Shown here: positions 1 through 64,000 of the stretch, piece after piece
Layout of the letters: each line of letters begins with the position of its first letter
Numbering within the stretch: the first letter of the stretch is position 1
Assembly: GCA_017654855.1 (NCBI GenBank)
Contig: CM030332.1
Coordinates: forward strand, 7,750,001-7,814,000
Length of the DNA: 64,000 nt
Reading direction: 5' to 3'
Source: Podospora anserina
Lineage: Eukaryota
The notes under the pieces: model-generated
Told to the model about the DNA's origin: nothing
Seen by the model: only the letters and a program-made list of their open reading frames with translations
Databases searched by the model: none
Program-made: the position numbers and the translations under genes

Positions 1-435
1 TCCCATGCCATCTATTGCCAGTGTTTTGGCTGAGGCCGGGCCGCCTGGGCTTCCGCCACTGGTAAGCAGTCTCTAGGGTGCGGTGAAGGGAAGGATTGTG
101 CTGACAGGGGACTTTTTGAATAGTTGGTCTCGAGTAAGGATGAGGGTTACGAGGGGGATGACGAGAAGGGCACATCTCTAACAAGCGTCGAGACATCTGG
201 ACAGCGGGACACTGGAAAGAGAATTGAAGATAGGATTATGGGATACTCAGCGGAATTATTTGGTTTGTAGTCATAGACTTTTTGATATGACTGGGTAGAA
301 TGGATTAGCGAAGAATGATAACTAATTGTGAGGAGGTGTTGAATACCGTTTGGGTTGTGCTGAAAATTCTTTAGAATGTGGTTAGATGTCTCAAAGGTTG
401 GTGGGGAAGTTTTGAAGAGCAAGTGCGTTGCTTAT

Positions 436-833
436 TGTCACGAATATGATGTGGACACCCGCAAAGAACAACCAATAGGGAAGAGGAGGCACGGCGGCCA
501 ATCAAGAGAAAGGAGGATGGACCAGTAAGAGGTGGATCATCCGGGACATGAAGGAATCATGAGCGATTCCCAGGAATCACTCATGATCCTTAGGAGTCGG
601 TCATGATCCGGGGAGAAACAGAATGATCCAGGCTTGGCATTAGGTCTATATATACGGAGGAACTAGATAGCTTGCAGATAGTTCCGCAGTATGCAATTCA
701 CAGTTGAATTCACGGCATCTTGTGTTTACATCGAGACATCTTGTTGTGCACTGTTTAGCTGCACCGAACCAATTGTCAGAAGTTACCTTCAACCCGTATC
801 CCTTTCAGAGGTTCTGTACAGGGGTTCGTCACA
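436..833 (+). mobile_element. Putative LTR (~400 bp) of an LTR retrotransposon, solo or 5' LTR remnant
   Basis: Starts TGTCACGAA (436) and ends TTCGTCACA (833): TG...CA termini forming an 8/9 inverted repeat. Internal TATA-like CTATATATA at ~647 and short internal repeats (AGACATCTTG/GGCATCTTG, ATGATCC). The 5-bp flanks (CTTAT / ATAGT) do not match, so no TSD. Confidence 0.6.
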
Positions 834-1595
834 ATAGTACTACGGTGCTCAACACTATTTCAACTCCTTATTTAATGCCCTTATAATATTAGCTTGGCTC
901 CTGTTTGTATTGTCAGGTCACCTTGTTCCTTATACTGTGACGTGCCTGAGGTAAGCAAGCTCCAAGTTGGCGGCCATCATCTATCTGCTGACCAGCCAGC
1001 TCGTTTCACAACAAGTGAGTAATCCAAGCTAAAAAAAAATAAAAAAATCAGTCTGAAGCCTTCTCGACCTCTCTGGCACCCGCCGGTACATGTTTTCCCA
1101 GTCAACCCAACGACTGCTGCCTCAATCACCAAAAATGCTCTTTCAACGCCCCCTCTGCCCTCCCCCTCCCCAAGATGTCGTCAAAAACAGACCCCAAGCT
1201 TTGACCACGCACATCTTCAAACTCCAATCCCTGCCCCGTGCGCGCCCTGCAGCTTCACTAGCCACAAGCGGGAAGCCCCACCTGCCACCCCTGCCACCCC
1301 TGCCACGACCCAAAAAGAACCGCCGGGGTTAGGCAGGGAGGAAAAGGCTCCACTTTTAACGACCTTTTTGACTCTTTTTGGAATTTGGGGGTTGGGGTTG
1401 TTGACTGTTGACTGCTTTGCCATCCACAACCAGAGAGCTTGGAGCTTCCAGCCCCACCAACCAGTACTTGACCATCCCACCTGTCTCGAAACCCACCACG
1501 ACCTTGACGAACATAACCCACCCCACGATCCCCGATCAAGTTCCCCTCCCTCTCATCGAAGACGAAAACAAAGAAACAGAAAACAGATCCCAATC

Positions 1596-2181
1596 ATGAG
1601 CGAAAGACCCTACCAGCCCCGAGGCGGTCACAGAGGAGGAAGCGGAGGAGGCAGGGGAGGTCCTCATCGCGGCGGCGGCGGCGGCAATCGGGGCGGCGGT
1701 CGCGGGGGTCACCAGAACCAGCAGGGACAACAACACCAAGGCGGGTCCGGGGAGCAGACGGAGCGTCCCAAGAAGGAGAATATTCTTGACCTGAAGAAGT
1801 ACATGGACAAGAGGATTACGGTCAAGTTTAATGGCGGACGGGAGGGTAGGTTGTTCTCAAACTTGGGGAAATGGTTAAGCAGATGCTGACATGGAGGAAT
1901 GAACAAGTGACGGGTACGCTAAAGGGGTATGATGCGTTGATGAATTTGGTGCTGGATGAGGTTCAGGAGGCGGTCAGAGGTACGTTCGTTTGCGGGTTGG
2001 CGTGCTGGGGGTTAGCGAAAGGGGGGCTAACATGAGGGAAACAGATGACGAAGGCAACGAAACTACGCGATCGCTTGGTCTCGTGGTGGTACGCGGCACC
2101 CTTCTGGTTGTTATTTCTCCCGTGGACGGCAGCGAGGTGATAGCCAACCCGTTCTTGCAGCAGGAGGAGATGGAGGATTGA
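1596..2181 (+). CDS. LSM7: U6 snRNP / Lsm1-7 complex subunit Lsm7 (3 exons: 1596-1845, 1908-1979, 2045-2181)
   Basis: Spliced protein has an RGG-rich N-terminus, then RPKKENILDLKKYMDKRITVKFNGGREVTGTLKGYDALMNLVLDEV...RSLGLVVVRGTLLVVISPVDGSEVIANPF (Sm fold, Lsm7 signature). Canonical GT-AG introns with CTRAC branch sites. Confidence 0.95.
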
Positions 2182-3174
2182 GATGCATGACGAAGAGGGG
2201 GAAAGAAAGCGTGTGTCGTCAATAATGTCCCTGGCATAGCAATATCGATTGGGTCTAAGGTGCGGCAAAACAGGTTTAGAATTCATCTTCGACGGTCGAA
2301 AGGAACATGGGAGGCGAGACCCGTAAGTGCTTTGACAGCGGAAAATTGACAAGGGAGAGATACCCAGGGAACCAAGTACTTGACGTTGATGCGGGTGTGA
2401 TGAGGTCCCACACCATACCATCAGCACCAAAGGAACAGAATCATCTTCGAGATGGTAGGCTATGGAAAGCACAGCAACACCATTCAATCTTCAACACCAC
2501 AGCTTCGGCAGCAGCATAAGATATAAACTTTTCAATTTTGTTTCTTCATCATAAGAAAATGACAGCTACCGCCTCTATGACAACCGCTTATATATCCTCT
2601 TCGCTCATCTCCTTTCACCTTTCTGCCGCCTTTGCTCACCTGATTCACACTGTCCACGTCATCGCACCTCCATCACTCCTGTCCACAAGTCTCCCTCGTC
2701 TGCGATTTACATTTATCCATCTACTATCCCGCCAACGCTTCTCGTCAACTTCCTTCCGCTTCCCTTTTCCCCCTCGGATATTCCTCCCCAAGGATCTCGT
2801 CAGGTGGCAGTTTGTCCCTCGATTTATCGTCTTCGGGTCCGTGCTGGCCTTCACGTGGAGGCTGGATAATGCCTTTCCCTGCCGTGCTGTTTCCTCATCC
2901 TCGTTGTCTCGAGGCTCGTTATTGTCCGAATGTTTGACATCCTCAGTGCCTTTCGTCGTCCAGCCCCTCACCATCCCGCTGTTCTTCTTGACGCTCCCCG
3001 CCCCTCAGCTTGTTATTACCCCCCACTGAAAGCTTTGGCCTGCCTTCATCCCCTTTGTTTCTCCTCTGGGTGGTCGTTCGAATAGGCTTCCCGAACACCT
3101 CCTTCAGAATATCTCCAGATCGCAACGTGCCTCTCACCAAAGAGAGCAACCAGCCCACCCCCTATAGCAAACCC

Positions 3175-5480
3175 TTAAAGCCCAGGCGACTTGCTGAACT
3201 TCATGAGCTCATTAAACGCGCGCTCAAACATGCCCCTGAGTTCTCGGTATGTAATGACAAAAACCGTTTCGTTGTCGCGGCTCGTCAACATGATTTGCTC
3301 ATCCACGCCAGCGTCGAGCTTGCTCATGCAACTCAACATGTGGCCCAGACCAAGATCGGGCTTGCCACTGGCATCCACACGGTGGAAAACATAGTCGCGG
3401 AAGAGCTTCAACTGAAAGCGATCCCCCACCTCTGACCAGTTGGACTGGCTGCCCAAATCGCCACGTTCCAGTATGACTGATAGCTTCATCACATTGCGTG
3501 CGATCCTGCCGTTCTCAATCTCGCGAGCGAGCCAGTACTGCTGCTCGTCGTTTTCTCGGAGCGTGTTGTTTGCCTGCTGCACAAGCTGCGGCGCAATCAT
3601 GGTGAGAAAGTGTGCAATGGTGTGTGGCTGGCCGTTCGGCGCGACTGGTGATAGAAGGAACTGCAGAGCGTCCCTCAAGGAGCGCGAGTATTTGACCAGC
3701 GAGTCGAGGGCTGCCTTCGTATTGCTGGACTGCAGCAAGTTTGGAGGCATGCCCGTGGCCAGACACAGAATGACTTTGCCAAATTTGACCAGATCCTCCC
3801 CCTGCAGCTCCTGAATCGGACGGTTGTGGTCATATTGCACCACATCCAAGATGGCACATGACCCCAGTCGAATCCGGCTTTTCTCCGTCACGAGAATTTT
3901 GCTGAGGTCCAGACACCGTGCTGCAAGATTTTTGTTGTGTAGGTAATAGAGAGCGCTTGCGATCTGACAAACGTAGCTCCAGAGTATGCCTTCCGGCACA
4001 GCGGGATATCTTTGTCGGTTGTTCCCCAGGGGCGAAGAGAAGTGTTGTTCGGCCAACGTCTTGGCAAGAGGATGCCAGTCGTACACAAAGATGAGGGAGC
4101 TGTCGCCAAAGTTTTGGCTAGTAAAGGTTTCGTGAAACGACACAATGTTCTCATGTCTGACATTTTTCCAGTCCCTCATCACACTCATAACCGATTGATC
4201 ATTTGACAAGCGGTACCCTTCCAAACGTCTGAGGACGTAGTGCAGCCCAGTCGTCACTTTTTGAGCCTTGTACACCCAACTGTGGTAGCCAAAACAGGCA
4301 GTGTTTTTCCTGTGGCTGGTGTCCAGTGAGAACAGAGAGTGGTAGTTCTCGAGCTTGGGCAGGCCTGCTTTGTGGTTCAGCATTGGGTCCAGAAAGAAGC
4401 GGCAGTCAGAAGGACCTACCCGGCATTGTATGCTGTGTAGCAAACATCTTCTTTTGTATCTCCTCTCGCATGGCAGCTGGGATGAAATAGTCATAGGTGG
4501 ACCGCTGCCAAGGTTGCAGCTCTCCTCGATAAGCATCGTACGGCTGATACAGATGATAGTTTGGTTGTTGCATGGGAACAGAGGCATACGCGCCCCCTGA
4601 AGAATAGAAGCCCGCCCCAGCACCTGAGACCGCGCTGGGATCACCCGCGTAGGGATTAAAAGGTGCATTGTTCGCAAGGGCAGGAGCCATTGAGTTCATG
4701 GCAAACGGATCGCTGAAAACGCCATTGTCTTGGGCTGCGCCATTCCCCATATTCTGCTTTTCGGTCAGTCAGGCCGAAAAGGTAAATCCACATAGGGTGG
4801 CATCCTGAACATACGCTGTTTCCTAGTTCATAGTTCTGTGTGTTGCCTGACGGAGTGAACTCTCGCGCACCAGCTGGGTTGAACATGGTCAAATCAGCAT
4901 TCTGCTGCGTGCTCGCTTTTGCAAGGCCGTCAGCCTTGAACAAGAGATGACGGGTCTAGACGAGAGCCACACTCACCGGTGACACCGCGAGGGGTGAAGG
5001 GCGCAGCATTTGCTGCTTGAGAAGAAAGGGTGGTCTTCTTGGCTTGTCCCAGATTTTGGCCCGAGGGCGTGAAGGAAGGTGAATCGGCATTGAAAGATTT
5101 CTTGGAAAGACTGCCGGCACGGTTAGACGCGCAAAGATCAAGCATGATACCACATCCACAAGCCACACAAGCCCGGTTCTTGGCTTTTCGCATGGCCGCA
5201 TGCCACCTTCACCAACGGCTAACGACTTACAAATCGGAAGGGCCAGAAGCTGGCTTGTTTTGGTCGTGGTTAAAATTACAGGTCGTGTCCATGTATCGGC
5301 AGTGCCCGTAGATCACAACGTTGCGGCAAAGGGTGTCCTTGGTATCTTTGGGCATCGCTGTCAGTTGAACCGCATGTCGACGTGCTCAATGCTTGTCGAG
5401 ATCAACCCACCTCGTCCTTTCGATCTCGGCGAGCCGACCTGCCGCCGCAGGTCGTTGGAGTTGTACCGTGATGCGGCCAT
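3175..5480 (-). CDS. PAN3: PAN2-PAN3 deadenylase subunit Pan3 (6 exons)
   Basis: MAASRYNSNDLRRQVGSPRSKGR; CCCH finger LCRNVVIYGHCRY...CNFNH; PAM2-like motifs; pseudokinase (HYVLRRLEGYRL, HENIVSFHETF); C-terminal ENGRIAR...WSEVGDRFQLKLFRDYVFH...KLDAG. Five GT-AG introns give a continuous frame. Confidence 0.95.
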
Positions 5481-6691
5481 GGCGAATCGGTTACTCTATA
5501 TCAAGGATGGAAGAATGGGAATGCCTCGGACGTTTCTAAGAGATCTGGCGCATTGTGTCAGTGAACTGTTTGAAAGGCGCCGACAGCTACAAATGCCATG
5601 ATTGGTGGCAATCCAGAGAAGACATGAGCGAGCAGTCATGGGCTCTTACTTGAAGACAGGTAGCTTAATCCTCCCATGTTTTGCTTTAGAGGGCCGAAAA
5701 GGCATCCATGGAACTGGACACAGGCTGGGAAAGAGAAGCGCAATACACAGCTGGTCGCAAGACAAGAAGAAACCGTGTTTTGAAGCGACTGGTTGCTGCT
5801 ACTATCAAACTGGAGGCTATGGCAGCGGCACGAGACAAAGGAAGCGCACGGCAGGCGATCAATGGGGCGGGGTGGCAGTGGTCGGGCTCTATATCGAAGC
5901 AACTTTGGGCTGTCCAGGAGGGGTTATGGCGGCAGAAAGGACGATGGGAAAGAATTTCGAGTTGACGTCGCTGCCAAAATCTGACAAGCTCTGAACCAAT
6001 GCGCTCACGGGGTATAGAATGGGGACGGTGCTGACTGTGCCCAGGGGAAGAAAGCATGAGAACTCTCGAGAGGGTCGTCGCGGGTGCCCGCGCGCTAAGA
6101 GTGGGGTGGGGCCCCCAACTCCTTGCTTCTTGGCCATTCAGCCTCGAGGAGGAGGAGTGAGCACGGACTCTTGTCGGGAGGCCCATTCTTCTAAGCGGGG
6201 TTGCTGACATCGTGCTCCGCGCGTATAAAGATATATATATATATATTCGTTGTATGAATCTGAGGACCAAGGCTGACCTCACCCTCAATCATCTGTCCCT
6301 GTCGCCTTCCTCAACTTGTTGAGCCCTGCCACTCCTGTTTTCCTCTCATTCACCTAGACAAGCAAGAGAGCAGTTTGCACCCGGTGCCGTAACTCTGGGA
6401 CGCGGAGGTTGACGTGTTGCGACCGATGCGGCTATCTCTTCCACCACACCAGTATCATTCGTACAACGTGCTATCTGTTTGATATCCGGACGCCGGGCAT
6501 CGCCTCAAGAGCTTGCAACAGCCAGAACAAGCTCGGTGCATCTAACAATTAATTGTGACTTAGCGCCATTCTCAACCGCACCACCGACGTGTTCTTTGCA
6601 AAGCATTACCTTGGGCAAACTGATTTGACCACGACCGGAGCTCTGGGCCACCAACCACAGCTTCGGGAATTGGGAACACGCCACCCTCAAC

Positions 6692-8318
6692 ATGGCGGAC
6701 GGCGTTGAATTTGATCTGGGCCAGCTCTCCTCCCAGCAGCAGGAGGCTCTTCAGCAATACACCGATGTCACAGGCCAAGAAATCAAGGATGCGGTGCCCT
6801 TGTTGGAGAGGTCACAGTGGAATGTCCAAGTGCGTATCCTTTCCTCCACCCAGTCAGGCACTTCGTATGAGAGCAAACGTTTGGGAAGAGAGCTGACACG
6901 CCCTCCAGATAGCTATCGCCAAATTCTTTGACGGTGACGGGCCCGACCTGGTTGCTGAGGCCCAGGCTGCACAGGATAATCCTCCGCCAGCCGCGGCAAG
7001 ATATGAGAACTTACACGAGAGCTTCCTGGATGCCGACGATGATAGGCCGAGACGAACGAGGTCCCCAAGAACAGAAGCTGCCCCACGAGTGGTGCCGCAG
7101 CAGCCGGTTAGCATCCGGCCCCGAGGACTACTGTCGATTCTTTTGACGCCGTTTTCAACCACATGGAGCTTGACGAGAGGTGTATTGGGTGTTTTTGGCC
7201 GGATCATCTCGTTCTTCTTCGCATTCCTACCTGCCTCGTTCCGGCCACGATACCTGGGTACGACCATCAGGGGCCTGGGCCAGGCTCATGGACGGACTGC
7301 GACACTGCCACAGGAGGCAGCCAGGAGGTTTCGGCGCGAGTTTGAGGAGGCATACGGCACTCACGGCCTCGTGTTCTTCGAGGGAGGCCATGCCCAAGCT
7401 CTGGACACGGCAAAGAGGGACCTCAAGTTTTTCCTGATGGTGTTGATATCGCCCGAGCATGACGACACCGACTCCTTTATTCGAAACACACTCCTCAGCC
7501 CCGATGTTGTCAGCTACATCTCAGATCCCTCCAACAACATCATCCTTTGGGGAGGAAACGTGGCCGACCCCGAAGCCCATCAGGTGGCCAACGAGTATTC
7601 CTGTCTCAAGTACCCCTTTTCGTGCTTGGTATGCCTCACCCCCAAGGAGGGCAGCACAAGGATGGGGATTGTCAAGCGTCTGGTCGGACCCATGACGCCA
7701 GCCGCTTACCTTTCTGGGCTCCAGGATGCGATTACGAAGTACTCTCCCGATCTTAACGGCGTGCGGGCTGAGAGGGCGGCCCAGGAACATGCCCGGAATC
7801 TGAGGAATGAGCAGGACTCTGCATACGAGAGGTCGCTAGCCCGTGACCGCGAGCGAGCCCGACAAAAGCGCGAGGCTGAGGCGGCAGCGGCAGCGGCTGA
7901 GAAGCGTGCTCTGGAAGAAGCCGAAAGGGCAGCCCGACAGGAGGAGCTACGGAGGCAGTGGAGAAATTGGCGGGCCACGACCGTTGCGCCGGAGCCGGAC
8001 ACGAAGGATGCTGTCAGGTTGGCTCTCAACATGCCGGCTTCCGCTGGTGGCGGGCGGGTCATCCGCAGATTTGCCAGCGACACCACATTGGAGGAACTCT
8101 ATGCGTTTGTGGAGTGTTATGGCCTTCTACAAGAAGGACCTCTGAATGAGAAGGCGGCTGAGCCAGAGGGGTACGAGCACAAGTATGGCTTCCAAATTGC
8201 ATCGGTGCTACCACGGGAGACCTTCCACCCTAGTAAGACAATCACGATTGGGCAAAAGATGGGCCGGGGCGGAAGTCTTGTGGTTGAAGATTTAATAGAC
8301 GAAGATGAAGAAGAGTAG
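6692..8318 (+). CDS. UBX3: UBA-UAS-UBX domain Cdc48 adaptor, Ubx3/Dsc5(Ucp10)/FAF2-like (exons 6692-6829, 6909-8318)
   Basis: N-terminal UBA-like (LLERSQWNVQIAIAKFFDG), hydrophobic hairpin, UAS (ALDTAKRDLKFFLMVLISPEHDDTDSF), coiled coil (RNLRNEQDSAYERSLARDRER) and C-terminal UBX (RVIRRFASDTTLEELYAFVEC). Confidence 0.85.
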
Positions 8319-9592
8319 ACGACCAGCGGCAGGTAGTATTCAGCGAGAATAGGAAAATAAAAGTACTCTTCATGCCAGGTGATGCGCAATGTTGTCTTGA
8401 AGTCTGACGTTGACAAGCGCTTGGCCGGCATCCACGGGGAGCTGCTTGCGCGTCTGATTGACGACAAGGGGGGGCTGTGCGGGTTTAGCACCGTTCTACA
8501 ACGGTCAAGTGTGTGTGTATGCTACGTTGTCGATGTCTTGGCATTGGTTTTGATATGAGACGAGACAGAACTGACACTGACACTGACAAGAACTCTTTTT
8601 TCTCTAGTGTGTCGATATCTGGATCTTGGTGGTTTTCGTGTGTTGGCGCCTTATGCGAAGACCTTGTGTCCACAACAATCAACGTCAGGACAATCCTACA
8701 TTGACTGGAGTCTTGCTTAACCAACTCGATATGGTTACACCCAACTCGGATTTGGAAACGGAACCCGGACGGGCGGCTGCCTGGCGTGAGTCTGGACCGT
8801 TTTGCTGCCATATATATATACATATATATATATATATATTTATGATAAAAGACCGATGTGTTTGCCTGAGTAGCGTCTTGTGATGTTAATATTCTATTTT
8901 CAATGCTTTCATAGCTTCCTTGTCAGCTGTTGAAGAACTCAAAAGACTGAGACCTGGCAGCTCGGACCAACAGTTCAGTTTGAACACCAACCAGCCCGCC
9001 TGCTCACCGCAAACCATACCAGTTCATCACCACTCGGTCTACTTTAACATACAATTGTCGGGGTCTGGAGAACATTGGGGAATCCCTTTTTGCCTGTGGC
9101 TCAGTTATCTATCTACCTTTTACAAAACGGTGCCTAGATCAAAGACCCTTGTTACATCTGTTGGGGGGGTGGGCACGCAACGCACAACCATCCCGCAGGT
9201 CACGCACTCACCCAAAGCAACACAACAAGAGCACTGCGGGGGCAACACAACGCCAGCCGGACGGGAAAACAGCAAGCAGGGCCACCCATCAACAAACCCG
9301 AAACCCGGACAGGAAAATCGCAACCTTCTGGGTAACGGCACACACGAATTCTCAATCGCATCTTTGCGTATTCTCAATCCTCTCCATACCTTTTCTCTTG
9401 CCGCCCTGATCTGCTGCGCTTGTGTTTGTCAGTTTCGGTGTGGAAATCATCTCCAATCCAACTCACGATACGGCGCCGGCGGCTTCTGACAGGACGCGCG
9501 CGCGCATCTGCGCCAGATCCACCTTCGTCGACAAGTACGCTCTCGCATGAATAAACACCTAGGAACATCAGATACATACGGAGAGCGACAAC

Positions 9593-11426
9593 ATGATGAA
9601 GAATTTCAGTATGAACAAGGTGCTGGGCACCATAAAAAAGAGAAATAGTATGCCTGAGCATCGTCACGACGTCAAGTGATGGACCGAAGCTAACCCTGCT
9701 GCAGCCTCGGACAGCACCACCGACATCCCAGCCGTTGTAGATCCCGCAACTGAACAACCCCAAGACACTGCTGCGCGCTGTGTGGTACGTTTTTGCGCCA
9801 TTCGCTCTCCCCCGCTTGTACGGGATACTGATTGCGATATCTCTTGCAGAAAGCCTTTTGCGAATCAAAAGGAAGCTCCACGGTACGTACCTGCTTCCCT
9901 CTTCTAGAAGCCCTGGCGCTGTTCGAGATCTGAGACAAATGTGATCCAGGGCGACGATGTCATCTACCTACCTGCTATCGTCGAAGCCGCCGTTGCCTCG
10001 CCTGTCGCAGCGACCGAGTCCGCCCGATTGATCCGCAAGTTCCTGAGCCGCGACTACTGGAGCAGACCGGCGTGCCAGTACAATGCCATCATGCTCATCC
10101 GCATCCTCTCCGACAACCCCGGCCCTGGGTTCACCAGAAACTTCGACAAGAAGTTCGTCGATGTTTGCAAGGATTTGTTACGCACCGGTCGCGATTCCAG
10201 CGTTAGGCAGCTGTTGATGGAGACATTGGACACGTTCGAGACATCCAAGGGGTACGACGAGGGGCTGAACCTCATCATCGCCATGTGGCAGAAGGAAAAG
10301 AAGAAGGCCTACGAAGCATACTCAGTGCGGTCACCTATCACCTTTCGATTGAGATGTACTGACCTCGAGATAGACCACACCATCCACCTACGCCGTCCCC
10401 CGCAACCACAACGTGCCCCCCTACCCCCAGCAGTACCCCCAACAACCCCCTTCGCAATACCCCCAACCCCCTCACCACCACAGCCACCACCACTCCTCTT
10501 CCCGATCCAGTCGCCACCGCCTCCCCGACCCCATCGAACTCGCCAATCGCCTCGAGGAAGCCCGCACCTCAGCCAAGCTCCTCGAACAGCTCGTCGCCTC
10601 TACGCCCACCCAAGAAGTCCTCGCCAACGACCTCATCAAGGAGTTCTCCGAGCGCTGCACCGGCGCCAGCAAGTCCATCCAGGGGTACATGTCCTGCGAG
10701 AACCCCGCACCGGACAACGACACGATGGAGTCCCTCATCGACACCAACGAGCAGCTCCAGCAAGCCCTCAACCAACACCACCGCGCCGTCCTCCAAGCCA
10801 AGAAACACCTCGGCGAGGCCAGATCGGACAACAACACCCCCGTTTCCCCCTCGAGCCAACAAGACCAACCCCCTGTCCCACCCAGAAAACCAATGGGGAG
10901 TGGCTATGGTGGGAACGGGTTTGGGGTAGCAGGCGGCGCGGGGTTTGGACCGTCAGGGTCGAGTTCAAGAAGCAACAGCAATGGAAAGGGGAAGGCATCT
11001 GCCGAACCGTCGTACCGGACGAATAACCCCAACCCGGCGTATGGACCTTCGGCGAGCATGGCTGGGCCGTCGAGGTCGAATACGGGTACTCCTGCGCAGC
11101 AGGAGGATGATCCGTTCCGTGATCCTGAGCCGAGACTCTCGACGAACAATAGGAGAGTCAGCGAGGATGAGACGCCTAGGTTGGGGTATGAGCCTTTTCA
11201 TCCCGGGTTTGGAGGGGGAGGGGCAGGGAACGGGAGTGCAGGGGAGCAGGTAGGGGCAGGGTCGTCGTCGAAGAAGAACAAGGATGTTGAGCCGGTGACG
11301 CCCATATCGGATGTGACGGATGAGCAGGAGGATGCGTACACCCGGGCTGCGAGGGAGAGGCCGACAGCTGGGGGGAGTGGGAGTGAGCAGGTGGTGAAGG
11401 ACCCGGGGCCGCTGTACAGGTACTAG
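9593..11426 (+). CDS. VHS/GAT-domain endosomal adaptor protein (Tom1/Lsb5-like family), 5 exons
   Basis: ATG 9593 (MMKNFSMNKVLGTIKKR). Four GT-AG introns join the VHS-like region (QYNAIMLIRILSDNPG) to the GAT domain (ELANRLEEARTSAKLLEQLV...MESLIDTNEQLQQAL) and a low-complexity tail with DPF. Confidence 0.85.
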
Positions 11427-12110
11427 GCTGTGACCCGGGCCGAGAGGCGGGAAGGGGCAGTTGTGATGGTCGGGTAGGAGATGGGAGAGGGGGATCGGAG
11501 GGGTGGGATTGGAGGGCTGTCAGGGTGGTGGCGGCCGATGAAGGGGGGGGAAAAGCGTGACACGGAAGTGATTGATCAGTTTCTCCGGAGAGGTTTGACG
11601 ATTCTGGAAGTGAGCTCGTGGTGTGAGGATGGTGCGGTGTGGTGGTGATGGATGTGTGTGCTGTCCAAGTGCGGGAGCCCCATAGCCGTCAGTTCCTGCT
11701 GATCTGACAGGCTGGTCCGATGCTACACTAATCGCCAGCCGATGAAGAGAACGTGGCCGGGAAGACGCTCATCGGTCTGGACTTTTAGCAATTGGGCGTC
11801 CATGCGGCTGTGGTCTCGCGTGGCGGCGAGAAAGAAAGGTCTCAGTCATCTATCTTGCTTTTTTGGGGAGGCGCGGGGGAGGGGAAGGGGGATGTCTTAG
11901 ATGACAGACGCCCACTCGGTTCAACGTGCATAGATGCCCGATGAACAGTTGGTGATGAAGAGGGTATTGTCGAAAAGGGAGTAAGCTTGGCGAGGTTTTG
12001 AGTGGGAGAGACGGTCTGGCGAGGAAGCCGGTCGTTGGGAGAAGAAAAAGAGGGGAAAAGCAAGAAAAAGAAAACATATCACTTTTCTTTACAGCAAGCG
12101 CACTTTGCAC

Positions 12111-12139
12111 CACACACACACACACACACACACACACAC
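12111..12139. repeat. (CA)n microsatellite
   Basis: Direct observation. Confidence 0.9.
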
Positions 12140-14900
12140 CACGCCACACCAAACCCACACCGATAGGGTGTTCGTCGGCTGCTACCTAGCACCATGACTC
12201 GCCGTCGGGCTTTCTGGGCTTGTCTTGGACCAGGTCTAGGCCTCTTTGGAGCTCATATACATGCCTTATCACTGTGGAGGGGTTTTGATCCGATGGGGTT
12301 TATGGGCAGATTCGAAAAGGGGGGGGAGGGTAATTCGGGGAGGGATACATATTGCAAAGAGAGGGTTTTTTACGTTTCCTATTCAGATATCACCGTCATG
12401 TATGCGGCGGAAAGAGCGTTCATATCTGTTGATTTCATCGACTTCTAGTTCACAGGTAGTTCTTTGCTTCTTATCATTTCTAAACATGATTTCTCACACA
12501 CTAATCTGTCACGATTCTGCACTGGAGACTTCTTGGTGATTCGTGATTCTTCCACCATATGCCGGAGGGAAACGCCCCAGTGGCCGATGATTGGAGGATA
12601 GGGGTTACCGCAAAACAAACAAAAAAAGCAATTCTAGGCCTTGAGTTGCACCTCGATCGATGATGACCAAGCATGTGCCCATCTTCTTCTTACCCTCTCG
12701 CATCCCCTTGAGCCTCGAGCACGAGACAACGTTACTTTTGGTTGGCCCGGCTGCAAACCGCAAGGCTGCCGGTGGGACAGCCCGGCCCAGTTCCCGATCA
12801 CGCAACTCCCAGCTGGGTGCAATCGAATCACGACCTCTCGTCTAGCAGCCAGTAGGAAGACTGCGGTGTGATCTGCATGGGAGCGGACAACGACAGCAGA
12901 AGAAGAAGAAGAAGCAAGAAAGCAAATAGCTGCTGGGTGAGGTTGACCGGGAAGCTGCATGTGCATACCGAGAAAGTGCGCTGAAGAAGACAACAAGTGG
13001 GAAGTGGCTTGCACATGTGAAAGTCTACGCAGATAAGGTGTTCTTCGTATTACAGTGCGGATAGGCGGATGTTTGTTGCCTTGTAGGGAGTTTCGTGGTA
13101 ACTCACGGCGCGGGCCGAAGCACTGACGGCTTTCCCGCCTGACTGGCTGATGATTTCTGCCATCAAAGTTACGGAGCCACGGAACTCAAGAGATACTGTG
13201 GTCGAGGGGTGAATCTTCCATGAGAACAGCATACCTATCTCATGCTTCGTCCCTGGGGTGAGCTGGTTTGGAAGAGGCCTTTTGAAAGTTATCTGAAAAT
13301 GTCCAGTGCGTCAGTAGCAAGCCTGTCCTCTACCCTACCACTCTGCAGTTTCATTCTCACATGGACATCCCACACGGATGTCGCACAAGTTTTGAACATG
13401 GGGAAAGACAGTGGATCGTTACCTTCGGGGGCTGCGCGGAGAGAGACGGTCGAGTTCCAGCGGTTATCTCGACGTTGAACAGACATCAGATGTAAGCCAG
13501 TTCCAAACTCGTCCCATGTCTTCTGACTGGAATGATTAGCCAATTTCAAAACTACCACGGACAATGACAAGGGATAGAACATACGGTTTGTGGGAAGTCT
13601 CTGTTGCGCCATCTCATGGACCCCATGACGGCCTCGGTCAGGGTAGGGGAGCGGGTGGCTTTTCTCATCCATCCCCACTAGAATGTGTAGCATGAGAGCT
13701 ACGGAGAAGGTCTGGTTGGGCAGAGTTGACCGGTCACAGGAAGTTCGCGAGGCGGGATGGCTGTCGACCTGTCCTTGCCCGCCCTCACCCACCATGTTCT
13801 CTGTCGAGGGACAGGAGGTTTCTCACCGGTCAAAGAAGCAACTTCTAAAGATGGTAAGCATCCCGCACGATACCTCGCCATCAGCGGATGTTGTGTTCGG
13901 GTGCTTGGCTTGGTGGAGAGTCGTCCTACCCCAGATCGTGGGGGCCTTTTGAGCAGCTCTGTTCTGAGGTGACGCTGTCAGCGAGGGCAGATGACTAGGT
14001 GCTGTGGCATGGATAGCTGTAGGGTGCCGTAAAATATCCGTGTCTTGCTCTGATGCGAGCAAAAATGCTTGTGAGAGGTGACTTCTCAACTTGACAAGGA
14101 GACGAGCGCGATTTTCCTCACGCCTATTGTACTACTCTGCAGGCCAAAAACAAGACAAGTCAAAAATCCAAAATGCCGATCAAATCACCCTCGGTTCCGA
14201 AGCGGAAGCGACCTTGCTGATAATCAGACGAGGGGGGAAGGCGAGTGATGGGATCTTCAGCTCTGTCCCTAGCATGATCATATTTGCGAGGACAGCGCGG
14301 TTTCACTTCCTCCGTCCCGATGACCATCCTGAGTGTCTAGACCTATCGAGTCTCCCGAAACTCACGTCACTGTGACAGAGTTTGTGTGCTCTCCACGGAG
14401 CATAGTCCGCGGCAACTGCCCAGAACTCCTTGCTCCCGATACACATGCTCTAGCGCCCCTGATGTTTCAACACGACCGCTGTGCGCGCTTGTCTTCAATT
14501 CCATCACCTCCTCATATGCATTTCCGGCAAGACAAGAATGGGTTCATGATGGAGGTCTTCTGTGCATAAATGTCAGGGTCGCTGGCATCTAATCCAGGAA
14601 GACGGTGTCTGCCAGTCTGGGCCTCCATCCGAGTCTTCTTGCCTCACTCCACAAAACACCGTGTGCTGACTGTCTATTAGGACTCCCGGCATTGACGGCT
14701 CTCTCCTGAGTGACGGCGGTCAATACCCTTGGCACTTGCAACCATCTGTGCTAGTCCATTTCAGTCAAACTACCTGCCACCTGAAGCCGCTCAGCTGTCG
14801 AAGCTAGCCTTGATACTTTAGAGCATCGACGATTACCCGTCGATATTTCTGCAGCCAGGGCTCTCGGTTCCAGTCAACAAGGCGTTGTGCTGACTGCAGG

Positions 14901-16116
14901 ATGACATCGGTTCATCATGGCAACAGTCTGATAGGGGACAGTATAGAACACGATGTCCATCCTGATAGGGTTGCTGTGATGATTAGGGACAACCTCCCCG
15001 AGCTTCAGAGCATTCTCTTCTCATTCACCAGCAGAGTTGTACGTTATTCGCCCTGTCTAATGTTTTGCTAGCTAACATAACATATCACAGACAGGCCGCC
15101 CATGGATGCTTACAACAGTTCTTCAGCCACCTGCTTCGACGTCTCGTCAGCCCAGGGTGCAAATGCTGGGGCTTCCACTTATGCGGGCCGACAGTTGCGA
15201 CCACATCAGCTCCATCCCCAGGAGGCATCTCACTTGGTTGAGCGTGACCGGACCGGGATCGTTTGTCACCATCAACATGTTGAAGCAACGGCTCATGCAG
15301 ACACGTGGTCTGGAAACACTCCATCTGCGCAATTTTGCCGAGCGTTCCTTCGAGTTCGTGGGCAATGAGAGATTGCCACCCCTTCGGGAGCTGGTTCTTG
15401 AGAGCTATGACTGGCGACACTCTCTGGAAGAGAGCACCAACAACTGGGACTTTTCTCAACTCAAGGTCCTCATGCTATTCTCGGTTAAGCATCTGACGAG
15501 CCTGTTCAGAGTCATCTCGCAAGTCCCGCACCGTTTGGAGACGTTGGTTTTCGACATGGAATGGGGCCCTGAAGTCATACCGAGTCTTCAAACGCTTTGC
15601 GAATGTCCCAGTCTACACACGGTTGTGGTCCGCCTTCCGCCCAAGCTGCCAACCACCGACACAGACCTTCTCCAACAGCTCCAGATACCCCTCAGGGAGG
15701 CCCACGACAACCTCGCGTATAAGCTGGCCGCGGGCATCATCCACCTCCTGCTCCGAACTAGATTCGGCAATACCAAGTGGCAAGACATCTATGTCCTGTT
15801 CGGGGAGTGGAAGATGTGGGATAACGCCGGGCTGCATCCAGGCTACTACTTCAAGTACATCGGCCCCGTCAATGAAGGGATGCACATTGAAAACCTCAAC
15901 AAATTCGACATGCAGGCGCTGTTGGCAACAATGGCCAGAATGACGGGTGCTGGAGCAGAGGGTGCCACAACGCTGGACGGCGCAAAAAAGAAGAAGGCAA
16001 GACGTCCCCAGCCTGTCGGGCAGAGTGGTGACAGGATGGGATTCTATCACGAGGTGTATGGTTTGCGCTCCTTGTTGGCGTCGAAGCCGTTGGATAGGAT
16101 TTCTTTGTCTTTTTGA
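14901..16116 (+). CDS. Divergent leucine-rich-repeat-like (F-box/RNI-like) fungal protein; 5' end uncertain (exons 14901-15038, 15091-16116)
   Basis: 336-aa ORF with LRR-like units (LETLHLRNF, LPPLRELVLESYDW, WDFSQLKVLML, LETLVF, LHTVVV). An in-frame upstream exon joins via GTACGT...GCTAAC...CAG. A further acceptor (CTGACTGCAG) just before 14901 suggests more 5' exons. Confidence 0.6.
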
Positions 16117-17033
16117 AGGCCATCTGGCATGACATCTCTTCTACTTTCCAGTGCTTGGCCGACATCATCACATGGCAGACTCGATGCTTCAATCTCCATT
16201 CACAAGAATTGGTTTTCCCCATCTGGATCTTTCAGCTTCTTTTTCCTCCCTTCTTTAATCCTTTTGCTTTGTTAGTTTCCTTTTGGCTTTGGACACTTGC
16301 CTGTTCTTGACTCGTATCTTCCTCGCCAACATTCCTTTTCATTGACCATCTTCTTCTCGACTTCTTTTACATGAGTGAGTCAATGACCGACCTCATCTTG
16401 GTACATCACTACTTGATGATGATTTTCTTGGCTTTCTCTCTACTGTGTTTGATGACAGGCTGCAGCCTGTAGTGTGCGGTTGACTTTTGCTGCTTCAAGT
16501 CATTCCTCTCGGGCTATTTCGTTTCAGTTGGTAATTGTTCAAGGCTGATCTGGTTTTCAAGAACTTGCTCCAAGGCACGGGGCGATGATCTCTCATTTGG
16601 GCTGGTGTCTGGAGGTTGCTTCAGGTGGCAGTCTGCCGGTACCAGGATAGAGCAGCCAGGGGTCAAGGGTTTGGGTAGGCGTTTTCGCTGGCGGTGCAAG
16701 AGATGTGCGGCAAGGACGGAGAGACTGACAAAGCTGTTTTCCTGATGAGGACCTGGAGACAGAATACCATCTAGGGGCGTGGCCAGGGCAGTGGATAAGC
16801 AAATATATTCTGCCTTCTGCCGTGCTCGACCCACTGATCGTGCTTTATGACTGAGCGAGATCAGCCAATATCGCATGCGTGACCACGCGTCTTCTACTCC
16901 TCCTGTCGGCAAGTTCTGAATGACCTTGGAATACTTCGCGGCGATATGTTTGTTTTCTTATATTTTACAGAAATTATTCTTACAAAATCACCACATCCAA
17001 CTAGGTAACTTTTCGAATTACCACCCCCTCCCC

Positions 17034-17880
17034 CTATTTCGGCACACCTTCCTCCTCCTTCTCCATCCTCCTCCTCACCTCCCCCAGCTTCTGCTCCAGC
17101 GACACCTTTTGCTTCCAGAGCTCCCCCTTTGAGTTTTCGAGCATGGCCACTTTTTCGTCGGTGGTGAGCTCCTGGACCTTTTGTTTTTCCTAATGACTCT
17201 TTGTTAGCACACCCGAGTTTCACAACCGTCTACCTACCCCGATGTATAATTTCAAGACGCAATTTATGCTTGATTTCGGGACATAGGAAATGGAAATGGG
17301 TTGCGTGAGAAAAAAATAAAAAAAAATATATAAAAAAATAATAATAATAAAAATCAAAAAAAAAAACTAATAATAATAAAAATAATAATAAATAAATAAA
17401 GCAATAAATAAATAAAAGTATATAAATAAATAAAAAATAAATAAATAAGTAAATAAAAATCAATAACTATTAAAAAAAAATTTAAATAAAAAAATTTAAT
17501 GAAAAAAAATTAATAACAATTTTTAAAAATTAAATAAATAAACAAAATCTTATGCAGGATGATGTGGATATGGGGGTTTGGAGAAAAGAGAGGGCGGCAG
17601 GGGGGGGACGAACCTCGTTCCACTCCCTCTGCGTCTTCAACCCGGCGCCGTAGATGGACCCGGTGAATGCCGTCGCGGCGAAGGCGCCGGTCCAGATGAG
17701 GCGTTTCCAGCGGGGTGCTGGCCCGGGTTTCCCGTCTGTTGTTGACTTTGGGTCGGCTTTTTTTTGGGTTTGCCGCCTCGTGGAAGAGTTGCTGTAGGGT
17801 TGGGATTTGAGGTGGGGGGCTGAGGTTGTGAAGGTTCGTTTGGGGGGGAGTCGAAGGAGGGTTTGTGGTGATCGGGACAT
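17034..17880 (-). CDS. Small (140 aa) putative mitochondrial single-pass membrane protein with C-terminal coiled coil (exons 17880-17614, 17189-17034)
   Basis: Arg/Ser/Thr-rich presequence-like N-terminus (RTFTTSAP), then hydrophobic LIWTGAFAATAFTGSIYGAGLKT. Intron GTTCGT...GCTAAC...TAG gives in-frame EKQKVQELTTDEKVAMLENSKGELWKQKVSLEQKLGEVRRRMEKEEEGVPK*. Confidence 0.8.
17309..17551. repeat. A-rich low-complexity tract (~240 bp) inside an intron
   Basis: Almost only A/T, with AAAT/AAT units and a strong A excess on the + strand. Confidence 0.9.
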
Positions 17881-18641
17881 TTTGTGTGGTTTGTTATGAC
17901 TTATAAAGTCTTATGATGATTTGGTGAGCTTGGGGTGAGTTTGAGACTGTTTTTTTTCAGTACACAATTGATAGACAAGTAAGGGGTGGGTGGTGTGAGG
18001 GTTTGTTGGTGAGTGGTATTGAGTGAGCTGTGATGTCTCGTCTCTTTGAGTGAAAGCAAGGGTTTGAGGCGCACGGACCTGCAGTATGTCAGGGCCGGAT
18101 AACCGGGACCGACCGTTTAGCGCTAAACGGATTGCTTGGTTTTGCTTTGGCGGGAAAGTGGGGCTTCTAACTTCTGCCTTCTTTCAAAGAACACACAAAC
18201 TCAAACTGGGAAGTTGGCAGCTTCTTGCGGAGGCAAGTATGTCCGCTGACTGAGATGATTGAGGGGGTGGTGAGTAATCGCCCTGCGTTTCATGTCCCAT
18301 CGGGAGAGGGGGAAAATGGAGATGGTAACTGGGTCTCGAATAGACGCTGCAGGATGTTCAGTTGTTGGTTTACCAGACAGTTTTGTCTCATTGCCTCGAG
18401 TGGCATTTTGTTCTAGATAAGCGAGGTTGGTGTTCTTCCCGCTGTCTGATTCGATTCGCTCAATCGGAGTGGTGAGGTCAGCTCCTGGATCGCCAATGTT
18501 TCTTCACTGATGACACCTTTTGAGACAATCAAGACCTCAACTTATCCCCTGACCCTGTTTTGCACCTACAACTCCCCTTTTGACAACACATCCGCAGACC
18601 CCCTCATATCCTTCCCTCAATAGTTTTCCACTTTCGAGAAC

Positions 18642-19562
18642 ATGACCCCCCGCGTCTTCATAATCCGCCACGGCGAAACCACCTGGTCCCTCTCCGGCAA
18701 GCACACCTCCACAACCAACATCCCTCTCACCCCCTCGGGCGAGAAGCGCGTCCTAGCCACCGGCCGCGCCCTCGTCGGCAACGACCGTCTCATCGTCCCC
18801 TCCAAGCTCTCCCACATCTATGTCTCCCCTCGCCTCCGCGCCCAGCGCACGTTGGAGCTCTTGAACATTGCTTACCGGTCGCGCACCCCTCTTCTGAGCC
18901 CGGCTCGGGAAGGGGGTATCCCCTGTCAAGCTGAGGTTGAGATCACGGAGGACATCAGAGAGTGGGATTACGGCGACTATGAGGGGATCACCTCCCCCGA
19001 GATCAACAGGATTAGAAAGGAGCAGGGGTTGGATGATGGGAGGAAGTGGGATATCTGGCGAGATGGGTGTCCTGGTGGGGAGTATGCCAGACCATGACTG
19101 TTCGTTACTGGAGGGATGGCTGACTGTGAGTAGGAGCCCAGCGGATATTACTGCTAGGCTAGATAGACTGATCAAGGACATCAGGGAGAAATGGCATCGT
19201 CCAGTGATGGAGGGCGAGAATGTCGGCGAGGGGAAGAAGGGCGACGTCCTGATCGTTGCACATGGGCACATACTCCGAGCTTTCGCGCAGAGGTGGGCGG
19301 GAAAGGAACTTCATGACGGACCAACGTTTTTGCTTGAGGCAGGAGGTGTCGGGACGCTGAGGTATGTATTGCGCGCCGACTTTGCTCTGGGTACGTGCGA
19401 GCGGTCTGCTGAGAAACGACAGTTATGAACACCACAATATCAACGAACCTGCCATTTTACTTGGTGGTGCATTTGTCGTCGGGGACGATTGGTGAGTGGT
19501 CCTTTGCCTGGTATCGACGACGAGCTCGAGGATGGGATAGCTAACCAAGCCAATGTGGCAGA
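18642..19562 (+). CDS. SHB17: Histidine phosphatase family, sedoheptulose-1,7-bisphosphatase Shb17-like (exons 18642-19081, 19134-19361, 19423-19491, 19562)
   Basis: RVFIIRHGETTWS, SPRLRAQRT, REWDYGDYEG, WDIWRDGCPGGE, AHGHILRAF and FLLEAGGVGTLSYEHHNINEPAI match the yeast Shb17 motif order. Confidence 0.88.
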
Positions 19563-22500
19563 GCTGCTAGAGTTGCCACTGTGAGAGAATGATGGCGGTA
19601 CACGTGTCAGTCGACGCCGCACCTAGACTTGCAGCCGAGGATTGTAGAGATCGTGTACATTCGACTTTCTAGATAGGTATTGTGACCAGTTGCTATCGAG
19701 GATATACCTTGGTGGGTATGTTACTTGTGGTATTACAGTTGTTTTGGAATACCGTTTGCAATGCATGGATATCGCATCCAAGAGTCGTCTTCTTGATCAT
19801 GTCGGAAATCTCGAGCAGCATGATGCCATCAATATTTTTATTCCTCCAATAGAATCCTAAACCATTCAATTGGATAAGCTAACACAAGAGGCCCATTGTT
19901 TTACCGCCGTGGCCGCTAAGCTGCAGCAAAGCGGTTTGTTTACTTCCCCTGAAGTGTGGATCTTCGATTCCTCCTTCCACCCTTCCACTACCCAGTTGCC
20001 ATCGCGCCAAAACTTGGATGAAAGCGAAGATTGATCGAGCAAGGCAAAAAGGACAAGAAACGGCACAAACATGCCAGTCACAACCAGCCCATTGCAAAAC
20101 GGGGAAACCGAGAATATAACGACCAGTCACAGTGGCCCATCACACCACACTGCAAGTGGTGTTACAGTCAATGCCAATATTTTCCCTTTCCGGTTGCGCG
20201 ACTGCACCACACTTTGCAACGCACACACCAGATGCTGGCCACATTGGAACATCGGCACGAATGCACCGCATGATGGTCACAAGTAAAAGAACTCTCCTTG
20301 TCGTGCTGCCGGCCATCGTTACGTCCAAAAAGTAGACGTCACACACTAGTGGACCACTTGCTTGCATGAGGGGGCGGCCTGCAATGGCCCAATACCTATG
20401 CGGTACCGCCCCAAAAGGAAAATATGGGAGAGGGGATATGCGGCGTTTTCCACGCGTGTTTCGCCCATGTCTCTCCTGTTTTCATCGGGACCTCCGAAAT
20501 CGAACACGCACCGGTTCGGCAAACATCATCCTGACAACACGCCGGCCATGTCATCGTGAAATTGACCTGAAAGATCAACGTAACCTCCATCATCCTTGAT
20601 GTCATGACACTGAGATGAGATCGCACCACACGACAATGCCGCATGGATCTCAAAGGACCCGAACTTCGCGCCGTGGAATTCAAACAACTGGGCTACGTCG
20701 TGTACCGCCATTCCACCTGGTCCATAAGTGTCAGAGTGAGGTTCATAAAGATTTCCAGCCCCGACTTGATACCGAACGGACAGGTGTTTCATCCGAACAT
20801 ACCTTCGGCGCAAGTGATTCTGGTCGGATACAATTTGGTGTCTTTCAATTCCCATCATCTCAACAGAACTTCGTTCATTTCAGTCTCCATGTCGGTGTTC
20901 CCATTGTTGACTCCACTCGTGATAGTTTGACCTCACAACGCCGGTCCGTGCAACCCCTTACCGACAGCCAGGGGATGGCTCCACAGCAAAGCCATCACAA
21001 CAAGAACTGCAGAGATTTGATTGAATGCGATGTTCAAACAACAAAATGTGTATTTTCGGTGGATCGGGGCAGCGGTATCTGGCCGTGGTTTGGGTCTCTC
21101 AACAAAGTGCGGCGAACTTGGTTCTGCTGTGCAAGTTAGCGTTGGCAATGGCCAGCAGAAGGATAACTAACAAAGCAGAAGGGAAACTACTCAACGCTAC
21201 TGACTAGAAAAGCAAGTTTTGATCGGTTACTTAACTCACCTGCTTTTTGCGCTCCCAGTATCATCAGAAGAACAAGACTAGGCAGCCTTGCGCAAGATGG
21301 TCGATGCTGTGTTGAGCGGCTGGAAGCATCAGCTGTCTAGGCCCGCGACACTTTTGCAGTCGGGTTGGTAAGTCAGTCAGCTTCCACAATATCTGTCCCG
21401 CATGGTCCCTAACCTCGAGCAAGCCAGCGCCCCGGGGGTTAGCAGTGGTGTGTCTGTAGAACGGGTACCAGTGACAATGTGTCGACCCATGGCTGGCTGA
21501 CCACGCCGCACCCAGGCGTGGTAACCGCTCAAAAGATGTCACAGTCCTCTGGCTCGTCGAGGAATTGCGTGGCTTGTTGGTGTCTGGCTGGGCAGCGCAA
21601 TGAAGCGTGTCGAGGGGGGTCGAGCGTCGGAGAAGGGGAATCAGCTGAAAGTTCCGTTAGGGATGTGAAAACCTTGGAACCTCGGGCTGGGGCGCCTGCA
21701 TTTTGCCATCTCTGTGGGTGTTGATCGTCGATTAGCGAATCGCGATACTTTCCTTTGTGGAACAGTTGGCAACCGCAACCACAAAGGATGGAGGGTAGAG
21801 TAAGCTGACCAAAGCAGTAGAATGAGCTTGCACAAGGGCGAGCAGGCATAGCGGCATCACAGCCACAGCGACCAATATCCTCGAGTGGGGAATTATCCCC
21901 GATCCAGCAGGTCAATAGTTCCCTGGGATTGATTATTGATTATGGCGAGATCACGAAATCATCGCCATGCTGTTGGGTCGCGAGCCCTCCACACTGTCAT
22001 AGCTTGGCATAACCCGCCGCTCAGGTTCTTGACGCCTCCCAGATAAGCGGGCTCTTGTCCCTTGCCATCACAACGCCACGATACTGTCCCTCGGGTACTT
22101 CGGGCAAAGACGACAGAACGATTCGATAACGACAGTCCAGATTCGGGAGATACCGAAACACCCATGGGGAGGAAGATGGGCAGCGTGTCGCGAAGGACGC
22201 AATCATACCGAATGGAGGAGGTTCGCAGGTGGCATGAACGACATGGATCACAGCGGTGTCTGGAAGCATGTCAGACTTCTCCGAAACAATGTGACAGGTA
22301 ACATACTGGGGCAGTCGACATCTCTCGGATTTGTTGGGAAGGTTCATGACAAACCCGGGCTCCATGCTCGCAACCTCGTGCTCCTTGTTCGGTGGGCTCG
22401 GTGTGATCCAGAGTGCGCTTGTAATCCTTTAGATGCAGGGTGAACTCAATCAAGTAACGACAAATTTGGGTTGATATGCGCAGACCGAGATGTCCGAGGC

Positions 22501-25500
22501 GCGAAGTTTGACCCTGAACGGGAATATGCAAGGTCCAATGTCGTCTATCCACAGCAAAAGGTGGCCAAGGAAGATGGAGTCGCAGTCAATCGATGTCATG
22601 TTGCTGGAGAGAGTCGCTCGCGCACTTGCCTCGACGGTCTGAACCCCCCATCGGCATCACAACAGCCTATGGCAGTGCCAATGCAGTGGCATTGACGGAC
22701 GACATAACTTGGGTGCCTAGCTCAAAGTCAAACTGCCTGGAGGGAACGAGGAGAGGTGTCCACTGTTCCCGGGCCATCCTTCTCGCCAACAGACCACCAA
22801 CAGCCGTGCCTTTGAAAACTCCCGAGGCCAGGATCTAGTTGGGAGCCAATCTCAAGCTCAGCGGAACAGGCTCCGAACCCTGTTGCCATTCCAAAAACAA
22901 AGAAGCCACCCGGGGTGAAACCAGCGGAAATGAGTTATCGACGACCTGCTCAAACATTCCAGACGTACCGATCTTACCACATCTCGCACCGTACCAGCGG
23001 CCAACCAAAGCTCGGTCAGTCGCGTTCGCCGTTGGAGACCAGACCGGTACACCACAAGGCCTGGACGAGGCCAACGCACGCTCGGAAACTCCCGCAGTCC
23101 GTCCCAAAACAAACCGCCAGACCGCCACTGCAGGAACCTCGCAAGGTGTCGTCGTGCCTTGAGGACCAACGAGATCGTCTCCCAGGCTGCATTCTATTGT
23201 GGGCGAGCCATGGCACGTGCATTCCACACCCAGACTATCTTGCATATGTCCGGCAGTTCTCGCCCCAAGCTGGCCTTTTGCAGGCAAGTTTTATCCTTGC
23301 CGACTGGTCACTGGATTTCAAGTTCAATATCCTGCCTGAGCTTGGAGCTTGGAGCTTGGAGAGCGCCTGTGTCGTCCCGCATCGGAGAATCAATGACACA
23401 CCACGGTCCGTCCGCTCATCACCCGGCTGACGGGTCTAACTTTCTAGGGGTCGGCCCGTACGGGGGGGCTATGTGGCCCGGGGGACTGCTGCTGACGGTT
23501 ACATCTGATAGCCCGCCGTCCGTCCCAGCAATACGCAAACAGCGCAAGGCGTGCACCTATCCCGCAACATGGTCGCGAGCAGAGCGAGTCATGGTTCCTC
23601 AGAGGTCCCGACCGTGCGCATCGTTTTGCACCAACATCCCTCCGTTCGTGGAACCCAGTTGAGTTGACATCCATGAGGGAAGCCAGAGTGGGTGCACAGC
23701 GTGACGTTGCGCAGCGTCATTAATGGGCTGTCCACAAACGACAGCCGTCGTCTTACATGGAACGCAAAGCCGACCTCAACCGAGATGATGAGCGTGGAAC
23801 TATCAGCTGTGCTGAATTATGTCCTGGGATGGAATTGAAAATCTGACGACTCAAAGAGCACAGGTGCGGTACTTGCTCGGGAGGAGCGGGCTCCAGCTTT
23901 GCGCCGCCGAACACAAGCAACAACAGTTGGTTGGCCCAGTTGGTTCAAGTTAGCAGGCAAACCTCGCAGGAAAGAAGCATTCACATGCGGCCGCCAGGCG
24001 GGCGGACCACCAAGACCTTCGTCGACGCAGAGGCGTGCAGAGGAATGTGGCATTCTTCTTTTACATGCGCCAGGGGCTTTCTGCTTCACCACCATTTTGG
24101 GAGCGCTGCATACTCGGACGGCACAGCAAATATATCGCCCGTCGTTCGCCTCGACGCTGCCTTAGCCCCGTGGCCCCCGTTGACGTCCGGTACTTGTCAG
24201 ACGGACTTGTGGTAAAGATGGTGAGTATGTGAGTGCAGCAGGGCCGGCCAGGCATGCGTCGTGCCGTTTACATATTGTAATATCTCTTCATGGGCGCCAG
24301 CCTGGCTTGCTAACTGCCTCTACGGCACATACTCAGCCTCGTATTTCCTGAGGCTTTTTCGACTACACATGGCGACATGGATCCACAGAAGGTGCATGTA
24401 TCTACGTAAGTGAAAAGCTCTCTATCCTCTTCAAGATTCCCTAGTGTATTCTTGGTATTGCTAGCTGGCAGAAGACCCAGAAGAGACAACGTGGCCGGCC
24501 CTCACTCCCAGTCATTGCATAGCATTCGGCCCCAATGTGGATTCAGATAAAACATCTTTGCTCTGGGCAGAAGGAACAAAGTTGTTCATCAAGACAAAAC
24601 AGGTCTGTCCCCTGACAAGGGGGGCTGCTTACTAGTCAACCAGACGTCGCCCTCTTTGGCCGTTGTCCTCGGCAGTCAGCGTTTCATTAAGCAGAGATCC
24701 CTCTCTTGATAGAGGCGGTTGGCTAGGTATGTGCACTATGTAACACCCGTGCGCTTGCATGTCCCGATGATTGTTGATGTGTGGGGGGTGGATCCAGAGG
24801 GACAAAAATGTCGCGGCAACAACAGCTCCTCCTTCGCTTCGTGTCTCGAGCCATGCTAGCTTGATCAGTCACCATCATCACGACTTTCACAGCAACTATT
24901 TACATTCACTCCACTAGCAGTACTCCGTACCATTACACCTTCCCTGCCGTTTATTATTCATCACCACTGTTTTCCAAGAAAAAAGCCAAGACACGAACCT
25001 TTTTTCCAACCCCATTCAACAATCGGAGCCAAGTCCGAGAAGGGGGAGGAGACAAGGTTGTTGCCTTGAAGCTAGGTTGACCCTACACCAGGCAGTGGCT
25101 GGGGGGTGTGGGAAACCTGCTCCCGTCATGGGCCGTACCGGTAAGCAGGAAGTGGAGCTAGAAGCGCAAGCCATGGCACCACCTTGTTTGTGCTTGTTGG
25201 AGAAGAACAACAGAGCGGTGATCCGAAAGTGACTATCGAAAGGTGGGGATGGAGTAATGAAGGGGAGACTTTTTGCTTAGCGTTGTTTTTGTCATGCTTT
25301 GATGATTGCAAGGGTGAGGGATGTCTGCTGTGAGTTTCGGGTCTTGTCCACCTTTGAAGATCGACGGTGGGATGAGAAAACCCAATCCTGGTGTTGCTGT
25401 ACATCGGTGAGGCCTGACGAGAGGGGAGAAGGAAAAGAAGAGGGAAGCGGGCCCTGCGGACGAGACGGACGCGGTGTGGACGCTAGAGAGAGTGGTGTGT

Positions 25501-26749
25501 GTGTGTGTGTGTTGTGTGTATGTGTGTGGCCCGGTATGTGGGTGTGGTGTGGATGAGTGGATGGGTGAACGGGAGGTGTGTATGGTGTTAATATCGACAA
25601 ACTGTTCGTGAGTGGATAGTTTGGCTGGGTGGCATAGCATAGCTTCTTTAGAGGAGGGGAAGCCATGAATAAGTCAAGGTACCTGTTGACTTTACACGTT
25701 TGCAAGTACAGTCACATCGTTCAAAAGGACGCTCGCTTTCTGGGCTATCTGCGACTAGTAGAGGCGGTGCTGGATACCCCTCAGATACTAGACTCTGTAC
25801 ACTATTCCATCTGGCCCAGTCTAGCCTCGTCCAGGCATCAGACCCAATCACCAACCTCATGTTGACTCTATGTATCTGTACCAGAACCAAAAAAGAAAGA
25901 TTGGTAGACGGGACAACATACGTCTCCTCTGGTATAAACCCCCTGAACACACACACACCACACCACACCACACCACAAGAGCAAATATCTAGACAAGATG
26001 TTCATGGGATGGATGTACACCCAAACATAAAAATCTTTCCCCTTTTGGGACACACCTACATGTTCCCTTTCACTTACACAACACACAAGATATCTCAGAG
26101 CAACAGAGCACACCCGCGCGTGTCGCGACACCTTTCCCCTCCAACGAGCACAGCTGCTTCCTCCCACCCTTCCGTCTCACACGTCTGTCTGACCCTTCCT
26201 CGCTTTCTTTTTCCCCGTGCCCCGGTGTAGGACCAGAAGGAAACAAAAGTAAAGCCGTCTGGGTTGCGCTCCCCCGCCTCACCTTTCGAACCCCCACGTC
26301 GGACAAGAGACCAAAAGTTTTGGAAGTCGATCCCGACTGTTTCCCATCACGGGGCAACGGGTTCACCCAAGGGTAGCCGCACAAGGCAACGAGGCAGTAG
26401 ACATCCAAAAAAAATAAATAAAAAATAAAAAAATAAAAGGCTGGCGTAACTGTTCCACAACAGGGAACAAAAGATGTATACATCCTCAACGTCACGAGTT
26501 CCGCGCGATCACTCCCGGTTCGGCCGGGACCAAAAACCACGGTAGGTAGCTATCCGTAGGCAAAATAGCGAGCCTTTCCATTTAGATACACGGTTGCAGA
26601 TAATGTAAACTTTGGTGTATGTATGTATGTATGTGTGTGTGTGTGTGTGTACAACTTGAATTATATAGATACTATAGCTAAAGAGTCGGGAGAGCTAGGT
26701 TAAACGAAACCAAGTTGTGGTATGTTCAAGCCAAAAACACCACTGGAAA

Positions 26750-26754
<5 letters not shown>

Positions 26755-26788
<34 letters not shown>
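26755..26788. repeat. (GT)n microsatellite downstream of the Zn2Cys6 gene
   Basis: Direct observation. Further GT/GA tracts at 26618-26650 and 29740-29800. Confidence 0.9.
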
Positions 26789-26789
<1 letters not shown>

Positions 26790-27458
26790 TTTTGGCAAAA
26801 GACGTTGCATGAACATGATTTGATAACTTCCAAAAAAAACTCGCAAGACCACCCAAACCAACCAGCACAAAATCAATCTAAAATGTCCAGAGTGATGACA
26901 AGCAAACCAGCAGACAAAAACCTTCCCAGTTACTTGAAGAAGCACAGAATACCACCCCCAACCCGCCGAAACCAGAGAGATAGATAGATAGAAAAGATAC
27001 AATATGCAGACAGAGACACCGGAATGTTTGAAAATAGAAAAGCAACATATGAAGCAAAATTGCCAATTTCGTGATTGGTTGCTGCAAGGTAGACAGAAAC
27101 TTCAGAATACCACCCACCCGACCCCTCCTCCATGTGCCGAAACCAAGAAATTTCCGTACATACGGAAAAGACAACGTGAAAAAAAAAAGGAATACTCACT
27201 GCCGTGAGGCAAATCCAAATCTCCCCTCCTCCCTTTCCACCCTCAAATATAGACAGAAGGGAAAAAAAACCAAGAAAACCCAATCTTTGTTCCATTTCCC
27301 GCCGGTGCTGGAAAAAGGCAGGTATACATGAGCTATGCCGTTCAGAAAATCACATATTCCACTTCAACGCTAGACATTTGGCGAAAGGTTACTGGGTATA
27401 TATAAGACATGCAAATTGCAGGTCCTCGCTTTGTCGTGGCGAAAAAATCATATATATG

Positions 27459-28823
27459 TTAGGATCTCCGACCCAGTCTCCCGAGCATGTCGCGATCGAT
27501 CCCGGCGTTAGGACCGCCTCGTTCACGCTCATCCGTGCTGATCAGGTGTCCGAGACTCATTGGGTTGGCGGAGGCACCAGAAGGCGGCTGTGAAGGTGAG
27601 TGAGCCACCAGAGGCGGCGGCTGCTGAGGGTGCATCGGAGGAGCACTGGGACCGCTGGGACTCGGCTTTTGAGGAGTTGGGGTCCTGTCCTGGTCGTAGA
27701 CGCCGTGTTGATACTGGTGATAGCCCGTCGGGGGAGTGCCGTTGCTGTGGTTTGAAGCGGGAGAGCGTCGTCGCGGATCGTCGTCAGGCGGGTAGTTGGG
27801 AGGGCCAGGTCGCAAACTCGGATCGTCTTCGGGTGGGCGGGTTCGTCGGCGACTGCCTTCCCGGTCGTCGTATGGAGGATACGCAGCTGTGGGCGAATTC
27901 AAAGGTGGCGGGTAGTCAGACGGGGGGTGTTGCGGGTAAGGCCGTTGCGGAGGTGGTCCCTGTGAGCCCGTTGAACCGAGAGGCTGTCCCCACGCTCCAA
28001 AGAGGGGTGTTCCGGGAGGCACTCCTCCGGGGAGCGCCTGAACTGGAACGAAGGCGGCTGAGGAATTAGAAGATACCGGCTGGAATACGCAGTCGATTCG
28101 AAGCTTGTCGCAATTGGTGCACTTTCCATTTTGCGTGTTCTGGTAACCACTGCAACGAATCTGATTATTTGAAACCAAAGTTAGCAACTCCCGTCCTGAT
28201 TCCATCTGATTATGCGCGACATGGTCCCTTGTTACCTTTCTCTTTCGACAATAGCGGCACGCAATCGATGTCCTTTGCCTTGGTGCAGCTTGCTGCTGAG
28301 GCGGTGCCTGTTGAGGAGCGCCATAGGGATACGGAGTTCCCGGCGGGTACCTGTAGTATGGATCAGATCCAGGGGGTGGGTAACTGGGGGGCCTGGACGC
28401 GTGTGGAGGCGGCCCGTAGTAAGGGTCATTGTATGGTCTGTGATCGTCATACGGCCTCCTGTCGTCGTATGGCGGCCGATCATCATAACGCCGTGGCGGC
28501 GCGTTCACCGACGGCAAGGGCGGGTATCGTGAGTCCGGAGGTGGCGGAGGATATCCACTAGGTGTTTGAGGGTCTGCGGGCCAACTCCTTGAATCTTGAT
28601 ATCGCGGGTCTGCAGAATACCCTCGATCCTGATAGCGTGGGTCAGACGGCGGGTACGAAGCTGGTGGTGGTGGATAAGAAGAGATTGACGGCAAGCTCAC
28701 GCCGCTCCCCCCAACTGGCGGGAGCCTCCTCCTATCTTCGTCTTCCTCTGGGGGCGGTGGATAATGCGAGCTCTCTGGGCCCTCTCGCGGCGGCGGGTAC
28801 GCCCTTCTGTGATTGTCGGCCAT
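27459..28823 (-). CDS. Zn(II)2Cys6 transcription factor, Pro/Tyr-rich, McrA-like (intron 28161-28235)
   Basis: After splicing: RQRTSIACRYCRKRKIRCSGYQNTQNGKCTNCDKLRIDCVFQPVSS (CX2CX6CX10CX2CX6C). No fungal TF middle-homology region. Similarity to Aspergillus McrA is from recall only, not a search. Confidence 0.9.
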   Translation of the reverse strand: MADNHRRAYPPPREGPESSHYPPPPEEDEDRRRLPPVGGSGVSLPSISSYPPPPASYPPSDPRYQDRGYSADPRYQDSRSWPADPQTPSGYPPPPPDSRYPPLPSVNAPPRRYDDRPPYDDRRPYDDHRPYNDPYYGPPPHASRPPSYPPPGSDPYYRYPPGTPYPYGAPQQAPPQQQAAPRQRTSIACRYCRKRKVTRDHVAHNQMESGRELLTLVSNNQIRCSGYQNTQNGKCTNCDKLRIDCVFQPVSSNSSAAFVPVQALPGGVPPGTPLFGAWGQPLGSTGSQGPPPQRPYPQHPPSDYPPPLNSPTAAYPPYDDREGSRRRTRPPEDDPSLRPGPPNYPPDDDPRRRSPASNHSNGTPPTGYHQYQHGVYDQDRTPTPQKPSPSGPSAPPMHPQQPPPLVAHSPSQPPSGASANPMSLGHLISTDERERGGPNAGIDRDMLGRLGRRS

Positions 28824-31122
28824 GTCGTATGTTCCAAGGGGCTACTTTGCTTCCCGAGTGGCAAGTTCAGAAGCCAAATGCTGCCGGATCCTCCACAATC
28901 CGACTGATAGTAGCAAGGCTAACCTTTTCCAGCCCCGAACTCTTATGCTGCGTCCGTCACCTTATGGAACTCTTGAACTGTGCACAGCGATACAAGGGCT
29001 ATCTCAGGAGCCTTGAAGCTCAGGCTTGGAAACCTTTCCACTGGTTTGGCGACAGGGGACGTGATGGATCCTGGGTCTGGCAGCACGTTGCAAGTGAGAA
29101 GAAAAGGGCCAGGCGCGGCGAAAGCGGGAGGAAATGTGGAATTTAAACCCGTCAAAGGGTTTGTGCGAGGGGGTGAGGGAGGGATGGTCCTAACGGACCA
29201 GGAAAAGGTGGTAAAAGGCGGGTGTATGTATGTCGTGCCGCAACGGAGACTTGGAACGAGCCCTTTTTTTTAAAAAAAAAATGGGCGGGAGCTCCCTTGT
29301 TGTTAGAGGTCTGGGTCTGCTGGGTCCCAGAGTTAGTTTGGATTCGAAGCGGGTGGGAAGAACCGGCTGGGCTGAAAGGAAAAAAAACGAGGTACATGTA
29401 TGTACTTGGTACAGGGGAAATGCAAGCGACTTTGTTACGAAACCGGCAACCCCCAGAGTGAAAATAGAGGAGCCACCTCCCCAAGTGCTGTCGTAGCGAA
29501 TCAAGCACATTCCCAGCGCATCAACCGACACATTTAGCATTTTTGCTCCCTGCACCTCAGCGGGCAGCAGTGGACCGAAGGTAAGTGTTGGCTGACGACT
29601 AGCAGGGGTAAGAGGCACTTTGGGTCCAGTAAGGAATTGCAGGAGGAGCGTTTGGGACAAGGGGGGAGTCTAGAAGGGAGGGGGAGGAGCGGCTGTAAAG
29701 AAAGTATGGGGATGAGACGCAAGAGAGGAAACAAGGTGTGGGTGAGTGAGTGAGTGAGTGTGTGTGTGAGAGAGAGAGTGAGAGAGAGAGTGTGTGTGTC
29801 TATGTGCTCATGGCGTATGTAAAGAGGATGGAGGGGAGGATGTCAGATTGGCCCTGGGGTGTGTGTGCCCGTTGTGTGATGTGAGATAATGTTGCTGCGC
29901 ACGGCCAACTGCTGTGCAGACACATCCACCCAAAAGCTGTGGCATTGGATGGTAAAAATGGAAAACCGGACGCAGAAAAACAAATCCGCCGTTGGCCTTG
30001 TGTACAGTGGTAGTGGTTTGGCCCAGTGCAGCAACCCCAACTGCTGGAGCGCACAACACAATGCGAGGAAAAGAAGGATGGACCTTGCCGTTCCTCCTTG
30101 CCTGACCGCCCCCCCACAAGACATATCCGTCCACTTCTGACGACGGCCGATTCCCCAGGCTAGCTGCGCTCGCTTGGATCAGGTCATGGGCACTTGAAGG
30201 CAGCCCAAGTCAAGATGCCGTGGGGGACAATAAGCCAAAGAAGAGAACGAGAGTCAAGTACGTACCTCGAACAGCAACAAAGGACAAGGCGTCTCCTTGG
30301 GCGACGGAGGGGGTACAGAAACAGTACCTGCACGGTACGGCACGGCCCAGCGCGGGGCAGAACGGGAAGGGGGGAGGACAAAGAAGAGGGAAATGGTGGT
30401 GTTTGCCGCAGCAGAAGATTGGCTGCTTCGATGATGCGGTTGTTGCGTGTGCGACTTTGGCTGTCTTGCCCTGGCTGTGGTGTCGACTGATGTTTGCGAA
30501 AAGAGAAAAAAGCAGACCAGGTCCCGAAAGGAAAGAGAGCGAGCTTCGAGGTCTACCATAGTTGTGTCAGTGACCCCATTCGACTGCGCATGTTTGCGAT
30601 GCACCGCAAATGGGTTCGGCATGGGCCGGCGCGGAAGGGAGTGTCACTGTACCTCTTTAGGTCCGGCGGCTGAAGATTGCAGTCGACGAAGCGCCAAAGT
30701 CAAAAGGCTGTTAGACGTTAGCTGAGTGGTATGGTGTGTGTCTGTCCTGCGTGTCGGTCGCGACCGTTTGTTGCCTGGTGTCTGCAAGAAACAGGAGACA
30801 GAAAAAGGTGAGAGAGAAGACAGCAAAGGGCGATCTGATCGATGGAGCAGCAGCATCCGACCTGACTACTAGCGCGCCAACCTCTGACCAACAGACCGAT
30901 TCGGTCACGCCCGTCTCCAGCTGCGCGGAACCTGGAAGGGTTTGCAAGAAATGCGAGGCCGAAAAAAAACGGGCTGAGCGGGAACGTGGAGGTGGGTGGT
31001 GAGGAGGGAGGGCCCAGCACCGGCTTATGACGGATCGGTGCCGCAGCTTGCTGTTGGAACTTGGGTCACAGGCTCCATTGCTCCATGGCATGGCTCCATC
31101 AGCAGCAGGCGGCGCGAGGAGG

Positions 31123-31259
31123 GGGCGTCAGGGCGTCAGGGTGTCAGGGCGTCAGGGTGTGTTCGCTCTCTTCAGAAGATGGAGAATGGGAATTTTTAGG
31201 TAGGTAGGTACCGTATCGCGCACAGTGTGAACCGTGTGAACCGTGTGAACCGTGTGAAC
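31123..31259. repeat. Cluster of short tandem repeats: (GGGYGTCA)x4+, (TAGG)x3, (GTGTGAACC)x4
   Basis: Directly visible at 31123-31160, ~31197-31210 and 31225-31259. Confidence 0.9.
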
Positions 31260-33449
31260 GGCCACCTCAGCCTGCCTTCAAGGGACCCTGGAAGATTCGT
31301 GCATCACCGGTCCCAGTAGCGGAGCTGGTGGCTCGGAGCGACCAGCGGGTGGAGCATGGGTGCGACTCCTGTTTGGGAGCAGGCGCGGGCCGTCGGGTCC
31401 CTGGACAGGCGGTTGATTGGCACAACCTCCAGTGTTCCCAAGAGCCCCAAGAAAACCCTAGCTCCATCTGCCCCATCTGCCTTCCGCGTTGCGTCGTTGA
31501 TGATGCCACACGTTCCCGCAGCCAATCGTCCTTCCTTGCTCAAAGAACCCGCCCGGGCGGCCGGTCGCACTGGTCGCAGCTGGGCCGCAGGATCTGGGAG
31601 CCACAGCAAAGAGACCTTTTCCTCCCCCCCACCGGCGGAACATTTTAGTGTCGTCGTGTGTCTCTTCCATCAATCACTGGTTTCTACCTACACTATATGG
31701 TGACTATGTTCTTCTAACCATTGCTGTTGCCTCGAGATCTTGTCATACGTGGTCACATTGCCGGGATATTCGTTTCGGTACCTGCCTCGGCCCTCGATGA
31801 CATGGCGAGCACCCCAGGCGCTTTGCTTGCTCTCATATCTCGCATGCTGCGCCGTGCTTCGAGAAGCTCCGAGTTTCAACTGGTTGTGCCACATATAGGA
31901 TGCCTGAGCTACACAAATAATCTCCTCGGGGGTTGGGGGCCAGTGGTGAGAATTCGAGAGATGTATGGACTGACAGTATTTCAAAGCAGTGGAACGACCG
32001 GATCTCTCTCATCTGAGGGGGCCAGCCGCAACCTGCAGCAACAGCTCGCCGGGTTTCTCTTCCTCGTCCCTCCTTTTCGAGAGGCATTCATGTGCTTTGG
32101 TCTGGGCCAATAAGCATTGCGCAAAACTGACAGGCGTACCCCATACTCGGCGGCGGCCTTCCCGGTGGCATGGAGCCCATGTCACCGGTACCAGGCTGAT
32201 CACATCGCGCTGAGGCAGTGCACTGGGTAACATGTCAAACATCTAGAGGCGTGGCAGATACGCCATCTGATCCCGAGCCGTTGACAAGTCACAACAGGCT
32301 TGCCAGGAGAGATGGATAACCTATCAGTGTCTCGTCAGTTTGAGGCCTGGGCCCAGCACGGAATTCGGTGGGTATTCAGATGAAGCCTGAACGGTGTTTG
32401 TGTTTCTTAATCGACCGCAGATGACCGGTCCAAGAGCTCGAAATTTACATCATCTAGCTCCAAGGTTACATTTTCATAGCGCGTGGAACTGATTTAATTC
32501 CGAGGAGAGGAAAACGGGCAGGATGGCTTCACAAACCTTTGGCAGGGGACTGTACCCGGGAGGGGATGGTACGTACTACGAACTCAGCTGAGGTATTTGT
32601 AATACGTTGATGGCCAAAACCTATGACAGACACGTTGTCTTCAGACCTGGCGGTACGGTACCTACCATGAGGTATCTTGGACCCCAGTCGGCAGAACAGA
32701 TCATCTGGTGTTATCCGCAGGGTCGGAGTGTGGACCGGCCCGTCAGCTGCAGTCATGTCAGAAACAAAGACGGTGCCGGACAATGCGAAAAAGTTTGCTG
32801 GGCAGAAGGACCCAGGAGGCTTGACCAGCCGAACCGCCAAGGACGGCATGTAACTTGAGTGGTTTGCGGCACATGAGATCCGGCCATGATATCAATCAAA
32901 ATATCCCGTCTCTGTTCGTTTTGGTGAAACAAGGAAACCATGCCCGAGTTTTGCCTACTGTTTGCGTGTAAGAAGACGGCTGGCCGGGACGGTATGGAAG
33001 AAGATGCCGGGAGCGTCTGAATAATCGAACCACCAGCATCACGAGGTTGCCAGCTATGTGTAAAACGTACGTGAGATTGAAAGGAACCATTTGCAGAAAA
33101 GACGAGCTGCCTGACATCCGGCTGCAGAAAACATCCAGCGTTGATACCAAGCTGCTCTCGGAGGGGATTCGCCGTTCGACCCTTTTCATATCGCACGGGA
33201 TAAGGCTGGATGTGGACAGTCAGGGCATCCAGATTGGTCGAGGTGCATGAGCGCCGATTGGGAGTTGGTTGGGTGTCGGCAGCTCGATGGCAGCACGGCA
33301 GAACGGCAGGAATATTGAGTGACGGAGGCGAGCGGGCCTCGCAGATTTCGGGCCCTCCGTCGAGTATTATCGACGACCGAAGTGTTTCCAGCGGAGAAAA
33401 AGTATTCAAGCAGGTCGTTTGATCATTAGCTTCGGTTAGGGTGTCATCG

Positions 33450-33825
33450 GCGGTAACTAAACTTACACAAACAGTTAATATTTAACTGTGCGATTAGCGG
33501 CAACTGAATCTTTTTACTATTAAAATAACTAGCTAAATAAGCGCGAGCCTATATTTCTACGTTAATTAATTAAAAAAAAAACTATTAGAAGGCTCCTGAA
33601 ATCTTTTAACAGAGTATCTCTACCTTGAAAGTTTTCAAGAGCCAACTAAATACCTACTTTTTTTAAAGCTTTTCAGCACTGTAAGCTACTATAAGCTATA
33701 GGCTTATTGGCTTTATAGGCTTTAGCTCAGTGCATCTAGTATTAGTAATATAATTAATACTACAAATAATTAGTATAGTTAGGTATAGTCTCACGTATTT
33801 CAGTGAAATATCCAGGCCTTTAGCA
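33450..33825. mobile_element. AT-rich, TpA-enriched relic, probably a RIP-mutated repeat/transposon fragment
   Basis: Abrupt drop in GC with many TA dinucleotides (TAGTATTAGTAATATAATTAATACTA, TATAAGCTATAGG) inside GC-balanced DNA. No ORF. Confidence 0.55.
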
Positions 33826-36800
33826 GGTAGTTCAGAGGTGGCCAGTGCGGCTGGCAAAAGTGGCCCGGGTTTGGGTAAAGTTCTTCAGTTCAGTTTTGGC
33901 CAAAAAATGGCAGCTGATCACACACCCTCAGCTCCTTCTCTCACTTGCACGTCAGGGCCCACCTCCTTCCTTTTCCCCTCCGAAAGCTATGACCCTTGCA
34001 TTGCACCAATCACAGAACAGCACAGGCTAAGAGCACGCCCAGAACGGAAAGTGCTCATGGAGGGCGGGGGATGGGAACACAAGAGACGGAGGCAGGCAGG
34101 AGAGTAGGCAACACTGCATTTCATTCCTCTGCATCTCACACTCTGACTCGCATAATCGATCTCGCGAAGCAGCGGTCTCGAACAGGGACCAGTACGAGCG
34201 GGAAGCAGCAGCATCGAGCGTCGACAATACCTCCGCCGCGCCATCGCCATCTGGCTGGCTGTCTGTTGGTCTGTCACTGTCTTGAGCCACGCTGTCTCAC
34301 GGACTTAGCTATCCACCCCCCTCCCCCCCTCCCTCACTCTCCCACCCAGACATCAACTGACCCTTCCGCAGCTTCCGGCCGGGCCAAGCACTGCTGATTA
34401 AAAACTCCCGCTCAGTGTGTCACTGTCGCCGTGGATCTTTAAGCGAACCGGGCCGACCGCCTCTGCAGCTCCAATACGCGACTTTGCCGCCGCCGTGTCC
34501 CGCTTCTTGATCAGATCTTACCATGGAACACGAGCGCTATGAAGGGGGCCCTGTGCCTGCCGCCCCAAGAGCCAAAAAAACCTTTGCCATGGCAAAACAC
34601 TCACACGGACTAGCCCACAGCTACGCTAAGTTAGTGTGCGTGGTATCATCCATGCAGCAGGGATGGCTCCAAGATTTTTCTGCGAATGGCATGCTGTTGG
34701 CAAGTAAGCGTCGTGTGTGGAGGCAACAACAAGAAAACGAGAAGCGATCACGCTGCTGATGAGCAGGACAGATACAGGGTCATATCCCAGGCACCCGAAT
34801 TGCCGTGGGTGGGGTGGGAAACAAATAACATGCATGTAACAATGGGACGGGCCAGTGGCAAGGGTGCGGTGTTCCGGCTGGCAAAAGACGGAGGGTGTGA
34901 TATTGATGGTGGTTTGCTGTTGTAATGGATTGGACTGTCTTGAGAAAGTCCTCGGCGAGCAGCAAGGGAGATGGGAGAACACAAGGGCCGTGTCTGATGA
35001 CGCGTGAGGAGCTGTTGCTCCCCAGCTTCGAGAAAAAAACGTCCATCGATCCGGAAACGTGTCGGCAGGGTTCGTGCTGGAGATCTATTGGACGTTCCCG
35101 TCCCAGCGTCCAGGACAGTGGGTTGAGTTGGCGGCAATCCAAGTCGGAGACTAGCGAAGCCCGCCCCACTGGAGTGCTGGATCACTCTCGGGCCTGTCCG
35201 CGGGACTCCAGCTCACAGCTCACAAAAGTCACAACCTCACGGCTCTGCCATTGCATTTTCCCGGCCTGCCGCCCGTTATGTTGTGGGTGAGTTGTGGGTC
35301 GCGCATCGGCCTTTGTGTCCGCTGCCCGCTGCTGACGGACGACAGTTGCAGGTATAGCCATGCGCTAGTATTGTGCTAACATGAGAGGGCCCTCGCATGG
35401 CATCCTTGCCCCCTCTTCGAGCCAGCCTTCCCGATCGCGGAGCACTGCTCTAATGGACCGATTGCCCCTCTCGTCCGCCTTCACCGTGGACGAGTGAGAA
35501 GAGCCAGAGGGCTTTCTGCTTCTGTCGACGTGCAGTTAGATCCAGGCCTACAGCTTCTCACATATACCCACCGAGAGTGCGAAGGGACGGACGAACTCGA
35601 TGATGAGGTGGGAGTCGTCACGTAGCATCGCCGCGATTCTGAACCTCGACCCCACTGCATCACACCCTCCCGGGCCAAAGGTGATGGTGGAAGATAATGC
35701 TGGTGTGGTAAGACGGCTTGACACGGGAAACGATAGAATCGAGCGCCATACACAACTAACTGGTCATACTTGTTACACCGTCAACTTGTCAACGACCGGC
35801 ACTTGTGTCCAGCAACCGAGCCCGACTTTGTTCCGGTGCTGTCGCTGCCCTCATGGCCCAGGAGCCTTGCAGTCTGATTCGACCGATTCATCATCAGGGC
35901 GGTGCCAACCGTGCGGGTGGAGCTCCTCGCCGGATGTCACGCTAACGAGCGGGTGTGCGAGGGTCGCCCGTGCGTTGCAGTCCCGCGTCGGGTCCTGTGC
36001 CAACCCAGAAAAGCCGATGGGCCTTGTAACACGACGGGACGGGTGGGCAAACCGTCAGAAACCGCATCAAGAGATGTGTCAACCAGACGATTTCCCCCCC
36101 GCCCTCCACCAGAGACGAACGGACAACCGCTATTGGCAATTCGCCCCGGGAATCATACACATCTATTCTCCCCTCCAGAAGGACCCTCTTGGCAAGCATA
36201 CACGACGCACAGAGCAGTCTGGGACAGCCTCGAGCCTCGGTGATCGGTGGCCGGTGGAGCCAAGGATCGGGTGGATCGAGTGACTGCGGCATGGGGATTC
36301 GCGTGCCGCCCGCTCCTCTTTTAGGCTCATCCCGCTGGCCTTCTTCCGGACCTGGTCTCTGATAGGCCCACCTGAGCCCATACCCTTGCACCATTCTGAC
36401 CGCAACTGCACGGCGATGGCTTGCTCAAGTACGGTACAGTGGAAGTTGCTCAACCTATTGGCCGGTCCTCGATCACGTTCTTTCTAGCCTCAGCTTCCCA
36501 TTTCCAAGGACGTGGAACCATCAGGGGCCACAGCAAGCCAATCCGACATCGTGCCCACCATGGGATGCGGCCAAGCATAACTCTTGGTGCGCGGGGGGGG
36601 GAAACTGAGGCAGGGCTCCGTGCCACCCCGCCACTCCGCGTTGGACGAGTTGCTTCCATATTACCATTCTCACTTGTACACATGTTCGGTTCGCTGCATG
36701 CCATCAATGACACGGGGTTTCCGGCCCCCCATTGGACAACCGTGGTGGGAGGATGAGCTATTACTGCGCAGCTATCTCGAAATGCGTAAGAGGGTGCACG

Positions 36801-39800
36801 CAAAGGTACTGCGAAAGTCATATAGCTCGCGCACACAAGCTGCATGCGGGGAGAGGTCCGAGATCTTCTGGTCACACCCGCCTCGCTTGTGATGCCCGTT
36901 GCTGCGAAGTTTTGCTTTTGTTTGTGCGTCGGTTCGTCGTCATGACAGGTTTTTCAGCACCGCCTCTGTGGTAGAAAGGTGTCGCGATGTTGAGGGAGCG
37001 ATATCTGAACATACATGGTCACAACCTTGGTACATTCCTTCCGCTTCGGTTCTGCACCTCGGTGCTACTGAGCTCGGTTACGGCCTATCCAAGCCGACAA
37101 GCATCAGCGCAGTTGGGCGGTGTGCTCAACCAGGGGGAGCAACTTCAGCCGCGGCCGTGGGCGTGCATTTCGCAGCATCCTCCGCTATGGGCTGCATACG
37201 TTCACCGTCAAGATTTGATTGAGTGCTGGGAATGTGTATTGAACTGGGTTTGTGCGGGAATATGTTTGGCCAAAGTGATAGCCTTTTGCGTTTCAATCCC
37301 GGCTCACCGGTCCCATCGTCTCGTCAGGCCTGATGGGATGTTTGTTGATTCAGGATGAGAGCGGGGGATGATCTCAGGATGGTAATCCTGACAGCGACAA
37401 TCCAACCTCTTTCCGATGTGGGCTGTGTCCATGTGAGGGAGAAGAAGCGCCCAGTTTCGGGTTCGGGCGTGTCTTCGGGCATAACCATATATGAGGTCTC
37501 GCTTTGCTACACAAGACATCATGGACTGACGAAAACTTGGGGTGACCAAAACAAGCAGAGCATCTGAGAAGAATCATAGCCCTGCATCTACAGTAGTGGT
37601 ATCTGGTACCCCCCGCGAATCCCCTTCTCAAAATGGGAACAGGCAGCGGCAGCAGGGGGGGACGTCCCGCGGGTCTGTTCCCTCGCCTTGGGTCTTGCAC
37701 CCCCGTCTCATCTGATGCCTGGCCATTGAAGGGAGAGAGTGATCAGCAATCTTGCAAAATCGTCACAGCTACTTGTGACAACCGATAAGAGTAATTTTTC
37801 TAGCCAAGCGTTCACTTCGGTCAACCGAATGTTGGTATTGCAAACCAGTCGAAGACGAGTTGCAGGTCTCATCAAGGCTGTACGACAGCAGCAATGCCGA
37901 TATTTGCAGACACACAGGGCTCGGTCAGTCTTGCACACAACTCTAGACAGTATCACAGCAGGAGCTGAAGTCTGTTTGAGCAACCCCCCACAACAGTGAC
38001 ACCTGTCTTGAGCAACGGGTCCATGGAGAGATATTATTATCCACCGACATGTCTTGCATGGTTCAAGACACGCGGCATGTTTCTTCTTGGTGGCAGAAAC
38101 ATCCATCAAGCGAGCTGAACTCAAAACGCCTTCAAGTCCATCCGCTAGTTCCACCCGGGGGCAAATTGAGCCTACCATCTCTCTTCAGCACCACCTCTCG
38201 CTTTGGGCCGTATGGACACCAATTCAATGGTAACATGACCAAAGGCTCGGTTGGGTCATGTACGATCGAGGACTTATCGCCCGTCATGCCCCTTCATGGC
38301 CCCAAGTTCTCAGCTCACCATAGTCTGCCCAGCTTCATGAAGCAGAATGGCGCGGTCGCCAGTTCCTCACGTCCCAGGTCTTCTGCAAGGCAATCTTGCG
38401 TGTCTTCATACAAAAGCCGAGCATTCTCTTGTAGTGCAAATACCTGGCAGTTCTCATGCCGGCCCAGCGTCCAGTCGACGGGTAGCCAGATCGCCGGAGA
38501 GCACGCCAACGATGCTGACCAACTTTCGGAGCAGTAGCAGGGTGTCACGACAGCAGCGCGTGGTGTGTTTCTACTAGGCGTCATTTGGCTCACGTTTTGC
38601 TGGACCAACGACTCTTCGGTCAACTTCAACATGGCATCAAATATGACCAGTCATTTTCTTCATCGCCTTGTTGCGTTTGGAGGTTCGCCAATCTCCATGT
38701 ATAGATTCCGGGCGTGGCTTAGCAACTGTTGCTACTCCAATTCGGCCCTGACATGGATGGGATGGCTGTGAGGTCGTAGAGGCATATCCCGTCCGCAGAT
38801 GGCCTCTTTGACCTCCGTACTGGTCTGACCACCTCAGTGTGCTTGACGGGCCAGGTCCTCGCTGGCAGCGGAATGATGCGGAGTGTCCAGTTCGAGCCCT
38901 TTCCATACATCCCCTTCGAAGCGAGGCGATGTCCGAACAATGGCCACGACAAGGTCAGCCAAGGCTAATGTCGGTGGGTTATGTCTCCATTCCAGCACTG
39001 CGAACGTCGTCTGGAAGGGTCAGCTGGCTGAGAGTTGGCCAAGGCGGGCGTGTTTGAAAAACAAATTCATACTCGACAGGTGCATTGTTCGAAACGCTGG
39101 CTACGTGGCGAGGGGTAGGCAAGGGATCCGTCGCTTGGGATAATTTATCTGGCCCAAACACCCGCGGCCCGGGCGAGCGGTCGGACAAATCTCACTATGC
39201 GCAGATTGTATCTTGAATAGCTATCAGAACAGGTGTTTGGGCCCGAATGGCCGCCAACGAGACGCCCTTTTAACGCAGCAAAGCGGCACAAAACAACCAC
39301 TTCGAGAGCGAACGGGCGGCTCGACGTCCAGAAGCGACGAAAAGGCGGTCAACATTCAAGCAAAAAACTAACAATGAGCCGGACACCCGAATCCTGATCA
39401 CATTTGTCTGTCACAAGCAGAGAGAGAACAATGGGCCATGACAAACTGAAAGTGGTTGGAGCGGTTGTTAGGCGGCGCCCATCGTGTAGCTGAAAAGGGC
39501 TACGATTGGGTATTACGGCTCATTGCTTTTTCCGTGAAACAACAGCATACGCAACCCGCACACCCAAACTTGCAGGGGTCGAGACGAATGAGCGCACGAG
39601 ATGTCAGTCACGTGAGCAAAAGCTGCTGTACTCCACAGATTCGCTTCCGCGCGAATTTCCGTAAGAGAAAACGGTCCTCGCGTGGGAATGGCTGGAAGGG
39701 GCTTTGCAAATGGAGGGGGACGGGGCCACATGCGGAGAGGCCTGGCACCTCCCTTGCTCACAATCGTGCTCATCGTGATGCCAGGTGCTGGGCGTTCTGG

Positions 39801-42800
39801 GGGTGTTCAGGGTGTCAAAGGTAGCAAAAGTCCCAGGATGGCCTGTCCAGGAGGGCTTGTTTTGGATCCCCTGGCCGATGGCCCGGGTTGTCTTCGGTGA
39901 CGGGAGTGGCGTGAGTGGCGACCGTGGAGGGTCATTGCTCAGCTGCTCCGTATCGCCCTTCCCCGAAATCAGATCTGGGAATGCCCCAGCTCTTGCAATC
40001 GCTTGGCAGAAAATGGGAACCTCCATCAGGGCGGGGGGCAGTCCGTAACAGTAACATCCACCCAAGCAACTTGATACCATACACGGACCGAGCGACACCG
40101 CCGTTCCCTCTCCCCCGTATCGCTTTTTATTCAAGAGGGGACGAGTCTCGCGCGCTTGACGAATCGAAGGAACCCAACGAGAGACGATGCAGCAACATGT
40201 ATCCGAATCAAACCCCTTCACCAGCACACTCCCCTACATGAGCTAATGCCCCCCACCTCACCGAGGCCGCACACCACAGCACACCGCACCCCCAAATCGC
40301 CCTCAATACGTGACATCTTTACATGCGGCGGCACAATCGCGGTGAAAAGGCCCCTCCAGGCCTACAGGGCTGTCGAACAAAGGGAGACAGGGCATCCAGG
40401 GGGCCCTGTAGAAATCATGTTACACTGAGGGCCGCGAACTGTACCTTCCCGTTCCGCGCTTCCCGGGTGCCATGTCTGTCATTGCCTCATTCCTGCAGTT
40501 CTGCTGTCCCGCTGACGGAGAGGAGAAAGCCACTGGCACACTGGCAACTGTCGCCCAACAAGCCGAAGTGGTCGGAGTTGGGGGGTAATCGTCGGGCTGT
40601 CGACACCTTGACCAGAATCCAGGTGTAGGGCTGAGCGGGAATTTCCTGACCGCTTTTGTTGGAATCGATCAGCATCAGGAAGTTCACACGACCCTTGGCC
40701 TCTTGCTCCCCCTCACCCTTGACTGCCGGCCGGCCGATCTCGCTAGACTCGGTTCTTGTCACAGTGTAAGTGTAAACTTCAGCCAGCCTCCTTCGAGCGG
40801 CCGAGGGTTTGTTACGATACCTGCCACCTGCTGCTGCGCGGGCCCTGCAGCAACTGCTGCGGCGATATGCCCTGTGGTGGCACAGAGGCACCCAGTCGAG
40901 GTGACTTCCTGGCTGGATAAACACTGCTGATGGTGCAGATGGTCCTGTGCAACCAACCTTTTCAGGCCGCCTCACCACGACCGCAGCTCTCCAGAGCTCT
41001 TCCTCACCAGGGGTTGGGGGAGCACACGAGCTTCACACAACCGATGTCATCCGACTCACACAGCCGCCAGGAGACCACTGTGTGCATACAGGTACCTTGC
41101 GGTGGCACAGGTCACTTTGCGAGAGGTGATAGCTCGGACGCAGGTTTCTCTCAATCTGGTCATCCGGCAGCGCCCTTCGCCGAACCTCCAGTCTCCCGCG
41201 CGGCAGGACTTGTTTGGATCTGACAGGCCGGTCGAAGAGGGGTCTTATGCTGCCGTCCCATGTTTTTTCGAAACGCCGGCCAGGCTTTTGTAGGGATAAG
41301 GTTGGGATTTTGCAGCAATGCGTTGGCAGGCTCCATATATCAACCCACGCACTTCGGTCACGGTTCAGGTGGTTGGAAACCTGTCGGAGAGATCCTCCCT
41401 CTGCTTGTCCACCAGGCTAATGTGAGATTCGTTTCAGTCATCACCTCTAACGAAGCCGATTGCGCCTCCATCTTGACGCCGGCCCGGATATGACCACCTC
41501 CCTCACTGCCTGCGTGGCCCGAGAGGAAAACCGATAAATCTAGTGTGTTTTGTGGTGATGTTGCAGTCCCCTGCTCCCTCCGATGCCGATGCGGGCAGTG
41601 TGGGCAAACAGACGGACGCAGCGCTCGTGCAACAGGCACAGAGACGCCCTTCCAATGCAGAACCAAAAAAAAAACAACTCACAGAGCCGGTCAGCTCGCA
41701 ATATAACACTCAATTGGAAACGAATCCGGACAAACGGCGGTGAGGATGGCGGACCCCCGTATCGCCTACCGGCCGACCATTGCCAACACGGCACCGCATC
41801 ACACCTCACTCACCTTGGGACCCTCACCCCATCAGTCAATCTCGGACCTGCTGGTTGCCCAACGCGCGGGGCTCGGTGCTGTGCGCCCACGGAAAAACAT
41901 TTCGAATGATGTTTGGATACTCGCAGCAAGCATGTCCTGTCCCGCTCCTCTGATGCGGCTTGGTACAGGCAGGCCACCGAAAGCTGGTCGGCTGCCTGCC
42001 GGTATATGTCCGCAACATAAGGGGCTACATCAAGACATGATGTCGTCTTGAAGCTTCCCCGCACCCCAGCAAAGCCGGCTAGCCAACCATCCAACCAGTC
42101 CAACAACCGTCGGGTCACGGGTCGATCGAGTGATGTCTGGCAATCCGGTTTTCTGGGCCATTTTCTCGTCTTGTTTTGCGGCCCAATAAACGCCTCATTG
42201 ACGGGTGCCCGTTGAAAGCCGTCCCTGTTGGCAGGAACTGGGGTTGCACCAAGGAAGGGTGCCGCCAGCCAGTGCTGGGTGCAGCGGGTATTATCTAAGT
42301 GTGCAGTGACCCGGCTGGAAAAAAAGTGAGATCTGACACTTCCGCCCGAGGACGGGTACGGGCGGGAGACACAGGGAGAGCAGGTACATCATCAGCATGG
42401 GTGTCCTAACTGTTCTCAGGAGCCCAAAGAGATGGAGCAGGTTGTGATGAGTATCACACAGCATACGCATGTGGAGGTGGGTAAAACTCCGGTGCCACGG
42501 TCACTTTTTGCTCCCCTCCTCATGATGATGATCTGATGGGTTGCTTTCTCTCTCCCCTCCCTCCCCTCCACGCAGTCACAGGGTCCGAAGAGGGCTCGCA
42601 CCTTTTTCCTTCTTGATACCACCGCCCACCACCCTCTTCGCGAAGCGTGCTTCCTTAGCTTTGTGGCCCTGCCCTTCCCTTCCACCACAACCCCGCTTAC
42701 CGACATCAGGTTGCAGGAAGCCCGCCGCAGCCCGCTTGCCGGTCTGTTTTTGCCTGGCTGTGCATCAAGCACCATGGCACGACAGCAAAAGGTGACCAAG

Positions 42801-44500
42801 GTGCAGCAAGGCAGCGGCGCGTGAGGGATTTGCCTCGGTTCGGTGGCTTTTTTTTATCATATGAACTTGCAGTTGATCAAGGCAGGAAGATGGGCGGAGA
42901 GATGGTGAAAGAGAGAGAGAAACGCGGGGCAGCTATCCGTGGTAAGACAGGGTAGGTAATCTATGAGACTGGTCTGGACTGAGATTGATGTTTCGCCGGG
43001 CACCACCACCACCGTGAACCAAACCCCGGGCTGAGCCGAAGGTTGGTACTTGGTAACTATACGGCCTGGGGACTTATCCATCTGATATTAGATTGTTACG
43101 CCGTGGATTAGATTACAATGCAGCAGTCGTCATATGAGGTCTAGACAGGATTAAAGGGGTGTGCGTGGTGTGCGTGGGTGTGCGTCACCGCACCCTCTCG
43201 TGAGGACAAGAAAGAAACTAAACGGTTTGATCTACTCGATTGTTTATGCGCGCGGGAAGATCAGATGCTGTGGAGGATTCATGCCTGCATTGGCTTTGTT
43301 TCGTGACGTCCCCTTTTGTCGTCTTCTCTTCCCCACACCGGCCGGCAGTTTTTTATCACGCAAGGGCTCGTTTTGCTTTCTTCCAAGTTCTTGGAACAAG
43401 CAAGGGACACTTGTTGCGGACCGACGCGAGGAGGGGAAGGGGGAAAGATCGTCGTTTGTTTGGAAATGCAGGTGATCGTTTTTGGTGGTGGATGATGTCT
43501 GGGACGCTAGCGAGAGTTATGTGTTTATCCTATTGTTGGTAGTGGTGGTGGTGGTGGTGGTGACTCCTGGAGAGGAGAGGGGGTGGATTTACCGACCTAG
43601 CAGGGGGCGTGGGAAAGGTCTTGTCTTTTTTCTTCTGTCTCGCTGTTGTCTTGGAGTGTTGTGATGTTGTTTCTGATCACCAAAACATGAAATCTGGGGG
43701 GCAAGCAAAAAAGAAATTATGGTGCAGTGAACCAGACAATGATTGATCGATCGGAGCTGATGTGTGTGTGTGTGTGTTGTTGCTTAAGCGAGGCAACAAA
43801 GGAATGAAAGAATGTCTCTGTCGGACCCAAAAATATATTTCATGATGTCTTTCTTGTCTTGGGGACATACGATGGTGCTTTTGCTCTGGGTGGACGGTAT
43901 ATGGCATACCAAGAGGAGATGTTCTGGACTCTTTCCTGGGCGGTTTTTCTTTTCTGCGCTCATTCCATCAGCACACACACCACATCACACCACACCACAC
44001 CACACCACACCACCATACCATCCTTCCTCCCTTTGTCAATGATGGACATTTTTGATGTGAAGAGGGCTGGCTGGCTGGCTGGCTGGCTGGCTTGGGTACA
44101 AACAAGCAGAGCGGGCGGGCAGGCAACTTGGTTGGTTTTGGCGTTTAGGGGGTGGTGCTTGCTGCTCCGTCCCGCTCCGTCCCGTTGGGCGGGCTTGAGC
44201 GTCGGGGCGATTCCATAGGCTGGGGCGTTTTTTTTTTTTTTCCTGCCGTGTGCCGTTGGGAACTCTTGGGGGCTTACGGATACAGGGCACTGTGTGTAAT
44301 TTTGGTGGAAGGGAGCAGTTTACGGTTTGATACACAGGCAGAGACGCTGCCTAAATGGGGTAAGAGTGGGCTTGTTACCATTACACACAATTTCACGCTG
44401 AGGGCAGCGTAATACAGTCTTGTAACGGTCGGGTTGATGACCATCAGTGAGGTCCGTCATTGAAAGATTGGTCATCATCAGCGTTGGCCTCCAAGTGTGT

Positions 44501-44501
<1 letters not shown>

Positions 44502-44534
<33 letters not shown>
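44502..44534. repeat. (GAC)11 microsatellite
   Basis: Direct observation. Confidence 0.9.
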
Positions 44535-45104
44535 AGAGTGAAAGCAACCAAGCTGTCGCAGAGTTGTTGGAGAGGGTAAGGGAAACTCGCCGGGGTATTT
44601 GAATTGTGAGTAGATATTCACAGTCATTTGAGTTGCTCGTGTGAGGGTTGAGGTGAATATGTGCCCGATATGTTTCCGGAGAAGAGGGAAGATGTGTGTA
44701 TTTATATGTCCAGAGTGGAAGGACAAAGAGATCACAAGAGTTCCTGACGTGTAGAGATATTCATTATCAGATTTCGCACTTTCTGATTTGATTAGGTATG
44801 TGGTGTTGGATTGTGGAGTTGAGGTTGGATTCAAGGTTGGATTCAAGGTTGGAACTTTCGACAGCCACGAGGAAGCTCTCGCTGGGTTGGACCACAACTT
44901 GCTTCTACGACTATCACTGATGAGAATCACTAACCAGAAATCAATCAATGGGGGGGAATCCAGATGCTAACGAGCATGCTTTCCCAGATATTTGTACTCC
45001 ATCACCACGATCGGCCCGTCAGCACCGTTCAACCATCCATATCACCGACCTGCTGATCACGTAGCCAGCTGGCTTTCCTCAGCCGAAACTCTCACCATCT
45101 CAAC

Positions 45105-46407
45105 ATGGCCGATCACCCTCACACTCACGGTTCCCATCATGGCCACTCCCACGGACACTCTCACGATCATGGTCACTCCCACGCTCACGGCCACGGAGAG
45201 ACTCAAAACAGGGAGTACTTCAAGTACGTCACCCTTCACTCCCCCAGACATTGTTCCCAGTTGCTAACGTTCGAGCGAAGTCAACAAGCATCCTCTTACG
45301 ACTCCAAGCACGAGAAAACCCTCGACAAGCTGGTTGAGGAGATCAGGAAGCGGATCGATTTCATTGGTGTTGAGTGGGCTGACGAGGAGAGCTCCGGTGA
45401 CGAGGAGGAGAAAAAAGAGGACAACAGGGAGAAGAGGGAGGTGAGGGAGGTGAGGTTGTTGGATTATGCTTGTGGGACCGGACTTGGTGAATCTCTGCAT
45501 ATATCCAAAACACAGAGAGGACAAGGCTGACACGTGTTGATGACGGTAGTTTCGAGGGTATGGTACCTTTTACTCAACCGGTATGGGAAACCTATATGCT
45601 GATGTGACTATATAGGCTCTTGCTCCGTATACCACCCAGTGTGTCGGCATTGATTTGTCCGAGAATATGGTACGTCCTCTTCCTGGTGCTGAGCTTGCTT
45701 CAGAGGCAAACAAGCACGCATGGCTGACAGGAAGAAACCAGGTGGCTACCTACAATGCCAGAGCCGCAAATCAGGTAAGTTTTGAACCGGGTTCCCCCCC
45801 CCCCTCCCCCCCCTTCTTCAGCCCCTTTATCGCTGCCAGTCAACCAACCCCCATCACCAACTACACCCAATCCTTGATCACCACACCTCACCTCCATCTA
45901 TCCCCTTTACGCTCCCCCCTTTCACAAGCCAGTGCTAACATCCGTTCCCCCCCCCCAAAGGGCCTGACCCCCGAAGAAATGCACGCCCACGTCGGCAACC
46001 TGTGCCTCCCCACTGACTCCCCTTCCTACCCCACCCAAACCCAACTCTTCTCCTCCTCCGACTTCTTCTCCTTCGACCTAGCAGCCATCTGCCTAGGCTT
46101 CCACCACTTCGACGACCCTCCCCTCGCAGCCCGCCGCCTCGTTGAGCGCCTCAGGCCCGGCTCCGGCGTGCTCATGATTTTGGACTTCCTCCCCCACGAA
46201 AAGATGGACGCCTCCCATCCTGCCTCTGGCACTGTCATCCACCACGGCTTTTCCAAGGAGCAGATCCAGAAGATCTTTGAAGATGCCGGAGCAGGAGAGC
46301 ATTTCGCCTTTGAAGAGCTGGCGGTTGTTTTCAACAAAGCTGCGGGGACGAGGGAGGAGATGAAGAGGAAGATTTTCATGGCCAGGGGGACGAGGAGGGC
46401 GGAGTAG
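45105..46407 (+). CDS. Class I SAM-dependent methyltransferase with His-rich N-terminus (6 exons incl. 8-nt microexon 45550-45557)
   Basis: Motif I RLLDYACGTGLVSRAL, then CVGIDLSENMV, FDLAAICLGFHHFDDP and RLRPGSGVLMILDF. Five GT-AG introns restore one frame. Confidence 0.9.
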
Positions 46408-46784
46408 AGTCATACCATGCCGGTGAGGGTCAAATCAGTGTTGAAGGACTGAACAAGATAGGATTGTAGAATGAAGTATGTTGGCTTACCTGTTCCCTTA
46501 CATTGAAATGTCACTTTGTCTGCCGCAGGACCACAAATCACAAAACAAAAAAAAAGCAATTAGACGCAGTGAAACATTGTCTACCCATCACTACCTAGCC
46601 TCGGTCTAACGAATGCCGTTTTCATAACACCATCCCATGCTTCTGCGTTCTACCGGAATACAAAACATTGAACCCAATGACAGTCTGCGTCCGATAAAGC
46701 CCCACCCATACCAACGCCCTTTCTCCTGGTGCTATGCCGTCATGTCTGCGTAAAAGGACAAAGTGATTTGCGGATGAGAGTCGC

Positions 46785-48549
46785 CTACTCCATGACACCC
46801 TCGGCGGTGGGCAGGGGGATGGCCTTGTAAAGGCAGATGAGCGCAGAGTGGGACTCGCCGCCTCCAGCAAGGGCATCGATCTTGTCCGACGTCACCTCGG
46901 TAACCTTGTCATCGTTGAACCACCACCACTTGCCGTCCTCAGGGCCGACTTTTCCAGTCACAGGATCCTTGGGCCCGACCTTCTTGATGTACGCCGTGTA
47001 ATGACCGCTGTCGGCACTGGCACCCTGATGAGTGACGACGCCGCGAAGTTCATAGATGCCAGACTGATTGGCGCCGTCGTCTTTGCGCAGCTCGGGGTCG
47101 ATGAGGGAGTTGAGCTCCTTCTTGGCCGCGAGGAGCGCGGCGTCTTTCTCGGCCTCGAACTCGGCATCAGTCTTGAAACTCTCGCCCATCTCCACGTCAC
47201 CGTCAGCCGACGTGGACGGCTTCTTTCCCTTCTCCTTCTTCTCCTGTTCCTTCTTCTCCTCGGGAGTCTGGTCCTCGACGGGGTTTCTCTTGCGACGCTT
47301 ACGGGCCCGCTCGACATCCTCCTCCTCCTTGCGCACCTCGCGAACCTTGTCACGGACTGGAACAAGAGCCTTCCTCAAGTCGTCGGTGCAGAACTCGACC
47401 ATGTCCAGCTCGTGCGGGAAGGTCACCTTGCGCATGATCTTGGCCTTCTTCTGGACGTCACGCTTCCAGAAGAAGCGCACAAAGTGAACTGTGAGGTACT
47501 TGGGTAACCGAGAGATCTTGGAGGTCTTGGTGTAGGTCACATCCCTCCCGAGAGCCTCTGATCGCTTCTCTATCTTCTCCTTGAGACCGTTGGCGAGGCC
47601 ATCCCTCAAATGCGCCGTCTGGCCGTCGATATGGCAGTTGAGCTTCAAGAACTGATCCTTGGAATGGGTCGGCTCCTCGCCCGCTTCGGCAGCGGCAGCG
47701 TCGTCGCATTCGAGTGTGCTGGACAGCTCTCCGCACATGTACTTGCTGATGAACGAGGCCTCGGCGGAAGAGCCTTCCCCGCCTTCCTTGATCTGGAGCT
47801 TCTGGTTCAACTGAGACACAATTTGCGACCAGGCCTCCTCAGCGTCTTGTTGGGCGTAGCCTGGCCCCTTCTTACTCTTCTCGGCGAACTGTGGGAACGT
47901 GGTGCGAAGGGCGCTCAAAAAGCCCAGTGGTGGCATTCCTTCCTGAGTTTTGGACATATCTCTGAACAGATTCCTCAGCTGGTAGGTGATATCAGCTCCC
48001 GGCGTGGTGGTGGTGAGACCGAGCTGCGAACCACTGGGCGCGGCATTTCGGAACTCGTACTTTTCGAGCGACTCTTGAAGTTCGGGGATGGAGCGCAAAG
48101 CCTGAAGTGTCGAATTCAAATAACAGGTGTTGCCCAGGTTGATAAGGCCGGCCGGTGTGGCTCCAGCTTGCTGCGCTTGCTCCGCCTCGGTCATGTCCTC
48201 GAGGAACTTGACCTTCTCTGTTGGGCGCACGATAGCACCTCCGCCCTCTCCTGGCGTTCCCATCATCATGATAACCTGACCGGGCTTGAGGCCCAGCTTG
48301 CTCATGTCGGTATCATCCTTCAGCTGGCCACCCTTGACGAGGATCTTTTGACGGTCGGGTTCGACACCTGTGAGACTGAAGAGCTGGTACTTGAGCTCTT
48401 CGCCGGGAGCGGTAGTATCGACCTCGACATCGTACTTCTTGGGCCCGTGCTTGATAACCACTTAACATGATCTATTAGTACCTACCCAAAGGTACACACA
48501 GGAACGAGGATGGAGGAAGGGTCGTTGACTTACCGTTGACTGTCGCCAT
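46785..48549 (-). CDS. UBP6: Proteasome-associated ubiquitin-specific protease Ubp6/USP14 (exons 48549-48534, 48460-46785)
   Basis: N-terminal UBL (LTGVEPDRQKILVKGGQLKDD), Cys box GLINLGNTCYLNSTLQ, QQDAEE, and His box HQGASADSGHY...WWWFNDDKV. Confidence 0.96.
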
Positions 48550-49024
48550 CCTGGTGGATTGCTGGCGTTTGCAAGTATGTGAGGAAAGTCTGTCCAAATT
48601 CGAATGCAGAATAGACAGCTGAAAGCTTCGAATTCTAAATCTTTTGCCCTGTAACCAAAGGCTCCCAAGGCAACCTTGAGATTCGTCACTTGGCTTGGAG
48701 GTTGTGGAGCGCGCGTGGAAGGCAAAGGAAAGGCGCGGGGTTGTCAGTGGTAACGACAGGGATTGCACCCACCGCCACAGCTGCGAAAACAGGGGGTTGC
48801 TGGGCTGAAGAGTATTACGTAACCCAGCCAGCCGGGTGCTTGGGCTGCTACGTACCTGTGCCGCCCCGCCCTGGCCCGCCTTACCGCAGCTCTCGACAAG
48901 CAAGGAGCTTGCCAAGGATACCCAGAGCGACGACGACAGCTCCAGGAGAGCATCATCCGCCAACACCACCACCGGATCACCAGGAAACAGTTAGATTTGG
49001 AGGCATCCTGCCAATACAGGCATC

Positions 49025-49826
49025 ATGGTGAGCTTCTCAGGACGCCCAGAGCTTCCAACATCCCAGACATCCAGAGTAGCCAAGCTGACATGCCGTATCC
49101 CCTGACAGTCGCAATCACTTCGACCGTATCTCCAGGCTGTCCGCAGCAGTCTGACCGCCGCCCTCTGCTTGTCCAACTTCGCGTCCCAAACCGCCGAAAG
49201 ACACAATGTTCCCGAAGTCGAGGCCCGAACATCACCTGAGGTTCTCTTGACGCCCCTGACGATTGCGCGCAACGACAACGAGCGGGTGCTCATTGAGCCC
49301 AGCATCAACAGTATTCGTATCAGCATCAAGATCAAGCAGGCCGACGAAATTGAACACATTCTTGTCCACAAGTTTACAAGATTCTTGACGCAACGCGCCG
49401 AGTCATTCTTCATTTTGAGGAGGAAGCCCATCAAGGTATGAGGGACCGCTGGGTCAACCTAGATGCCCCCCTTCCTCGCTTTGGCTGTCTTGGGACATCT
49501 TTCCGTGACTGACGCGTGTGTCTGCATCACAGGGCTATGACATTTCATTTTTGATAACCAACTTCCACACGGAGGAAATGCTCAAGCACAAGCTGGTTGA
49601 TTTCATCATCCAGTTTATGGAGGAGGTTGACAAAGAGATTTCAGAGATGAAGCTGTTTGTATGTTCCAGTTACGACTCTCTTCTATCGAGGACCACGCTA
49701 ATCATTGCCATCAGTTGAATGCGCGGGCTCGTTTCGTAGCGGAATCTTTCCTCACTCCAGTACGTCAAGCCGCCCCCCTTTCCAATGTCTTGGCATACCC
49801 TGACCGCCATTGTCCAGTTCGACTGA
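49025..49826 (+). CDS. ARC19: Arp2/3 complex 20 kDa subunit ARPC4 (exons 49025-49027, 49109-49435, 49533-49658, 49715-49759, 49818-49826)
   Basis: [39 protein letters not shown]...[66 protein letters not shown]. Confidence 0.96.
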
Positions 49827-51817
49827 GCGAACCCGCTTTTACACTACCTCACTTAAATTATTTTGCATGCAGTTGAACAGCTTTCCCTGATGTCACTACC
49901 CTTGTCGCTGTTATGGCTTCAGACCATCATGCTTGGCGTTTCTGGAGAAAAGAAGTTTGTAAGCGAGCCATTTCACGACTGTTACTATCCACGACACTTG
50001 TCATGGGTCCTTGCCGGTCTTTGGTCTAGAAATAAAGTCTGGGTTTAACAGAAGTCTCTCCCAATTTTCTCTGCGTTCCATCAGCCCAAACTACCTCCGT
50101 TACGCCATCCGCGGGCCGGGCCAGATGATGGCTGTGTTGATGGTCACACCACTGCGTACTTATGTTATCAGAGTTGGGTTATTGCCTCGACTCTCGGCCA
50201 CCATTCAAAGCCCTCGTCATCCAAGGGTGTTGCATGTTTACCTTGTTCGGCGTGAAGTGTGGACTTGGTTGGATCCGTGACCGCCTGGCCTTTGATTCCG
50301 TCTGAAATCCCGTCCTGTGTCAAGAATTTGGCAGGCGCGTTGCCAATTCTTTTGTTCAGATCGAGGCCAAGGACGTTTCATCTGAAGAGAAATCTGGTTC
50401 TTGCAGAGCACCTGGGAGTTCTAGGTAGGGGAGATAGCTCAATCCTACTCTGCCGTTCTGGTAATTCCATTCAACAGATTTACTCCTTAAGCTCTTCAAT
50501 TTTCTGTTCTCAGTTGAAACATCGATATCCCGATATCTTCGTTTCCTGCTGTTCTCTCGGAGCCAGCAAGATCATCACGCTCTCCGCCTTCTCAACCAGC
50601 TTTCGGAGTCTTCGAGGTCTTGTCACCATTCCCAACGTTCACATCCGTCTGGAGCTCAGGTAAGTCTGTTTGCTCTTGGTATTGTTCGGTTTGATATTCG
50701 CAATCCTCCCCTCTGCCGTCGATCATATCACCCTTTTCAGCCAGTGTCCAACTTGTGCCAGCCTCCCCTATTGTGTCTCGAGGACAATAGCCTCACTCGA
50801 CGACAACAATTGCTGCGAAGGGCTCTTGCCCCACAGAGCAAACAATAGGTCTCCCCCATCTCAATCACCCCAAACTCCCTCGCAGGTTCTTTCGAATACC
50901 TGAGGCACCAATGAATATTTAATCTAAGCCCTGAAGAACTTCCACGCCTTTCTTTCTTCCCCCGGAAACAAAATTCTCCCCCAAGCTTGCTCTCTCCCTG
51001 CAACACTCCGAGCCACCTCATTCTCTACTATCTTCCTGGCATCCAGCAGCCAACCAACTACCCGCAACTGCCACCTCCCAAGGTATTTATTCCTGAAAAC
51101 TCTGCAGACCCTTCTTTCTCTCTCCCCTTCCCACCCCACAAGTATCTCTCTCATCTTCCCATCCCACAACTTCCTCTCTCCTCTTCCCACTCCAAAACCT
51201 TTCTCTTTCTCTCAACCAAACACCTTGTGCCTCTCAGGTCGTCAATTGCCAACTCTCAAGAACTCGTCGCCACGCCGACCATCAAGGGGTACTTGTCGCC
51301 GACAACCAGGGGCTACCCGTCGTCGACTACATCTGTAAGTAAACATCTCCAGCCGCTCCTCTCCAGCCGCGAGCTCCGCTTTCCCCGGATTCATCCCCGC
51401 GAGGCGACATCATCCTTTCACATCCCCGTTAAACATCCCCGTCGACACCACATGGTTTGTTGCTCGGCGGCGACATCATTGACGGTCTACTTCTATTCCG
51501 GAAGCTCAACTCCCTTCTTCAAAGTCCGCACTCCTCCATTTCAACTCCCACTGCTCATATCTCCACTGTCCTCTTCCTTTCCCGTTCGACTTGCGACCTC
51601 AAAAGTCGCTCTTTTCACCGGCATACTCACTTTCTTTGCTTTCCTTCTTTTCCCATCAACTTGCGACCTCATGGCTCGCTTTTTTTCACCAACATTATCA
51701 CATTCTTTGCTTTGCTTTATTGCTACCCATGCTCGCGCATCATGACGCCCGATTACTTGTTTGAGCACTGACATGAGAAAAGGCTACCGGAGAAAGTCCT
51801 CGGCCAAGCAACCGAAG

Positions 51818-54800
51818 ATGAACTTCGCTGGACGTGGCCGCTTGACCGTGAGCGCCAACGGCTCTAACAAGAGTCAGTCTTCTGTCACCAGCTCTGGAAA
51901 GAGCCGTGAGCATACAGGCGGTGTGTCCCTTCATGAGCATGCTGAGGATCATGAGCAGCACACTGGTGGTGCCTCTCTTCACGAGGACACTGAGCGCACG
52001 ACTGGGGCCTCTCTCGCCGACAACAAGGAACCCGAGGGCGGCGTCTCTCTCAAGCACTTCGCCAACGACGCTTCCAGTGACAAGAAGAACAGCGGTGTCA
52101 ATGGGAGCGCGCGCAACGACTCTGACCAGGCGTCTTTGTCTTCAGTGAGAACTGCCAGTGCCTTTTCCCACCGCCACAAGGCTATGTCAGTCTCCGGCCA
52201 GAACATGGGCCACGACATGGAGACCATTCAGGTTTGTTTTCGTGACCGTTTGCTATCTCACAACAGCTAACAGGTCCCATCAGGAGAGCCACACCCCGGT
52301 CCGTCGCGTCGGGTTGAAGTCTCCGATGGCTCCTCGTGTCTTCAATGGCTTCAGCAGAGGCACGGGACAGCGCTCTCTGCTCACTAGTCAGCACCTTGCC
52401 AGCGCGCAGCTCTGTACATCTCAACTCGGCCAGAGCACTTCTGCTCCCACTTTGCCATTTCTCGCCGTAGGACCCCCGACTCTCTTGTCTTGGTCACATC
52501 AGCTAACAATGAGCAGTCCCCACCCCAGCCTTCCATGGCCAAACCAGGTATGCCGCCCGGTGTCGTGAATGGCTCTTTCGGTATCCCTATGCCCTCTGCC
52601 TTCCTGGGATTCATTCATCATCCGATGGTGCCCGGTGGTGTTCCTCCTCCTACACCACTCGGGACGCCTTGTGGCGAGTCTTCCGCATTTTCTGCCGTTG
52701 TTGTCATTTTTTTCTTGTTCTTCTGTGCTCATGTGCTGACTGTCTTCTCCAGTCCCAGGTCTCACGAGCAATGCTGCCACGAACAATGCCGCTGCACCCC
52801 CAGCTCAGACTTCTCAGACAGGCCTCACTCCTAGCGCCAATTTTGTCCGCCCTGCCGCCCATGGAGGCCACGTTACTTATAACACCGGACCTATCTACAG
52901 CGGAATGGTTCCGCCTCCTGCTGGACTCAACAACGCCATCCCTCAGAGCCACTTCCCTGCTCACAGCAACGCTAGGCCTGTTGACGCTGGCAATGGCTCT
53001 GCTGCCTTCAAGCAGGACAACCCTCAAAGCCACCCGTCTGTTTACAACAACGTTGGACCTGTGCCTGCCGGCAATGGCTCCCAGGGCCTGTCTTCTCAGG
53101 TCAACCATCAATTCGGTCCCAACAGCGGCGCGATGCCTGCTCAAGAAAGCTACGTTGGCCGCAAGAACAATGTCAACACCCCTCATCGCGGTCATCAGGT
53201 TGGTCAGAACAACCACATGGCGAACCTCAACAACAGCAACATGGGACCTCCCCGAGGCGACAATAACCTTGCCCAGAACAACAGCACGGGTGTGCCTGGC
53301 CACAGCAATGCTGCTGCCCCAACTCCATCCAATGCCGGCACAACACTTCAGGCCTATTTCAATCCTGTCACAGGCCAGACAATGAGACTGGACGGAACCA
53401 TCTGGACTCCCCATGAGTCGAAGAAGGATAGGTACGCCGATCACTCCGTTTACAATCAGTCGGAGCCGCGAAACTTTGCACCTCGTCCGATGGGCATCCC
53501 AGTCATGTTTCCACCCCCTCCCAACTTCACCTCGGGCCCTGGGTCCAGCAGTCAAATCGGCGACATCATCACCAACCAGGCATTCACTGACCCCTTCACT
53601 TCGCCGGATTCGTCTGCGAGCAACGCTGTCAACGAAGCGGCGTACTTCCTTGCCAACTCGCACGAGATTGACTACAGCGAGTTGACTGAGGCTGAGCAGG
53701 AGTTGGAAGTCCAATGGGGATTGCTTCGAGACAAGCTCTCCGAACTCCGGACTATGGGTTCCAATGCCCTGAGAAGGTTGATCAATGGTGTTAACGGGAT
53801 CCCCACCACACCGGTCCTGCTCAATGTCATGAACTTTCCGTTCATTGAGAGTTCCAGTCAGTCGATGCCTGCTGTTTGGGGGGTCATCAAAATCAGCAAC
53901 GTGAGTTTGCTGTCTCTTGTGTTGATGCTTTACTTCGCCGGGCTGACATTTGTTGCAGATTCCATTCGGCACAATGCGAGCGGAGGTCATCGCTATGCTT
54001 GGCCGCAATTCGAAAATCATCACCGATGCGCAGGAGGGAGTCCATATCATTATGGAGCGTGTTACCTCGAAGACTGGGGATGCTTTCGTCGAGTTCAGCA
54101 GCATTCACGCTGCGACTCGCACCGTCGAGCGCCATCATGAGGCTATCCGCAAGCACCGCCAACCTCGCTTGGGCGATCGCCCCATCAAGATGACCATGTC
54201 TAGTCAGAAGGAGCTGATGGAGGCGCTTTTCCCCTTGTGCCGCGGCGTGAATTTCGACCATGGCTGCGTCACATTGCTCCCTGAAGACCCCGAAAACCCG
54301 TGGAACACTTTCCGCGGCTTTGTCATGGCGGAAGAGTTGAACCTTCTCATCAAGCACATCGAGGTGCCTTCTCGCTCACCTTACTCCAAGGACTGTCCCC
54401 AGCGCCCTTTTGAGTCGATGATCTCCACGCTCAAAAAGCTGCCGTGGTACGCCTCTCATCTGATCACTCTTGAACAGCGTCAGATTATCTATGATGCAAC
54501 CTTCCGGCTGATCGAGTTCCTCGGTGAGCTCCTCCAGAAGGGTGATGGGACCCCTGGAAAGCATCGCCAGCAGACGGTTCTGAATGAGCAGTTATACAAG
54601 CGTCTTGTTCACGCAGCAATGCTCTGCCCCGGATTCTCTGTCCTCCAGAAGGACAACATCGCCTACCTGGCGAACATGTCCGGACCGGCCATTGCCGAAT
54701 TCAACATGCCCCCCTTCTCCGAGTGCTGGGCGCACCTGTACAACTTGTGCCCTCGCCCTGGTGTCCCGGTCGACGTGCTTGAGTGGTACATCACCCTCAT

Positions 54801-55077
54801 CCGCGAGGAGACAGTTCGCTACGTCGACACACTCCCGGCGTCGGTACAGGCTTCTATCAAGGAGCGTGCGAAGGAGGACAGTCTTTACTTCGGGTATATG
54901 TGGCACGAGATCCAGCTTCCTCAGGGCAGGGAACTCGCCGCTATGACTCTTCGGGACGTGGCTGAAAAGGAGCTGGATGCCATCAAGCGGATCCTGGACC
55001 GAGCCGCCGCTAACACCCACGCTCCCCTGGTTACCGATGCTGCTGACCAGCATCCGGGTCACTACATCGTGATCTAA
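51818..55077 (+). CDS. Large fungal RNA-binding protein with N/Q/P-rich low-complexity region and an RRM-like domain; start uncertain
   Basis: Spliced ORFs join (introns ~52232-52283, ~52467-52516, 52674-52752, 53901-53958). RRM-like VIKISNIPFGTMRAEVIAMLG...VHIIMERVTSKTGDAFVEF...RLGDRPIKMTMSSQKELMEALFP. Confidence 0.75.
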
Positions 55078-55676
55078 AGCCGCACTTCCCCGCGGCTGGC
55101 TGCCATGAGCACTGCCGTGGGTATGTACGGCTAAGAACAGGGAACACTCCACCTTTCTGTTCTAGACGTCCTGAAGTACCATTCGCAACAACCTGGTACG
55201 ACTTGGTCCTTACGGCTATCATCCATTTCTCCCTGGCGGCTGTGGCTCTTTGCATTAGCGATTGTTGGTTTGTTTATGAAATTTCCTTCACGACACGCAA
55301 CGACTGCACAGAATCACGAACTTCATGAACGTAACCTTGATTCTTCCATGAAGATGGCGAGGAACGAACAATGGCCTTCAGAGCACACGGCAACCTTTCA
55401 CAATGGCACATCATCATCTTCTTCTCATCAAAGATTTTGGCTTTCGGCAAAGACGGAAAGTCAGGATGTTCCCTCTTGTTTGGGGTTGGCGGTTGTTGGA
55501 CAGGAGGACAGACAACACAGAGAACGGATAGGCATAGACGGGTTTTGCTTTTTTTCTTTGGCGATTCCTGTCGCGGTCGGTCTGCTCGGTCTTCTAGTTC
55601 GACATTTGTCTTTCTGATGGGAACAACCATTTTGCAGAGCTTTTCCTTTACCAAGGGTTCCAACATGGTGGAATTC

Positions 55677-55742
55677 TTTTCTTTCTTTCTTTTTTTTCTT
55701 TTTCTTTTTTTTCTTTTTCTTTTTTTTCTTTTTCTTTTTTTT
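55677..55742. repeat. Pyrimidine-only (T4-9C)n low-complexity tract in the 3' region of the RRM gene
   Basis: Visible run TTTTCTTTCTTTCTTTTTTTTCTTTTTC... Confidence 0.85.
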
Positions 55743-56724
55743 CCAGAAAACTCACCCACAAAAACACAAAAAAAACTCGAAACACCCACAAAACAATCAC
55801 CAAAAAAGTCGGAAAATTTTTGAGCATTCATATGAAAACACTTAGGCCTCTTTGGAACCCATTATCACTTGTCACAAATAGGAAAAGGTGGATTGAGCAT
55901 GAAACTGGAGATGCTTTTTGCGGGCTTTGGTCGGTAGAGAGTGGGAGCGGAGGAGCTTTCCTGGTGTATTTTAGACAATAAAGTCATTGGCCTATTATAT
56001 TTTTGTTTCCTGATGCATGCATGATGTGATATGATCTTGTGTGTGTTGATGATGCCCAGCAGGTAGTCCAAAACTTGTCCAAAGTAAACAGATCAATGAT
56101 GATGGGATAGCGGCGCCTTTTGCAGAAATAAAGTGCCGGTGACATCCAGCCACTTCAACCTACCTCATATCACCAGGAAATCAAGTCTCAAATCTTTCAT
56201 CAATGCTAATTTCTCCTCCTGTTCATCTTTTCCTCCACACCAAACAGCAGTGGCGACATCACCATGGTGACAGATTCAGGGGAAGCGGGTCCTCCAAACA
56301 CAGCAGAAAAAGGAGGCAGTGCACAGACACCCAGACCCAAGCCTATGACGTTGTTTTTTGTGCCACCGGTTTATGCCGACAATTACCCGCCGCTGCACAT
56401 ACGGATCCACGCGTTCCATCGTGCACGGCGAAAAAAAAAAAAGGGTTCAAGAATCCCGAGGGCCCTCTTATCTTATCGCCCACTGTCAGTTGATATACTT
56501 TCTTGCGATTCACTTTCCTTTCCACACCCAGCCTACCATCCCACTGCCATCAGCATTGCCGGCCACTGTCGCTAGCCGCCGAGTTGCGCTGCCAATATCT
56601 CAATATCATTCTACGGATTTGAAGGGAGGAAAAAACAAGACGAAAGCCGAGAACCCCGCCAAAAACCACGGCAGCAAAAACCTCGACGAGCGACAGTACC
56701 AGACACCACCACAACCTTTTCAAC

Positions 56725-57981
56725 ATGGCTACGGTTACCACCACCAGGACCCTACCTGGTGGCAACCAGAAGATGGAAGCCGTGTCCGGTGCTCCTGTAC
56801 AACTTCTTCAGTCCCGGGAGACCGGTGAGGTTGACCCCAGGCCAAAGCCTGGAGAAAGGCCAGCAGTCGCAAAGTCATGGGCACACTTTGTAGCTGGAGG
56901 GTAAGTGGCCTGTCGCATGCCCATGCCCAGACCCAACTAACCTCTTATCTCAGTGTCGGCGGCATGACAGCAGCAACCCTCACAGCCCCCCTCGACGTCC
57001 TCAAAACCCGCCTCCAATCCGACTTTTACCAAGCCCAGCTCAAGGCCTCCCGCGCCGCCCACGTCGGCCCCATGAACCCCCTCCGCACGGCAGTCTACCA
57101 CTTCAACGAAACCGCCTCGATCCTCGCGGCCGTGTACAAGGTAGAAGGCCCGCGCGCCTTGTTCAAGGGTCTCGGCCCCAACCTCGTCGGCGTCGTCCCT
57201 GCCCGCGCGATCAACTTCTTTACATACGGCAACAGTAAACGTTTGTTGGCTCAATGGTTCAATGATGGGAAAGACGACTCGACATACATCCACCTCTCCT
57301 CGGCCATCATAGCCGGTGTGGTAACGAGCACGGCGACGAACCCGATCTGGATGGTCAAGACGAGATTGCAGCTTGACAAGAACCTCGCGGCTGAGGGCGG
57401 GATCGCGACGAGGCAGTACAAGAACAGTTTGGACTGCATCAAGCAGGTGCTGAGGAATGAGGGCATTTACGGGCTCTACAAGGGCATGAGCGCGAGTTAT
57501 CTGGGCGTGGCCGAGTCGACCCTGCAGTGGGTGCTGTACGAGCGGGCGAAGAAGAGTCTGGCGAGGAGGGAGGAGAGGTTGGTGATTAGCGGGAAGGAGA
57601 GGACGTGGTGGGATACGACGGTGAGCTGGATGGGGAATGCGAGCGCGGCGGGAGGGGCGAAGTTGATTGCGGCCATTTTGACTTACCCTCATGAGGTGAG
57701 TTTTGTTACTGTCCATTTTTTTTTGGGAGGGTTCTCGAACGCTGACGAGATGGTAATAGGTTGCCCGGACAAGACTCCGTCAAGCGCCCATGGCGGACGG
57801 CAGACCAAAGTATACCGGCCTGGTTCAGTGCTTCAAGCTTGTGGCCAAGGAGGAGGGCATGGTCGGTCTCTATGGAGGCATGACGCCGCACCTGCTCAGG
57901 ACCGTCCCAAGTGCGGCCATCATGTTTGGCATGTACGAGGGCATCCTGAGACTGCTGCAACCTTCGCATCATGAGCCATGA
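56725..57981 (+). CDS. RIM2: Mitochondrial pyrimidine nucleotide carrier Rim2 (exons 56725-56900, 56954-57695, 57760-57981)
   Basis: SWAHFVAGGVGGMTAATLTAPLDVLKTRLQSDFY, LFKGLGPNLVGVVPARAINFFTYG, TNPIWMVKTRLQLD and TYPHEVARTRLRQAP: three carrier repeats with Rim2-type signatures. Confidence 0.93.
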
Positions 57982-59175
57982 GGATGACGACCGGGTCGAA
58001 AACGATGACGGCTGTACGGTCATAACTCTACGATGTGACCGACCCAGGCGCATATACCGACCTCCTCTCCTTACACCTCTGCACCACCAACAATCGATAC
58101 CCCACCTTTCTTTCAGCGACGTATTATTACGGAGAACATATGCTTTGGCGAGCGATTGGCGTATATAGGAGACACGGGGAACGACGGGAGACTGTGGGGG
58201 CGGGGGCGTGTTAATCCTCTTTTCGTACATTGGAAAGACTGGATGGGGCGGCAACAGCATGGGATGGTTCAAGAAGGCAAGCATGGCATCCGGCGTTTAG
58301 GTTGGGCTTCTGTTGGGTGGTTTTTATTTTTGGGTATATATGGGATGATGCGAGTAGGTTTGGCAACGGGATGATTACCCCTCTCACAGTTACTCTTTGT
58401 TGCTTGTAATGATACAAGGGAGGGATTAAATGTACGATACCTACGTCAGGGCGCATGATGCATGAAGGGAAAAAACGGGGGGAGGATGTATGCATTCAGC
58501 AGGGGAGGAAAGCTGGGGTTCTCAAATGGGTGGAAAAGAAAAGGAACGGAAAATTCACGGAAAGGACAAAAAGGTAAAACAGGATCCCTGCTCTTGAAAA
58601 AAGACAAATAAATCCAATATAAACATGGCAAATCAAGCCAAATTCACACTGAGCCGGAGTTCACGAGATAGTAAACTGTGATAGGGAAACTGGGAGGTGG
58701 AAAAACGGGATATCTCGAATTCAATGAAACCAAATAAAAGTCCAAAAGCTAAACCCTCAAGACACTCTCTCCTTGGCTTCCATTCTCCTCCGCTGGCAGT
58801 GAATCGACATGAAAGGAAACAAAACAAAACAAAACAAAACAAAACAGTACAACTGATGCAACAAACAACATTACTCGCCTCCTTTTTGGAAAAAATGACC
58901 AACCAAGCCCGCACACCATCATAACCCCGTCATGCTTTCTAATCATCCAACTTATACGACTCTGGAAACATCCCTTTAGGTGGTTTCTTTTGCAGCTTTT
59001 TCGGTCTCGTCTGCACAGAGAGTGATGGCTGCGGTGGCGCCGACACCGACCTGCTGATGTCCGTTGCCGCCCTCTCCCTCCCGCCAGACCACAACCGCGA
59101 AATAGCCCTCCCCGTCGTCGAAAAGCTGCTGCCGTTCGTAGAAACCGAAGCCGTCGTCTGATCCAATGTCGTTGC

Positions 59176-59177
<2 letters not shown>

Positions 59178-59220
<43 letters not shown>
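59178..59220. repeat. Hexanucleotide repeat (GTGGTC)n, read as (ACGACC)n = poly-Thr on the minus strand
   Basis: About 7 perfect units just downstream of SNX3. Confidence 0.9.
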
Positions 59221-59277
59221 ATTGGTAGTGGCAGTAGAACCCGAGTCAGTCCTCACCAGCTGCCCCGTGACCTCTCG

Positions 59278-59768
59278 TCACCAGGCGTTTCTATCCCAGT
59301 TTGGATCTGTCTCCCATGTTCAGCAACCTCCGTTTTCATGATAGACCCAAGAAAGAGAGCCAACCTACCCTGCACGAACCCGGCCAGAACCTTGCTCCCC
59401 GTCTGCAACAGCGGATGCCCAACCACAATCTTGAGAAACTTCTCCAGCCCGGCCCTCCTGCCCTCAATCACATCATCGCTGAACCTGTTCGTAAACACCT
59501 TCCCCGGCAGCGGCGGGATCGTAACCCTCGCGCTCTCCCTCTCGAGGATATCCCGAAAGTACTCAAAGTCGCTGTATCTCCTCCGGACCGTCGACTGCCT
59601 CAGCTTAAAAGCAGGGATGTTGGTCCGGCAGACGATCTCGTAGTCGGTGTACATGTGCCTACCGATACCGTGGGTGCGGGGGTTGCGGACTTCGATCTCG
59701 AGAAAGTTCTCGGGGGGACCGTAGATCTCGTCAAAGGACTGGGTGCGGGTGTCGGGGAGGGATTGCAT
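59278..59768 (-). CDS. SNX3: Sorting nexin-3, PX domain (exons 59768-59369, 59306-59278)
   Basis: [34 protein letters not shown]...[52 protein letters not shown]...[12 protein letters not shown]. Confidence 0.96.
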
Positions 59769-60683
59769 GATGGGTCGGTGGAGGCGGGCGGCGGCGGCGA
59801 GGGCTTCGGATTGGGAGCCTGTAGGGGAGGTGGGGGATTTGGGAGGCTGGCTTTCGGTGTTGCCAGCCTCGGTGGGAGAGTTGGAAGCCAGGTTGGGCGA
59901 GTCAGTGGGAAAGCTCCCTTGTTGAAGGGGAGCTTGTGGCTAGCTGTGAGGGGGTTGGTGTGGTTTGGGTGAGGGGTTGCAGATGCGCGCGAAAACAAGG
60001 CCGAAGCTGCGCGCGGTGGTTAGATGCTTCTGGGAGAGCAAGTCAGAGCTGTGCGGTGTTGACCGGTGGTGGTGTAAATGTTGGCGCAAACCGGATCAGA
60101 AAAGTTGGTGGTGGAGGAGGGTTGAGGTCGAAGCGGTGATGTGATGCAAGTGAGCGAGAGCTCGCTCCTCATGCTCGTAAAGTGGTCAGCCAAGCCAAGC
60201 CAAGCTCGCAAGGAACGGGCCATGGAAGGTGGGGTAATTCCCGCCGCTCGACGATCTCGGGTCCGGGATCTGGGCCCATGTTTGCCATGTCACACCCTAT
60301 CTACCAGTGAATATCTCACTATACAGATATTAGTGACTTGGTTATTGTCTGCAGTGGCAGTTCAAAGCACGCGCTTGCTCTCAACATGTCAACAAGAAAC
60401 ACGTCACAGACCACAAAACGCCAAGTACGGAATGGGGCCATGCGGAACGGCTTTTGTGATTGCCAATAGTTGTCCCCGAAAGCGCCCAGAACTCCTTCCC
60501 ATAAGCGCAGGTATAAATCCTCATGAATACAATACACACTCCTATGCGTTTCCCTGATGGCTGTGTAAAAGTACTGTTCAAGCCAGCCTACTCTTTTTGG
60601 CATCCGAAACTCGACCAACCAGTTCGACAAATCTTTCTCATCCAAAGCCCCTCCGCCCTCAACCTCTTGTGCCCAAGCCATAC

Positions 60684-62354
60684 CTATTTGTCCGCAAATT
60701 TCTGGTGAATAGCCCGAATCTGCTCGTCAAGGTTGAAGTTCTGCATCTGGTTCACATGGGCGGTTTCTGGGTTGCCGTCGAACGAGTGCAGTGCAATCTT
60801 CTTTCTCCGTGCCTGCTCCTCCTCCGACAGTGCCTGGCCAGTGGCATTGTCAAACAGGTCACTGCGTTGACTGGCCAAGCGCTTGAGATTATTGGCCACG
60901 TCCACCGTGCTAAGGTTGGTGGTGGCATACCGGGCCTCTGCCTTGGCCTTTTGCTCTTTCCACCGTGGATCGAGGAGTTCAACTACCAGATGTGTTAGTA
61001 CCTGCTGAAAAACAAAGATAACATGGATCAGATGCTCACTTCTCATATGATCATCCATCTCGTTGAGCGGAATCTGCTGCTTGCAGTTGGGGCATATGGC
61101 CGTCTGGGCGCCGATTTTGTTTGCTGCCCTCTGAGCCGCCCGTGGAACGTAATTCTCCTTGATCTTCATGGGCGCGGCGCCACCGCGGGCTTCGGTCTGT
61201 GCCTGTTGCATGCGTAGCCTTTCTTGCTCTCTTTCTCGAATTCTCTGTACCTCATGTTCCTCCTCTGCAGACCTGGATCCTCCAACTGGTTCAGATGAGC
61301 CATACGATGGAGGTGGCGGGGTATTGGCAGCCGGATAGGCAGGCGTTTGGTGAGTTGGTTGCGGCACTGCGGCCGGGGCCTGCACGCCATATACCTGCGG
61401 AGGATAAGCGTTGTAGCTGGTGTCCTCGAATGGGAACGCTTCCTCGATGCGGAGACTGGAGCTGATCGACATCTTGTTCTTCTCTTCCAAAGAAGCATAC
61501 TGGAGATCGTTGAGAGTCGTCGGGGCCGGAAGGGATGCCTGGTCATCGGCTTCGGTAAAAGTGATGGTCTCAACCACGACAAAGTCGTTCCAGTCGATCC
61601 GCGCAAGCTCCTCCTTCTTTTGTTCCTCCTGTTCCTCCTTCTTCGCCTTCTCAGCCTCGGCCCATTTGGCATATTCCGCCCTCTGCTTGGCGCGCGCGAG
61701 CACATGGTATTTGTCGGTAGCACTGCGGCGAAGTTCTTCAACACGGGCTTGGTGCAGCTTGGTGCCTTCGCCATTGACGCCGCTCTCGCGTAGGAGAATT
61801 GAATACTGATCGATGAGGCTCTGGAAGAAGTTGTGGAAAGTGTGGTTGGGAGCCAGGAACTGGAACTGAGGGTTGCCATGCTCACGCTGCGCAAGCTGTG
61901 TCATAAAAGGGCGCCCGTTCTTTGCGACGAACAAGGCAGTTAGTCGCACAATCTCCAAATCTTTCTGGCTCATTCGAGGCATACGGGCTGAGAACTGGAA
62001 GTCGGGAGGCTTCTGAGGCCCCTTTGGCTCTTCCTTCGCTGGCGCAGCATTCTCTCCGACGCGACCAGCCGCCACCGCGGTACCACGGCCGGCCTTGATC
62101 TCCTCTTTCCTCCATTCGTAGTAGGCGTTGTACGGGTCGTCATGCTTCATCAAAAAGCTAAACTTTGGGTTTTTGCCGTGGTTCTCGCGGATGCGCTGTT
62201 CGAGGCCAAGGCCACCGCGCATGACATAGCCAGCCGTCTTCTCGATCGCTTCGCGGATTTCACCCGGTGGTGGGATGATAACTCCTGGCGGCGGCTTGAG
62301 ATTCTCAAGCGCCGCGGCCGCCGATGCAGCCGAGTCTCCGTTTGCAACGGCCAT
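60684..62354 (-). CDS. PRP21: Splicing factor 3A subunit 1 / Prp21 (intron 60983-61039)
   Basis: Two SURP domains (IEKTAGYVMRGG...NPKFSFL; IVRLTALFVAKNG...NPQFQFL), IDWNDFVVVETITF, and CPNCKQQIP...HMRIELLDPRWKEQK. Confidence 0.95.
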   Translation of the reverse strand: MAVANGDSAASAAAALENLKPPPGVIIPPPGEIREAIEKTAGYVMRGGLGLEQRIRENHGKNPKFSFLMKHDDPYNAYYEWRKEEIKAGRGTAVAAGRVGENAAPAKEEPKGPQKPPDFQFSARMPRMSQKDLEIVRLTALFVAKNGRPFMTQLAQREHGNPQFQFLAPNHTFHNFFQSLIDQYSILLRESGVNGEGTKLHQARVEELRRSATDKYHVLARAKQRAEYAKWAEAEKAKKEEQEEQKKEELARIDWNDFVVVETITFTEADDQASLPAPTTLNDLQYASLEEKNKMSISSSLRIEEAFPFEDTSYNAYPPQVYGVQAPAAVPQPTHQTPAYPAANTPPPPSYGSSEPVGGSRSAEEEHEVQRIREREQERLRMQQAQTEARGGAAPMKIKENYVPRAAQRAANKIGAQTAICPNCKQQIPLNEMDDHMRSEHLIHVIFVFQQVLTHLVVELLDPRWKEQKAKAEARYATTNLSTVDVANNLKRLASQRSDLFDNATGQALSEEEQARRKKIALHSFDGNPETAHVNQMQNFNLDEQIRAIHQKFADK

Positions 62355-63259
62355 TTTGATGCAGGTATTTGCAGAATCGATGCGGTGGTTGGAATGATGA
62401 AGAGTAAGAGTTCGCCTATCGAAATTCCTGAACACTGCCAATTGCTATCGGCGCGCGGCAGAGCGCGGGTGGGTTGCGATCAAATGGTCCGTGCGCACAT
62501 TTGGTACTGTACTTTTGACCATCTCAGGGATCATCACATCTTCACATGCAACCTTGACTTTTGATTCACTTCCTGCTTGAGACTTGAACATCTTGCCAGA
62601 TAAGAGAAGGTCAATCCGTCAGGTTCCCCTCACATATCGATGCCAATTTTCTCCATTGCCTGCCCTGACATGTTCCCTTTCAATACGAATACACACGCAG
62701 GGAGAGTGGCTGTGACGCGTCGAAAAATAACTAGTTGGTCCCCAGGGAACGGTGCTAGGCTCTTGCGAGGTTACTTGTGGCCCGTGTTCCGTGCTGTCTG
62801 GGGAATGTCAGCCAATAACAACACGCTACGCCCGTTTTTAACCCAACAGGGGGTTGAGGCCACTTAAGCTACATTGAAATAATTATGGGATGCTTGTCGG
62901 CACGCAGCTTCATCACTGGCGACTGCAACCCCCTTTCCATCTCTTCAGCCTTTTCCGAGGTCAAGTCAGCTACTGAAGACTGACCAAGTCTTTTCTTCTT
63001 CTTCTTCTCGTCCAACTTTTTCTTGCTCTGGACGTGGCCGAGTGCTCTTCACTCGACACTTTTTTTTTCTTGTTCGGAATTCAGCATCCAATGACAGCCT
63101 TGTAATGAAACCTTGACCTTCTCGACTCTCGTTAACTCCCAGTTCCCGGATTGACCAACAACGATCCTGGCGGCTGAATTATCACACCGTCAACAACACC
63201 CCCCGACCCCGATAAGAACTACGATTTCTAGCTAGACATCGTCCTCTCCACCATCGACA

Positions 63260-64000
63260 ATGGCTCGATCGGCAGCCGCAAAAGTGGCATCCGGCCGGGT
63301 ATCCCCTCCCCTGCCACCGAACCCAGCACCTACCCAACCCATCCCAGGCACCATCTCGACAAGCTCGAAGAACAAGAACAAGGGAGCTTCGAAGCGCCCC
63401 AACGACTACACGTCCGAGGGCGTGGCCGATAACGATGTTTTCCTGCTCCCAGGCTCCGATTACCAGCTCTTGCTTGGTATCACCTTCCTGGCCGCTGCGG
63501 TGCGCCTGTTCCGCATCTATCAGCCCACCAGCGTCGTCTTCGATGAGGTCCAGTACGTTTACCACCGATGCCTGCCCAAACTCTCAACATAGAGCTAACC
63601 ATGTGGTCGTTACAGCTTCGGCGGCTTCGCTTCCAAGTATATCAAGGGCAAGTTCTTCATGGACGTCCACCCTCCTCTGGCAAAATTGATGATCACCCTC
63701 TTCGGTTACCTCGCTGGCTTTGATGGAAACTTCGACTTCAAGGAGATTGGCAAGGACTACCTTGAGCCTGGTGTTCCTTATGTCGCCATGCGCTTGTTCC
63801 CTGCTATCTGCGGTATTCTTCTGGCTCCTACCATGTTCCTCACGCTCAAGGCTGCCGGTTGCCGCACCTTCATCGCCGCCATGGGTGCTTGCTTGATCAT
63901 TTTTGGTGGGTACCCTCCTCCTTGGATATGGATGTGGCTACGGACTGGCGGTGGACTGACACTGGGTTGTTACAGAGAACGGTCTGCTTACCCAGGCACG
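63260..64000 (+). CDS. PMT1: Dolichyl-phosphate-mannose protein O-mannosyltransferase, PMT1 subfamily; 5' part, truncated by the window end
   Basis: [31 protein letters not shown] after removing intron 63553-63615. FGGF is typical of PMT1 (PMT2 has WDEAHFGKF; PMT4 has FGKFASYY). Confidence 0.9.

Follow-up and report, generated by a model that had tools for sequence, protein, structure and literature searches.

A conserved coding signature beyond the UGA stop codon of the Podospora anserina SNX3 gene suggests a readthrough isoform

The sequence analyzed here (hereafter "the window") is a stretch of 64,000 nucleotides from Podospora anserina, in which the SNX3 gene lies on the minus strand, with its ATG at 59768-59766, one intron and a TGA stop codon at 59280-59278. 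SNX3 (Snx3/Grd19) is a PX-domain (PX-only) sorting nexin and a partner of retromer on endosomes. The gene product is small, with one PX domain, and has 2058 relatives, the best of them 98% identical; several relatives are named sorting nexin-3, and those at 98% identity go by the name of sorting nexin-3 or Phox-domain protein. The spliced coding sequence comprises 142 codons and ends in ...DPNWDRNAW*, a C-terminus present in 70 of 80 metagenome loci and in correctly spliced database proteins. Its last codons, GCC TGG TGA, are followed by a C at 59277, and from there the frame stays open for 112 sense codons (59277-58942) until a TAG at 58941-58939; the frame and its peptide were thus confirmed as a first-pass annotation of this DNA had given them. 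The features of the locus are as follows.

59369..59768, minus strand: SNX3 exon 1, encoding the PX domain (gene model; Pfam PF00787 PX, E=1e-20)
59307..59368, minus strand: the single SNX3 intron, GT..AG, 62 nt (exactly skipped by RNA contigs in 4 of 4 runs, from 4 studies)
59281..59306, minus strand: SNX3 exon 2, the last 9 codons, (D)PNWDRNAW (gene model; C-terminus shared with orthologues)
59277..59280, minus strand: UGA-C, a leaky stop context, TGA at 59280-59278 plus C at 59277 (sequence; TGA then C or A in 37 of 37 loci with the tail motif)
58942..59277, minus strand: putative readthrough extension, 112 codons (open frame; orthologous to tails with a coding signature)
59179..59220, minus strand: (ACGACC)x7 microsatellite encoding a Thr run, within the extension
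59071..59103, minus strand: inner element ISRLWSGGRER, weakly conserved (alignment with the closest loci)
58942..59007, minus strand: conserved C-terminal module RPKKLQKKPPKGMFPESYKLDD, a basic motif plus a K-L-acidic end (orthologue alignments)
58939..58941, minus strand: second in-frame stop, TAG, the predicted end of the long isoform (sequence; the bias towards 3n indels and the higher identity among orthologues stop here)
58247..58938, minus strand: remaining long 3' UTR (contigs from 4 of 4 runs extend to at least 58247)

RNA contigs were obtained from four runs in four studies, the runs being taken as RNA and their contigs lacking the intron. These contigs are unbroken from exon 1 through the TGA and the whole extension to the second stop, with the 62-nt intron as the only joint, and in all four runs they omit exactly 59307-59368, in agreement with the splice that had been predicted for SNX3. 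Polyadenylation before approx. 58940 does not occur in these contigs, which extend to at least 58247; three of them end at 58194, 58219 and 58247, a weak hint of a 3' end. No letter other than that of the reference was found at 59278 in the four contig sets, from samples of unspecified developmental stage, and contigs lose rare variants, such that a minor spliced or edited form could be missed. Between strains, a 1-nt indel was observed at 58470 in the 3' UTR. Overall, the extension is carried on the mature spliced mRNA, with the TGA intact.

Taken by itself, the open frame in the window is not exceptional. Among dinucleotide shuffles, the frame was open for at least 112 codons in 1.8% (600-nt region) or 5.4% (336 nt) of cases, and stops are nearly lacking from both remaining sense frames too, of which one is open for 168 codons past an early stop and the second for 90. 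GC content by codon position is also unlike that of the coding sequence (0.39/0.66/0.70 in the extension vs. 0.53/0.42/0.80 in the CDS). With shuffle P values of approx. 0.02 to 0.05, open neighboring frames and non-CDS GC content, the window alone is only marginally informative; what makes the open frame significant is the comparison with orthologues.

The extension in the window is rich in Thr and Ser (29 and 15 of 112 residues, respectively) and is probably disordered. AlphaFold2 modeling of the readthrough protein from an orthologous locus (L003; 64-row alignment) yielded a mean pLDDT of 57.9 with the tail as coil and no predicted fold, and a Pfam search with the tail gave sub-threshold low-complexity matches only (New_glue, E=0.009, below the cut-off). 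RNA contigs of other strains carry the (ACGACC) microsatellite one unit (6 nt) shorter; as a 6-nt unit is frame-preserving by nature, this difference represents no evidence of selection. Divergence of the tail from its closest relatives is strong (pN 0.44-0.54 vs. L003, L007, L045 and L070), and the RAIS and RSVS sequences, which had been singled out as phosphosite-like, are without conservation in orthologue tails. The inner element ISRLWSGGRER aligns with ...ARWRLRLFSGGR... (L045), RWRLRLFTSGR (L007) and RWRLKLFTSGR (L043) as well as with LSRLRFLLSER (L070) and LSRWRFFLGER (L003), and is confined to the loci closest to the window.

For the comparison with orthologues we used 80 metagenome SNX3 loci, 10 of which (L021, L034, L035, L040, L044, L047, L051, L060, L068 and L071) were dropped before any counts as the DPNWDRN[AS]W* end was not recognizable, while 14 further loci, identical over the first 120 nt past the stop, were merged, leaving 56 distinct loci. 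Over the 900 nt 3' of the stop, all three frames were screened for the pattern [RK][KR]L[RQTK]K[RKPH]. It was found in 37 of the 56 loci, always in the SNX3 frame and with 0 intervening stops, and never in frame +1 or +2 within these 900 nt. The motif has the consensus P-R-K-L-[RQ]-K-x-x-P (more broadly P-[RK]-K-L-[RQ]-K-[RKP]-[PR]-P), its version in the window is RPKKLQKKPP, and its K, L and K are invariant in an alignment of 24 sequences (A1). The proposal of a conserved KLQKK-type motif was thus borne out, K-L-[QR]-K being kept in orthologue tails. Between the stop and the motif (1027 codons), there were 0 stops in frame 0 vs. 15 and 23 in the other two frames (Poisson P of approx. 6e-9 for stop density, which ignores shared ancestry). 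As had been noted for the window, the extension is without AUG until near its end, the sole Met being residue 103 of 112; a separate downstream ORF is unlikely, as no ATG precedes residue 103 and all 37 motif loci have the motif in frame with SNX3.

The presence of the motif was strongly associated with stop-codon identity. TGA was found in all 37 motif loci vs. 4 of 17 assessable motif-less loci (Fisher's exact test, p=2e-9; as the loci are phylogenetically non-independent, this and the other P values given for them are too small), and the tail motif was found behind a TAA or TAG stop in 0 of 13 loci. The base after the TGA was C in 19 motif loci and A in the other 18; in the four motif-less TGA loci it was G, G, T and G, and the tail is thus absent where the stop is TAA, TAG, TGA-G or TGA-T. 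The first-pass annotation had anticipated a conserved TGA-C; the TGA held in all 38 loci including the window, while the C did not (C in 20, A in 18). UGA-A, in half of the loci, is no classical leaky context. By their best hits, whose scores differ little in so conserved a domain, the PX domains of TGA-C loci, which have long linkers, are closest to named Sordariomycetes, and those of TGA-A loci, with tails of 31-45 codons, to named Leotiomycetes. Several Sordariomycete-like loci (L001, L004 and L055) are without a tail, which indicates that it is dispensable in some lineages. Conservation begins with the first codon after the TGA, e.g., with L-x-L-A-R-F-A-A-S in several TGA-C loci and R-F-[SP] in a subgroup of the TGA-A loci. 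In the TGA-A group as a whole, the motif lies just 10-22 codons beyond the stop, a distance short for an intron by fungal intron sizes. The arrangement of stop and tail is old and spans loci resembling two ascomycete classes.

Substitution and indel patterns past the stop were those of a coding sequence. The invariant Leu of the motif is encoded by six codons (CTG/TTG/CTC/CTA/CTT/TTA), as is the near-invariant Arg (AGG/CGA/CGC/CGG/AGA/CGT). The synonymous bias that the earlier annotation had proposed to look for past the stop was found in seven independent ungapped pairs, with differences at codon positions 1/2/3 of 23/29/61 (chi-square p=1.5e-5) and 45 synonymous vs. 49 non-synonymous codon changes. 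Of 28 subgroup pairs, 18 allowed an estimate of dN/dS, with values from 0.13 to 0.85, and the median was 0.34 in the TGA-A group (66 pairs); pairs without a synonymous excess were L062/L063 (dN/dS 0.85), L074/L078 (1 synonymous vs. 4 non-synonymous) and L013/L073 (4 vs. 18). Indels, likewise predicted to preserve the frame, were multiples of three in 12 of 14 cases within the extension vs. 20 of 81 past the second stop, and the extension showed higher identity than the following 300 nt in 14 of 15 pairs. By these measures, the extension has evolved like protein-coding sequence, and the signature ends at the second stop.

Database searches found no annotated full-length protein with the SNX3 tail. 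A profile of the tail, compared with longer proteins (8000 candidates scored), had one match, a Podospora pseudopauciseta gene model (P0121), which reaches the tail only via an invented intron, as do models from Diaporthe ilicicola (P0018) and Pseudogymnoascus (P0065); with these three models, the tail is tied to named genera in each of the two classes. The L003 tail region had no match among 194 candidates in the protein database. A profile built from the exon-2 end and the tail matched only two fragments among 1.84 billion representatives, one an ORF called inside an extension and the other a 70-residue fragment with W at the stop, translated with an unspecified code. No lineage with a sense codon replacing the stop was found in this set, a search of low sensitivity for so short a motif. 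The literature yielded no report of SNX3 readthrough and no systematic survey of conserved readthrough extensions in filamentous fungi.

Together, these observations suggest that a longer, unannotated form of SNX3 is very probably made via stop readthrough, and programmed readthrough of the UGA is in our assessment the best, and a likely, explanation of the tail. The minor long Snx3 isoform that had been put forward from the window is supported in this interpretation by the frame, the TGA, the indels, the synonymous bias and the motif. Some ribosomes would decode the UGA with a near-cognate tRNA and stay in frame for 112 codons to the UAG at 58941-58939, giving a 255-residue isoform (142 + 1 + 112) alongside the 142-residue protein. 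The tail would consist of a variable Thr/Ser/Pro-rich linker, then the basic motif, then a short hydrophobic and acidic end.

With regard to what might promote readthrough, the first-pass annotation had called UGA-C the leakiest stop context, in agreement with N. crassa ribosome profiling in which, according to the accessible part of the report, UGA-C promotes readthrough most (PMC12790415). No conserved RNA structure was predicted after the stop in 12 TGA-A loci (0 pairs), no stimulatory fold was found in the window, where the 123 nt past the stop fold less well than shuffles (z=+1.8), and Rfam had 0 matches with E up to 1 on either strand of 58000-60200. A selenoprotein (UGA as Sec) was rejected, SECIS being absent in this Rfam scan of 58000-60200, and frameshifting is not needed as the tail is in the same frame. 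A peroxisomal isoform was also rejected; by the PTS1 consensus, tails ending in ...LDD (window), ...EED, ...DDG, ...HTV and ...HTI show no PTS1-like tripeptide.

Tentatively, the basic motif could represent a docking signal that serves nuclear import or else attachment to acidic membranes or to an adaptor, and docking would create a minor Snx3 pool with a different location or partner. In a PDB profile search the best match of the tail was a stretch of eS7 (E=0.087, not significant), with which it shares the core R-K-L-Q-K-R; an H-D is spaced in this stretch as it is in the TGA-A tails. This stretch is presumably where the nuclear localization signal of human S7 lies. Mapping of that signal is documented, as a citation, in the accessible part of PMC4390217. 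No paper turned up for the S7 signal when the literature was searched with its motif. We consider the eS7 likeness a lead for the nuclear-import idea, not homology.

Readthrough could also be real with a tail that acts in cis, as a nascent peptide stalling or queueing ribosomes near the second stop, or as a degradation tag, which we consider unlikely. Polybasic and Pro-Pro runs play a role in ribosome stalling, and the conserved elements are indeed at the end of the tail, near the second stop, and include a polybasic stretch followed by Pro-Pro. Ribosome queueing has a precedent in AMD1 (PMC13025110), and tails added by stop-loss editing reduce protein level in F. graminearum (PMC13123824), as far as the accessible parts of these papers describe. 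A generic degron, however, would need no invariant K-L-x-K core across two classes, and within the TGA-C group the second stop lies anywhere from approx. 9 to over 60 residues past the motif, a poor fit with stalling at one set position.

The tail could be reached by splicing rather than by readthrough if exon 1 were joined to an AG past the TGA, giving an isoform with the tail and without DPNWDRNAW. The statement in the first-pass annotation that no acceptor enters the extension frame was wrong, as an in-frame AG is present at 59275-59274; the Podospora pseudopauciseta model appears to use the corresponding AG (the acceptor being deduced from the model protein sequence), all three public models (P0121, P0018 and P0065) join exon 1 straight to the tail, and such a joint would likewise put the motif in the SNX3 frame. 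These models nevertheless resemble predictor artefacts, many other database models of SNX3 being visibly mis-spliced, and the canonical joint alone was present in contigs of 4 of 4 runs, with the provision that contigs can miss minor forms. An alternative acceptor would delete nine residues nearly invariant in 70 of 80 loci, and would leave unexplained the TGA in 37 of 37 motif loci (never TAA or TAG), the next-base bias, the stop-free frame from the first codon and the conserved residues right after the TGA. We thus regard this route as improbable.

Still less probable is A-to-I editing of UGA to UGG during sexual development. Hundreds of stop-loss edits with disordered tails are described for N. 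crassa and F. graminearum in the accessible part of PMC13123824, but fungal stop-loss editing is, by the same account, biased to UAG, and TAG occurred in 0 of 37 motif loci. The target A would sit after a G, Leotiomycete-like loci conserve the tail just as well, and an A>G at 59278 was absent from the four contig sets, whose sample stage is unspecified and in which minor variants could be missed. Fungal A-to-I editing prefers U before the target A. With a stop that is TGA and never TAG, and with 59278 unchanged in the four contig sets (rare variants being missable), SNX3 does not group with the A-to-I stop-loss genes.

That nothing here is functional, i.e., that a GC-rich, low-complexity 3' UTR is open by accident, would fit the window P of approx. 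0.02 to 0.05, the three open sense frames, the codon-position GC unlike that of CDS and the low-complexity tail with its sub-threshold Pfam match, but is hardly credible, being contradicted by one frame kept open, by 3n indels and by a peptide motif kept through six-fold synonymous variation.

Programmed UGA readthrough may also be part of a wider arrangement. In the window, 59891-59889 is a candidate near-cognate start, CUG; at least 5 other loci have ACG at the homologous site, all with A at -3. Such a start would add a conserved N-terminal extension to SNX3. It is conceivable, if rather doubtful, that the SNX3 mRNA is recoded at both ends, by this N-terminal extension and by UGA readthrough, with up to four proteoforms. 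In that case a tail with an eS7-like basic core would carry an endosomal sorting nexin to the nucleus, the nucleolus or another partner, and Snx3 would have a second, unrecognized job in filamentous ascomycetes.

Few cases of conserved functional readthrough in fungal cellular genes are well supported, and these mostly concern peroxisomal signals on metabolic enzymes. SNX3 would add a core trafficking protein, with a tail apparently under selection at the amino-acid level in loci resembling two ascomycete classes; many plant pathogens and model fungi have relatives in the tail-bearing groups. In genome annotation the SNX3 tail is either overlooked or reached through invented introns. As a clean and easily tested example, SNX3 could show the role of readthrough isoforms in fungal membrane traffic and how these fungi read the UGA-C and UGA-A contexts, and it suggests that scans for coding signatures beyond stops in fungal genomes would find more cases.

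Compared with known systems, the protein matches SNX3/Grd19 in its PX domain (PF00787), its 98% identity and its DPNWDRNAW end, and differs from annotated full-length SNX3/Grd19 proteins in the putative readthrough tail. Sordariomycete stop-loss extensions made by A-to-I editing (e.g., DBF2) involve a hairpin-borne UAG, are restricted to the sexual stage and add generic destabilizer tails, according to the accessible part of PMC13123824. SNX3 resembles these cases, so far as described there, in being a conserved protein with a disordered C-terminal extension in the same fungal group and with a conserved stop type, and differs in a stop that is always UGA, in the lack of a structure in the searches made here and in a tail with a specific conserved motif.

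In fungi and animals, functional readthrough in a UGA CU(A) context yields isoforms of metabolic enzymes that are peroxisomal, as presented in the accessible part of PMC4207609. As in those cases, the UGA in the SNX3 window is followed by C, a short conserved signal lies at the end of the extension, and a minor isoform would gain a different address from one mRNA. Unlike those cases, to the extent that the source describes them, the SNX3 tail is without a PTS1-like end and its conserved signal is a basic motif, the context is UGA CGA in the window and UGA-A in half of the loci rather than UGA CUA, and the host is a trafficking factor rather than a metabolic enzyme. In Drosophila and mammals, conserved readthrough extensions have been found by coding signatures past stops (PMC3840789, PMC4132726; accessible parts). 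The SNX3 case differs from these, as portrayed there, in being fungal and conserved across two ascomycete classes and in that no stimulatory RNA structure was detected; it shares with them the open frame, the synonymous bias, the 3n indels ending at the second stop and the preference for UGA.

The minus strand of the window encodes, at 59768-59278, a 142-residue PX-domain protein (SNX3) whose exon 1 is 98% identical to proteins named sorting nexin-3 or Phox-domain protein by their sources.

Features of SNX3 and of the frame that follows it
59768-59369, minus strand, SNX3 exon 1 (Pfam PX, E = 1e-20)
59368-59307, minus strand, SNX3 intron, 62 nt, GT..AG, skipped exactly by RNA contigs
59306-59281, minus strand, SNX3 exon 2 (gene model)
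59280-59278, minus strand, SNX3 stop codon TGA, then C at 59277
59220-59179, minus strand, (ACGACC)x7 repeat inside the extension

Positions 59307-59368 are skipped exactly in contigs from four runs of four studies; the RNA nature of these runs was initially a guess, and the contigs derive from spliced RNA because the intron is absent from them. In the window's organism, these mRNA contigs contain the TGA and the entire extension with no second joint. They extend about 1.03-1.08 kb beyond the TGA, an unusually long 3' UTR, and three of the four contig sets stop at 58194, 58219 and 58247 (3' UTR 58194-58938, minus strand). A (GTTTT)n microsatellite in this UTR (58804-58856, minus strand) was flagged as a skipped repeat in contig mapping. 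The contigs of all four studies share the same differences from the window (G>C at 59185, loss of 6 nt, i.e., one repeat unit, at 59176, loss of 1 nt at 58470 and A>G at 59823), which look like strain differences rather than editing. By coordinates, the two changes in the extension (59185 and 59176) preserve the frame, and the 1-nt indel lies past the second stop.

The frame after the TGA stays open for 112 codons to a TAG at 58941-58939 and encodes the same peptide as in the first-pass annotation, which had proposed stop-codon readthrough and had noted, correctly, that an AUG comes only late (the sole Met is residue 103). The tail is rich in Thr (26%) and Ser (13%). Evidence from the window only is barely beyond chance, and on its own the region would pass as an ordinary GC-rich UTR: dinucleotide shuffles were open for at least 112 codons in 1.8% (600 nt) and 5.4% (336 nt) of cases, the two remaining sense frames are nearly stop-free over the tail region (168 and 90 codons open), one antisense frame has 205 codons without a stop, and GC by codon position is unlike that of the SNX3 CDS.

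Exon 1 was compared with metagenome contigs, using the best 80 of 239 related loci; 70 had a recognisable DPNWDRN[AS]W end followed by a stop (the other ten were dropped), and 56 distinct loci remained after merging those identical over the first 120 nt past the stop. A basic motif ([RK][KR]L[RQTK]K[RKPH]), searched in three frames over 900 nt downstream, was present in 37 of these 56 loci, in the SNX3 frame every time and with no stop before it, and had no occurrence in either other frame over the same range. The linker from stop to motif spans 10-64 codons among the loci (92 in the window), and over 1027 linker codons frame 0 has no stop, whereas the two other frames have 15 and 23. The SNX3 stop is TGA in all 37 motif loci, followed by C in 19 and by A in 18. 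Motif-less assessable loci end in TAA or TAG in 13 of 17 cases, the four TGA loci continuing with G, G, T and G. The association of TGA with the motif (P = 2e-9, Fisher's exact test; this P is too small owing to shared ancestry) is as readthrough would predict. Residue conservation starts at the first codon past the TGA. The window's ISRLWSGGRER aligns with RWRLRLFSGGR in metagenome locus L045 (close variants in L007 and L043), and the window's TRPKKLQKKPPKGMFPESYKLDD, ending at the second stop, aligns with RPQRKLRKRPPKGWFEAHKLGDDDG (L070) and APRKLRKRPPKGWAETQALRKLADEED (L002), which end likewise.

Among 38 sequences, the invariant Leu and a near-invariant Arg are each spelled with six codons from both families of the respective amino acid, so that it is the peptide, and not the RNA sequence, that is under selection. 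Over seven independent ungapped pairs, differences at codon positions 1, 2 and 3 numbered 23, 29 and 61 (P = 1.5e-5); of the codon changes, 45 were synonymous and 49 non-synonymous. dN/dS was 0.13 (L007/L043) and 0.15 (L003/L070), with a median of 0.34 over 66 pairs of the group with TGA-A. The expected synonymous bias was thus found overall and fails in three pairs, i.e., L062/L063 (dN/dS 0.85, few changes) and L074/L078 and L013/L073 (more non-synonymous than synonymous changes). Indels, as anticipated, preserve the frame: across 15 pairs aligned as nucleotides, 12 of 14 within the extension are multiples of three (both exceptions coming from one pair at 58% identity) vs. 20 of 81 after the second stop. 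Identity of the extension exceeded that of the following 300 nt in 14 of the 15 pairs.

Near-cognate decoding of UGA is the best-supported candidate route into the tail. PMC12790415 describes UGA-C as the strongest readthrough promoter in N. crassa ribosome profiling. A stimulatory RNA structure was sought downstream of the stop and not found. Alternatively, splicing could join SNX3 to the tail. The earlier claim that no acceptor enters this frame has to be withdrawn, as an in-frame AG exists at 59275-59274, and a Podospora pseudopauciseta database model (P0121, 238 aa), whose tail is 92% identical to that of the window, joins exon 1 straight to the tail and thereby loses DPNWDRNAW (its acceptor is deduced from the protein sequence). 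Diaporthe ilicicola and Pseudogymnoascus models do likewise. We read these models as predictor artefacts; even so, gene finders evidently take the tail for coding sequence, and the models tie it to named genera from two classes. In the TGA-A group, where the motif begins 10-22 codons past the stop, splicing is less fitting because this distance is short for a fungal intron. Many public Pezizomycotina SNX3 models (P0004-P0008, P0012, P0016, P0018, P0036, P0065, P0121 and others) are mis-spliced at the last intron, which is retained, shifted in frame or replaced by an invented intron into the tail; of the 120 best matches, no more than about half have a canonical-like W-D-[RK]-N-x-W terminus. 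A-to-I editing, already ranked as the lesser route, is improbable: a TAG stop never accompanies the tail, RNA contigs have no other letter at 59278, and fungal stop-loss editing is described in PMC13123824 as biased to UAG. Selenocysteine insertion is dismissed (no SECIS element by Rfam).

Loci were placed in classes by best match of the PX core, which is rough as score differences are small. On this basis, TGA-C loci with long linkers are nearest Sordariomycete names, TGA-A loci (tails of 31-45 codons) Leotiomycete names, and tail-less loci mostly lichen-forming or Eurotiomycete names; L001, L004 and L055 are Sordariomycete-like yet lack the tail. A single origin of both tail types is suggested, since they share the basic motif and a subsequent T-Q-x-x-L-x-x-L-x-[KR] stretch. 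Of the 17 TGA-A loci with a complete extension, 16 have TGA as their second stop too, and the terminal [KR]-[SA]-x-T-[VIL] residues are conserved as far as this stop.

At the other end of the protein, orthologues are extended by an N-terminal peptide (M-A-S...SPTSPT...[10 protein letters not shown]-[ML]-QS). In the window, this peptide is also encoded ahead of the ATG at 59768 and in its frame (59769-59939, minus strand), but no ATG is present there; 59823 is, by coordinates, a third position in this frame. Where the orthologues have their start codon, the window has CTG (59889-59891, minus strand; A at -3, G at +4), which lies on the mRNA, as RNA contigs extend to 59901-59954. Five other loci (L041, L046, L048, L063 and L012) have ACG there (context AAA ACG GC/TC), which suggests that near-cognate initiation of an N-extended isoform may be conserved. 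Contigs of three runs break at 59950-59954, where the mRNA strand has a short run of C and 13-19 loose G letters (plus-strand notation) are attached, with lower coverage upstream, as far as about 60127. The break may mark a major transcription start, with artefacts of the cap or the polymerase, or may have arisen in assembly.

No Pfam family matches the tail, which is coil in a low-confidence AlphaFold2 model (mean pLDDT 57.9). The phosphosite-like RSVS of the first-pass annotation, part of an R-S-V-S-A-P (59035-59052) that presumably fits a 14-3-3 mode-1-like pattern, is not conserved in other loci. The proline-flanked P-R-K-L-[RQ]-K-x-x-P core with its invariant Leu resembles a docking motif more than it does an unspecific basic patch. 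The top match in a PDB profile search was to ribosomal protein eS7, in a segment that shares the R-K-L-Q-K-R core and its spacing (E = 0.087, not significant). Mapping of a nuclear localization signal in human S7 is cited in PMC4390217. That signal would lie in the matched segment. Tentatively, the tail might be a nuclear-import-like or adaptor-docking signal relocating a minor Snx3 pool, the main rival being a cis-acting role in stalling or degradation. Among 1.84 billion representative proteins searched with a profile, the tail turned up in only two fragments, and no report of SNX3 readthrough was found in the literature searched.

Follow-up and report, generated by a model that had tools for sequence, protein, structure and literature searches.

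The SNX3/Grd19 gene of Podospora anserina raises the question of whether its product is confined to the protein that begins at the annotated AUG, or whether an in-frame CUG codon further upstream also serves as a start and gives rise to a second, N-terminally extended form. The gene lies on the minus strand of a 64,000-nucleotide stretch of contig CM030332.1 (positions 7,750,001 to 7,814,000; assembly GCA_017654855.1, 35.96 Mb in 9 contigs), referred to as the window, 3′ of a PRP21/SF3a-type gene ending at 60684. Comparison with orthologous sequences suggests that SNX3 very probably carries a Sordariomycete-wide conserved N-terminal extension, which in this species would be started by the CUG at 59891, and that leaky scanning would yield both a 183-aa and a 142-aa form.

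The product from the annotated AUG to the TGA is 142 aa long, with a PX domain as its only folded domain and SNX3 as its nearest relative. Searches against solved chains matched the PX core to 7blq_G (E 6.9e-72), yeast Grd19 (1ocs_A, E 7.6e-41), and SNX3 (5f0j_C, E 8.1e-38), and the aligned part of the core is 100% identical to Podospora pseudopauciseta SNX3 (P0050). By analogy with its close ortholog (7BLQ), this SNX3 would be expected to bind PI3P and to sort cargo in a retromer-dependent manner. The neighboring PRP21/SF3a-type gene (60684-62444, minus strand) lies immediately 5′ of SNX3 and takes its name from fused records; several records (P0200, P0203, P0222) merge it with SNX3 or lend SNX3 its name, which indicates a conserved PRP21/SF3a-SNX3 gene order. 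The coordinates of the features are collected in Table 1.

Table 1. Features of the SNX3 locus in window coordinates, with the evidence for each.
Feature	Position	Strand	Evidence
CTG, putative near-cognate start of the long isoform	59889..59891	-	Sequence; aligns with ortholog ACG/ATG
Initiation context CCCAAC-CTG-GCT (C-4, A-3, A-2, G+4, C+5)	59886..59897	-	Sequence; ortholog contexts
41-codon N-terminal extension, Ser/Pro/Thr/Ala-rich, without predicted structure	59769..59891	-	Sequence; structure model
KSPTSP segment, SP-rich	59823..59840	-	1-3 SP dipeptides in 20/20 ortholog extensions
Conserved core-proximal part of the extension (10 residues)	59769..59798	-	Ortholog comparison
In-frame TAG closing the frame upstream	59940..59942	-	Sequence
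5′ leader, AUG-free, under contigs of probable RNA runs	59892..60121	-	Run contigs; sequence
9-bp hairpin, +22..+49 from the CTG, -18.2 kcal/mol	59843..59870	-	Folding
Annotated AUG, start of the 142-aa short isoform	59766..59768	-	Podospora and Neurospora records begin here
SNX3 PX-domain coding exon	59369..59768	-	Solved-structure matches; Pfam PF00787 on homologs
62-nt GT-AG intron	59307..59368	-	Joint 59306/59369 in 4/4 runs
Final coding exon (DPNWDRNAW), closed by the TGA at 59280-59278	59278..59306	-	Sequence
112-codon open frame directly behind the TGA, candidate readthrough extension	58939..59277	-	Sequence, ortholog motif
Conserved PKKLQKKPP motif in the downstream frame	59004-58978	-	Sequence

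The CTG and the SNX3 ATG stand 123 nt (41 codons) apart in the same frame, which is open for 57 codons upstream of the ATG. No ATG occurs in any frame between 60171 and 59769, and the nearest one upstream (60172) is out of frame and outside the cover of the run contigs. Within the open stretch the CTG is the only in-frame near-cognate besides an ATC directly 5′ of the AUG. The original prediction had described this codon, its A-3 and G+4 context, the ATG-free frame back to a TAG near 59940, and a peptide of 46 letters with an M-A-S start, and the sequence and its translation agree with it exactly. It had also set this context against that of the annotated AUG; the latter (CCCATC-ATG-C) was quoted correctly, but it is not weak, having A at -3 and C at -4.

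Ortholog DNA was collected from 80 metagenome loci, giving 81 with the window; after removal of 11 loci with fewer than 200 nt upstream, 8 in which no 5′ anchor was found, and exact duplicates, 48 remained. These comprise 22 Sordariomycete-type loci (the window among them, recognized by a motif in the core that does not depend on the extension), 21 others, and 5 unclassified. In each of the 22 Sordariomycete-type loci the frame stays open for 30 codons or more upstream, and in 10 of them an in-frame ATG lies 30-57 codons upstream. An in-frame CTG, GTG, or ACG with A at -3 is present in the open stretch of 11 of the 12 ATG-less Sordariomycete-type loci versus 1 of 23 outgroup loci, the latter being the 26 non-Sordariomycete-type loci less 3 with an upstream in-frame ATG. 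The start position is thus an AUG or a near-cognate codon in 21 of the 22 loci (10 ATG, 11 near-cognate), counts that overstate independence as the loci are related (near pairs L047/L055 and L063/L064); the only miss, L037, is a distant outlier with 111 identical residues against about 130 in the others. A MAFFT column shared by the window's CTG holds the ACG of 7 loci and the ATG of 2, with 2 others misplaced, in an alignment partly guided by the cutting of segments around the candidate starts.

The ten distinct non-AUG starts were tabulated beside ten ATG starts, with L037 and the near-duplicate L055 omitted. In DNA-readable loci they are 8 ACG, 1 GTG, and 1 CTG, preceded by C at -4 in 10/10 and by A at -3 in 10/10 (the latter being the selection criterion), with A at -2 in 9/10 and C at +5 in 9/10. 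Serine, a feature not used in picking, is the third residue behind nine of the ten non-AUG and nine of the ten ATG starts. The context is therefore near-optimal and conserved among orthologs, and the exchange of codons within one context can be seen directly in GCCAAA-ATG-GCGTCC of L054 and GCCAAA-ACG-GCGTCC of L047. A noisy weight matrix gave a less clear picture. It was trained on the crudely called ATG starts of long ORFs (43 and 62; the window and 200 kb of G000), and with 62 starts it chose the in-frame codon in 8/12 non-AUG loci versus 3/18 outgroup loci and did not rank the window's CTG first; it was abandoned as a start predictor, and the simpler A-3 rule was applied afterwards.

Stops or frameshifts between the start position and the AUG in orthologs had been named as evidence against an extension; in the 20 loci with an assigned start, no in-frame stop separates it from the core. 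The non-AUG loci retain an AUG at core codon 0 or +3 in all ten cases, and none of the ten has an out-of-frame AUG within the extension. The downstream AUG has been lost from 5 of the 10 AUG loci, all Chaetomiaceae-like. The original prediction of a CUG start holds for the conserved position, where orthologs have ATG or a near-cognate codon, but less so for the codon itself: judged from the readable DNA, the start is a class-wide feature that is not CUG-specific, and ACG is the commonest non-AUG codon. CTG was seen at the DNA level in the window only, and elsewhere the CTG type appears as Leu in protein models, where the codon is unseen. In L007, L054, and Xylariales-type proteins such as P0026, P0043, and P0064, the segment RGMA(S/G)M(A/S)RP stands in place of RLHRPI; its two extra in-frame AUGs make up to four or five AUG starts possible.

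Protein records, which do not reveal codons, offer a second view of the same region. Among the best 120 matches, 98 have a Sordariomycete-type core; 40 of these 98 begin with a Met 15-80 residues upstream, mostly as MAS, MSS, or MAT, and some of these models are probably mis-modelled starts. A further 13/98 have xAK-T and 8/98 xAK-L at the start position within over-extended models, while 28/98 are annotated short and 9/98 are of other kinds. The extension is also present in models marked partial from Neurospora hispaniola, Sordaria brevicollis, Copromyces, Cladorrhinum, and Rhypophila; the records of Podospora anserina and Neurospora crassa begin at the downstream AUG. Outside the Sordariomycetes, ATG-started SP-rich extensions without RLHRPI occur in P0096, P0100, P0103, P0105, and P0108 (Rutstroemia, Clarireedia, Monilinia, and Botrytis) and at L041 and L069, and the tail is perhaps older or convergent, since some non-Sordariomycete orthologs carry such an extension.

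Codon-level comparison revealed protein-coding constraint in the core-proximal part of the extension, the remainder of which aligns poorly. Over the last 10 codons, identity to the consensus at codon positions 1, 2, and 3 is 0.74, 0.86, and 0.64 in non-AUG loci and 0.88, 0.90, and 0.72 in AUG loci, versus 0.51, 0.50, and 0.49 in the outgroup. Synonymous and non-synonymous single-base codon differences over the last 7 codons number 92:49 in 12 non-AUG loci and 79:29 in 10 AUG loci, against 83:252 in 21 outgroup loci. The extension ends in a conserved RLHRPI motif, the codon changes of which are mostly synonymous; across 43 aligned proteins, the conservation of residues R39 and P40 reaches 90% or more. 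In the ortholog comparison that the original prediction had proposed, the peptide with its SP-rich stretch and RLHRPI is kept. Because the five AUG loci without a downstream AUG should make the long form only, it is very likely that this form functions as SNX3.

The same data bear on the possibility that the extension is a relic, in which an ancestral AUG decayed to CTG and the region is now an untranslated leader that merely resembles the old peptide. Such a history would fit the use of ATG in 10 of the 22 ortholog loci and the good context of the downstream AUG, which would suffice on its own, and translation from the CUG is deduced rather than observed. However, decay is unlikely to have hit ACG, GTG, and CTG repeatedly, and under tighter context constraints than the ATG starts obey (A-2 in 9/10, C-4 in 10/10), nor would it keep RLHRPI with predominantly synonymous changes in the non-AUG loci, and in the window both KSPTSP and the ten-residue core-proximal segment are intact. 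This reading is accordingly considered unlikely, and a translated extension is preferred.

Transcript cover was taken from 4 of 24 listed sequencing runs, belonging to 4 studies. None is recorded as RNA, and they were treated as such because they are spliced and leave the sequence between genes without cover. Unbroken spliced contigs run from 59369 to 59936 in one run and to 59954 in three, so that the CTG is covered in 4/4 runs with 45-63 nt of contig upstream of it. Separate pieces of lower depth reach 60109-60121, and 60164-60407 is without cover. The original prediction would be contradicted by a transcript start downstream of 59891; the contigs, which cannot map transcript starts and drop rare splice forms, reach past this point, and both candidate 5′ regions (near 59954 and at 60109-60121) lie 5′ of the CTG. 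The contigs of all four runs are free of letter changes at the CTG and its context, and the single difference within the extension is a synonymous Pro change at 59823. At 59950-59954 a short C run interrupts the contigs of three runs, leaving loose ends of poly-G, and all four runs lose depth 5′ of this point; the break may be a main start site or an artefact.

An extension translated from an AUG in an upstream exon through an unseen splice, or from a codon other than the CTG, is another explanation to consider. A branch-like CTAAC followed by CAG near 60020-60006 could provide an acceptor, and rare splice forms would have been dropped from the contigs. Against this, none of the contigs of the four runs has a splice joint upstream of 59369, cover ends by 60121, the nearest ATG is out of frame and beyond that cover, and the in-frame TAG at 59940 would block an acceptor near 60006; the CTG, moreover, is the sole suitable in-frame near-cognate. 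The upstream exon was rejected for want of a joint in the four runs, and this alternative as a whole is very improbable, leaving a CUG start within the mRNA as the preferred reading.

The single sequence by itself gives modest evidence for the CTG start. Of 5000 dinucleotide-shuffled leaders, 2.9% contained an in-frame CTG with A-3 and G+4 no fewer than 25 codons upstream, 5.4% any CTG, GTG, or ACG so placed, and 1.0% the full CAMM-codon-GC pattern. The open frame, put forward originally as support, is real but weak on its own, for 67% of the shuffles have an open stretch of 41 codons or more, and frame +1 is open as well. Likewise, the C-ending codon bias exists (27/41 extension codons, equal to 27/41 core codons) but is weak evidence, with 21/41 triplets 5′ of the CTG also ending in C. 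Open-frame length and C-ending codons were both dropped as arguments, being near chance in a C-rich leader. A genome background, restricted to ORFs whose upstream frame is open for no more than 60 codons, gave 0/17 A-3 starts with such an upstream codon, a sample too small to weigh. Chance, in which the C-rich leader happened to hold an open frame and a fortuitous CTG and the conservation stemmed from the AUG context or an RNA element, can draw on these shuffle rates and on CCC ATC before the AUG being a good start context too, but is extremely unlikely and largely refuted by the ortholog start-codon, context, and coding-constraint data. In the last 10 codons of the non-AUG loci the third codon position is more variable than the first two, the outgroup being flat at about 0.50; CCC ATC is retained in loci that have CTC, CTG, or TTG instead of the AUG; and other species encode this peptide in ordinary sequence started by ATG.

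The hairpin behind the CTG may help CUG recognition. In the START study (Tidu et al. 2024, PMC11165317), the available text gives an optimum of +23 to +26 and a useful range of +17 to +32 for such hairpins, with a threshold of about -15 kcal/mol in reticulocyte lysate, values that are mammalian and in vitro. The SNX3 hairpin begins at +22, and its region has a z of -2.1 over 141 nt (dinucleotide shuffles) and of -4.7 from +13 to +75 (base shuffles). It is not significantly conserved: only 2 of 10 non-AUG loci are more stable there than their shuffles (z below -3), and a hairpin kept across orthologs finds no support.

According to the model that we favor, scanning ribosomes would enter the AUG-free leader and a fraction would initiate at CUG 59891, with its near-optimal context and the hairpin behind it, to produce the 183-aa SNX3 with an M-A-S start, while those leaking past would initiate at the AUG 41 codons on and produce the 142-aa form. 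Across the Sordariomycetes the extension would be common and its start codon exchanged among AUG, ACG, GUG, and CUG; non-AUG lineages, which retain the downstream AUG, would make both forms, and some AUG lineages without it the long form only. As to its most likely function, the disordered SP-rich tail ending in RLHRPI would extend the N-terminal arm beside the retromer-engaging region, and start-codon stringency together with phosphorylation could tune retromer or cargo binding.

The structure model, itself mediocre (mean pLDDT 65.4, pTM 0.50) and used solely for the lack of predicted structure, has pLDDT <50 over segments 1-19 and 21-40 and no helix or strand in the extension. The short form has 9 residues before the shared alignment point versus 22 in yeast Grd19, from which it follows that the extension would restore and exceed a Grd19-like arm. 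Deletion of the human SNX12 N-terminus abolished cargo binding and tubulation, according to the available text of a preprint (PMC13174498). From these two observations RLHRPI can be viewed as a lengthener of the retromer-facing arm; the chances are about even that it does so and that the SP repeats perhaps act as kinase sites, those in KSPTSP being possible sites of proline-directed kinases. The available text of a Fusarium graminearum study (PMC8689521) locates Snx3 on early endosomes.

The original prediction further supposed that, with readthrough of the stop codon, one small gene could make up to four isoforms. Comparative data support this idea at both gene ends, and translation from the CUG and through the UGA would follow from them. 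In a survey of 56 loci (10 lacking the last exon and duplicates having been left out), a PRKL(R/Q)K-type motif occurs in the open frame 0 behind the stop in 37 of 43 distinct TGA loci (of the remainder, 2 are truncated and 4 lack it) versus none of 13 TAA/TAG loci, and in other frames it never occurs among the 56. A conserved in-frame peptide thus lies behind a conserved UGA, as in programmed readthrough. The motif is also present in outgroup loci without the N-terminal extension, including Leotiomycete-like ones. The canonical readthrough signal is UGA-CUA(G); it is absent here, the window having TGA CGA, and the base after the TGA in motif-bearing loci is C in 20 and A in 17.

UGA readthrough would be the simplest reading of the downstream motif as judged from these sequences. 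A-to-I stop-loss editing may operate instead, and the available text of PMC6794485 documents it in other Sordaria genes. No alternative joint or edited base at the stop was seen in the contigs of the four runs, from which rare forms are dropped. The gene models P0050, P0044, and P0072 invoke alternative splicing to take in the downstream motif; the contigs have the 59306/59369 joint only. The downstream frame also contains an ACGACC repeat encoding a Thr run (59176-59220, minus strand), and two runs have a 6-nt frame-keeping deletion at 59176. The balance tips slightly toward an SNX3 recoded at both ends under purifying selection, with an AUG/ACG/GUG/CUG start toggle acting as a long:short dial and an older UGA bypass, without the canonical signal, adding a basic PRKL(R/Q)K tail. 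If so, one 142-codon retromer-adaptor gene would give four proteins (142, 183, 255, and 296 aa), and endosomal sorting would be tied to how stringently translation starts and how faithfully it ends.

Few conserved non-AUG extensions have been documented in filamentous fungi. SNX3 would provide a natural allelic series in which one peptide is started by AUG, ACG, GUG, and CUG across lineages, and each non-AUG case examined has retained the backup AUG. With such a series it could be asked directly whether selection favors weak start codons as a means of setting an isoform ratio. By implication, numerous SNX3 records (Podospora, Neurospora crassa, several Hypocreales) would be N-terminally incomplete or have invented starts, with consequences for the tagging and complementation of this core retromer adaptor and for constructs used in structural work. 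With the parallel stop-codon signal, the gene could serve as a compact model of recoding at both ends. CUG is reportedly the best near-cognate start in Neurospora, and Wei et al. (2013, JBC) are said to list conserved near-cognate extensions in that genus.

No report of a non-AUG or readthrough form of a fungal SNX3 was found in the literature within reach; most subscription papers lay outside it, and Wei et al. 2013 and the supplements, also those of PMC5487733 and PMC7049704, may bear on priority. The terms "snx" and "sorting nexin" have no occurrence in the main text of PMC5487733, nor have "snx" and "nexin" in that of PMC6794485; the available text of PMC8689521 and PMC7990337 makes no mention of SNX3 isoforms, and the motifs are missing from 10 supplementary files of the Sordaria proteogenomics paper (one file being unreadable).

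Two other known systems stand close to SNX3. The leaky-scanning isoforms of Cryptococcus and Neurospora (Wallace et al. 2020, PMC7049704) likewise comprise two N-termini from one mRNA, and the available text notes near-cognate ACG, AUU, and CUG starts; their extensions are mostly mitochondrial targeting peptides, whereas the first 30 residues of SNX3, acidic and Ser/Pro-rich, do not by eye resemble one. The other is Neurospora crassa cpc-1 (NCC6-8; Ivanov et al. 2017, PMC5487733), also from the Pezizomycotina, which in the available text has a conserved in-frame extension upstream of the main AUG, initiated at conserved CUG, AUU, and ACG codons in near-optimal context, and taken in by some automatic annotations with its start left unresolved. 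SNX3 shares with it an in-frame near-cognate that precedes the main AUG without an intervening stop, placed within the mRNA and without a splice-supplied upstream AUG in the contigs of probable RNA, which do not map starts. The two differ in that cpc-1 has two regulatory uORFs, several near-cognate starts with largely fixed codons, and a frame of at least 160 codons (PMC5487733, available text), whereas SNX3 has no uORF, an extension of 30-57 codons, and one start varying among AUG, ACG, GUG, and CUG. The class of conserved non-AUG extension is thus already known from cpc-1, and SNX3 would be a new case of it.
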